Below are positions 1 to 64,000 of a DNA stretch of 64,000 bases, one piece after another. How positions within the stretch are numbered: position 1 is the first letter of the stretch; every line of letters begins with the position of its first letter. The DNA is from Octopus vulgaris. Its lineage: Eukaryota. The notes beneath the pieces are model-generated. The model saw nothing but the letters and a program-made list of their open reading frames with translations. It was not told the origin of the DNA and did no database searches. Where the stretch lies: assembly GCA_951406725.2 (NCBI GenBank), contig OX597832.1, positions 4,154,001 through 4,218,000 on the forward strand. Direction: 5' to 3'. Position numbers and translations under genes: made by a program.

Positions 1-338
1 CACCCATGATGGTGGCACGTAAAAAGCATCCTTCGAACTTTGGGCCACACGGAGACAGTGACAAATGACCGAGACCTTTGTCAATATACCTTGCTTGAGA
101 AGACCTGTCAAGTTAAGTGAGATTGTAGTCGTGGCCGATGCCGGTGCTTCGTAACAGGCACCCGTGCCAGTGGTATATTAAAAGCACCCACTACACTCTT
201 GGAATGGTTGGCTTTAAGAAGGGCACAACGCTATTAAAACCATACCAAATCAGGTTGAAACCTGATACAGCTTAACAGTTTTCAGTCAAACCGTCCAACC
301 CATCCCAGCATGGAAAACGGACGTTAAATGATGATGAC
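1..338 (+). mobile_element. 3' UTR/tail of RTE-type LINE (or SINE sharing that tail)
   Basis: Ends ...aaccgtccaacccatcccagcatggaaaacggacgttaaatgatgatga. The same tail is attached to an RTE ORF2 remnant at 361-1345 in the opposite orientation. Confidence 0.7.
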
Positions 339-360
339 ACACACATTTATACTTATATCA

Positions 361-1345
361 TCATCATCATCATCATCGTTTAACGTCGTTTCCCATGCTG
401 ATATGGGTTGGATAGTTTGACAGGAGCTGGCCAGCTGGGGTCCTGTCCAGACTCCAAATTGTCTGTTGTGGCATGGTTTCTACAGTTAGCTGCCCTTCCT
501 AATGCCAACCATTTTATAGAGTGTGCTGGTTGCTTTTTACATGTCACCGACACGGGTGCGATTGCATAGCACCGGTACGAGTGCATTTTATGTGGCACCG
601 GCACCTGTAAAGGACAAACCTGTATGTATGAAGGACTTCAATTCTACTTAGCTTGATACATCTTCTCAAGTACAGCAAATTGTGACAACTCCCAGTCCCA
701 GTCCATCAGTGAGACCCAGTGTCTGAAGACCCTTTTCCCACCACTTCGTCCCACGTCTTCCTAGGTCTACCCCTTCCATAGGTTCCCTCTACAATTAGAC
801 CTTGACACTTCTTTACACAGTTGTCCTCATCTATACACATCACATGAGCAAACCAGCAACGCCTTCTCTCCTACACACAACATTTGATGCCTCTTATACC
901 CAGTTCTCCTCTTAAACCATTTACACTCTGCCATATGTGCAGACACTACCCATTCGGTAGAGCGCGCTAGCTTCATTTATTTCAAGCCCTCACAAGTCCT
1001 CTGTAGTCAAAGCCCATATTTCACTGCCATGTAACATTTGTTGTACGTACACAAGCATCATACAATTTGCCTTTCACTCTGAGAGAGAGGCCCTTAGTTA
1101 CTAAATTTTATCCAGCCCGTTCTTATTTTAGCAACTACACTTTCAGAACTTCCTCCTTCACTGCTAACTTGGTCACCTAGGTAATAGAAGCTATCTACTA
1201 CTTCTAATGATCCTCCCGAGCATTTGAGGGAGTCTATTGTCTGTGCATGTTTTGTGCTTATTGTACCCGCACATTTACCACACACAAATACTATTTTCTC
1301 CGCTAACCTCCCAATGATACAGATACACCTGTTATGTGTCAAAGC
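361..1345 (-). mobile_element. 5'-truncated degenerate RTE-clade LINE (RT C-terminus + 3' UTR)
   Basis: ORF 1094-1360 contains LEVVDSFYYLGDQVSSEGGSSESVVAKIRTGW, typical of the RTE RT thumb. The element ends in a (GAT)n tail at 361-377. Confidence 0.85.
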
Positions 1346-1374
1346 TTGCACTGAGTACAACGTATGGAGTTTCT

Positions 1375-1552
1375 ACCAACACTCAGTACATTCCGTGAAG
1401 TGGCTGGCGTTAGGAAGGGCATCCAGTCAGAGAAACCAAGCCAAAGCAGACTATGGAACCCGGTTCGACCTCTAACCTTGCCAGTTCCTGTTAAGCCGTC
1501 CAATCCATTCCAACATGGAAAACAGGCATTAAATATTGAAGATTATGATGAT
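1375..1552 (+). mobile_element. Third copy of the RTE-type 3' tail
   Basis: gtggctggcgttaggaagggcatccag...ccgtccaatccattccaacatggaaaacaggcattaaat matches the tails at 1-338 and 361-540. Confidence 0.7.
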
Positions 1553-1744
1553 ACACACACAGATATATATATATATACATGCGCATATATATATATATAT
1601 GTGTGTGTGCGTGTGTGTGTGTGTATACACACACTCGCGCGCGCACATATATATATATACACACGAGTGTTACCAGCGGATGATAAAAACGCTCAGTCGC
1701 TGAGTACATATTGCGTGCTGGCCTACATCCTATGATGAAAATTG

Positions 1745-2012
1745 ATAGAAATTTACTTTGGGTGGGTCACGTACACAAGATGGACAGCAACAGATTCCAC
1801 AAACAAATCCTTTACTCCCAACTATGCAAGGAGAAAAGAAGCCATGGCAGACCTAGACTGAAATTCAAAGATATCGCAAAAGGGAACCTGAAGTGGAAAG
1901 TAATTGATCATGATAAATGGCAAACCGAAGCAAAAAAAAAAAAAAACGGCCAATATTATCAAGTTATACCAAAACCATAAACAGTCATATTCGTGATGAC
2001 TGGCTACTGATA
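1745..2012 (+). pseudogene. RTE LINE ORF2 C-terminal fragment
   Basis: LLWVGHVHKMDSNRFHKQILYSQLCKEKRSHGRPRLKFKD matches the RTE 'W.GHV.RM...R..KQ.LY......R..GRP' motif. Confidence 0.8.
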
Positions 2013-2160
2013 GATTAATAGTTTGTTTCTTTCTTTTTTAAATCTACACTGTAGCACCACCACATAGTCATATCATATTAATATTTGATTAGTCTGTAGG
2101 ATGGCAAATTTTTATTGTTGCAGTCATCTTCCTTGCATATATCAGGTGATATCTTTAATA

Positions 2161-3426
2161 TCGGGTTGGCAACTAAGTTCTCACCGTTTTTTAAATTTAG
2201 GAATTTATTACGTTTTTAAATTTTGGAATCTTTTTTTTTTTTCGAGAATTATATTTTTGAATCATTTTGGAATCTATTTTGTTTTTTTTTCTTCTAGTTA
2301 ACTTTAGTTAATTTTTGTTTATCATTAAAATGGAATGTCAAGTTAAGAAAAACAAGCGTTTTCGATACCTCCTTCGTTTTGCTTTTAATCAAGGTTCTAA
2401 GGCCGCAAAAGCTGCTCGCGATATTTGAGCTGTGTATGGAGAGGATGCCATAACCGAAAGAACCTCTCGAGATTGGTATGCCAAGTTTAAAAATGGAAAT
2501 TTTGACCTCAAAGACGCACCTCATTCTGGCTGTCCAGTTTGAGTTCGATGATGAGCGATTAAACCAACTTTTGCACGAAAATTCTCGTCAAACGACAAAG
2601 GAACTGGTAGAGAAAATGGAATGCTCCCACACTGCTATAGAGAAGCATCTTCACTCGATGGGAAAGGTTCAGAAGTATGGAGCATGGATTCCGCATGCTT
2701 TAAGTGATAACAACAAAAATCAACGAGCCACAATCTTCGCTGGTTTGCTTGCTTGTCACCGCTCAACTTATGGACACAAGCAACGATTTCTTTACCGAAT
2801 CGTTACTGGCGACGAAAAATGGTGCCTGTACATCAATATGAAGCAGCGTAAGGAATGGCTTAGCCCCAGTAAACAAGCGACACTGTGTGTGAAACAAGAT
2901 CTTTATCCGCGTAAAACGATGTTGTGCGTATGGTGAGATTGGAAAGGGATTATCCATTATGAATTGCTTGAACGGTCAACAGATGGAACGACTTAACACG
3001 GCTATTCAAGAGAAAAGACCTAATCGGCAGCATGGAGATCTTCTGTTGCACGACAACGCCCGCCCTCATATCGCCAATACGACCAAGGAAGCCATTCAAA
3101 CGCTTGGCTTGGAAGTGCTACCACACCCGCCGTACTCTCCTGATTTAGCACCAACGGATTTCCACTTCTTTCGATCTCTTTCAAATGCTATGCGCAGAGT
3201 TTCGTTCAATACTGATGCAGAATTGAGAGCTTGATTGGATCAATTTTTCGAGTCGAAATCGGGTGATTTCTACCAACGAGGTATTGAAAATCTTGTTGAA
3301 CGTTGGGGAAAAGTTGTAAACAACAAGGGTGAATACATTATTGATTAATTAGTTGGTTTTTTTTTATTAAACCTTTTAAAAATATTTAATCTTAAAAAAA
3401 CGGCGGGAACTTAGTTGCCAACCCAA
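2161..3426 (+). mobile_element. Near full-length mariner transposon (mellifera-like TIRs), inactive
   Basis: TIRs tcgggttggcaactaagttctcaccg / cggcgggaacttagttgccaacccaa with flanking TA at 2159-60 and 3427-28. Confidence 0.95.
2330..3348 (+). pseudogene. Mariner DD34D transposase pseudogene
   Basis: Motifs WIPHAL, IVTGDEKW, HDNARPH and HPPYSPDLAPTD are present, with stops, frameshifts and a small internal deletion near 2975. Confidence 0.95.
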
Positions 3427-4224
3427 TACTTTCTAGCAGTGTTTTACATATGGAAATCGTGAGTTGTAAAGCACTGATCAACTGAGATCCATCATCACAA
3501 TTTTATATCCACTTTCTGTACTGACATGGGTTAGATGGTTCAACACGAACCATCAAGCTGGAAGACCATGTTGTACTTCAATTTCTCTGTTTTAAAATAT
3601 CACTAGATGCCCTTCTTAACTACAACCACTTTACAGAATGCTCTGGATGTTTTTGCCCTGTCACCAGCACTAGTGGGATCCCGTTCCAGCTTGCAAGACC
3701 AAGAGCCTAGAGGACCCTCATGACTGAAAGGAAAATAGGGGAGAGAGTGATGATTCTAGGCAAGGTTATTAAAGGTTAAGTTTTCGTTTTTTATAAGAAC
3801 CAGTAGTTGTCGAAATAACAAGTCTCCTTTAAGCACAGCTTAGTATTAGTGTCGTTTGCAGGCGAACTCAGAACAGTAACCGAAGCTACCAGCTTCTTCT
3901 ATAGAGCCTTCCAAACATTGAAGTTATTTTAGTAGTGTGTGTGTGCGTGCGTGCGTGCGTGCGTGTGTGTATGTGTGTATGTGTGTGTGTGTGAGTGAGT
4001 GCTGAGTTCCATCGAAAACACTCATGAATCTAGATGCATCTTTGTGGAGAATTCTATGTTTGTATGAATGTGTTAAATACTAAAGTCTTCCTATTTAGTT
4101 TTATGTTGTACGATGTCATGTGTTGCAACTGCTCTTTGTGGTATGTGCTTGGCGATCCTACAAGAGAGTGATGCATCCTTAACGCGACTAGGACTGACTT
4201 TTCTTTTCAGATCCGGAAAATTCT

Positions 4225-4486
4225 TTGATCAGTGTTGTTCCCGAGCACACGGATATTCTTTATTGCATCCCAAAAAAGGCCACTCGAATGATTGGCATAA
4301 AACTACTCACCAACGCACTCCTGCCTCTGCCCACTAAACGTGCGGTTCTCCTCTCTCCCTCGCCATGCCTGTCTGCCTGTTTATGTCTTTCCCTCTCACT
4401 CTGTCTTTCTCTCTCTCACTCTCTCTCCCCCTCTCTCTCTCTCTCCCCTCTCTCTCTCCCCTCTCTCTCTCCCCCTCTCTCTCTCT

Positions 4487-4550
<64 letters not shown>

Positions 4551-4803
4551 ATTCCTTTTTCTGTTACTACAACAACGACCTTTGTTTTTCGGATCTGGCT
4601 GGTCTCGAACCATTTCCAACCCGGCATTCCCGATTCACTCATACAGCGTCCAATCCTTCATGTCACGCACGTTACCACTGCCAGACTACCTTCTTCAAAA
4701 CGTCGCCTCTGTAAATGTTCTTTTTACTCGTGTCTATCCTGCTGGTATCAATTTGCAGCGGTTTAAGCAGCGCATTAATAACATCCACCTCACCCAGCTC
4801 TGA
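4225..4803 (+). pseudogene. CR1/L2/Jockey-group LINE ORF2 C-terminal remnant split by a (CT)n expansion
   Basis: IPKKATRMIGIKLLTNALLPL...(CT)n...FFCYYNNDLCFSDLAGL...VYPAGINLQRFKQRINN resembles a post-RT LINE C-terminus. Confidence 0.65.
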
Positions 4804-4860
4804 GAGTACTGCGAAGGCAATAAGCACTCATCTTTACTTCAGACTTTCCAACCCAGTAAG

Positions 4861-4894
<34 letters not shown>

Positions 4895-5016
4895 TATATG
4901 TTTTATCTTATATTTAATCTTTATATAAGATGTAATTTTTCTAAATGGTATAATTTAATTTTTTCATTATTGAATTGATAAAAGGTGTTTTTTTCTAATT
5001 TATATATATATATATC

Positions 5017-5577
<561 letters not shown>

Positions 5578-5599
5578 TGTGAAATTTGATTTAGTATTT

Positions 5600-7124
5600 C
5601 TAAATTGAATTTGACGATGAATTAACTAAAGCCAACTTCTTAGACATTACCCTCAATTTGCAGAATAACTCATACTTCCCTTATCATAAACCTTCCACAA
5701 ATCTTAAGTATATTAGCATTTTCAGTAATCATGCCTGGCCAATTACCGATAATTTAGTTAAAAACATATCTCTGAGACTGTCCAAATTATCTGCTAATGT
5801 CGACATATTTAACCAAAAGGCAGACTTCTATAACGCCGCCTTGTTAAGAGCCGGTTATAAGGAGAAAGTGTCATACATCGACTCAGCTCATTCTAAACCA
5901 ACATCTGCTTCTCCAGATAGTAAAGTTACTCGTAATAGGAATAATGATTTCAATTCTAATAGTGCCGGCAATCCTGTACATAAAATAAATTCTTTACGGA
6001 CTAAGGGAGGTAAGCGCCATGCAACCCCAAATTTCTAACCCAGAAAATTTCCCCTTACTATCACAAATAACACTAAGAACAATTCAAAGGCCACAAAAAA
6101 CTGTATCTGGTTCGTAATACCTTTCGGAAAACAAATTAAATCGAACCTTCCCTTACAGTTCCGTGAAGCCGTTGCTAGGAACTTTCCCAGAAATTCTAGA
6201 TATCATTCTATTATCAATTCCCACAAGGTCAGAATCGCTTTCACTAACACTAGGAATCTTTCACAAATTATATCTTCCCACAATACCAAGCTGCTAAACA
6301 AAGATTCTTCACCCGGGAGTTCCAACACTAATCTTGCTAATTCCAACCCACCATACAATCATAATAATAGGAATAGTATTAATAGTAACAGCATTGGTAG
6401 CTGCGAAAGTGTTAACAACGATAATATTAATAATAGTATTAGTCGTGTTAATAACAATGATAGTGTTGATGGTACCATTGTGTTCCCCTAGTAAACGCAC
6501 TCATAGAAAAATCATACAAATGTAAACACTGGCAGAAACACACTTTCTACTCATATAAATGATAACGATAGTCACTGTGGTTTGAACAATTAGCTTTACG
6601 TCCACCCCACTTCTATAGAGAAATTCTTTCCTAAGCCTGCGAACATTCTTTCAATCAACGTTCCCTTCCCTCTCCACTTGTTCCCTACCTATTATTCCTT
6701 TGACCCTTCTCTTCCTACTATCTATCTTTGACGTCAATTCTTCTAACGGTTTTTTAAAAAAAACACTCATTATCGCTTTGTTTACCATGTAGGCAGTCAT
6801 CGAAATTTTTGTTTGTCTTGTTGTCGAGAGAGGCTCCCTTTCTTTCCTGATGAGAAGATTGCATAATGCACCCTTTATTCCTTTGGAATGAAAAAATGTT
6901 GTCTTCGAAACATATGTCGAGAGTAAAGGAATTTTGTTAACATCTTCGTTCGACTCCATTCTTTCATTTATTCATATACAACACACAAATTTCTGCACAT
7001 GAACCCGGAGTTTCTACCCTTGACAGGTCGCTTCAACCGTGTTTCTGACGTGAATTTGCTACGCAGGTTTCGGTTAAACGAATTTTCCATGTTGACGATA
7101 AACATAGGATAATTCATTCACCTA

Positions 7125-7130
<6 letters not shown>
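5600..7130 (+). mobile_element. Penelope-like retroelement remnant (RT thumb + linker, GIY-YIG deleted, pLTR)
   Basis: NFLDITLNL..YHKP..YISIFSNH...RLSKLS...Y..AL..AGY and CIWFVIPF..NFP..RYHSIINSH are present. The C-terminus LVNALIEKSYKCKHWQ and the 3' region are homologous to the element at 60085-61150. Confidence 0.85.
6842..6923 (+). ncRNA. Type I hammerhead ribozyme in Penelope pLTR
   Basis: ctttc-CTGATGA-gaaga...tcttc-GAAA-catat-GTC-gagag. Canonical core, stems I and II, palindromic stem III (ACATATGT), GUC triplet. Confidence 0.8.
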
Positions 7131-7179
<49 letters not shown>

Positions 7180-7180
<1 letters not shown>

Positions 7181-7380
7181 GTGACCTCGTGTGTACCGTT
7201 GGCGATTTTTTTCCCTCTGTCTTCCCTTCTCTGGATCTTTCCTTCTCCTATGTTTCCGACGAAGAGCTCCGCTCGAAACGTTAAACCCTCCTTCTTTCCT
7301 TCTTTCCTGAGCGTCCAATAATACTATATTTGTTCCACGTCCTTGCGTTGTTGTGTTTTTTTGTGCTTTCTTGTTTGGAT

Positions 7381-7385
<5 letters not shown>
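7180..7385 (+). mobile_element. Isolated pLTR-like repeat in (TA)n with minimal hammerhead-like motif
   Basis: gttt-CCGACGA-agagctccgctc-GAAA-c-GTT-aaac at 7252-7286. Confidence 0.55.
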
Positions 7386-7440
<55 letters not shown>

Positions 7441-7443
<3 letters not shown>

Positions 7444-7635
7444 ATGTTAGCAATGGTGAGCTACTCATCCACCTCCGTTTCGCTGATGACATCGTAATCA
7501 TCGCTGAAACCAAGGATCAGCTTCAGTCCAAGCTGACGGAGCTCGACACCAAAAGCTCTGCAGTAGGTCTCAAGATGAACCGCATGAAAATGAAGTTCAC
7601 GCGGTCAGACAACGTACTAACAGGTCGAATGGTAA
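7441..7635 (+). pseudogene. RTE reverse transcriptase fragment
   Basis: LIHLRFADDIVIIAETKDQLQSKLTELDTKSSAVGLKMN covers RT motifs 5-6. Confidence 0.85.
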
Positions 7636-7636
7636 T

Positions 7637-7667
<31 letters not shown>

Positions 7668-7856
7668 CACACACACACAAACATATATATATATATATAT
7701 ACACACACACATATATATATATACATGTATATACATACACACACACATATATATATATATGAACATTTGTAGAGATGAGCCACATTTGGAATAAAGTATT
7801 CAAATTCTCCACTTTACCTTCAAACATTCAATTTTAGGGAAGATTCCTTGATGAAA

Positions 7857-7890
<34 letters not shown>

Positions 7891-8049
7891 TCCGTGTCCG
7901 TGTCCGTGTGTACATGTTTGTGTCTGTGTGTGTGTGGTTGGGAATATGTCCGTGTTTATACTGTGTAACTTCGATCACGCCTCTTTCAATTCCATGATTT
8001 TGTGTTAGAGAACATTAGTATAACACTTACAAAACGTACTGTCTCTGCT

Positions 8050-9020
8050 TTTCTTTCAATTTTGGAGAGAATCTTTTGATGAAATGTAGTTCCATTGCTT
8101 TTCGGTATTGCGGATCGTCCCGAGCACATTTGTAAAAGGGAAAAATTTTGAATTTTCCGTCGTCACATATTTTCAGATGCTTACTTTATGGAATCTCGCG
8201 TAATTCTTCTTGTCGGACATGTTGCCTGTGGATTATTGCACGTTGGCAGAGGGAATTATTTGTTTCACCAATGTAATTTTCTTTGCACTTTGGGCAGGTA
8301 ATGCAGTAGATGAGGTTTTGCGTTTTGCAGTTCATATCTGCATTTATTTTGAAAAGGGATCCGCTCTTGAATTTTATGTGGGAACCACTTTCCAAGTATT
8401 TGAAGTTGTTGATATTGTTGCATGTTCCACAACTCATATCTCCACGTTCTTTTACTAAGAATTTTGATTCATTCTCTGATTTCAATTCTGCCCTTGTGAG
8501 GTGTTTTTTAAGATCTTTTGGTTGGCGTCTGCTGTTCCGTAAGGTGTTTTTTTCAATCAGAGTTTTCATTTTGGGGCTTTGTAGGAGTATAGGTAAGTTC
8601 GATTTTATAGAGTGAAAGATGTTGGTTATTCCAGGACTGTGTGTGTTAATGAACGGAATAGTGTTTTCATTAACATTTTCCTTAGGTGTCCGTTTCATCA
8701 CCTTTTTAATTCTCTCATTAATTAATCCTAAGGGGTATTTCTGCATCGTTGAGTCGGATTTCATGTATTTTGGGGCCTGTTTACTATAGCACAGATGCGT
8801 CTTGCCATGCTGTATGGGATGATTCTTTTGATTCTGTTGGTTGGCAAGAGTAAAAATTTAAATATTGGTGTATGTCAGCTTTTTTTGTAAAATATGTCTG
8901 TTGTGACTATTTTTTGTGGATATCCAGGAATGGTAATTCATTGTAACTAGATGCTGTCGTGAATTTGATGGATGGGTGAAGTGTGTTCAGTATATTGTTA
9001 AATATATTCAGATCTTCATT
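8050..9020 (-). mobile_element. Penelope-like element remnant (RT thumb, Cys-rich linker, GIY-YIG endonuclease)
   Basis: Upstream LNTLHPSIKFT...LPFLDI. ORF 8186-8764 contains CGTC and NLIYCITCPKCKENYIGETNNSLCQR..HRQH. Confidence 0.9.
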
Positions 9021-9600
9021 CGAGTATTTTTTTTCTCGAGCATTTAAGTCCCTACGTGCAATCATTTCATGCCCTCGTCAGAGGAAGTACTTCTTAAGAA
9101 CATTTATACTACTTACCACGCACACGTTAAACTTTGTGCGTATCGTTTTGATCATACTTGACTATAATACTACGAATATAAAATATCAACCTTTAGATAA
9201 TTACCTATTTCTATCCCGTAACTGTCAGCTTCCGTAACATTTGGTATGAAAGAAAACGGTGAGAATTCGAACCTCCTATGCATAATAAATTTTCCGAGCA
9301 CTGTAGCATGATTATTATATTATATTTATGTCCATCTATTAATTTTCGACCTGTTTTAATTTTCCTACTCACCAAGTCTTCATCCCCGCAACCTTGCATT
9401 TCTCTTTCAAGCGTTCTAATAAACCTTATGTATTATATTTTCATACACAAAGCATTATCACTCCTACAATCAGTAATCATGCTTAAATATCGTTCTAGCT
9501 TAACACATTTCGTTAATCATTTTCTTTTCTTCTCCTTTCTCATTGTCTTTCCATGTCCAGCTAATTTACTCCACTCAGCATCTATCTACATAAACGTATA

Positions 9601-9830
9601 TATTTCTTTACTGCCCACAAGGGGCTAAACATAGAGGGGACAAACAAGGACAGACAAAGGGTTTAAGTCGATTACATCGACCCCAGTGCGTAACTGGTAC
9701 TTAATTTATCGACCCCGAAAGGATGAAAGGCAAAGTCGACCTCGGCGGAATTTGAACTCAGAACGTAACGGCAGACGAAATACGGCTACGCATTTCGCCC
9801 GGCTTGCTAATGTTTCTGCCAGCTCACAGC
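9601..9830 (-). mobile_element. SINE family A with Tx1-type tail
   Basis: Head gagctggcagaaacattagc...gagttcaaattcc. 16-bp TSD tctacataaac(g/a)tata at 9585-9600 and 9831-9846. Confidence 0.9.
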
Positions 9831-10289
9831 TCTACATAAACATATAAATACACGTAACTTTCTCAATGTTCAACTTGTCGTTTTCTTCCCTTACCCTCTT
9901 CTCTTTATTTCATTGTCCCCACCATAACTTTCTCAATTACTCTACCTATATCTTCCTGGCCTTAGTCAAACAGCTTATTTCCTGCTTTCCCCCTTAATAC
10001 ACTATATATTTTATTTAACATTAACCTTTTTTTTTTTTTTCTGAATCTCATTCTTTGCCTCTGACCTTTCCTGTTTTCCTTTTCTTTCTTTTTTTTCGCC
10101 GTGTTTCTGTTTGCTTCTTTCCTTTCCTCTCTTTTACTCCTCATCACTTCTTCCCCCCCACTTCCACTTATACCTTTCATCACATGCAAGTGATAGATCT
10201 GTGTGTATATATGTAAGTACTTATATGTGTGTGTGTGTGTGTGTGTGTGATGTCTTTCGTCATGGTCGACACCGACGGACGAACATTAT

Positions 10290-10330
<41 letters not shown>

Positions 10331-10443
10331 TAATTGTTAGCAGTTATTGTTATCAAAATTAGTGAATCCCTAGCTTAATGATCTCGGCCGGTTATTATCG
10401 AAAACGCTTCGTCCCAAAGTGATCGATAAGCAGCTTCCACTGC

Positions 10444-10474
<31 letters not shown>

Positions 10475-11002
10475 GTATGTGTATGTGTGTGTGTTATTTT
10501 TATATTGTAACAATGTTTGGCCGGATTCGAAACACCTCGCTGCTTACATTTCCAGCTATGAGCAACAGTGTACTCATATGGCCATAAAGGCATGAAGAAC
10601 TCCTTAGGAGATCAGAACACTCAAGTAAATGCTTACTGGCCAATCAGCATTGGCTAACAACGTGTGTCAGCTAACAACAGCGAAATTGCAAAGGAAGATT
10701 ATGTCTGTTTCTTGCTAATTTGCAATTCGAAGGTTCTAGAAGTTTTTGCTCTGTGTTTTATAAACTGACGATCTGGACCCCACGTAAGAGTGAACTTCAA
10801 TTCCCAGAGGGACTTTGTCATTTTATTCCACGAGATGTACTCTCACCTCCTTCTACTTGTCCGTATATAATATTCAAAGATATATAATGTTCGACAGTGG
10901 TTAATCTATCTTGTGTCTTCATGACGACATCATTCTATCTATTATTCTGTTCTATTTTCTCTCATTTTTTAAATTTTTATAATAATGTAGGATACATGCA
11001 AC

Positions 11003-11271
11003 CAAGGCCGGTTTTAAGCCAATTAGACAGATTTGTTCAAACTGGGTCCCACGCCAAGAGAGAGCTCCGCGCACACGCTCGAGCAGAGGACCCTATGGTG
11101 AATTTTTAGTTTATCATTGTGACTAATGGTGAAGTTTCAAGTCCTCAACGCTTTTGGGCTGGTACTCTCGTTCTACACGAAGCATAAAACATCAATCTTC
11201 AGCTTTTGTAAAGCAGAGAGCCACACTCACAATTCTCTTATTGGCCCTCGCACTTCCTAGCGCTGACCCTG
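11003..11271. mobile_element. hAT-type MITE
   Basis: Termini caaggccgg.../...ctgaccctg with a perfect 8-bp TSD catgcaac at 10995-11002 and 11272-11279. Confidence 0.75.
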
Positions 11272-11488
11272 CATGCAACGTCAGAAATTTAACGAGATTC
11301 ACTTGCTACGTCTTCCATTTTGTAAATCTTCAAGTATTACCTACAGACACATTCTTCGGTATTATGTAAATACACCTTTGTATAAATGTAAGATATGAAT
11401 AAATATAATAAATGCATGGAAATACATATTTATTTGTATGGTCTTTCTTGTCCACGAATGCAACCTCTCACCAAGATTGCTTAATATC

Positions 11489-11901
11489 TATTTCTTTATT
11501 GCCCACAGGGGGCTAAACATAGAGGGAACAAACAAGGACAGACAAAGGGATTAAGTCGATCACATCGACCCCAGTGCGTAACTGGTACTTATTTCGTCAA
11601 CCCCGAAAGGATGAAAAGCAAAGTCGATCTCGGTAGAATTTGAACTCAGAACGTAACAGCAGACGAAATACCTATCTCTTTATTACCCACAAGGGACTAA
11701 ACATAGAGTGGACAAACAAGGACAGATAAATGGATTAAGTTAATTATATCGACCCCAGTGCGTAACTGGTACTTAATTTATCGACCCCGAAAGGATGAAA
11801 GGTAAAGTCGACTTCGGCGGAATTTGAACTCAGAACGTAACGGCAGACGAAATACCGCTAAGCATTTCGCCTGGCGTGCTAACGTTTCTGCCAACTCGCC
11901 G
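11489..11901 (-). mobile_element. Head-to-tail dimer of SINE family A
   Basis: A full unit is followed by a second unit lacking the first ~47 nt. Degenerate outer TSD ending cttaatatc at 11474-11488 and 11904-11918. Confidence 0.9.
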
Positions 11902-11961
11902 ACAGGTTTCTTAATATCAAAGACATAATAATGTGACTCCCACAATACTATATTTTACTGT

Positions 11962-12002
<41 letters not shown>

Positions 12003-13494
12003 TCACACAGAGCACAGCTCTCAACTATTATTAACTGCTCTGTGGCCCCCATTATTTAGTAAGGCCCTTTTTTCAGTCCACCTCTTCACTATGTCATCGA
12101 TTGTTTCCTAATTTGTACCAAAAGATCGGACTAATTCTCAAATGGACGACTAATGATTAGTCATCCATAAATGCAGAAACGAAATTTGCTTGGGGAGTTC
12201 AAACTTAGGGTCCTATCGAGAATGTTCAAAGCATTTTCATTACCTATCCCCACCCCCACAGATTTTAGGGGGACAAGCGCAACCCTGCACGTGCACTCCC
12301 TGTTACCGAACCGGAAAAAGACATCCATGAATTTTACATGCATGCTTGTGATAACCCTCATGTAAAATACATAGATGTCTCTTTTCCCCAAAATTTTCCA
12401 CTGCTGTGTCTTTTCAAATTAAATTTAGAATTAATCTAAAAATGCAATTAAATTAATTTGTGTAACTGCAAAGAAAAATGAGAAAAAAAAACACGGATGG
12501 CTAAAAATCCATACATACACGCATACATACATACATACAAATACACACACAGTCACACATATACACATACATACATACGTCCATACGTACACATACATGC
12601 ATACATCTACACACATAAACACATACGCACACACACACACATACATACATATGTACATACGTACATACATACATACAAATACACACAGTCACACATATAC
12701 ACATACATACAGACATCTACACACATAAATACATACTTACGCACACACGCACACACACATACATACATACATACATACATACATACATACATACATAGAA
12801 AAAAAGCAAACAATTGCAAACAGAAGAGATATCAAACTTTTGGGCAGAAAAGGCGTCGGATGAGGGAAAAGGAAAGAAAATAGTAAAGAGTAAAATAAGA
12901 AAGTGAGGGGGAGGTAGAAGGGGGAAGTTAGTAAAAGAACTGGAGAGAAAATGAAAGAGGAGGAGAGGTAGAATGACTGAAGAGGGAAAAGGGAGAGAGA
13001 CACAGAGAGAAGGGGAGGAGGAGAGAGAGAGATGAATAATAGGAGAAAAGACAAAGGATACAGAGAGAGTGAGAGGGAGCGGAGAGAGAAGTATGTTGCT
13101 GATAACATGTTAACCTTTATAATTTTGTTAAAATAGTCTGTTTGGAAACATGTTGGCTGCTGTTTCTTAACAGAGTCCCAGGGGGATTGATTGTATTGAA
13201 GAGAAGTCCATAAAAAGCAAACGGAACATTCGGAAACTACACAAGTAATCTGTAGATATAAACAATCATTAATCGTTGAACAATCTCTCTCCCTCCCCCT
13301 CTCTCTCTCTCCCTCTCTCTCATCCTCTCTCTTCCTCCCCCTCTCTCTCTCTCCCTCTCTCTCATCTTCTCTCTCTCTCATTTCTTGAAATGCGCGCATG
13401 CAAATATATCTACAAGCACGCGCGCGCATACACACACAAACACACACGCGCATTCAAGCATGTATGTATATATATGTATGCATATATATATATA

Positions 13495-13551
<57 letters not shown>

Positions 13552-13716
13552 GTATATATATGTATATACGCACATACGTATGTAAATATGTTTGCATATT
13601 TATGTTCATCTGTGTACAAAATATTTTATAACGAATAGTGATATCGCGAAACTCGGAGTAATAATTGGGTAAGATCTGTTTTAATTGCTTAACTCTACAT
13701 ATTGAATAGTAGTTCG

Positions 13717-13769
<53 letters not shown>

Positions 13770-13893
13770 TCTGTTTATATATATATATGTTTATATATAT
13801 TTTTATATATATACACACATATATATATGTATGTATGTATATATATATATATATATATATGTGTGTATATATATATACATGTGTGTGTGTGTG

Positions 13894-13967
<74 letters not shown>

Positions 13968-14085
13968 ATAGATATATATCTTGCAACACAAATTCATAAA
14001 CATATATGTGTGTATGTGTGTGTGTGTACGTGTGTGTGTGTATATATATTGTATATGTTTATGTACACACACACACTCACACACT

Positions 14086-14165
<80 letters not shown>

Positions 14166-14211
14166 TATACATATTCACAAGATATAGAAAATTTATAATA
14201 CTCATGCAGCT

Positions 14212-14266
<55 letters not shown>

Positions 14267-15089
14267 ACACACACACGCGCGCACTCGCTCGCATTTTACT
14301 CTGTCTATCGCAATATTTGTCTTTATTTACTCGACTGACAGAACAACGTTGCAAAGAAACAACGACTTCAGCAGTTCAATAATCTCCATTAGTTGAGATA
14401 AGAACTAAATGAGGCTTTAATTAGATTTGCTGCCAAAACAAACCACAGATACAGCGACGTGGTATATCTGCTCGGAGCCACATGGGTGACCCTAGCAATA
14501 CATCTGACCCTTTCTTTGAGTTGTGTAAGCACTTTCATCAGTCGAAGATGACAGAAAGGAGCTTATCAGATATGTCTCCGATAATTATCGCTTCGTTTTT
14601 GCACCACCATTCTCTAGACGGAATGGAATGACGTGAACCACAAGGTTTCCAATATCAAAACCACCACACAAACCACCACCGCCGCCGCTACAAACCCACC
14701 ACCTCCACCACCATCAATTACGGCTATTAGTACTACTTTCGTCTTAACGATATTTATTTCCACATCGACAACAACATTATCACCAACATAACCATCACTG
14801 GCTACTACCACACTGTCGAGTCTACCACCCACATCATCGTCGATTATCACCACTTTAGACAACATCACAGTCGTCTATATTTCTGCCTCAACTCCAACAA
14901 TGCCGTAGGTGACTCCTTTGCCTTTAACATCACACTAACGCCATCTACCACCACACTAAAATATCTATAATCTAGGGATTATAGATATTTTGGTGGTATG
15001 ATAGCACTTGGAGGAGTGTAGCGGTGATTCGAAACCGTATCGCTAGATATGCGGTCAGACATCACGACCAAACCATAAGAGTTACACGT

Positions 15090-15310
15090 GATTGGCATTT
15101 AAACTGGCCATATCACCCTCAGATATTCTACCTATTTTATGTTTAAACTAACCAGATCCAATCTCTCACATTTACCCTACAACGCAATTCTAAAAATAAC
15201 TATCATATCATCGAAATCTCAGAACTAGGAGCTAATACATGATTGATGTAAAACAATGTAAATAAATATATATTACATTTGACAAAGCAATCTGAAAGTT
15301 AAACGGCTAA
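15090..15310. mobile_element. Degenerate piggyBac-like MITE
   Basis: Resembles a recalled octopus ttaaccctttagcattt...aaagggttaa repeat. The termini here are eroded. Confidence 0.45.
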
Positions 15311-15634
15311 TCAACCATGGCATGCTGTATTCTTCTTTTTCTTTTTCTTCCAATCAGGACTCACGCCATTAGCCACAAAGAATAATCTCTAATTCGAGCC
15401 TACTCTAAGCTAATAAGAATGCGTGTGGCAACGTGAGGATCCATCCACCGCACGCGATAGACTGGCGGTTGCACGGACGTGAAAGCTACGTTGTTAGCCT
15501 CATTTCGTAAACGGTGGCTTTTAACGGGTGGAGAGCTGAACCATTCTGCGGTACAGAGGATTCGCAATCTAGACTAGGGTCTGAAAGTTTACCACATCAT
15601 AGTGGGTTAGACCATGGTTCCTCTGCTTTGTGGC

Positions 15635-15828
15635 AGAAGTAGGAAGAAAGAGTGAGAGAAAGTTGTGATGAAAGAGTACAGCGGGGTTCACCACCACCAC
15701 CATCCGTAACCTCGTGGAGCTTAGGTGTTTTTGCTCAATAAGCATTCACAATGCCCGGTCTGGGAATCGAAACCGTGTTCTTACGACCGCTAGTCCGCTG
15801 CCCTAACCACTGGGCCATTGCGCCTCCA
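15635..15828 (-). mobile_element. 5' part of tRNA-Arg-like SINE, family C
   Basis: Reverse complement of the head of the 28733-29116 SINE. Confidence 0.8.
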
Positions 15829-16077
15829 CACGTGCTGTTGTTTTCTGGAATCTGCTTCACCACTAAATCCACCGCCAATAATTCCATTACCATTGTTACG
15901 AAACATCACTTCTGTCACCATTAACTCCCGATATTTACCTCCCCTACTCACACTCTCAACCAAATCCACGAAAGATCACAGTTTTGATGAAGTTTCAATG
16001 GAAGTGTGGAGCAGTAGAACATCTATGAGACAATGATAGAGTCCTTCCATCGTCTTCATATGTAAGAATTAACACCA

Positions 16078-16163
16078 TAGGCGCACGCGTGACTGTGTGC
16101 TAAGAAGTTTGCTTCCCAGCCATATGGTTTCGGCTTCAGTCCCACAGCGTGGTACTGTAGGGT
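16078..16163 (+). mobile_element. SINE family B head fragment
   Basis: ggcgcacgcgtgactgtgtgctaagaagtttgcttccc...ggcttcagtcccac, similar to the head at 5390-5466. Confidence 0.65.
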
Positions 16164-16430
16164 TTTTACGACCGTACATAAGGAGTTGGCGACAAATGTC
16201 GCCTTTTGAACGCCGCACGGTCGCTCCTAACAAATATAAGATTAGCCAAATACATGATATAAAATATAGTGCCAAAAGGAATAAATGAAGGACAACAAAC
16301 CTTTCTACTGTTTGAGAGAGAAGAAGACTTTATTCACAATGTACAAAGTGAAAGTGTTATGAGTGCTAGCGAAGTGTAATGACTGTGTGCATGCTACAAG
16401 TGTTTGTGTACACACACACACACACACACA

Positions 16431-16481
<51 letters not shown>

Positions 16482-16483
<2 letters not shown>

Positions 16484-16841
16484 GAGTATCAAAGATGTAC
16501 AGGTGTCAATTCAGTACGGCCGTTTCAAGCGACTATTTTAACTGATTAATGAAAACATTACATCATAGCAACTACTTTAACATATTCGTATCAAATATTT
16601 ACATTGATTCTGCAGCTATATCTTCTGCCAAAGATATAACAGCAGAATCAATGTAAATATTTGAGCTCCGTTGGTGATACTGATATGTTAAAGCAGTTAG
16701 TTTGTCCTTTATGTTTGAAGTCTATATAGTCATCTGAAGAAAACGGTTTATTTGCAATGATGTAATGTTTTCATTAATCAATTAAAGGAGTCGCTTGAAA
16801 CGACCGAACTGAATTGACACCTGTACATCTTTGTTATTCAT
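16482..16841. repeat. Long imperfect palindrome (fold-back element)
   Basis: caaagatgtacaggtgtcaattcagt... pairs with ...actgaattgacacctgtacatctttg. Inner arms aaatatttacattgattctgc / gcagaatcaatgtaaatattt. Confidence 0.9.
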
Positions 16842-17110
16842 TTATATTTTATTCACCTACCCTAGAATTTGCACTTCTGAAATTTTATAGAAAGTATTTT
16901 TGTATTTTTATATAAAGTACATGTCTAAACAACCAAGAGCGAATCTCTTCACTAAGTTGAATCGTGTTAACTGCACACACTGCAAGAATGTCAAGTGCAA
17001 ACACTTGTGCACAGAGTTTGATATTCACCTGATATTGTTTGGGTGTGCAAACTAGATCAACCTAACAAGGTGCCTCGATTTATGTACCTAATTCAACCGA
17101 ATCTTAATTA

Positions 17111-17151
<41 letters not shown>

Positions 17152-17223
17152 CGCCATACTAATACAATTGTTTGTTTGTTTCCACCTGCCTTCGTCTTTT
17201 GTCTATTTTCATAAAGCTTCCCG

Positions 17224-17265
<42 letters not shown>

Positions 17266-17269
<4 letters not shown>

Positions 17270-18305
17270 ACGCCACACGCAAGCCCTAGGCCTTCCGATG
17301 CCACCACATGGCCCTCACGCCGGGAACAGCCCGCTTGCGACGGCGACGGCGCTCAGTAAACCGGCAATCCACCACGGAAAGGAGGGAAGGCAGCGAATGC
17401 AGCCAGGAACCAACACAACAACAAAAGAAAGAGACATACACGGGCGGAAGTTGCGTAATTCAGGAATTTTTTTAATAAAACAAAGCATTCAAAAACAAAG
17501 GTTGACAAATCATGTAACATTTGACACAATACAGTTCGATCTTTCAAGACAAATCATTTACATTTAAACATAATACAGAGTCGATTCTTCCAAAACAAAT
17601 CATTTACATTTGACACAAAGTTCACAATCAACAGTCTCTTAGAGTTCTATTTTCCTCTTTTTTTAACACAACAGTTCTCAAAAGTTCCTTCTGCATTTTT
17701 TTAAAAACATTTCCAAGTTCTATTTTTCAAGATTCATTTCAACGGTTTACGTCAGAGTCTCTCTCTTTTTTTAATTTCAACAACATATCGTCTCTTCTCT
17801 TTTTTTTTTAACATTTACATTTAAGTAAACACAACGGTTTTCTTTTTTTTTTAATTTAAACATTAGAATTCAAAACATACAGAAAAACAACATTTACCAG
17901 AACATTTGTTTCTTAAATTCGCGTCCGCAACAATTTAACTTCACAAACTCCCACTATAGTAGCACAGCTTCTTCATGTATCTCTCTCTATCAGTCTGTGA
18001 CAGTCATCTTCTTGGCTGCCTCTCGTCCTGTCACCTCTCACACTGACTGTTTCCCTCTCTCACTGACTGACTCTTTAACTTAATGCTACCCGTATTTATA
18101 ACGTCGTCCCAACATTTTTATTTCTTAAAACTTTCCGTGACCGTGTGGGGCCATAGATCAGTGCCTAGGACCATTAATAATCGTGCTCCTTGACAGGACA
18201 AAGGAAATACCAATGTCCTGAACAACTGGAGCGCCGGTTCGATTCCAACTAATGGAACAAGGGGCATAATGTTTTTTGTTCGTTTACATTTTCCTTGGCG
18301 TCCGT

Positions 18306-18309
<4 letters not shown>
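17266..18309 (-). mobile_element. Solo LTR (Gypsy-like) inserted in (TA)n
   Basis: TGTTACG...CGTAACA inverted termini, 1044 bp. Minus-strand TATAAATA near 18093-18100 and ATTAAA near 17471-17476. Confidence 0.75.
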
Positions 18310-18380
<71 letters not shown>

Positions 18381-18509
18381 TATATATATATATTTGTGTG
18401 TGTGTGTGTGTATGTGTATATTATCTGTCTGTCTGTCTGTCTGTCCGTCTATCTATCTATCTATCTATCTAACTATCTATCTATCTATCTATATCTATCT
18501 ATCTATCTA

Positions 18510-18589
<80 letters not shown>

Positions 18590-19539
18590 CTAGGAGAGAT
18601 GGCATGCTTTTGACCTGTTACAGGACCGCCGAGACTAGTTGGAATGAAGGAAGTGAATATCTTCAAACTGGAAACCTGGTCTACATGGTTGCAACAGAGT
18701 GGAATCAGATAAAAGCATACCAGGGACAAGGTAGTTGTGTTCAACCGAGTGGACAACAGTTTATCTCTCTCCTCTCCTCTTCCGTCCCTCCTCTCTTTCT
18801 CTCTACCTCTTTCTATCCTTCTCTCTCTTTCTCTGTCTCTTTCTCTCCCACACATGTCTTTTCTATATGATTATGGAAATGTTAAATTCTCTTAAAATAT
18901 CGACTTAACAGACATTGATTTGTAGATTGTTGAATATAACGTAAACAGAAATAAATAGTTTAAAACTATTATGCATTTTGATCTATTAGACGTTTCTTTT
19001 ACTTCGATTTTGTTTTATTACCTTCTTTAACTTAACTCTTTCTTGAATTTATACCTCTATTTCAATGAAGCAAAGTATTACTTATTTCGGGCATAAAACA
19101 ACGGCTCATACACTAGTATTATTATAGATATAATGACACAGTTCATAGATGCAGTTGAACTCTGAAGTCATCAATAAATTACCTACAGGATATTTCAAGA
19201 TGATAAGATAACCTAAATTGTAGTAAGACTTTCATGAATATAGCGCACAAACGTTTTACTGTTTATAGACAATTTCACTCAATCATTGATAGGATAGAAA
19301 TTATATTCTTTAACAAGTTAGCCCCAGCGAGGTGAGAAACAATGTACTGGAGACAGAGGAGAATGAAAGTATTGGACCGATGCTGTCTTCGTCTTTGATG
19401 GTCTGTCATAAGCGAGTAGGCAACAGGTGGATGTGACGGTAGTGAATATGACCATTGCCAGTCGTTGATGTATCCGATGCAGTTGATGCACAGTTTGAAT
19501 GTATGTCAGTTGACATTTGCAGAGGATATCCAGAGGAAA

Positions 19540-19830
19540 TCTGTTCAAGGGAGGAATGATTTAGAAAAGTAAATGAGAGGAAACAAGGAGGGACGAGAGT
19601 GTCGGTCAGGTCTGAGTAGATCGGGTATGCATCTTACTAATTCAGAGGAAAAGGAATCTTCGTAAAAGCAATCGATGAGACAATGGGATAAGAAATAGCA
19701 GTCTTTGAGCAAGTCGTTGAAGTGTATTGATCAATAGGTTTTTGCCAAGGAGATACACGAGCTTCTTTCGAAGTTTTGGGTGTTTATGTGTATAGCAACT
19801 TCGTTAATCCGGATTTGTGAACAGTACACC
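19540..19830 (-). pseudogene. Degenerate LINE ORF2 C-terminal remnant, same type as 4225-4803
   Basis: Minus-strand frames give LINTLQRLAQR and FYEDSFSSELVRCIPDLLRPDRHSR...YFSKSFLP. Confidence 0.5.
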
Positions 19831-20979
19831 AAGCAGTCCGCACTTGAGCGTTAGTGATGCAGTTGTGCTCTTCATTGTATTCCGAAATATACTACGAGCT
19901 CATCTTATTTGAATTAAAAAAATAAAAAATTGTTAAATTTATTTCCAAAATATGTTGTTTACTTTTAAGTATTTTGCTTAACACTTTCATTTCTTGCTTA
20001 TCACCAATCTCTATTGTATGTTGCAATTCTTTAAGTGAACATTGGTCTCTCTACTCAAATATTCTCTTTGCTATTTCATGGGTAGCAACTAACCAAAGTT
20101 TCAGAACCACTGGTAACCACAAACCAACAACCTAAGCAAGACATGGTACAGTAGTTTACTGTTTGAGAAATGAGATCAATGCATTAGTATCTAAAAAATG
20201 CATCGGAAAAAGGTCTCCTATAAGTTGACTGCTAATGTTTCTCCTACTTGTTCAGTACTGCAAAATCGACAGTCATATTTGCTAAATAAACAAGGCTACA
20301 GAATTAGTACACCCAAATCTAAGAACATTTTTTACTCTTTCTTTGTAGACAAGTTGCAGTTCTAATGACCAAGTACCAACCATTAACAAAAGCAGTTGAG
20401 TCGCTTTACCCAATATTCCATTAAGATTGGAATAACATTTGATGTGTTGGTAAAAAGTCCAGAATTAATTAACTGTCAAGAAGAAAAAAAAAAGCAAGAA
20501 ATAAATGGCTTCTTAAAACAACCAACGCAACCAGGTGAACATCGCAGTTATTTAGGGTAGGACGAGTATGTTGAGTGTGGGGCAGGGGGATTATGAAATG
20601 AATACATCAAGAGAGTAAGAAAAATATGGCTCTCTTTCATTTCAACAATCTATAAACATATTTTCCCACAATACATTTGTAGCACTTACCTTAATCCCTG
20701 CTTTCAGAGATTTTGATTGAATACTCGGACCGATAGATGTGAAGATCCGAAAACCGTTGTGACTGATAATTTTACTGGAAACAAATACTTATATTTTCTT
20801 GATAAGAAGGGAGGTAGAGAATCTCAAATTGCGTCAATAATATACCTGGATCGCATTGTGATGCCAAAGCAACATCTTTAGCAGAGAAACGACTATCTGG
20901 CTGAAGGTTGTAAGCATGAAAAATAAAAACTGAACAGACCACTTTTTAATGAATATTTATTGGTTTCAAATTTTGGTAC

Positions 20980-21182
20980 AGGACCAGCAGTTTCGGAAGA
21001 GGGATTAAGTCGATTAGATCGATTCATGTACTCAATTGGTACTTATTTTATCGACTCCCACCCACGAAAGAATGGAAGGCAAAGTCGACCTCAGCGGTAT
21101 TTGATCTCAGAATGTAAAGACGGACGAAATGCCGCTAAACATTTTGCCCGTTGTGCTAACGATTCTGCCAGCTCGCCGCCTT
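20980..21182 (-). mobile_element. SINE family A with alternative tail (...tgtaccaaaatttgaaacca)
   Basis: Family A head and body with a different 3' tail. Confidence 0.85.
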
Positions 21183-21393
21183 ACTCTTTAAGGAATGATG
21201 GCAGCTTCTACGTAGCCGACCAAAACCAGGAAAGGTTACCTCTCTGCAATGCAGGAACAAGAAATTCCAGAGAGGTACATAATTCACAAAGTATACAAAA
21301 GCGTACCAAGTCCTAATAAATACAGCCCGATGAAAACTTATAATGTAAACTAGTGTACTTAATTTGGTGGGTTGCGAAACTGTAGGCAATATA

Positions 21394-21641
21394 CGAGGTG
21401 GTATCAAAAAGTTCCCGGACTAGCTATGTTCCAACTTCCTGTCCATGATAAAATCGCAGACTACAGCATACACGTGATCAGAAAAACACTAATTTCACAA
21501 CTTACGTAGTAAATTCTGCGATGTCACTCGGCACACTGCCTTGATGCTGGTCGCTGCTAGCTCTCACCGCACACGCAACTGTGTGCTGCCATCTGTTGGC
21601 GCGCTACAGAACTAGACCGGGAACTTTTTGACATCACCTCG
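21394..21641. mobile_element. Tc1/mariner MITE
   Basis: ~30-bp TIR cgaggtggtatcaaaaagttcccggactag / ctagaccgggaactttttgacatcacctcg with TA TSD. Confidence 0.9.
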
Positions 21642-23012
21642 TATAAAGGTAAAAAAAAACTGGCAAGTAAAAACAGCTAACAACCTGTAATTATCCGAGA
21701 AGACAAAGAAATTCTGCTGTGAAAGTAAACTGCTTGCTTCACACCTTTATTGTCAATAAAAATATCACAGGAAGATGACTTGTCTGCATCATTGACAGAG
21801 AATCTTACAATAACTTAAACAAATAAAATTTTAGCCCGACCATTATAAGATCAACATGCTAACCCGTTTAGGAGATAAGTCAAGTTAGTGTTCACGTATT
21901 TAAAGTAAGAATCATTAAAAATCATCAAAATGCTAACAAGAAATACGGTGAGGGAAAAACAATACTAATCGTTGGTTAGTGTTTTATTTTTCTACGTACG
22001 GGAGACAACTCTAGACATGTCTTATTATGACCTCATCAGTGAACCAGGCATTTCACCTTATATAATTGCATGAATTGGGGATCACTAATTAAATGTACAA
22101 GAATAAACACTGGTTGGCGTAGAAAACTAGAATCTTAAAGAGAACAAATAACTCTACCCAGTAAATGCTATCAGTGTGAAAAAACAACTGTTAAGTTAGT
22201 TTTAATCTATTTAAAGCATGGATTTATCAGGAAATTCCTGCATTATGAAACAATACTTTTCAAAACACATTGAAAATTTCGCATATCTTATTTACTTATT
22301 CCTTACATATCCATCTTAGTTCTTCTCCCTTCTTATCTTTTTTTCTCTTTCTACTTAACATTTCGTTTTTGTCTTTTTTATCGGGCATGTAGTCGACACT
22401 TTTGTTCAATATAGATTTTATTAAACATCGTAAATCTAATCAAAAAGAGATAAGAACATACATGCATTCATGGTATACACATATGTGCATGCATATAAGT
22501 TGATATTTAGGCCTACGAGACTCCTCATCAAGATCTTTTTACGACTACCACCTTTTAACATCAAAATTAAATACAATGAGCATATTTCGGTAAACAGTTT
22601 TATTCAAGATAGTAATGATACTTGATACGAACTTGCCCAAATGCTATAAGCAACATGAGCCAATATAGGACCAATAAATATTAGCCAAATTTCCTTCAAA
22701 TTATATTCTACCGTCTTGAGAAGGAAAGAGTGACATTGGATAATGCCATCCTACATAACTCTAAAAAGATGGGTTGGTCATGGCTGGAATGCCTGTAATC
22801 ACTGATCTGCTCAATCAAGGTTAAACAACAATAAACACCACAACATGGTTAGATATCATAACAATGGTGATCACAGCTATTTCAAACAACAACAAAAATT
22901 TCAATTATAGAAGAAATCAGGAATTATGAAATGCAAACCTTTGATTGATGAACTTAAATATTTGTGTGAGTGTGTGTGTGTGTGTGTGTGTGTCTGTGTG
23001 TGTGTCTGTGTC

Positions 23013-23069
<57 letters not shown>

Positions 23070-23389
23070 CAATAAGGTATATTAAGGTATATTATAAAAC
23101 TGAAAAACTGCTTCAGCTCTCTATACATAAACACTCAATCACACTACAACAAACCAAATCCATTAAATTATTTTGTTTTGCCTGGCAGTAAGCTGAGTAT
23201 ATTGATTGTGTTTATTTCAAAATATAAAAAAGTAAAGCAAACAGCTACAAAGATGATGATGAACAAGGTAGTCCAACATGTCTGAAACTGTGTTGACATT
23301 CCATATTAATAAATAGGAGCCAAATTCACCGATTGGTAGCACACCGATTGTAAGCAGGCTAGTTGATAGCATACCCAAGTAATGGTATA

Positions 23390-25623
23390 CCAAACTACGC
23401 ATTTATTTCTCATATTGGGTATCTATTTTCTCTAGACTTTCCACTGTCCATTTTTTTATCTAATATTTCCCTCACCCAGAACATCAATTTGATGGAATTT
23501 ACTCTTTGCCCATGTTTCTCGTGTAACTGTCAATATGCACTTGTGCAAGAACATAAATGCTGATCAAGGCATTTATTTGTCATATCTTTACTCCACCAGG
23601 ATAGAAACTACGTATTTTGTTTTAAATTTTATTTCAGCGATATTTCCCGTTCACACTACACGTGAGAACTAGGGAATTGTTTGGGGGCTGCATCACTGAG
23701 TTTCAAAATGCAATTATTACTTGAATTTGTGTGAATTACTATCTCATTTAAACTTGTATTTTACGAACCTAAAGAAGTAAACATGCTCTGCTTAACTACA
23801 CTGGCACAAGTTAACTTTCTGGTCTCTCCCACATCTACATTCTCTATACACATACATGAATTAAACTCAATCATACATGAATAAAAGGAGAAAAACCAGT
23901 TGTTGAAAGTAAATTGGAATGTCTACAGCCTGATACCAAAACTACTAAGAACTGTGTAAATATCCATATAATATTGTTATTTCTAACTTGGGAACAGAAA
24001 CTTAATTTCTAACTCTAATGAATTTAGTGTTAGGGTACTAGAAGTGATATAAACTGTTAAGAAGTTTGGAAATATTCTAAACGGATCTTCTATTCTTGTT
24101 GATATTTTGTATGTGTATATGTATCGTAGTGTGCGCGCGCATGCGTATTTTTGTACGTAAATACAGTATAATCCAAGTTATGGATCAATTCTGAAGTGAT
24201 CGATCCTACTGATAATGATAATGATTCTAATTTATCACATAGGTCAGTAAATAAAGAAAGGTGAAATACGAACGTTTTTAACTAAGTTAGCGATTTGTTC
24301 TGATAAAGTTTATATCTGTTGCAATATCATTCGTATTTTATCTGGCTTAATAACAGACTTCCAATTAATGTTGCAGTCTGTTCGGTTTCGTACGTTCATT
24401 TTAGGGCGCTGGAGAGGATGAAGAGTGTGGAGGGCTGACTAGGCTGCCTAATTTGAATTTCAAATCCCGAAGGGTCAGAATTTGATTTGACGTAATATGG
24501 GAAAGATGGAATAAGAATCAATAACTTGCCCCTAAACTTGCAAAAACATGTTATTCAATAGAAGAAAGCATTATTTAATATTCTCTGTAAATACTAAGCT
24601 CAGAAGTGTTCTTTTTAAAAATATCAGGCGGTGATGGTGGTTATACACCACAAATATATATTTTTAAAGAATGTCGTACAAAGAAGATTTAAATTGTAAT
24701 ACTTAAAAAAGATTAGATAATGTGTTTTTATCAATAAACAGCTTACTATAAATCAAGAGCTTCAATCAAGAAGAATGTTTTATGTATCAAAATCGCAAAA
24801 GAAACGTAAATTATTTAGCATATTGGTGCAAATATTCAAATATATAAAGAATAAATTATTTTAAAAAATCTTTTTTTAGTCATAGAGAGAAAGACAATGT
24901 TCGGAACCGTTGCAAGATCTGTTAGGCTGACTAGGTTGATGCCCGGCTTGAACTTCTGCAATCGATATCTGTAGGGAGAAAGAGAACAAAAAGTGAATTC
25001 CAGAGCATTGTGGTTTGAAGGGAAAATAATTGGATGAGTCTGTGATGACTATAGAGGTAGAGCTAGATGTGTCAGATGATAAACAGCTTGTTAGTCAGAG
25101 AAATGAAGATATAACACTATTGAATTATTTCTGTGGTTGCCATTAATTATATCATCCTTAGGAATATTCGGAATATGCTTGCAATATTCGGAAAGTTAGC
25201 GGACCTTTTGTATAAAGAGTTAAGCACATTAGAGTTGACCTGAGAGGTGAAATGGTGGAGCTGAGAAGATACATATTTTCTCTCCTTATTTTCTCCGTAG
25301 TTAGGCTTTTGTTAGTTATGATTTTTTTTAAATGTCTAGTAGCATTGAAGAGTACATAAAGCCATTATTAGACTGATGGCATGGAATCACTGACACACAC
25401 ACTAACCTCAGAAGCTGGTTGTCCTCGTGCCACCGCTACCCAAGTCCAAACTACGCATTTATTTTTCCTTCCGCCTTTCATATTGTGTATCTTCTTTCTC
25501 TAGACTTTCCACTGTCCATTTCTTTACTTAATATTTCCCTCACCCAGAACATCAATTTGATGGAATTTACTCTTTGCCCATGTTTCTCGTGTAACTGTCA
25601 ATATGCACTTGTACATGAACATT
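23390..25623. repeat. Pair of ~170-bp direct repeats (23390-23555 and 25446-25623)
   Basis: Share a long identical stretch taatatttccctcacccagaacatcaatttgatggaatttactctttgcccatgtttctcgtgtaactgtcaatatgcacttgt. Confidence 0.9.
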
Positions 25624-25956
25624 ACTCGATCTATCTGTTTCGAAAGGATGTAAAACCTGTGGCATAGTCCCTTTCTCCTGAAACTACTCCCTAAAAGTAT
25701 CGAAAATCCCAATACTTTGAATCAAGAGTGCCCTCAAACAAAGCACCAATGAAAAAGAAACAGAGCAGCTCTGCTGCTTTCAGTCATTCTGTCCAGAATA
25801 TCTAACTCTTAGAATTTACCCAAAGAGCATGCAAGGAAACAAGATAAAAGTTTTCAGCCAAAATCACACCCCGATTCTTTTTCTCTTTATGTGTCCCTTA
25901 ACTTTTCCTAAATCTGAAGTATGCTGGAAATATAATCCAGTGTGTGCCTTAATTAA

Positions 25957-26845
25957 TAGAATGGAAAAAGCGGGTGCAGAGTGCTATAATATTCTTAAGT
26001 ACTGAACCTGCGGAAAAGTAGAGGATAAGAAGAAAAGAACTCAAAGCATTGTTACTGTAGTTAGAATTTACTAAATAAATTTCTGAAATTGTTCAACAAA
26101 TAGTGTAAGTACGTTTTTGTTTTTTACATTCTTTTTGATCTTTACTGCATTAAAAAAAAAATTAATTGATATTTTTGACTTAAAAATTTGTTTGTCTTTA
26201 GCTAAAACATTTCTGTCTTATTTTTAGTATCATATCATTTTTTAATTTTATTTTCTTATCCAAAAGTTTTAAATCACTGATATTGTGTTAAAATTAAACA
26301 CATGTTGAATATTTGTAATTCAAAAATAACAGTAGAAAATGTTAAAAAGATAATTTTTTTAAAGAAACAATAGAATTAATTTCTTTAAAGTTTGCGTTAT
26401 CAGATAATAAAGTATTTTCTATTTACAGTCAGAAAAATATGTAAAAAAATGAAAACTAATGAATAAATTGAGTACGAAATGTAGAAATGACTCTCTAGCG
26501 TTTTTTAAACTTAATATATCCTCGATTTTGTTTAAATTGCTATTATGTGATTTTTTTTTTAGTGCTTTAAGCATTAAATTTGTAATATTAAATTTTTAAT
26601 GTGTAAACTTGCAGGTAATAAGTTTTTTCACTAAAATTGAAAATAAATAGCTTCTTGCGTATTTTAATTTAAACTTTTATGTGAAAATAAAAAATATAAA
26701 AGGGCAATTATTACTATTTTAGTTTTTAGGTTCTGATTTCAGCAACAATGTTTTAAGTTTTGGTTTCTTTTCACCTTGTCCTGTGCTTTTCCAGGTTCAA
26801 TATCTCAGAATATTTCTTCACTCTACGCCCGCATTTTTCATTCTA
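25957..26845. mobile_element. Long-TIR AT-rich non-autonomous DNA element (TAG...CTA ends)
   Basis: tagaatggaaaaagcgggtgcagagtg...aatattct...tgaacctg pairs with caggttca...agaatatt...cactctacgcccgcatttttcattcta. No TSD is evident. Confidence 0.65.
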
Positions 26846-27794
26846 ACCCACTTTTTTTTGTTTTAGAGGCAACACTTCTGTTATTATGATTACTTATATT
26901 TATCTTTATAGTTTTTCATTCTAGTAATACTAAACCTATGACAACTATTTTAGCTCAATACAAAGAAATTTGCAATAAAATGCAAAATTAAAATATGAAA
27001 ACAAATTTTCTCAAACATTTTCCTCGTCTTTTGTTTGGTAGCTAGTCACGTTTCTGGTTAATATCATACAATTTTCTCCAATATAATGACAGCTAACATT
27101 TGCCTGCCATATTAAAAACAGTAAAGGATTGTAATCACTAATAATTTTTCTCCGGATGATTTTCTTTGAAGTTGATGAAGCCTTTTAAAATATTTCCCAT
27201 TTCTTCTTAATTTGATACTTTCAGCAACAGGGAAAAAATTGAATCTTCAGCCTTAGGAAAGCCATATCGACATTTTCTGGTCCAATTTTTCCTTTTCCAT
27301 AAATTCTCAAGAAAGTTTTGCTACTTGAATGCATTTGCAATGACTGAACAAATCGCGAAAAAGAGTAATCTGCAAGGAAAATATTGTTCAATAAACGTTT
27401 GAATTTTTTCTAGAGAATCTTTGTCTTAAATAAGTGTTTGATCCATCCTAATTTTCATATGAACGTGAGGAGCCCCTCTTTGTTGATACTCTATTCTCCA
27501 AAGTTAAAGTGTGATGTTGCAACAAATTAGATTATATTTTGTCAAAAGCACTTTATTCAGTGTAGCTTGTAATTGATGATAAAAATGTTCACTAACAGCA
27601 ACAACATCATTTACACACAAAGTACTTGTTTTGATAGTTTCAATATATCTATTTTTATAAACGCACTTTCAAGCGCCGAGTGAGTTGGTATTTTACTAGA
27701 AATATAGAAAATCTCAAACGCAAAATAGCAGTGAAGACAGTTTGGAAGATCGGGAAGAAAACAGAAAAAGAAGTTTTTAAAAAAAGTGACCAGC

Positions 27795-27870
27795 AGACGG
27801 CTACAGAGAAACGAAACCCGTATCTCTCAAATGTTGGTTAAGCGATCTGTCCCATTAAGCTAGATGACCC
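27795..27870 (-). pseudogene. tRNA-like degenerate sequence
   Basis: A-box TAGCTTAATGG, weak B-box and a downstream T-run. The cloverleaf is poor. Confidence 0.35.
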
Positions 27871-28732
27871 TTGACAGTCGCTACTCTCTTTTATAATGTT
27901 AAATATCTTAACATGACAAAACTATTTTGATTTTTTAAAATGATCACCTGTTTTTTGTCAACGCTACACCACGTTTTTGTAGCTAATATCTTTTGTCGAG
28001 ATTTTCACCACAGGATTCCTCTCAAAGAAATTTTTTTTATATCAATACAACTATTGTATAATTTTCTTTTACTATAGCTGAGATATTTTGATTTAAAGTC
28101 AAATTTGGGGGTTACTTACGATTTTTTCGTCACTTAAAGTCACGCCACTGTTTTCATCGTTAATATTTTCTAACGAGGTTTTCACATGAAGACTCTTCAC
28201 AATGAGCATATTCTTTTAAACCTAAATAATCTATACTTTTCTTTTAAAATAACTGAGATATTATCATTCAGAGTCAATTTTTCACCTTACTCTCCCATTT
28301 TGATCTCACACATTTTGACTTAACTTCTTTTTTAATGAACCAAATTTCAGTTATTTTATTTCCAATGTAGCTTAATACTGAACCACCATTACTAAAAACA
28401 AAAAGAAAACTGCATTCAATTTGTTTGAGAACTGAATTAGTGGTGAAGCCTAAAACTGCTCGCGAATGACTAAAAGTTAACCTTAAGAATATATTCACCC
28501 ATAGTCGTGAGTGAATGATACTGTTCCTCTTAGCGGAGAGTACGCATTATACGAGAATTGATTCGGTCAAGCTGATAAAAGAAAAACTCCCGAGGCTGTC
28601 GCTAGCTGTTCTTCGGCTCTTGAGTTTACTTTATGGCAGTTTCTGAGAGATAGTAATATTTCACAATATCGAGTAGCATAGGCTACGAGATGTCGCACAT
28701 TTCAATTCAACAGGTTCTTAATGAGGAATTTG

Positions 28733-29116
28733 TGGAGGCGCAATGGCCCAGTGGTTAGGGCAGCGGACTCGCGGTCATAGGATCGCGGTTTCGATTCCCA
28801 GACCGGGCATTGTGAGTGTTTATTGAGCGAAAACACCTAAAAGCTCCACGTGGCTCCGGTAGGGGATGGTGGTGATCTCTGCTGTACTCTTTCACCACAA
28901 CTTTCTGTCGCTCTTACTTCCTGTTTCTGTTGTACCTGTATTTCAAGGGGCCGACCTTGTCACTCTCTGTGTCACGCTGAATATCCCCGAGAACTACGTT
29001 AAGGGTGCACGTGTCTGTGGAGTGCTCAGTCACTTACACGTTAATTTCACGAGCCGGCTGTTCCGTTGATTCGGATCAACCGGAACCCTCATCGTCGTTA
29101 CCGACGGAGTGCTTCC
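28733..29116 (+). mobile_element. Full-length tRNA-Arg-like SINE, family C
   Basis: A-box tggcccagtgg, B-box-like gtttcgattcc. Perfect 13-bp TSD aatgaggaatttg at 28720-28732 and 29117-29129. Confidence 0.9.
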
Positions 29117-29835
29117 AATGAGGAATTTGCATTACGGTATAATCAAAGATTCTGGCCTCAATTGTCAAAAGTCGATGACTGAAATTAACAAATATGTTTT
29201 AACCCAGCATGTAAGACAGTGCTCTTTGCTTAATAGTAGTTTGTTGTCTATTAAATGTACTGGACTGGTATCCCAAGACTTTCAGTTGACTCAAAGTTTT
29301 TCGTTCTCTCTACTTACTATGTATACTGTTACATCAAGTTACTATGCATCAGGATAAATGATAACTTCCACTCTTTTTTAAACTCCCCATAAAAGCGTCA
29401 TTCCTACAACCAAAACATACGAGTCTATCATGTATACGAATAACACCCTAAATATCCAACAATGAGGACATTAACAACCTGTTCTCATTCAATAGAACCA
29501 AGAAGCAGTCAGAACACATATCAATAAATCAATCCTGAATACTATTCATTCTCTATTCATGAACAGCTCACAGCTAAAACCCTCATTAAAAATGTTCTCA
29601 AATTTTCTGATGAGTTACATGATGAGCAGATATTTACAAAATTGCCAAAAATGCAGATCAGAAAGTTCAGTTGTCCTGAATAGTTGTAGACTGTCTATAA
29701 GTACAAATGTAACTCACATGAGGTTTTCAGCCTACAAATCTGGTATGACATAAATATTACAGATCGACTAAAAAATAGGCCATCCAGGTCACTTACGTAT
29801 ATACTCCCTCTCTCTCCCTCAGTTTCTGTCTGTCT

Positions 29836-29918
<83 letters not shown>

Positions 29919-30098
29919 CCAACAAGGTCCTTGATGTTCCAAACTCCGTTTTTTTTTCTTCGCATAGTGACCAGCATAAATTGAAGCTGACACCATCCAT
30001 ACCAACTTCATCAGTCACGGAAAGATTTCGTTCAAAGATCCAAGAGCTCAGATTTAGAAAAGTAGAAATTGTTTCACGTATTAAGTTTACTTGCAAAC

Positions 30099-30161
30099 GT
30101 CTTCATTTCATTTCATCTAGTTTCAGCTCACGAGCTGTGGCCATGCTGGGGCACCGCCATT
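30099..30161 (-). mobile_element. Isolated CR1-like LINE 3' tail
   Basis: The reverse complement atggcggtgccccagcatggccacagctcgtgagctgaaactagat is identical to 63006-63050. Confidence 0.8.
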
Positions 30162-30429
30162 AAAAGTTTTATTGGAGAATCCGGGTAAACACCCGTTACT
30201 GATGTTTATTGAACGAAATAGTTATTATTGGATATTGGCAATGGATCGCCAGTCCAGCTCGTTAGGAATTTAGTTTCACAATAGACTAAGTTTAGAAGAT
30301 TGGTTCAAGGGTGACATAGAAATAAGTAAAGAAATTTAGGTGTAACATACTTTTTAAAGAATGATTTCTTGTGTTCAGAAGATTCGTAAATCTTTAAATA
30401 GACAACACTCAGAATGACAGTAGACTTCT

Positions 30430-30870
30430 TCAACATTGTCTATTCCCAAATCAGTTATCTCAGCTTGCCATGGAAAGATCACGACGTATCGCCACCCAAA
30501 ATGAGTGGTGAAGTAATCTGTTCTCTTAGTGGTTCAGTACAACTGCGAGGTATGGCTAGCAAACATTGAGCAACATTGCGAAGTCCGCAGCTATGGGTTG
30601 CAGTTTTGGTGTCGCACGCTGCAGATTCTGTGGACACACTGCAAGACCAACGCATCCTCCCAGACCAAACTGGAAATCCACCTAGCTTGGTAAATACTGT
30701 ACACAACCTAAAACTGATATATTTTGACCATATATGCCACCAGCCATTCGACAGTCTCGAGTGGACTGTCATGATTGGCAAGTGTTGGTGTAGAACACCT
30801 CAGCAGTGAGTTGCTAAAACAGTAAATGAACAACTAATCTATATACCACTCACTGAGAACAGTCCCGAAC
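30430..30870 (+). pseudogene. Degenerate RTE ORF2 C-terminal remnant
   Basis: YNCEVW...FWCRTLQILWTHCKTN and LKLIYFDHICHQ..SLEWTVMIGK in shifted frames. Confidence 0.6.
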
Positions 30871-31193
30871 CGATCGCTGTTGTGAGCGCTTGCCAAGGAG
30901 GACATCAGGGATTGTTCGTTGACCTGACGGTACCTTGACGGGGAAGATTAACAAAACTATTTACTTTCTTAATAGATCTCTTAACACTATTTCATAATAT
31001 ATTTTTTAATCTTTAAAATTACAAGCATCTTAATCTAATGATATAAATAATCAATCACTATATACACATATATACAGTCTGTTTTATATCTTTATTTTGT
31101 TTTGTTTTTTAACCATATGACATAAACATGAGAATAAATCATCACAGGCGCGGTGAACAGCGAGATTTAAAACGATGACTTGCATTTTCATAT

Positions 31194-31720
31194 TAAATAC
31201 TTTCTGGCAGATTCCAACATGAATATACTAATTGCTGTTGTGGACAGCTTACTCTTGACGACGACTGTGTTCATAACACACTCGTTTCATTGGTACAAAG
31301 GATTCTGGGAAACCGGTGTTTTAACATGTTGTATCTTGTCAGCTAGAAGCACCTGGACTAATGAATCTAACAAGAACCAATACCCTTGTTTATGATTTTA
31401 GCGAACAAAATGTTCTCTGGCCCTAGCTGATATCTGTCAATCGGTAATAAATCGCCATGTGTCAGCTATTAGATATCAGATATCAGCACAGACCAGCGAA
31501 CAGTTTGTTGACTGAAATGAGAAACAAAACCAGCAGCTCATTCCTTGGTCCGTGTGCTAGTGACTGACGAAACACAACTCTGTCGAAGCACTGGTGTCCC
31601 AGAATCCCTCAATGAATCAAGTGCACTATGAACACATATTCGTTATAAAGGAGTTGTTTTCCCGTGGCATACAGAACAGCGATTAGCATTTTCATGTTCG
31701 AATCTTTCAGAACGAATTTA
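31194..31720. repeat. Long imperfect palindrome (~530 bp)
   Basis: Collinear complementary blocks, e.g. ggattctggga/tcccagaatcc, tgtgttcata/tatgaacaca, gctgatatctg/cagatatcagc. Confidence 0.85.
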
Positions 31721-32280
31721 GAAAAAATATCCACGACATCGCCAAAAAGATGAGAAATATATTCAGAACAGTCACTTCCCATGAATTTATTCAAAACAAT
31801 TCCAATCACTACTGCTACAACCACAACAGGACACTTTTAGGTCACTTGACCATTGAAGAACAGTCTACTACTGTCATAGAACTCCCGTCTTCTTCTTCTT
31901 CTTCTTCTTCTTCTTCTTCTTCTTCTTCTTCTTCTTCTTCTTCTTCTTCTTCTTCTTCTTCTTCTTCTTCACCGGCTCCTTCCTCAGCTGCTGCTGCTAC
32001 TTAAACAATCAAAATCCAGAACCAACATCCCTCATATTAACCTTTCCTTCAGATCCTTACCTACTGAGTCTTCACCAAAATAAAAGAGGGAGACAGACAG
32101 ACGGACAGAAAAAAGCAAAATGTCCTACCTATTTCAAAACTATGGAAATATTTTTAAAAAACATTTCATTATTGTTTTTCTTATTTTATTCTAAGTTGAA
32201 AAAGTCGAAAAGACTGAAACCGATACTAAAATGTTCATCATGATACAATTTTTTTAGTATTTTCTACCTTGTTTTATTTT

Positions 32281-32340
<60 letters not shown>

Positions 32341-32345
<5 letters not shown>

Positions 32346-32783
32346 AAAATCGAACAAAAAGTGTGTGTGTTGTTAGTTAGTGGTTCGGCTAGGTGTTTAG
32401 GCGCAAGAGAATATTTCCTCAATGCTCCTGGTGTTAAAAACACCTGAAACTAAGTCATACCCAAGCGAGACAACTCACATCAGATCCCTTTCGGAGCAAT
32501 AGACATCGATGTTTCGTCACTGTTGCGCTTTTCAATAACACGTACCGAACAAGGCCTGCTGAAAGCCTTCTTCGGAACGTGACATCGAAAAGTTACAACA
32601 ATGAGGAAACATCAATGTCTGTCGCTCTGAAAGAGACCTGGTATGAGTTGTCTTATTTGCCTAAGACGTACTTTCAGGTGTTTTAACACGAGGCGCATTG
32701 AAAAGATATTCTCTTACGACACAAAACGCAGCCGACCCACGAACTAACAACACACACACACGTCTGTTCGATTTTTTTATATA
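32341..32783. repeat. Long imperfect palindrome (~440 bp) adjoining (TA)n
   Basis: The arms pair end to end around a short loop aaggc-ctgctgaaa-gcctt at about 32551-32569. Confidence 0.9.
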
Positions 32784-32842
32784 CCTCGAGCTGCATCCAA
32801 TCCATATTCGAATATATATACATACATACATACATACATACA

Positions 32843-32947
<105 letters not shown>

Positions 32948-33149
32948 GGGAGACAGACAGACAGATAGATAAATAGATAGATAGATACATACATACATAC
33001 ATACATACATACATACATACATGCATACATGCATACATACATACATACATACATACATACATACATGCATACATGCATACATACATAGAGAGATAAATAG
33101 ATAGACAGATAGATTGATAGATGGATATATATATATATATATATATATA

Positions 33150-33252
<103 letters not shown>

Positions 33253-33256
33253 TACA

Positions 33257-33396
33257 TGTGGGTGTGGGTGTGAGGTGGGTGTGGGTGTGAGGTGGGTGTG
33301 GGTGTGAGGTGGGTGTGGGTGTGAGGTGGGGTGTGAGGTGGGTGTGGGTGTGAGGTGGGTGTGGGTGTGAGGTGGGTGTGGGTGTGAGGTGGGTGT
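33257..33396 (+). repeat. G-rich 18-mer minisatellite (gtgggtgtgggtgtgag)n
   Basis: Visible tandem units directly upstream of a SINE B 3' half. Confidence 0.85.
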
Positions 33397-33615
33397 CTTT
33401 GTGTCCATGTTTGCCCCCTACCACCACTTGACAACTGGTGAAAATATGTTTATGTGCCAGTAACTTAACGACTCATCTAAAGCGACCGATAGAATTAGTA
33501 CCAGGTTTTAAAAAACAGAATAAATACTGAGGTCGGTTCATTCGACCAAAAATTCTTCAAAGCAGTGTCCCAGCATGGCCACTGTCTAATGACTGAAATA
33601 AGTAAATGACAAAAA
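33395..33615 (+). mobile_element. SINE family B 3' half
   Basis: gaccgatagaattagtacc...cccagcatggccactgtctaatgactgaaataag. Confidence 0.75.
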
Positions 33616-33922
33616 ACAAATAGAGAAATAATTAACTAACGTTGAGCGTTTTAGATTAAACCCACTATGAAAACAGTGAAACGGTTCAACAGCCAAAATA
33701 GTTGAACGTTAAAATCTACGATGGCAGTAAAATTTATGCCCTGAGATTGTTTTCAGAAACAGAGACTATTTCACTAAGAATTCTTGTTTCACATGCTTTA
33801 GATAATGACCTTTCTATTGTATTTCTGTACCGTTATATAATAAACTCCCTGTGTTGTAGTATGTGTATCTGTATGAGAGTGTAAAAAGCTATGCTTGTAA
33901 ATCTGAGCATGTATGATTGTAT

Positions 33923-33986
<64 letters not shown>

Positions 33987-35100
33987 ATAGGTGGGTGCCA
34001 TTTCATCAGGTGAGAGACACTTAACGATACATCTTTACTGCTTACAAATCTGTCAACTTCTAAAGTAATTACTAGCCGAACATAGATAATTTTGTTAGAA
34101 ACCCTTTCAGGTGCGGAGGTCACTTCGTCAGTCCTGTAGGGCCGGTCGAACAAGGAGTCAAATTGCTTTTGAGATCTCCCATAGAACCTAACAACATCAA
34201 ACGCAAACTTTGTTATTTTTTCATCAATCTTGTTCTTTTCCATTTTTTCTCTTTCTGTTTTTGTTTTTGTTTAGTTTCCTAACTGGGAAGGCAACGTAAG
34301 AGATCGGTTAAAAAAGCAACACAATCAAACTCAAAAACAGAAGTGTATTTTTAGTAGAAGCAAGCAAAGCAAGGCCACCTATGATTACTTTGAAGTAGTT
34401 TCAGAGAGGGAAAGACATTCTACTTCTTGTTCCATCTTATAGCAAGGATTTGACATCAAAACCTTACAACTTCGTTTTTGTTTTAAAATACTTTATTTTA
34501 TTTTTCTATATGCTTGGTTTTTGATTTGTATTATTTTAATATTTTTTTCTGCGCTAAAAGTTTTTATTTTATTTTCCTTTAGAATCTTCTACTCATTAAT
34601 TTCTTTTCTTCCGTAGTTTCACCACATATACATACAGCAGGCACATGTATATACTCTCATACATATAACTATACAGATGCATATATACTGCACACACACA
34701 CACACACACACACTCACATAAATATAGCCGAGATATTTTTCATTTCGCATTCCCACGTCGTACACACTGGTGGCCAACAGGAAGATTATCTTATACACAA
34801 AAACAAACATTCCACTTCAGTGACGCTTGTTTCTTCCAATTACTTCTCCAATCGCTCTTTATATATTTTGAAATATTCACAATATATATATATATATATA
34901 TATATGTTCGAAACTTAGGAGAAAAAGATGAGATTGTATGATGTTCATGTCTGTCTAATTAAATTAGGATTCAACGGGGAATTGAAACCGAGTCACTGAC
35001 TGCTCATCGAAACGTTACATCATTATATGCGCCCACTAGTAGTTGAAGGACTTTGGTTAACTATAAGGCCCTTGTATGTATGTATGTATGTATGTATGTA

Positions 35101-35851
35101 CGAGGGTGAGTCAAAAAGTAATGCCATCTTGTTTAGGACAGGTATAATTACCAACACAGGAATATGTATCATACATCAAAATGAAGCTGGTCCTCTGTGG
35201 ATCACATCCCTACTTCTCAACATAGTCACCGTTTCTCTCAATAGCTATATTCCACCTTCGAATGAGAGCATGTATCCCTGTCCCGTAAAATTCTGTTGAC
35301 TGTTCTTTGAGACACTTTTTCACTACAGTTTTCTCTTCCTCGTCACTGGAATAATGTTTGCCTCTCAAACCCTCTTTCATGGGGCCAAAGAGATGATAGT
35401 CCAGTGACGATGATAGTCCAATGATAAGGAAGTGAAAACTGTAGTGAAGAAGTGGCTCAAAGAACAGTCAACAGAATTTTACGGGACAGGGATACATACT
35501 CTCATTCGAAGGTGGTCTCCCAGAACGTTCGTCAATATCGACATTTTTTCGGCCACTCGTACACTTGTGTGCGGCTCATACACTCCTCTCCATACACTTT
35601 CTGCAACTTTGCATAGGCCTCTGAGCAAGCATTGCCATGACAACTTACTCTGTCAAGGTCAATGCAACGATCACGCGTTACACACCTTCCTTCCCAAGCG
35701 CTGCTGTAAACAACGGAAGTGAGTTAAAACGTTAAAACTTAGTGCGCATGATCAGCAAAGTTGAAGGTCACTCTTTACCTAGCGGCTTTATTCTGCGTGC
35801 TTTAGTTTGGTGACTATGGCAACAGTCCGGATACTTATTGATCAGGCCTCG
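35101..35851 (-). mobile_element. Rearranged/chimeric mariner remnant in (TATG)n
   Basis: Minus strand gives DYHLFGPMKEGLRGKHY...EFYGTGIHALIRRWNIAIERNGDYVEK* and LQKVYGEECMSRTQVYEW. TA-flanked termini cgagggtgagtcaaaaagta and tacttattgatcaggcctcg. Confidence 0.8.
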
Positions 35852-36693
35852 TATGTATGTATGTGTGTGTGTGTGTGTGTATGTGTGTGTGTGTGTTTGG
35901 AGATGACGGGAGAATTTATGGCAAAAAGGTTTATAATGCCAACAAAATAGCTGGAATTATTAACAATATTTTCAGCTGGAAAATAAATTTGGTCAAAAGA
36001 AATGTTCACATTTGATTGTTGAACATGGAAAATCAGAGCTCCTAACACAAAATGCGGGCATTCTCTCTATCACTCCTGTTCCACACAAAAAACGCTACAA
36101 ATACCTAAGCATTGATGAAACCATATCATACCAAGGCGCTGTGAAAAAATATTGAGTTGCTCGAGAATATTACACCAAACTTAGAAAAACATGGCAGTTG
36201 GAACTCTCCTCTTACAACGAGACAATATACCACAATGCATTTGCTGTACCAGTACTGATACCAACATTTGGGTTACTTGACTGATCTTTTAGAGGAAATC
36301 CACTCCATAGACATTAAAATCTGCAATATCTTAACATCAACTGGAAACTTCGGCAAAAACAAAGATATCGACAGGCTCTACGTTGAAAAGATGTAAGCAG
36401 AAGATACTTGGGATCAGTACAGACAGACCACGAAGAACCGCAAAGCATCTCTCAGACAACATCTGATAAATAACAGAGGGACGCATAAATATATAAATCA
36501 AGTGCTGAAAAACACTTCTGTGTGACGGCAGTGTACTCCTCAGGTAGCGATCTCTTATTGGCGACTTCCCTTACAAGCCCAAAACAGCTGAACTAACGTT
36601 TCTCAAAGAAACTTAAAAGCACAACGCTCAGCATACAAAAGAAGAGATTATACATAGGTATGTTTTCCGAAGACTTGAAGATGATACTGATAT

Positions 36694-36908
36694 TGGTTCC
36701 AAATTTTGGCACAAGGCCAACAATTTCATAGGAGGGGATCAGACGATTACATCGACCACGGTACTCAACAGGTACTTATTTTATCGACCCTGAGAAGATG
36801 AAAAGTAAAGTCGACCTCGACGAAATTTGAACTCAGAACGTAATGACGGACGAAATGCCGCTAAGAATTTTGACCAGCATGCTAACGATTCCACCTGCTC
36901 TCCGCCTT
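36694..36908 (-). mobile_element. SINE family A (alternative tail) nested in the Dong remnant
   Basis: Family A body. Degenerate TSD atgatactgatat / acgacactaatat. Confidence 0.8.
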
Positions 36909-37149
36909 AAATACGACACTAATATCGATTCGAAGTGCAGTCTTTCTCGCACTGGCGGCCGCTATACCACATCAAACTGCGAAGGCTATGCATTTGCCAC
37001 CCAAAGACAGGAGATTGCTACAAAATACCCAATGAACAATAGGGTCAATGAAACCCTTGAAGCCTCAGGATGCAGCCGAAAATGTCGATCAATACATGTG
37101 AACACAGGCTGCCGAAAAATGTCACCGGCTCAATACAATATAAGGTCGC

Positions 37150-37197
<48 letters not shown>

Positions 37198-37267
37198 CCA
37201 TCCAAAAAATTAACTGTCCAGGGATAAATATAAGGAATCCTCCTAATATTGAATTCATACATACACA

Positions 37268-37412
37268 TCGTGGGGGCGCATGGCTTAGTAGTTAGGATGC
37301 TGAACTTTGGACTCGCGATCGTAAGATTGTGGTTTCAGTTCCCGGACCAGGCAATGCGTTGTGTTCTTGAGCAAAACACTTCATTTCACGTTGCTCCAGT
37401 CCAGTCAGCTAT
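37268..37412 (+). mobile_element. tRNA-head SINE fragment
   Basis: ggcgcatggcttagtagttagg...gtttcagttcc...ttgtgttcttgagcaaaacactt (CORE-like). Confidence 0.6.
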
Positions 37413-38164
37413 AGAAATGAGTTTAGCCTGAAGAGGTATGGGCTCCGCCAGGCTTTCTAACCCAAATACCCTGCATGGCTGCAGTGTCCCAACGACTCTC
37501 AATGGGTTAAGGGACTTGTCCAACATACACATCATCGCAAAGAATGTTGATGGAACATTTCCATTAAAACTTCTGCCAAGTGCAAACATAACAGGAACGG
37601 ATATAAGTTGTTTAGGACGGACGAGGCAAAGTATTTATTGTCATAGAGGTAAGCTGCTCCACTGATGTAAATATCTCTTTGATATCAAAGAGAAAGTGAA
37701 TAACTACGGACAACAGCTTCGGAACCTTCAGCTTCCACATCCAGATAAACCCACATTTATACCAATAATAACTGGTTTTGTTAGTAAATGTTTAAATGAC
37801 AATCTGGAAAAGTTAGGGTTTTAATAAAAAGAAATCAATTGGTTAACAGGCATATTCTCTGAACGGAATAGTGAAGATATGCAAAACTTTTCAGTTCTAC
37901 ATTTGACTGACAAAGAATTAGGGACCTTCTGTGTCTGTCTCCCGTTGTACGTTTTTTTCCCTGTCGTTTATTTACAATACATTTTTTCATTTATGTATAT
38001 ATAATAAGATAATACTGATGTATTCAACGCTAAGGTAAGCCTATTTCTCATATTTTCATTGCATTCCTCGTGTGTATCTTTACCGTGAGTTTATGGTGGT
38101 TTTTGGAGTATTGGCTCTGATTTTAGCAAGTGGTATTATATACCCTTCTGAATCTATATATGTA

Positions 38165-38583
38165 ATAAACAGATCCTATATGGGGAACTTGTTAGTTGAA
38201 AGAGACACCGGCAGAAACCAAGGATACGGTTTAAGGACTGAGTCAAGTTCTCATTAAACGCCTGTGATATGCGGGAGACCGACTGGGAGTGTAATGCCTG
38301 TCATCGCCACAGATGGAGAAAGTAGGTTAAGGAGGGGGTCGACAGCTTTGAAAGAGAACGTATTCTGCATGAAGAACTTAAGCGTGCTTCTCGAAAACGC
38401 TCTGCTAGGAAAGTGGATGGGGAAAGTTTGGTTTGCAATGTTTGTAGTCGTGTATGCTTGTCAAGAGCAGGGCTCATTAGCCATCAACGAAGCCGAAAAT
38501 GCAAAATATAAGTCAGTCCTAGAGCGCACAGTATTCCTAAAGGTCAGCAATGGTCTTCCTCGGTCACGAGTGGATGGCCATCT
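38165..38583 (+). pseudogene. RTE ORF2 3' end with terminal zinc-finger-like motif
   Basis: KQILYGELVS..KPRIRFKD...DWECNACHRHRWR...CNVCSRVCLSRAGLISHQRS. Confidence 0.8.
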
Positions 38584-38617
38584 TATATGTGTCTGTGTGC
38601 GCGCGCGTATGTGTGCG

Positions 38618-38677
38618 TGTTATAATTTAGAACAAGCAGTAAGTTGTCATTATAGTGCCCGGAGGATGAAGTTACGT

Positions 38678-38747
<70 letters not shown>

Positions 38748-39157
38748 GTGTGTGTGTATGTGCACATACCTATACATGTTTGCGTGAGTGTGTACGTATG
38801 TAGACGTTATAAAAGCAGGAAGTTTATATCTATTATTGTGAGAATATGGTTGTGTGATGCTTTGCAAACAACTTGCACACGGAAGTGCTACCAGTTGAGA
38901 ACTCCGTATACCGGAAGCCAGCAAGTGTATGGATTTTATCAAGAGAGAATGCACACCGTTTCGGGGCCTACCTTTTTTTAAAATATTTTTTCTTTTTTCT
39001 TTTTCTTCCAAATACTGTAACTTCCCTTTTATTCAACGCTTTTTTATAGCGCCTATTGCCATCAATAGCCGACGAGAATGCATCGTAGCTCTTCGATCCG
39101 ACATTCGAAACTCCGAGTACTATAATGGCAACTTACTGTTTGTTCTAAATTATAACA
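38618..39157 (+). mobile_element. Penelope-derived remnant with inverted 47-bp pLTR ends and a hammerhead-like motif
   Basis: 38618-38664 is the inverted copy of 39111-39157. Motif atag-CCGACGA-gaatg...cattc-GAAA-ctccga-GTA-ctat at 39065-39123. Confidence 0.7.
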
Positions 39158-39210
39158 TATAGAGATTATCCTCTATTTATCTAATACTGAGGTCTCATTC
39201 TTTTGCTGTT

Positions 39211-39294
<84 letters not shown>

Positions 39295-39642
39295 GTAGTT
39301 TTATTTTTATAGCGTGCTTTCACTTCACTACCGAGCGCAGCTCTGTGTGCCTTGGGTATGTGCTGTGATTTGTTGTGATGCTCTGATGGTTATTGTATGG
39401 AAAGTGTTCCGCGTAGGATGTGTGCAGTGCCTAGTAGTGCAATTTTCTGTATGTTATATGTGTTTGTAAGTCCTGGTGTTTTTGTTATGTATTTGTCTGA
39501 ATATTTTTTTATCATGCCTAATGCACCTACTGTGATAGGAATTGTTTCTGTTTTCAGATTCCACATTCTAGTTACCTCTATTTCCAGGTCTTTGTATTTT
39601 GAGAGTTTCTCCATTTCTTTTAGAGACACGTTATCATCTGCC
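39295..39642 (-). mobile_element. R4/Dong LINE 3' end inserted in (TAA)n
   Basis: EKLSKYKDLEIEVTRMW...IPITVGALG...IQKIALLGTAHILR (RLE C-terminus), with TAA repeats on both sides. Confidence 0.9.
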
Positions 39643-39714
<72 letters not shown>

Positions 39715-40237
39715 CTTCAAGCATAAATACAAGTTCAACAACTTATGGCAATGATTTTACTTAAATGAAATTATTTATTAGCGACAGAGACAGCGTTAAT
39801 ACCGAGAGGTAAGTTTTATTCCCACTTTAACGTGGATATTCCGTTAAAACAAACTGCGGTAGTTACCAAGAGAGAAACTCATATTGGTTGTTTTGGTGCT
39901 AAATGCACTATTGCTTATATCTTGATTTTTTTTAATGAATTTGGTTTAATTACTTTAATTAATATATTTTCTATTAATTCATGAATCCAAATACAGCTGA
40001 AATGACAGGCGTTGAAGTGGTTTAGCTATCTTATTTAGAGGAACATTTTACTTATAAATTATATTGATATTATTTGCTGGTATTTATTCGCTTAAAGTGA
40101 AAGAAACATCCACCCGGCATCTTAAGAATAAAAACGTGTATCAAATATTTCAAATCAGGAAGTCAGTGCAGACTTTATAGCTATTTTATTCACTCTTATT
40201 TCTGGTCAGTGATAAACAGTGAAGTTAAAAAAGAATG

Positions 40238-40310
<73 letters not shown>

Positions 40311-41611
40311 ACACACACACACAGAAATGCATAGCAGTTTTATATGCTATTTTAATGGAGCATGAAAGACTAACAATGCACAGGAGTTAAGTTCCTGCTT
40401 GACTAGTTTTGGGGTAGCTTATTATTAAATATCGCAACAGTAGCTGTCATTGCTTGTGAGGACTTGATCAATATTATCATAGCATTCTTTTCCATATATC
40501 ACCTATTTTATATGAACAAAATTATGAGAAGGAAAAGAAGTGAAAATAGCGGAGAAGAATGAGAAGTGAGAGGAATGAGAAAAAAAGAGATAACTTAATA
40601 TATTATATTTCAGCCTCGCCAGGAATTTTTAATATATATTTTATTATAGTTTTATATGTGAACATTGGTTTCAAATTTTGGCACAAGACCAGCAGTTTCG
40701 GAGGAGGGGAAAAGGTGATTACGTCGACCACAGTACTCAAATGGTATTCACTTTATCGACATGTGTATATATGTATGTGTGTATGTATGTATGTATGTAT
40801 GTATGTATGTATGTATGTATGTATGTATGTATGTATGTATGCATGTATGTATGTATGTATGTATGTATGTATGTATGTATGCATGTATGTATGTATGTAT
40901 GTATGCATGTATGTATGTATGTATGTATGTATGTATGTATGTATGTCGCCGACGACTCGACCATGCTTGCTTGGTGAGGAGGGTGATTGTTGGACACCCT
41001 GCAGGACGATAAATAAGACCTGTCAAATGGCGGAAGAGCTCATGAGCAGTCAACGGCCATCCAACAATATGTGTACATGTGTATGTATGCATGTATGTAT
41101 GCGCGAGGACGCATAAATACCTGAGTTAGTGTCCAGGTGCGCCGTTGGCCCACTGGAAGTGGAAGGCCCGTTTCGACACTGACAATATTCGATGATATAG
41201 ACTAGTTCTTCTTTTCGAGGTTATGTTGTCAATGTTCAGAGAGTGGGATTGGATTTGTGCAAATACTTTCCCCACTATAAAAAAAATCATCATGCACTGG
41301 CATCGCTTGAAAAGAAAATTTAAGACCTATTACAAAATAGTTGGTCGTAGGCATTTTTTTTTTTTTTTTGAAGCGATGCCTTCGCATAAGTGGGACTTTC
41401 GATCAGGCGATGGCAATACTCGAACACAAGTTTGCAGCCAACATGTATGTATGTATGTATGTATGTATGTATGTATGTATGTATGTATGTATGTACGTAT
41501 GTATGTATGTATGTGTGTATGTATGTATGTATGTATGTATGTATGTATGTATGTATGTATGTATGTATGTATGTGTGTATGTATGTATGTATGTATGTAT
41601 GTGTGTATGTA

Positions 41612-42020
41612 TGCCATTATTCAGTTTTATTTCAAGATTTCTTGCCAATAGAGAAAGAGCAGGTTTCTAACCCATATCCAAAGCTCTTTCGTTGGAATTT
41701 CAACATCAACAACAGGGTACTTTTGTATGTATGTATGTATGTATGTATGTATGTATATATGTATGCATGCATGTATGTATGTATGTATATGTATGTATGT
41801 GTGTGTGCAGATTTGTATGTTTTGTTCTATATATGTATTCTCATGCATATAGTTGCATATCTAGACATGCTCATATATATTTAAATAATAAATTTTTGGC
41901 AAGTTTTACAGATTTTTACAGTTCCAGTGATGGATTGGATCTGTAGTCTTCGAATTAGCTTTCTCCTCTCTGGTTTTTGAGAAGCCTAATCTCTCAAGAT
42001 TGGTATTTAGGCAGTGTGTA
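41612..42020 (-). mobile_element. Second R4/Dong-type 3' end associated with (CATA)n
   Basis: HCLNTNLERLGFSK..RRKLIRRLQIQSITGTVKICKT is homologous to 37790-37900. Confidence 0.75.
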
Positions 42021-42199
42021 TCTCAGGGATCATGTATGTATCAAAGATGCAGCAGCACTTTCTACAAACAGAATAGCATTGCAGGGGGACAAAGCTAACA
42101 CGACTGTCCGGCCATAGCTGAACACATCATGCCCCGTCTTCTCCCACCTGATATCCTTGGTCATCGTCGACAACGACGGACGAACTTAAAATAACAATA

Positions 42200-42418
42200 A
42201 TCTTTTTTATTACAGGCTTAAGCCCTGAAATTTTGGGAAAGAGATACAGTCGATTCCATCGTCCCCAGAGCTCAACTGGTACTTATTTTTCATAAACCCC
42301 GAAAAGGTGAAAGGCAAAGTTGACCTCAGCAGAATTTGAACTCAGTACGTAAAGACGGGCGAAATGCCGGTAAGCATTTTTGTCCGGCGCGATAATGATT
42401 CTGTCAGCTCGGTGCCTT
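42200..42418 (-). mobile_element. SINE family A (alternative tail)
   Basis: Body aaaggcaaagttgacctcagcagaatttgaactc. Confidence 0.8.
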
Positions 42419-42421
42419 CTG

Positions 42422-42490
<69 letters not shown>

Positions 42491-43045
42491 TGCCCTGATG
42501 CAGTACCAGGCAGTGGCTCTCATGGCTTCTGATCTTAACTGATTGGAAGTGTTATCATGTACGTTGTTTTGTCTTGGTATAAAAGATGGGCTACAGCAAA
42601 TATTCTGCTCAATACCACAGATTTGCTTGTCAGTTGTTTGACCTTAACCAGTTGAGCATGTCCCTTAGTGGCTGACGATATGTGCATCTCTGATCACGAG
42701 CAGAAGTAGTGGGGGAGCATCATAGCCATGTGTTGAGAGGGATTCTTTGGGGTTTGAATAATTCACCTCTGGAAACATGGGTGGTTCTTTCAACATCCTT
42801 AAACAACCCTTATTCAGGGACCTTTTGAGCGGGATGGGCTACTCAACCTGAAGAAAATTCTAACTGGGCCCCACCTGCAAGGTCATGTGCTGTTTATCTT
42901 GATATGAGATCACCATGTCGCGCACATATGGTTGTGATGCATGTGCCTGGTGTACCCTTATCAGACGGGGAGTCATGATGGGTATATTGGGCTTCGTATA
43001 TTTTACCCCAGTGTCACTTTGATGGCATGCACTGCTCTCTCACTC
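42491..43045. mobile_element. 555-bp non-coding element flanked by (TAA)n
   Basis: Sharp boundaries with TAA arrays on both sides and no recognisable ORF. Confidence 0.6.
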
Positions 43046-43077
<32 letters not shown>

Positions 43078-43078
<1 letters not shown>

Positions 43079-43291
43079 TTTTCTACTATAGGCACAAGGC
43101 TTGAAATGGCGAGGAAGGGCACTAGTCGATTACATCAACATCAGTGCGTAACTGGTACTTATTTCATCGACTCCGAAAGGATGAAAGGCAAAGTCAACCT
43201 CGGCGGAATTTGAACTCAGAATGTAACGGCATACGAAATACGGCTACGCATTTCGCCCGGCGTGCTAACGTTTCTGCCAGCTCGCCGCCTT
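43078..43291 (-). mobile_element. SINE family A (tail ...ttgtgcctatagtagaaa)
   Basis: Intact head ggcggcgagctggcagaaacgttagcacgccgggcgaaatgcgtagccgtatttcg. Confidence 0.9.
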
Positions 43292-43294
43292 AAA

Positions 43295-43362
<68 letters not shown>

Positions 43363-43369
43363 GTAGTAA

Positions 43370-43431
<62 letters not shown>

Positions 43432-44309
43432 TCCACCATAGGATTGCAGAAATACCTTCTTCAGAAGCAACAGAAAAAGATCCCCGAAAATTTCAGACCT
43501 TGTGTCGATAGAAGAGAGATAAATAAATGTTTACCATATATACAGCGATGGTGAATGAAAAGATGTATAGAAAAGTTTATATTCTTTGATTGGAAATTAA
43601 ACTATTCGCCATTTGATGTTGTCATAAAAATTGGTTTGAAGCAGTATTATTTTTTTGTTTCTGTTTTCACCATGCAAAGAAGCCCTGCAGCTTAAGGCAT
43701 AGCAGAAATTTAATTCCTATGGTTTCAAATTGGAATAAAGATCTTGTGGCATTGTAGCCCAAACTAGAGCTTATCTCCTTTTCCATGGTGTTTGCCTTGC
43801 TGTAAATCATTAAGGTGTGATTGCCTTGCTGTAAATCATTAAGGTGTGATTGAACACGCAAAGTACGACTGAATATAAACTACTGAACCGAAACTATTAC
43901 TTTCTATCTTTCCTGTCTGGTTTATGGTTATTAAGTAACGAGCATGCGATAATCTATTTTACCTTTCAACAATTTATAATACATGAATATGAAAAGCAAT
44001 TTCTCAAACTTTACAGCAAGCTGAGTTCGATATATCGATTTCGATTCCCAATCACAATCCCATTTCAGTTACATCATAAATGACTCTTCCGTAACCTGTT
44101 TGTTTATTCCCACAAAACAAATCAATAATTAATAAAAGGAAAAAAAATATCTGATCATCCTTAATCAAAATGAACTATTAATGAAATCTAGCGCACCGAT
44201 TTTCATGAATTAAACCGTTATCTCTCAAAAAGAACTTTGCCGTGTTGTAATTCTTTTGTTCTACTAAACTTCAGTTTACTCACAACTAACTGAATGTGAT
44301 TCCATTAAT

Positions 44310-44525
44310 AGTTCTTTCTACTATCGGCACAAAGTCTGAAATTTGGTGGGAAGGAGCTAGTCTATTACAGCAATCACTGTATCAATTGGTACCTATTTTG
44401 TCGACCCCGAAAGGTTGAAAGGCAAAAGTCGACTTCGACAAAATTTGAGCCCTGAACATAAAGCTGAAAGAAATGCCGCTAAGCACTTTGTTAAGTGTGT
44501 TAACGATTTTGCAGCTCGCTGCTTT
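44310..44525 (-). mobile_element. Degenerate SINE family A
   Basis: tcgaccccgaaaggttgaaaggcaaaagtcgac body. Confidence 0.7.
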
Positions 44526-44874
44526 TGATTCCATTGATTGCAACGATTTTTTCCTGTTAGCACCACATAGTTTAAGAGGACGGTTAAGCACTTAGCGTTT
44601 CTTATCTCAACAACACGTATAAACTCCTTGGGCAAAAATCTGTCACATACTCTGTCGTGTACTGTACATCTCCTTCGTCCTAAAATCTTTTGGATACTTC
44701 TAAACTTGATATAGTCTTCGGTCTAAAGTTTTCCATGACGCTTTTCATTTACTTATGATATGATCACTGTATATTTCGTATGGATATATTACTCGCACAA
44801 AACATATGCCGCTGTCATCTTTAAACATCGACCTTACATGCAAAAGATAAATAGGATCCCTCACGGCTGTAGAT

Positions 44875-45070
44875 TGGAGGAATGGTTAAAGCGTCGGTCA
44901 AAATGTGTTGGGATATTTTTCTGGCTCTTTATGTCTTGAGCTCAAATCCCGTCAGTGTTAGTTTTGTCTTTCATCCCTCTGAGATTGATAAAATAAAGCA
45001 CTGGGATCGATATAATTGACTAAACTCTTGCAAATTTACTAGCTTTGAGCCCGAATTAGAAATGATTATT
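44875..45070 (+). mobile_element. Old SINE family A-related copy
   Basis: gagctcaaatccc...gtctttcatcc...gataaaataaagcactgggatcgat. Confidence 0.55.
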
Positions 45071-45146
45071 TTATCAAAAACTTTACCATATTGATCCCTT
45101 TGTCTTTCATTCTTCTGTTTTCATTTCTCATATGTCTCTCCTTCCG

Positions 45147-45187
<41 letters not shown>

Positions 45188-46829
45188 TGCTCTTTCTCTG
45201 TCATTCATGCACATTCTTAGCTTTCTTTTCCTATATCACCTTTATTTCTATCTATCTAACTTGCTAGCAATGTCTTTATTATCTTCTTTTCTATCTCTAT
45301 CGTCACCTCTCTCTTTTTTGTCTTTTCTCTACATCCCCCACTTTTCTTTCTGTTTCATCACATTTTTTCCTCTCCCGTTCTCCTTTCTTCCTTCTTTACT
45401 CTCACTTTCATCGCATTTTCTCTTTTCATCCGATAATTAAAACAGGCAACTTCATTGTATAAAACAGTGACCTGGGTTATAGGCTTTGAGGCGACAAAAT
45501 CCCTGCCGTTAGAAGTGATAGCAATGTTTCAGATGGTGATCTAAAATGTCTAACTACAGACGTAGCTACAGTGGACGGCCACCCGGAGTGATCAATCAGC
45601 AGCGACGTCTGTCGGATATCCCATACAAATTAATTAAACAACTACGGAACCTGAGTCGGAGCAGACGACACACAATTGCAGACCTCCATTGAACAGGACA
45701 ATTCATGTATAATGTGAGATCTGCCGAGAAAGTGAACCGCTTGGTGAGAGTTGACAACCCTTTTCACCTTGCCGACAATAACTTCTTTGTCTGGCTTGCA
45801 AAGAAGTGCTGAAATTTTGACGTTTAGCAGACGAGTTATTTTACCCTACTTAAATCGGAACATCGAACTTAATCTAGAAGCAACGTCACCGGCTTGTTGA
45901 CGTCACACTAAGCTCATTTTCCGTTCATTGTTGTCATTAAGCTGCATTAGACGGCAACTTTAGCTCCATTGTCAAGAGGTAGCAAAAGTCCTCCAGAAGA
46001 TTCTACACCGTACAACTTAATGGACACATAATTGGCTTAGGCTGTATTGTATTACCATGTCATGCTACAGGCGAATACTTGAAAGCAGACTTCTTACCAC
46101 CTGTCGGCGTTGTTGGTTTTGAGTCGTTTTAGCTATGAATTGTGGATGTTTAGATATGACAGACGACTCTTGCACCCATCTACCTATCACATTTACTGTT
46201 CATACATTAAACAGACCCTCATAATTATTGAATTCTTTCTGACGTTTATGCTTTTGTTTAGTTATTTTTTCTTCTTTATTCTTATCTTTATTTCTTACGT
46301 TCTTTCAATTTTTTTTTTCTATTTTCCTTCCTTACATTTTTTTTTTCTGATTTCGTTTAAATGTTAGTTTTATTGTTGTTCTTTCAATGTTTTTTCTCTG
46401 TATATTAAACTCTCTTCCGAAACAAACCGAAATCCAGGTGATCACTTTCGCTATGACAGTAGCAGCAGCATTAGAAGAAGAAGAAGAAGAAGAAGAAGAA
46501 GAAGAAGAAGAAGAAGAAGAAGAAGAAGAAGAAGAAGAAGAAGAAGAAGAAGAAGAAGAAGAAGAAGAAGAAGAAGAAGAAGAAGAAGAAGAAGAAGAAG
46601 AAGAAGAAAAAAGTAAAGCCATCCTAATAGCTGTAACGCAGCAGCAGTACCAAACAACCGTGCATGAGTGCAGACAGTAATTCCGAAGAGATTATTTACA
46701 ATTTTAATATTGGTACCTCGCAGTTCGCGGTTCAAATTGCGCTTAAGACGATAAGATAACTATCAGACTCAATAAACTATATCTCAAATTTAAAGGTGAC
46801 TTTTTGTGTAAAGAAAGGTTTATTTAGCG

Positions 46830-47506
46830 CAGTGGTCCTTAACCGGGCTCGATATGACCCCTGGGGTCCATTTAAGATTTTGGTGGTCCACGCAAGCAAA
46901 ATAGTAAACTGGATACACACAGAAGTATATTAAAGGTCTATGAAAAAAATAATTTAGATGTATTTATTGGAAGAAACAACTAGGTTTCTTTCTCCATAAA
47001 TAGGAAAATTTTATTCTTTTATATAAAACAGTTTATAAGATGCTCTAGATCCCCTGATCTGAGCCCTCTTTATTTCTATCTTTGTGGGCATTTGAAAGGC
47101 ATGGTGTATCGCGAAAAGATAAAAAACATAAATCATTTGAAGGAACGTATCACCTACTCATTTGCACAAGTGTCGCCAGATGTGCTATTATGAGTTCACA
47201 ATGAGTTGGGTAAACGTATTGCAATGTGTATTCAAAACAATGGTAACCATATAGAACCTGTTAGATAAAAAAAAAACTGTTCTTATAAACTGTTTCTTAT
47301 AAAAAATAAATCGTGCGTATGTATGGCGATTTTTGAATCACCCTGTATGGCTCAACCTACATAAGTTAATATCTGAAAAACAAAATGAGAATTTTGAATA
47401 AAGTATTTATATAACTAGTTTTTAAACATCGGATGGCTATGGGGGTCCACTAGAATAAAATAAGAATCAAAGTGATCCATAGATAAAAAATGTTTGAGAA
47501 CCACTG
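46830..47506. mobile_element. hAT (Charlie-like) MITE carrying a nested Tc1/mariner-superfamily fragment
   Basis: Termini cagtggtccttaac / ttgagaaccactg with 8-bp TSD (a/g)tttagcg. Internal 47040-47345 reads RSPDLSPLYFYLCGHLKGMVY...CIQNNGNHIE plus a TIR ending tcaccctg-TA. Confidence 0.8.
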
Positions 47507-49029
47507 GTTTAGCGGACATTGTAATCCCAGAATGGTCGAACGTCATAATTTCACTTTTTTTTCCTTTTGATGATTTATAAACCTCCACCGCCATCACCTG
47601 AGTATACAACAGAGAAACTGAATTCTTAATGATTTAGAATACTTCATTTGGATTTATCTAAGGTTAGTTTTGCGTAATATCCCACCAGCGTCGGTATTAT
47701 TAAATTATCACTAACATTACACTTCACAAAACGTGTTAATAATAGTAGTAGTAGCAGTGAGGGTGATGTAGGAGTAGTGAAGTAATAGAATGCAGTGGTT
47801 TTGTGAGTGCTACCAGTATTAGTTATGGTACATTATAGTATATAATAGCAAACAAAGAGAAAGCGTTTGAAGGATAAAGAGACTAGAGACGAAGAAAATA
47901 AATTTGAAATGAAAAGAGATGAAGCTTAAGAAGTGTTTATATATTTTTCTTTGTTTTTTTTTTGTTTTTTTAACACCGATTGTAAGATTTCCATCAAAAG
48001 AATTGTCAAATGTGCAGTAATTGCTGACAGCCTAAAGTAATTTGAAAAGAAAAAGAATGGTGAGTAGTAACAAATGTTCTTTAGAATTTTAACGAGACAT
48101 AATAGGGTTGCTAAACTGAAATTTAAGTTTGCCGAAATAAGCTGCTGGTTATCAAACACTACCAATAGAAACTAAGTTAGCTGTCAGCTTCTTAGCTAAA
48201 CATTTATTGCGACAAAAACTCGCTTTACATTGACGTGTAAATCTTGAAAAAAAATTCCTTAAATCTTGATTTCCTACAGTTGGGACTGTGTAATTGTTGC
48301 CATGTCAGACATAGAAATCAATTCGAAGGAAATGTAGAAATACAATATTGAAAGGCTTTGATCTTTTCTTTCATGATCAGGTTTTGCTTGGAAAGTGGAG
48401 CCAATGTGATTATTAGGCGATAGGATACCCTGATGAACTGTGAGAGACTAGATTCATACTGTTTTCCTTCTTTTTAGTTTCTGAAGGCTTCATTTTTAAA
48501 ATTTATATATAATATTAGGGTGATGAATTTGGCAGACAAATTTCTTCCGGCTGAGTTCAAATCCCACCGCGACCAGCTTTGTTTTTCCCCTCTGCGGTAG
48601 ATGATATTAAGCACAAGTCAAACACTGGGGACGATCTGATCGACTAATTCCCTCCCCTCAAGATTGCTTTTAATATTTGTATTCAAAAGGTTGTACTAAA
48701 TTTATTTAAAAACTGCACCAGACCAATGACATAAAGTTCTGTACGATGGTGTGTACTGAAATATGGAAAACATCGTAAGTGTTCGAGTGTTCCTTCATCG
48801 AAATTAAGACAACGATATATTAAAATGCTGAACTTTAGAAAACATATTCTTATTCTTTAATTACGAAGACTGAATTGTCTTCTTTCCCCAAGATTCAAAT
48901 TTTAAAATACGTAAACCAAAGATTCTCAATCGATTGTAACTTCGCAACGCACTGGAAGCAATTTTTTTTCTTTTTTAAAGCTTAAAATTTCGAAAGATAT
49001 ACAAAACTATTCCTTGTTTTAGTAATCAT

Positions 49030-49495
49030 ACTTATCTTTTATCCTTTACTTGTTTCAGACATTAGACTGTGGCCACGCTGGGGCACCGCCTTGAAGAATT
49101 TTTAGTCGAATGAATCGACCCCAGTATTTATTACTTTAGTTTATTTATTTACATATTTATTGTTAAGCCTGGTACTTGTTCTATCGGTCGGTTTTGCTGA
49201 ACTACTAAGTTAAGGGGACGTAAATACACCAATACTGGTTGTGGGGAACCAACACAAAAACGAACACACATACAACGTGTGTGTGTGGCAAGCTTCTTCC
49301 AGTTTCCATCCACCAAATCTACTCACAAGACTTTGGTCGACCCGAGACCGTAGTAGAAGACACTCGCCCTAAGTGCCACGCAGTAGGACTGAAACCAGAA
49401 CCATTTGGTTAGGAAGCAAGCTTTTTACCACGCAGTAGGTCTAAACCCGAAACCAAGTGATTCGGAAGCAAGCGTTTTACCACACAGCTACACCC
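49030..49495 (-). mobile_element. SINE family B with duplicated tRNA head
   Basis: Tail acttgtttcagacattagactgtggccacgctggggcaccgcc. The head segment ccacgcagtagg...ggaagcaagc..ttttacca is repeated twice. Confidence 0.8.
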
Positions 49496-49849
49496 TTGAC
49501 TATATTTATATCTATGTATAAAACAAATTATGAACAGCGCTTTATTTCCAAGACATTCAATCGTAAGTAAAGATTTTCTGAAGTATTAATTATATTTTAA
49601 AATATCAAAGGCGGCGAGCTGGCAGAAACGTTAGCACGCCGGGCGAAATGCGTAGCCGTATTTCGTCTGCCGCACATGTGTTCGTGGTAAAAATTGTTGC
49701 TTCTTGGTGTTAATATTGTTAATAACTGCTGTTTCTAATAACTGTTGTTTCTTGTTAAACTGTTGAATAACTTAACTGTTGGAGTTTTCATTTGAAAACA
49801 CTTAGTGCTTGTAGTAGCACGCGTTGTTCATTCCCCCTTTGGGGGGAAG

Positions 49850-51384
49850 AATGTCGTCTAGCATGGAGCCTACTGTTGGAGCAGAAATACTTGTTTCTCC
49901 TGTTGAGAGGAGGAAATACATGTCCGGCGAGGAGCCAACTACAGACAGGGAAATAAGGGTTTCCCCCGCTACAAGAAAGAATAGCAGAATAGATAATATA
50001 TTTGATTTTTTTGGAGAGCTGTCTGAAAGCTCGTCAGAAGTTTCACCAGAAGAGTTTCCGACTTTGCCAGAGAACAAAGGCATTGTGTCGAAAAGAATAA
50101 TTGATGTACCTAGCATCCAGACAGAACCAAAAAATGGGAAAAAAAAGTTTTGCGTTGGCTGCTGGGGGTGGAACCCGGCTGCTGTCGACGAATAAAAGCG
50201 ACTTTATGAAATCCAGCCAAATGATGAAAATAACTGACAACGTTGTGAAAATTGAACCTCTGCAAAAGTTATTACAAGAAGAAAAGCAAAAAACAATAAT
50301 TTTCAAAACATATTGTCTACAAAAAAGAAAAATTGAAAGAATGTCAGAAGAGAAAATAGAAAAGTGCTTAAAGCCAATATGGGGCGACGTAGTTTATCTG
50401 AGAAGAGGCAAGAAATTCGGAACGGTGGAAGTAAGGTTCACCAATAAAGAAATAGCACACAAGAACTCAGTAGAAACGCTGAAAACGAACGACGTGGAGC
50501 TCATCCCCTATAATATATGGGGATGAGAACGTCCAGAATAAAAATTACAAGGGTCCCCCCGGAAGTGGTCCCTATGTGGTTGTTGGCAGCAGTCCTAATC
50601 GAAGAGGTAGAAAAAAATTACTCTCCTCCAGGCTACCGCTACGGAAAACCCACGCTGGGATGGTCAAACAATTAATCTTCTCATTCAAGCGGACCCTAAA
50701 ATAATTCAAGCAATTCCCGAGACAATTGAGGTAGGGGAGGAGAACCTCGTGGTGTTTGTTGAGGGCCGAAAACCTCGATGTTTTTTATGTGGTCAATTAG
50801 GCCACATTCGAAGGAACTGCAAGGAAAATGAAGAAGAGGAGGAAGAGGAGAAAAAAGACAATTAGGAAGAAGAAAAAGAAGAAATAGATGAGGAAAAAAC
50901 AACAAACAAAAGGAAAATACAACCAGCAACTCAGCCGAGAGCGGCGACTACAACAGAACAACAACCAAAAAAGACTGCCAGAAGAGAAAAAGAAGAAAAA
51001 GGCATAATAGCCGTATACACTAAAGATACTGAGCTCATGAGAGACATTCAACTGATAAAGACTGTAAAAAAAATAGATAACCTTTCAGAGGAATTTATCA
51101 ATTACGACATATATGAAGTCTCAAATAAGACTCATAGAATTTTACAAGACAAATACAGAAAGACAGTATCTTCATTGAGATTAGATTTTAACAAGTCGAT
51201 ATTTCATGGATTACCAGCCCCGATCCCGCGAGAAAAGGAAAAGGTGGAGATTCCCCCTCCACCTGATAATTCTGTGTCGGTGGTGAGACGGGATTTTGAC
51301 AAATCTATTTCCCAAGACCGTCCACCTCCAACCCTGGATCAAAAAAAGGTGGAGGGTCCCCCTCCACCGGACAATCCTGATTAA
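49850..51384 (+). pseudogene. Tx1 ORF1 (gag-like, CCHC knuckle), frameshifted
   Basis: RRM-like KFGTVEVRF region, then GRKPRCFLCGQLGHIRRNC at about 50764-50820, then an acidic/Pro-rich tail. Confidence 0.85.
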
Positions 51385-51395
51385 ACAGGTAAGTC

Positions 51396-54300
51396 ATGTC
51401 TATTCACATTGGTTGTATAAATGTTCGTGGCCTGTTGTCAAGCTGGAAGCAAGGACGCTTTCTAAATGACATCAGGTCGAGAAATTTGGATGTAATTGTT
51501 GCAACGGAAACCCGGGTGAAGGGGCCAAGAGATCTGCTCCCTCTCCTGAACGGCTACGAGAAATACGTTTCTCCTAGTCGGATGGGAGGTGGGGGTGGGG
51601 TGTTGGTCCTACTAAAAAGAAACCGGGTAGCCGAGAAAAAGTTGGTTTTTTCCGACCCAGAAGACAGGCTGGTTGTTCTCGACAATCAGTTGTGACAAGA
51701 CAATCAGGCTGGTCGCTATTTACGCACCAAAACATTATTGGCCCGCAAACTGAATATTTTCGTGACCCGGGAAAGTTCCTAGCCACGTCGCATTCACTAG
51801 TAGTGTTAGGAGACTCTAATACAATATGTGCAGCACACACAGATTGTGTTGGCTCGAGCTCGAACATGAACAGAAAATGTAACCCAGGCTTTCGTGATCT
51901 GTTAAGTCAATTTCAGCTAGCAGATCCATATAGGTTGGAGCACCCGAACACTCCACAGTGGACATGGTCAAATAGTGACGGGTCTACCAGAACATATCTA
52001 GATAGGATTTTAATTAGAGAAAAAGATAAGTCCATAGTTGAGTGTCCACAGTTTTTTCTAGTCAGCTACAGTGACCACAAGATGGTTACCTGTAAACTGA
52101 CGGTAGATAAGTTGCATAGACAGGGATCCGGCTACTGGAAACTCAATACGTCCCTTTTGGCGATTGAGGAGTACAGAAAGCGGATCAAGATGTTAATACA
52201 GAGGGCATTAACAGGTACCATCATTAATAACAAATGGTGGTACGCCCTAAAAAGAGCCATCAAATATGAGTCTATTAGGTTTAGCATAAGTTTAGCTAAG
52301 AAGGGACGTAAAATAGGAGATGGTCTAGTTAAGGAACTAGAAGAAACCTGGAGGACTGGTAATACAGACCGAGCGAGGGTGAAAAGACTGGAGTTAAACC
52401 AGCATCTTGAAGCCCACCACATGGGAAGTATTGCCAGAGCTAAGTTACGTGCAATGGGAAGTGAAGGAATCAAGGCCGCTAGATGGGCCCGAGTGGTGGA
52501 AGCTCGGCAAGGAAATAGTTCCTCTATTCGGTCTTTGACGAATCAAAATGGTTTCTTGGTAAACGAACCCGAGATAATGTGTGAGGTCTTTCGGGAGTAC
52601 TTCGCCTAGCTGTTCGGGGGTGACGGCGGTCCTGGTGGTGGGAGAGCCCTCGAGGACTTTCTTGCCGGGCTGCCGTGCCTCTCGGGGTCGGGTGCGGAAT
52701 CTTGCGAAGGGCCAATCACACCTGAGGAGGTGACGGAGACTTTGGCCGATTGTAAAGCGGGTAAGTCACCGGGACTTGATGGTCTTCCGTACGAGCTGTA
52801 TAAATGTATGCCAGACTTGTTCGGGCAACTACTGACTGACGTGTACACGAACTGGAAACAGAATGGGTTTATCCCCAGATCTGTACGCCGGGGAGTAGTG
52901 ACGTTGGTTAGAAAGGACCCGGACAAGGGGGACGTTCTAGAGAATTTCAGACCCATCACTCTGTTAAATGCAGAAGTGAAGATTTTGGCCAAGATTCTAG
53001 CAAAAAGGTTGGCGCGTGTCGCGAATGGTATAGTCGGGGAGGCACAGACATGTGCTATCCCAGGCAGAACCATTCAGGATACCCTCCATCTTATTCGCTA
53101 TACCATAGAGAGGGTTGGTAATAAATCTGGTAAAGGTGGGGCATTGGTACATTTGGACCAGTCTAAAGCTTTTGATAGGGTTGACCATCGATACCTAGCG
53201 ACTGTACTTGCGCGGTTTGGCCTGGGTCTTGGCTTCCTCAGGTGGTTTATCGCTTTGTACCACAACATTGACTCGATAGTTCGGGTGAACGGTTTCCTTT
53301 CGAAGCCGTTCTGCATCAAACGCTCGGTTCGTCAAGGATGTCCGCTTTCACCACTTTTGTATGTGATGGCTCTCGAGCCATTACTGCGAAGGTTGAGTGG
53401 TATCCCGAGAGAACCAGGACTAGAGGAGTTTGTTACGGCTTTCGCGAATGATATCACTATCAGTGTAACCACAGTAGCACGCCTACGTGAAGTAGGTAAG
53501 ACTATTGAGGCTTACGAGGAGGTAGCAGGAGCAAAGATTAACCGGGAAAAGTCGGTCGGCTTGCAACTCGGTACCTGGGTCGGCAAGTCGATGCCTTCAG
53601 ACAGCGTTGTTGGGCGCTGGACGGAGGGACCGGTTAAGTTGCTGGGAGTCTGGTTTGGACCAGGCCTCCAGATAGAGAAGAACTGGACGGAGGTATTGAG
53701 CAGGGTGGCTGCAGTAGTCAAGACCTGGTCTTGGCGGTGGCTATCCCTGAAAGGGAGGGCGGAGGTGGCCAGTCGCATCGGTCATTACCTACCGCCTGAC
53801 CGTCGTGCCCTGTCCGGATTCGTGGTTAATCAGGTTGGAGAGACAGCTCTTTCGCTGTTTGTGGAAGGGCAGTCGCCACTTGTGAAACGCTCTGTCTGCT
53901 GTCAAAAGCCTTTAAAGGGAGGTTTAGGGATGCCTTGGTTAATGATGCGCAGACATGCATTGAGGTTGAGGCACCTCTGGATTCTCCTGGATAGTGAACG
54001 GGTGTGGTCTCCGCTAGCCAGACAAATGTTCCCTGAGTTCAAGAGTTTTTGCGAACAGGAAGCCTGGTGTTCTCGTAGACCGAGGTCGAGTGAGTGGCAT
54101 AAAGAGTGCCGTAAGGCCCTCTTGCTGTTCCGGCGCTCGGGCAACGCCAGCGGTGGGGGTTCCACACGGATTTTATATAGTGGGTTGGTAGAGTCTGAAT
54201 GCGACGATGGCCTGGGGTCGACTCTAGGTCTCGGATTTATTTAACTGGACAGCTTGTTTCATCGTACATTCGGGTTGAGAACGTTGGACAACTTCCAAAA

Positions 54301-54788
54301 GTCGTTAACCTGGCAATGCTACAGAGGTGCCTTGCCCGTTTGGGATAAGCTCGCAAGACATGGTAAACGTCAGTCGCCGACCTGTCCAAGATGCGGGGCG
54401 GGACAGGGAAACCGTCCCACACGCTATTGTTCAGTGTCCGGAGATAACTGAAATGTGGGCTTATGCTGAACACCTGTTGTCCGGCGAAGGAAGAGTACGG
54501 CTGTCGACTGAGTCAATTATAAAAATTGACCCACCGGGATTTCTAACGAACGAAGGTAAGAATTGTTTTCTCACGGTTGTAGCAATAGCAAAAGAGGCAG
54601 TATGTAAGACTAGGATAAAAGGAATTAAGACAGGCAACTTTATCTCTGGTCACAATTTACGATCTTTTTTTTCTTTTCATTTGAAAAGGAAACTGTGGCT
54701 GGAGAAGAGGTGTCTGTCGGAGTGTACGTTCCAAAAGAGATGGAAGCATGTTGCACGAGTGTTGTGCGTGAAGGAACTGTGTGAATAG
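51396..54788 (+). pseudogene. Tx1 ORF2 (APE endonuclease + RT + C-terminal zinc finger), disrupted
   Basis: GCINVRGL, ATETR, RTYLDRIL, SDHKMV, GYWKLN, KSPGLDGLP, FRPITLLN, LDQSKAFDRVDH, VRQGCPLSPLLY, FANDI (catalytic D to N), CPRCG..ETVPHAIVQC. Confidence 0.93.
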
Positions 54789-56035
54789 ACGGGAAAAAAA
54801 GGAAAAATAAAAAGGTATCAGCGGTAGATCGGGGCTTGTGGGATCGGAGCGTAACTTGATCATCGCTTCATTTGTATTGTTTCTGTACTGTGTATTCCAT
54901 TCGATTTTTTATGTACTGTATTTTATTTTTAAAGTCACATTTATGTAAAATCATATCGATTCACTGATCCCATCAGTTGTACTGTCCATATCTATGTTTG
55001 GCCCCCGGTGGGCAATAAAGAAATTCGTATTTCGTCTGCTGCTACGTTCTGAGTTCAAATTCCGCCGAGGTCGACTTTGCCTTTCATCCTTTCGGAGTTG
55101 ATAAATTAAGTACCAGTTACGCACTGGGGTCGATGTAATCGACTTAATCGGTCTGTCTGTCCTTGTTTGTCCCCTCTGTGTTTAGCCCCTTGTGGGTAAT
55201 AAATATATAATTTAAAATATCAACGGTATGCAGTTTGAGAACCACCGAATTTTTAGTAACTTAAAGAAAATCTCCGATAATTATAGGTATCCGCAAATTG
55301 AGTCACTGGGAGTACACCTTGGTCTTACTTTAGATAAGATATCCATTTCTGCTGTTCTGCTGGCTTCTGTAACTTGCGTGTTTCACTTATTGTCGCAAAT
55401 GACTGCATCAGTTGTTGTTGCGTGTGTATATTTTGGAAAATTTGCTTTTGTGCATGAAATATCGCTTTTTTCTTTTTTTTTTTTTTTTTTTAGTTTAAAT
55501 GTCTGATTGACTTTTTGGGTACTTACGTCAATATTTTCCTACGATTGGCGTGGTACATTGTTTGCACAACCTCCTTGAAATACAATATCTCGTCATTTTG
55601 AAGACTTTGTCAAACGTTTGAGACAGTGGTTCTGAAATGGTTCGTTGACAAGGGTTTCTAGGCATGACAGGAATTTTTAAAGTATGATTTAAGCCTTATA
55701 TGTTTTATTGTCTCTTTTATTAATAAGGAATTTCGTAGTATAATAAGGGACGATACGTAGAATGATATGGAATTAAATTTTTTCTAGCCGCTTGAATTCT
55801 AAAATGCTCACATTATGTCAATTGCCATCAAGAGATGTAGAGTTTACATCGGTTTCATTTGTTATCCGATATACTAAGCGAAATGTCCTGTTGATGCAGT
55901 CGTCCTTGCCCGCTGCGCAAGTTGAGTTTTGGGGTATCCTGGTTAGGTGATGATCCTTTGCAAAATAAAATTGGTACGTACATTTGTAGACAGCCCAGTT
56001 TCGATGTATGAATATCGAAAACAGTTGCGGTTTCT

Positions 56036-56107
56036 CCACAGAGCGTATTTTCGATCTATGGATCTCCAGGATATGGGCCCAGCACGCTTCCACTGCACCA
56101 CTCTTCT
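56036..56107 (-). pseudogene. Degenerate initiator tRNA-Met (CAT) gene
   Basis: AGAAGAGTGGTGCAGTGGAAGCGTGCTGGGCCCATATCCTGGAGATCCATAGATCGAAAATACGCTCTGTGG versus recalled tRNA-iMet AGCAGAGTGGCGCAG.GGAAGCGTGCTGGGCCCATAACCCAGAGGTC...GGATCGAAACC. Acceptor and T stems are disrupted. Confidence 0.85.
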
Positions 56108-56946
56108 CACTGAGTCGTTAAGCAAACATATAATGTATTCTTTCTTATATTGTCTGTTCTGAATTACATTATTTCTAGTATATCACTGATCGTATCTTAT
56201 TTATTTATTTATTTGAATGCATTATATTGTGTCAAATATACGAAATATAGTAACACACAAGAAAAGCTGCAGTACTGGGATGTTAATTTACTTACTGAAA
56301 AGCGACAATTCCCTCTGCCGATACTCCGAGTGTCACATTTGACTAAACATATGCATAGTTCTATGCATTGCAAATTTTTCAGGGCGTCTCTTCATTTGCA
56401 ATTTCGAGATCAGAAAATGCAAATTAATTCTATAAATGTTTGCCCATAGCAGCATAGCAAGCGAGCTTGCTTGTAATTTAACTAATTTAAATATATTCAT
56501 AATATAAACACTGCTGAAAGCCACAGTTCTGAGATTAAGAAAAGCTCTTTTGTTTATTCCTGGATTGCGGAAAGTTATTGAACCCATACGTACCTCTATA
56601 TTTTATTTATTTTCATTTATAGTGTTAAAAAATGATAAGTAACTCTTCTGGATAGGAGACAGTCGATCGTAGATAAGTTCTCGTGTGAGAGGAACTGAAT
56701 TCATGTCTAAGCCAATAAATCACACATTAACAATTACTGAATAGGAAATTTATACTACTCAGTGGTACATGGTTGCGGTTCGGTAGACTACGTTGTTGAT
56801 ATGTGTCTTTGTCACAGATATTGCTCACTGCTGGTGATGATCTCAGTTTAAAGATAACTTTTAAAAATATAAACAAAGGATAACTTAAAAATTAATGACT
56901 GTATTATTTGGCTTCATGGAATTCTCCACTCAGTAATATATAATGT

Positions 56947-57150
56947 CATTTCTACCATAGACACAAGGCCTGAAATTGTGTGGGAGAAGGCTAATCGATT
57001 ACATTGACCCCAGTACTTTACTTCTCGACCGCGAAAGGATGACAGGAAAAGTAGACCTCAGTGGAATATTGAACTCAACTCGTATAGACGGACAAAATAT
57101 CACTACGCTTTTTAATCGCCACTCTAACAACTCTGCCAGCTCACCAACTT
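56947..57150 (-). mobile_element. Degenerate SINE family A
   Basis: cgaccgcgaaaggatgacaggaaaagtagacctc...tctgccagctc. Confidence 0.7.
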
Positions 57151-57666
57151 TCTGTAATATCTATAACATATATTTAGTAATATATACGTCGTTGTTATTT
57201 CTATAACTGACAACAATGAGGTGAGCATTATATTTGCTCTTGCATGTTACACTATACTGATGTACGTAAGTTTGTAGGTAAATAATGGGTTATAACGATA
57301 TTAAGTAAGTTGATATTCTTGAAAATATTCATTAAGCATTACTCCAGCACATTTATTATATATAATAGTCGGTCGTTTGGTAAGAATAGGAGTTACGAAG
57401 TACACATTTTCATTATTCGTCAGATGATAGATCGACAGAATGAATAATACGACTAGTTTATTATGTTTACCTGCGAGTGATATTTATTATGAGGAGGATA
57501 AATTCTAGGTTGAGTATATGTGCATCACACACACACACACACATACACACACACACATACATACACACACGCACACATGCACGCACACACGCGCGCGGAT
57601 ATATATATCTGCCATATAAAACCTTATTAGTTTAAATGTACTATTTTTCGTATTTCATTTTATACA

Positions 57667-57771
<105 letters not shown>

Positions 57772-59345
57772 ATATATGAGAATGAGTGAATTAGAATCAT
57801 GAAAGAGTCAGATAAACTGTATTTCTTTTGTTTTTATTATGTATGTATGTATGTATGTATGTATGTATGTATGTATTATTCTTGTTGGGGACAGTGGTTC
57901 TCGAAACACATACAGCTAGAAATGATAGTATGTAAACATTTGTTTGAAAAGCTGTTTTGGATAGAAAAAGTCGACGGCTACCTTCGACCTTTCTGAAAGT
58001 TGTTTGGGGCATCTCTCGGGTGCGACCTTATTTTTTCTAAAAAAAAAAAACGTCGTTGTATGTGAATAACCGAGAAATACATATCTAACAAAAAACTAAA
58101 ACCAAAAAAACGTCTACAGAACTTATGAAATTCCCCTAATGCTGTGATGACACAGACTAGCAACAGTTTCCTCGGACTTCAGACTTTGACTTGTTGCAAT
58201 ATTACTGTTGTGACATATTTACCTGCAAAAACTATTAGCAACACCGTCATCAATATAAAGTGAAATGACTGTGAGTGATAACTAACTTTGTTTCTAGTAT
58301 TTATTGATATGTTGCTTAACCAAAGTACATAATGTGCTGTATGACCCATAGCAAATCAAAAACGCTCGCTCGTTTCCTAAACTCTTCACTTATTCGAGAC
58401 ATATTTATGTCTGCTCTTGTTTTTGTTTTTGTCCTGATAAACTTTATAAATGGTTTTCCAAGCGAGAACGATTAAGAAACTTATTCCTAAACACAAATAA
58501 GTTTACCCTTTGTTATAAATGATTTTGTTGAGATAATAACCAAAACCCCCATTGAGTCTACTAACGAACTGAATCGGATCAATCTTTCACGCTGATACCA
58601 ACCTATTGTAATCCGCCATGCGTGAAACGAAAAGCCGAACCACCGCTGAGAAAGCGTTTGCTGGAGTTCAGTATTTTGTGCTCACCCCTTCCACGCTACT
58701 TTAATGGAAATCTTTATTAAATGTCGATTGACAGCTAATGTCCAGACAGCGACTACTGAGCTTTCTGGACAATAAATAATATACTATATTTTTATTTATT
58801 TATTTTTATCATTCTTTTTATTCTCTACTGTATTTATTGCTTACAAATCAGTTAAATTTTCTCGAATATTTATATACCTTTTCATTTGGGATTGTAAAAA
58901 GGGAGAAAATTAGATGATTTTACGTAAATTGAAGGTGTGTCCACAACTGTGTGAAGTACCGACTGGTGTCAGTAGCTAAGTCGGGCTCCGTTATATACGT
59001 AAAAATAGCACAGCCTCATGAACTATCCTTAAACTCATTAAAGGCAGAAAGCTCTTTTCGCTAATATGCATATTAGACAACTCACTGTTACTCAACTATC
59101 CATTATGATTTATGATATGCATTTTCCATGATAGGTTTTTTTATCTTCTTTTTAATAGTAATGGACTGCTTCATAAATGCAAAGGTTGACACCCTTCTTA
59201 ACTGGTGCAGTTAAAAGCCCTTCAAAGATAGGGTGTTACAATGATGTTTGCTTTTTCCTAAAATCGAGACGAAGAGAAATAGTTGAAATATAAATTAGCT
59301 AACTTTATATGCCGGAGACTGACTGGCGGCCCGTGAATTTAATTC

Positions 59346-59630
59346 TCAACAACAATTAACTTACATCAATAATTACTTTTTAATTCAATACAAATAGACT
59401 GTATCCCCTCTAAATGCCGTTTCTGCATGCAATGTTATATGGTATTGCCATTGAAAATTCTAAAACAATATTCATTGAAAATTCTAAAAATGATATTCAT
59501 GATGAATATTATTTCTGAATTTTCAATGGCATACCATATAACATGGGAAGCAGAAACAACTGTTAGATGGGAGACAGTCTATTAGTATGGAATTAAAAAG
59601 TGATAAATGATGTAAGTCAATTGTTGTTGA
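59346..59630. repeat. Long imperfect palindrome (~285 bp)
   Basis: tcaacaacaattaacttacatca / tgatgtaagtcaattgttgttga, and atgttatatggtattgccattgaaaattc / gaattttcaatggcataccatataacat. Confidence 0.9.
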
Positions 59631-59985
59631 TCAATATTTCTCCATTTTCTGTTTACTTTAAATTTGATTCCTGATAAACTCATGTTTATCTTTTGTCATT
59701 ACCTGCAACCTATGAGCATAATATGCTTGCATATGTATGTCCAGGGTTGACATATGTAATTATACCAGTAGTATGACAGATATTGTTATCCCTTAGACGG
59801 ATATTCCAGCCTCTACTAACCTTATATATACGTATATGTAAGTATATATATTTTTATATACATATATATGTATATGTGTGTATATATATATACATATATA
59901 TGTGTGTATATATATATATATATAACAAACTACAGTAGCATCCACCCTTAGGGGTTAGCCATATTGAAATGGCAAACATGCGTCA

Positions 59986-60067
<82 letters not shown>

Positions 60068-60084
60068 ATATATATATACTCATA

Positions 60085-61062
60085 TATAAATAGATGAATG
60101 AATTATCCTTTGTTTACTGTTAACATGGAAAATTCAATAAACAGTTACCAGGGTAGCAAAATTCGCGCAAGTAACAAGGATGTAGCGACCTATTCAAAGG
60201 TAAAAACTCCGGGTTAACGTGCAGTAATTTGTGTAGTATAAGTAAATAAATGGAGTTGAACGTAGATGCTATTCAAATTCTTTTACTTTCGACATATTTC
60301 GAAGACAACATTGGTTTTATTCCAAAGGAATAAACGGTGTAAATGCAATCTTCTCATCAGGAAAGAAAGAGAGCCTATCTCAACAACAAAACATTATAAC
60401 AATTTTGATGACTGCATAAATTATAAATAGAACGTTATTGAGTATTTAAAAAAACCGTTAGTAGATTCGACGTCAAAGGCAGATACTAGAAAGATAAGGA
60501 GTAAGGAAATGATAAGTAGAGAACAAATAAAGAGGGATATATTGGTTGAAAAAATGTTCAAAGGCTTGGAAGTAGATTTCTCTATTGAAGTAAAGTGCAA
60601 GTTAAACTAACTGTTCAAACTATAAGGACTGGAAAATCACTATGTTCTGCCAGTGCTTACATTTGTAAGATCGCTTTATAAGTGTGTTAACAAGGTGATT
60701 CTTAGAGAAGAGAATATGGAAGAGTTCAGAGTTGCAAATGTTACAAAATCTTTTGCCCTTATCATATGGAAAAGATATGGACAGGATGAACCAATCTAAT
60801 TTAAAATCCTTATTGTTGTCTTTAAGATACCAAACCAATTTACTTAGCCCTGTGCTTTGACGTTTACTGCTATCCCTAAATGAAGAATAATGATTGGAAA
60901 TTCTCTTAGATAACTGGCGAGAGGATGCACCAATGTAGAAGTAGACATCGGTACCGCAAGAAATTTTACATTGGTATATAGAATTCTTGATCTTAGAATT
61001 ATTAGACAAAAATTTAATTCTGTTGGGGTTGTCCTCAGAGACCAAAACCATGTTTTTATTGC

Positions 61063-61116
<54 letters not shown>

Positions 61117-61245
61117 GTGAGGGGCTGGAATTAACAAAATTAATGTTGGAACTCCCAGAAAATGAACAATGTTGTCTTCGAAACATATATCGAAAGTAAA
61201 AGAATTTGAATAGCATCTGCGTTCAACTCCATTTATTTACTTATA
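60085..61245 (-). mobile_element. Penelope-like element 3' part (GIY-YIG, pLTR, inverted partial pLTR)
   Basis: NSIYQCKI...FYIGASSRQLSKRISNH...CNICNSE. 61167-61245 is an inverted copy of about 60236-60313. Confidence 0.9.
60286..60365 (-). ncRNA. Type I hammerhead ribozyme (second copy)
   Basis: Reverse complement ctttc-CTGATGA-gaaga...tcttc-GAAA-tat-GTC-gaaag. Confidence 0.7.
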
Positions 61246-61379
61246 TACACATATATATGCATACTTATAAATATATATATATATATATATTAATAAAATA
61301 AATAAAACATATGCATATATATAAACATATATGTACGTACCTACCTCTACATGTACATATACACGCATATAAGAGTACA

Positions 61380-61446
<67 letters not shown>

Positions 61447-61465
61447 CATATGCATATATATAAAG

Positions 61466-61520
<55 letters not shown>

Positions 61521-61668
61521 TTAATGTGTATATAACGGTAAATATCGAACAATGAGAATGACCGCTCAACACCGCATTGGTGGATAAAAATTATTTATGT
61601 CTGTATTAAGGCTACCATTGGTTTCATGTTGAGGATATATCTTAATTTTTCGAGCCGATGACATGGAG

Positions 61669-61720
<52 letters not shown>

Positions 61721-61799
61721 CTCCATGTCATATATGTATGTATATATGTCATATATATATATATATATATATATGTCATATATATATATATATGTATAT

Positions 61800-63070
61800 A
61801 TATATCTTGACTTTGCAAAGGCGTTTGATAAAGTCGATCATGGAATAATATGTCACAAACTGCGTGATCTTGGCATAGTTGGAAAATTGGGAGAATGGCT
61901 TCATGACTTTCTGAAGGATAGAAGTCAGGTGGTAGTAGCCAATGGGGCCACCTCCAATAACACGCAAATAGTGAGCGGTGTTCCGCAAGGCACTGTTTGA
62001 GACCACTACTGTTCATAATGGCCCTCTCAGACATGCCCTCAGCCACGCAGAGAGCCACGATCACAAGTTATGCAGATGATACAAAAGTTTCACAGGTAAT
62101 ACAGGACCCTGAAGACACTATGCACCTGCAATGTGAGCTGGACAAAATATACAAGTGGGCTGAAAAGAATAGCATGCAGTTCAATGCTGAAAAGTTTCAA
62201 GCTTTATGCTATCAGCATGCAAAACTAAATGCAATACCCAATAAATACACTGGACTTGGAGGGATTGCAATCCCAGAGGCACAATCAGTGCGAGACCTGG
62301 GTATTTACATGAGTAATGATGCAACCTTTCATGTGCATGTTGCTAAATTGGCAATGAAATGCAGGCGGCTGACCGGATGGATTCTTAGAACCTTTAGAAC
62401 AAGCGACCAGGAAACCATGATGGTCCTCTGGAGGACACTTGTCCTAATCCACTTTGACTATTGCTCTCAGCTATGGTCACCATTCAGTGTCAAGTTAATC
62501 ACAGAACTTGAGGCGATCCAACGAAGCTACACGAAGAAGATAGCTTCTGTGCAGCATATAAGCTACTGGGAAAGACTCAAGAGATTAAGACTCTATTCCT
62601 TAGAGCGTAGGCGAGAAAGATATGCCATAATATACATCTGGAAGATCCTGGAAGGACTTGTCCCAAACTTTGGCATCGAGAGTTACATAAATACTAGAAC
62701 TGGGCGCCACTGCATAGTGCCAAGGACTCCAAATTTGCCATCAAGATGTAGGACAAGATACTGTGATAGCCTGAGCTTCAGAGGTCCACAGCTCTTCAAT
62801 ATCCTCCCGAAGGACTTGAGAGACCTGCATGGGGTGGATGCAGATGTCTTTAAAATAAAACTGGATGTCTTCCTGTCAGGTGTCCCAGATGAACCAACTT
62901 TACGGCAGGAGGTGCAGATGAGGTCAGCTGCATCGAACTCTCTCATGCACCAAATGGCAATTGCTAAAAAGCATTCGTGAAGTAAAATCATGTAGCAACA
63001 CCGAATGGCGGTGCCCCAGCATGGCCACAGCTCGTGAGCTGAAACTAGATAAAATAAAAAATAAAAATAA
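61800..63070 (+). mobile_element. 5'-truncated CR1-group LINE (RT + 3' tail)
   Basis: YLDFAKAFDKVDH, SGVPQGTV, YADDTK, VRDLG, DYCSQLWSP, LYSLERRRERY. Tail followed by (AAAAT)n. Confidence 0.95.
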
Positions 63071-63165
63071 AATTTAAAAATATGTATATAGAGATATAAA
63101 AATGTGTATATGTATAAATATATATATAAATATATATATATAACTATATAAATATATATATATAA

Positions 63166-63201
<36 letters not shown>

Positions 63202-63275
63202 GTATGTATATATATAAATGTAAATATACATATATATAAATATATATATACAAATATATATAAATATATGCTGTA

Positions 63276-64000
63276 AGTCAATGGGCAGTCAAAAACAAAA
63301 TCCAACTGAACGAGGGAAAATTTGAGCTGATGCATTTTGGAAGAAAGTCCACACTAAAACAGCCATACTCTCTTCCTTCAGGGGAACCGCTCACAGCCTC
63401 TAACAATATCAGAGACCTGGGCGTAATTGTTGATGACAATCTCAGTTGGAGTGCCCACATCAACAATAAGGTCGATACAGCTCGCAGGATGAACTCCTGG
63501 ATCTTAAAAACCTTCCGGTCCAGAGAACAAGGTGTCATCATACCACTTTTCTCCTTTGTACGGTCACACCTCGAATACTGCTGCCCACTGTGGTCTCCCC
63601 ATACAAGACAAAACATCTCGAGGATTGAATCACCCCAGAGGGCACTCACTAAACGAATTGAAGGCATGACTGCTCTCGATTATTGGGACTGCCTTAAAGC
63701 CTTGAAACTCTTCTTTCTCCAGCGCCGCCGCGAGCGGTACATCATTTGTACGATGTGGAGAATATACCGCCAACTTTGCCCAAACGACCTGAGCATTAGT
63801 TTCAAGGTTCATCCAAGGCTGGGACCACGGGCCATACGTCCCCTGCCCAATTCAGGATCACAGCATATAGGTACACTGCAACATAATTTCTTTTCCTCGA
63901 CAAGCCCTGCCCTGTTCAACATTGTCCCGAAAGAGGAAAAGGATCCCATCAACTTTAAAAGGAGTCTGGATAGATTTCTTCAAGGAATACCGGATAAGCC
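63276..64000 (+). pseudogene. Second CR1-group LINE RT C-terminal fragment, open to the window end
   Basis: [16 protein letters not shown]...IRDLGVIVDDNLSW...LEYCCPLWSP...LQRRRERY...LDRFLQGIPD. Confidence 0.9.

Follow-up and report, generated by a model that had tools for sequence, protein, structure and literature searches.

A SINE dimer of Octopus vulgaris probably formed by insertion of a Tx1-tailed SINE into an older SINE at the target site of a Tx1-like LINE

We propose, with a probability of roughly 0.85, that a SINE dimer of Octopus vulgaris arose by site-specific, target-primed insertion of one SINE into an older member of its superfamily, by means of the machinery of a Tx1-like LINE. 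The dimer lies on the minus strand (11474–11918) of the window, i.e., the whole 64,000-nt stretch analysed here (contig OX597832.1, positions 4,154,001 to 4,218,000), to which the coordinates refer. The junction between the units is fixed, the tail is a common one, only Tx1-tailed units stand upstream, the hosts are older, independent and drawn from three families, and the target-site duplications (TSDs) of off-target copies are GGTAT-like. A sequence-only reading of the same DNA had suggested that site-specific nicking generates tandem SINE arrays; the fixed junction and the Tx1-tailed upstream units agree with this, while nicking of the SINE head by the Tx1 endonuclease is a probable event deduced from sequence and some adjacent pairs turned out to be local duplicates.

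Structure of the Dimer

The whole dimer is enclosed by the outer TSD of the host SINE, 15 bp in length, whose copies GATATTAAGAAACCT on the 5' side (11918–11904) and GATATTAAGCAATCT on the 3' side (11488–11474) are identical at 13 of 15 positions. Between them, the SINE head (positions 1–47; 11857–11903) is followed by two units of 184 bp, which is the period of the dimer. Unit 1 (11673–11856), likely the inserted copy, extends from head position 48 to a Tx1-type tail ending in ...aataaagagata, and unit 2 (11489–11672) likely corresponds to the body and tail of the pre-existing host. Unit 2 starts with ggtatttcgtctgctg, that is at head position 48, directly after tagc, and the junction tail|GGTATTTCGTCTGCTG carries the second copy of the 16-bp target (11657–11672). 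We take the motif at 11893–11882 in the head to be A-box-like, and GAGTTCAAATTCC at 11831–11819 inside unit 1 to be B-box-like, both having been matched by eye to the consensus. ARAGORN reported 0 tRNA genes and Rfam gave no tRNA match at E ≤ 10.

The two units differ by 12.6% from each other and by 7.7% and 8.2% from the consensus, values too close to tell which one is older, and none of the eight rare variants carried by each is common to both. The order in which they arrived is read from the family-wide age polarity described below, according to which unit 2 would be the older.

A long hairpin is possible in the SINE tail at 11666–11735 (minus strand), with the read-through GGU closing it (z −3.7). 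When tails were compared, the three SINE tails folded at z −1.7 to −3.7 and the Tx1 tail no better than shuffled sequences (z +1.1). The heptamer TACCTAT, complementary to the junction, is present in one SINE variant.

Logan contigs from other animals were compared with the dimer (X2, X4, X7, X13) and with the Tx1 copy (X2, X6, X13, X14); none of them spans either element, and X13 shows only the host 3' end at the orthologous place. At 11674–11714, the ratio of summed contig depth over the junction to that over the tail is about fivefold lower in run X13 (organism E) than in three other runs, depth not being equivalent to copy number.

SINE Families and the Tx1-like LINE

The SINEs of the window belong to three related families, here termed T1 (Tx1-like), T2 and T3, which have head and core in common but differ in the tail. 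The T1 tail of dimer unit 2 is shared with the LINE: over the last 34 nt, 32 are identical to those of the Tx1. T1 SINEs are dispersed, with TSDs of 11–21 bp and 113,916 tail matches genome-wide, as counted with a pattern that omits ends having A at one position; in the window, a monomer of the Tx1-tailed SINE lies off target, flanked by a 16-bp TSD (9597–9838, minus strand). A further SINE (43066–43290, minus strand) joins a T1-type head and body to a T2 tail and may represent a heterodimer collapsed by recombination. The T3 tail motif also occurs in a 115-bp satellite that forms long arrays at C1:5.37–8.51 Mb (L201–L220). Mariner transposase fragments (Pfam) and the reverse transcriptase (RT) of another LINE are among the intervals 2454–2936, 6039–6491, 8186–8857, 60620–61222 and 61961–62980; Penelope-type elements, judged by likeness and with no Pfam match, are presumably also among these five.

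On the plus strand, a host SINE head with the 5' copy of a 16-bp TSD (49610–49672) precedes a full-length Tx1-like LINE of 5,353 bp (49673–55025), whose ORFs are broken in this copy, and the 3' TSD copy follows with the remainder of the host SINE (55026–55205). The LINE thus sits between cgtatttcgtctgccg (49657–49672) and cgtatttcgtctgctg (55026–55041), i.e., at head position 48. The sequence-only reading had placed the dimer joint and the Tx1 insertion at the same nucleotide, and both indeed start at position 48; its spacing of 38 kb holds if measured to where the Tx1 begins (5' end), whereas the two 3' junctions lie 43 kb apart.

An open ORF2 of 1134 aa is preserved in the sister copies L107 and L117. 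In L107, Pfam recognised Exo_endo_phos (2e-10), RVT_1 (4e-29) and zf-RVT (2e-7), corresponding to an N-terminal APE endonuclease, an RT and a C-terminal zinc domain, and the closest PDB match was human L1 ORF2 (1.8e-64). ORF1 of copy L099 showed a CCHC zinc knuckle (zf-CCHC, 8.7e-5). The top named homolog was the 'Transposon TX1 uncharacterized 149 kDa protein' (P0013, 2.4e-90). Domains and best named homolog are the grounds on which the element would be assigned to the Tx1 type, and we refer to it as Tx1-like.

Insertion of this LINE is sequence-specific, with a TSD of 16 bp: a genome-wide pattern search retrieved 89 Tx1-type 3' ends which, classified by eye, lie at head position 48 in 84 cases (94%). 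The remaining five comprise one that is itself a SINE copy, one in a decayed head, two whose TSDs open with GATAT or GGAAT, and a distant relative. The off-target TSDs begin right after ...gaaatt of the element, so that the nick position is where it had been placed from the sequence alone. When the 3'UTR was used as a query stopping 36 nt before the junction, all 30 best matches, which include the window copy and one duplicated pair, ran into position 48 (28 cleanly, one with substitutions and one with a short deletion). Older Tx1 copies occupy T1, T2 and T3 hosts and also stand ahead of other LINE copies. Among 5'-truncated copies, the head is kept in L126, L276 and L278, and 12 of those examined have no head upstream, for which a deletion of the target is needed.

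Most young Tx1 copies chosen by their 3'UTR (L091–L129) are full length, which is unusual for LINEs. At L272, L274, L275 and L276, a Tx1 3' end and the target 14-mer are followed by one common non-SINE sequence, with which a further element probably begins, in head-to-tail stacks at the site. Copies L273 and L274 (2.3 and 3.2 kb) combine a Tx1 tail with a divergent 5' part and an internal loss, are full-length at the site, and are possibly non-autonomous passengers.

Position of the Junction across the Genome

The exact junction of T1 tail and site has 19,510 matches genome-wide, and the reversed control none. Of 140 T1 tails parsed by script in loci not chosen for their junction, 54 lead into position 48, seven into position 15, three into other positions and 76 into no SINE, the last class being inflated by 20 loci fetched as off-target. 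Junctions are hence not scattered along the SINE, the outcome that a histogram proposed in the sequence-only reading was meant to detect: 54 of the 64 tails leading into a SINE do so at position 48. Classification by eye among the tail matches listed (100) gave 52 at the site, three at the second site and 45 without a SINE after. About half of the T1 SINE ends lie outside SINEs, at degenerate GGTAT-like sites.

The same reading had expected only Tx1-tailed units in the upstream position, and this was found. No T2 tail leads into position 48, either in the fetched loci (0/56) or among the T2 matches listed (0/100), and neither does any T3 tail (0/43), a figure resting on tails in fetched loci since the genome-wide T3 tail pattern is swamped by the satellite.

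The second junction site (site B) is at head position 15, at AGAAAC, where tail|AGAAACGTTAGCAC has 1,797 exact matches and is about 11-fold rarer than the junction at position 48 (site A). As judged by eye among the matches listed, a GGGC tail variant is present in 85/100 site-B rows vs 7/100 site-A rows. No age polarity was seen at site B (7 vs 10 of 20). Behind site B (L303–L326) there may be another Tx1 family, or else a lineage guided by RNA.

Age of the Joined Units

In T1-into-T3 dimers, the downstream unit is the more diverged in 13/13 cases (0.137 vs 0.049), 11 of which were retrieved with a pattern in which the 21 bases following the junction were fixed. The pairwise divergence of T3 hosts (0.225) equals nearly that of free T3 monomers (0.229), that of the upstream units being 0.080. 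The downstream unit is also the older in 23/29 T1-into-T2 dimers, and in 10/12 when the test was repeated with unselected T2 hosts (p = 0.002). An older downstream unit together with a host diversity like that of monomers argues, in heterodimers, for insertion in place and not for an inherited dimer; the same age asymmetry and host diversity do not fit an Alu-like dimer, with equally old arms and a dimer master. Polarity is weak in T1-T1 dimers (29 vs 34; in 19 dimers that look independent, 7.3 vs 5.4 rare variants, p = 0.07), as expected with host and cargo of similar age, which leaves room for some of them having moved whole.

Comparable figures were obtained for 31 Tx1 copies, namely the 33 of 39 that could be parsed minus two with truncated hosts. 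Their Tx1 ends differ by 0.019–0.028, their heads by 0.097 and the downstream SINEs by 0.110, so that the flanking SINE halves are 4–5 times more diverged than the Tx1 they enclose. Distances of Tx1 and of its host SINE are uncorrelated (r = 0.05), whereas those of the Tx1 5' and 3' ends are not (r = 0.82).

These data bear on the possibility that a dimer, or a composite of head, Tx1 and SINE, originated in a single event, or in a few, and thereafter moved as a whole by retroposition, the junction being inherited. Outer TSDs do flank entire dimers, C is found at head position 48 in 31/31 scored young Tx1 copies vs 30/99 T1 units, most of these Tx1 copies are full length, and the small asymmetry of T1-T1 dimers would be compatible with the movement of some as a whole. 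However, an inherited composite accounts neither for downstream units of heterodimers as diverse as free monomers behind young upstream ones, nor for SINE halves that are older than the enclosed Tx1 and unlinked to it. In addition, rare variants common to first units of different arrays are at background level (P for at least three = 0.000), and the 5' end of headless truncated Tx1 copies and the downstream SINE end have no TSD linking them. Whole-unit retroposition is largely refuted for heterodimers and for Tx1, and as a general origin we hold it to be very unlikely.

Target Recognition

Off-target SINE TSDs could be called at 23 of 63 ends; they measure 11–21 bp (mode 16), with lengths centred on 15–17 like the 16 bp of the LINE, and their 5' copies match GGTAT at 3.09 of five positions vs 1.31 expected. 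Junctions in old-type hosts read GGTAT in 255 cases and GGCAT in 16, whereas intact old-type heads, among the matches listed (100), are 19 T : 81 C (81% GGCAT). Since junctions are rich in GGTAT though intact heads are mostly GGCAT, GGTAT is selected in the DNA. Rewriting to GGTAT templated by the RNA was not supported, the 3' TSD copy differing toward GGTAT in five and away from it in six of the 23 off-target TSDs; one on-target case, L271, fits such rewriting.

A 5-base GGTAT cannot alone explain why about half of the SINE ends and 94% of the Tx1 ends are in SINE heads. The extra determinant could be a longer recognition sequence, 5' homology or Pol III factors.

The 5' Joint and Replacement of the Host Head

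A plain insertion would leave the host head, a TSD and a complete new SINE, but the 5' joint is seamless. In T3-hosted arrays, T1-type bases at the TSD position open the first unit in 10/11 cases, and head column 19 is T1-type in 6/11 vs 1/18 T3 monomers, the heads being mosaics. Host-type bases are back by +13 in 10/13 members of the unselected T2 set. With its arrival, the new SINE takes over part of the host head, and what results is a full-length, young SINE whose front site is intact. At Tx1 loci, the divergence of the heads falls toward the junction from 8.7% to 1.7%, and C-type SINE units behave likewise (12.5% to 2.5%); this gradient was examined to see whether the 3' part of the head derives from the element, and the distances of heads proved uncorrelated with those of the Tx1.

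Overwritten heads are also what would be seen if Tx1 cut the site and recombination nevertheless did most of the spreading, monomers being converted by a dimer already present or by its cDNA. Heads are overwritten in part with variable switch points, T is favoured at junction +3, T1-type bases open some T2- or T3-tailed hosts (L017, L180, L068, L231), and ectopic gene conversion from existing dimers can produce a similar structure. On the other side, most hosts are back to their own sequence at +13, which leaves little 3' homology, and off-target TSDs of 11–21 bp with a GGTAT-like start indicate that the SINE uses a nuclease of that preference. Spread mainly by recombination is, in our opinion, highly improbable.

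Long 184-bp arrays exist, and at least three rare variants are shared in 3/24 dimer pairs and 9/31 pairs from longer arrays, some only 0–0.5% apart, so that neighbouring units are locally duplicated, as in a SINE-derived satellite, in 12/55 adjacent pairs outside the window dimer; yet slippage or unequal crossover of 184 bp from a monomer is scarcely credible as the general origin, as it cannot yield heterodimers whose last tail is of another type, nor would it place the breakpoint constantly at position 48 and in agreement with the Tx1 junction. Local duplication is a secondary process in longer arrays, and it is refuted at the window dimer, whose units, 12.6% apart and with 0/8 rare variants in common, are two independent copies; the tandem duplication that the sequence-only reading had named as a possible objection is thereby ruled out here.

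Proposed Mechanism

According to the preferred reading, insertion of the SINE at the Tx1 target, the Tx1 endonuclease would make two nicks, one in the bottom strand at tagc|GGTAT and one some 16 nt farther along in the top strand. The SINE RNA, primed at its own Tx1-type tail, would be copied by the LINE RT, and the homology between cargo and target would let the cDNA head anneal to the host head, giving a seamless joint and overwriting part of the latter. The outcome would be a head, a new unit and an old unit with a 184-bp period, and the intact site at the front of each product would make insertion repeatable; unequal exchange may lengthen some arrays, and off-target SINE insertions would seed fresh landing sites for the LINE.

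A more speculative extension, which we regard as doubtful, is a self-feeding LINE–SINE loop in which the passenger is the target, off-target copies act as pads for Tx1, on-target copies re-arm decayed sister heads and the choice of site is inherited via read-through bases at the RNA end, sites A and B being RNA-guided lineages. If such read-through guidance were true, SINE RNA should end in ...AAAUAGGUAU(UU) or ...AAAUAAGAAAC and not in ...AAAUA.

Insertion of SINE into SINE would explain a large class of 184-bp arrays in the genome, and what repeat libraries list as dimer 'subfamilies' may have arisen by insertion.

Comparison with Known Systems

Octopus OR1/OR2 CORE-SINEs (Ohshima and Okada 1994, as described in PMC4824008 and PMC4758252) are likewise tRNA-type octopus families, and from these descriptions their names are a lead for the SINE families of the window; the window SINE motif had no match in the available paper texts and in two supplement files of PMC4824008. 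The main text of a 2026 octopus repeat annotation (PMC13282606) reports active L1-Tx1 and SINE families and, in that part, gives no target specificity. In the titles and abstract openings of the literature searched, no LINE targeting its own SINE was found.

SINE multimers are frequent, amounting in one case to about half of the Dip copies in a jerboa, and satellites can derive from SINE parts (Vassetzky 2023, PMC10702118). The multimers in the consulted portion of that work are full-length or internal duplications, ascribed to recombination or same-locus insertion, and, unlike the octopus SINE, are described there without a fixed internal cut site or a LINE sharing it. As for the joint, in the available part of PMC3774820 (Eickbush 2013), R2 cDNA is postulated to pair with the upstream target, to which it is homologous, giving uniform 5' junctions. 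R2 with upstream 28S sequence in its RNA thus offers a postulated annealing like the one that would occur at the SINE head, although R2 is of another clade than the Tx1-like LINE, has an rDNA target and carries a ribozyme.

The closest published system, in the sections of PMC4494074 (Kojima 2015) available to us, is that of crocodilian Tx1-Mar and SINEU-3, where a Tx1-clade LINE and a passenger SINE have one target in another repeat; Tx1-Mar and SINEU share a target in Mariner, and tandem SINEs 'sandwiching a TSD' are ascribed to sequential insertion. The target of Tx1-Mar, however, is a Mariner DNA transposon, whereas in the octopus it is the head of the passenger SINE itself and of its sister families; and the SINEU tail is poly(A), whereas the octopus SINE has its tail in common with the LINE, and homology gives a seamless 5' joint. 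The same sections mention Xenopus Tx1L in Tx1D, Keno in U2, Kibi and Koshi in microsatellites and Tx1-9_AMi in Harbinger, likewise endonuclease-determined insertions into multicopy DNA; no target given there is a SINE that its own LINE mobilises. The LINEs known to be target-specific use multicopy genes of the host, microsatellites or transposons unrelated to them, whereas here the passenger makes the target, so that the abundance of the target can evolve jointly with the specificity of the enzyme. Events on and off target that can be dated number in the tens of thousands and offer a testbed for the gain of specificity by an APE-type endonuclease and for the 5' joining of homologous cDNA.
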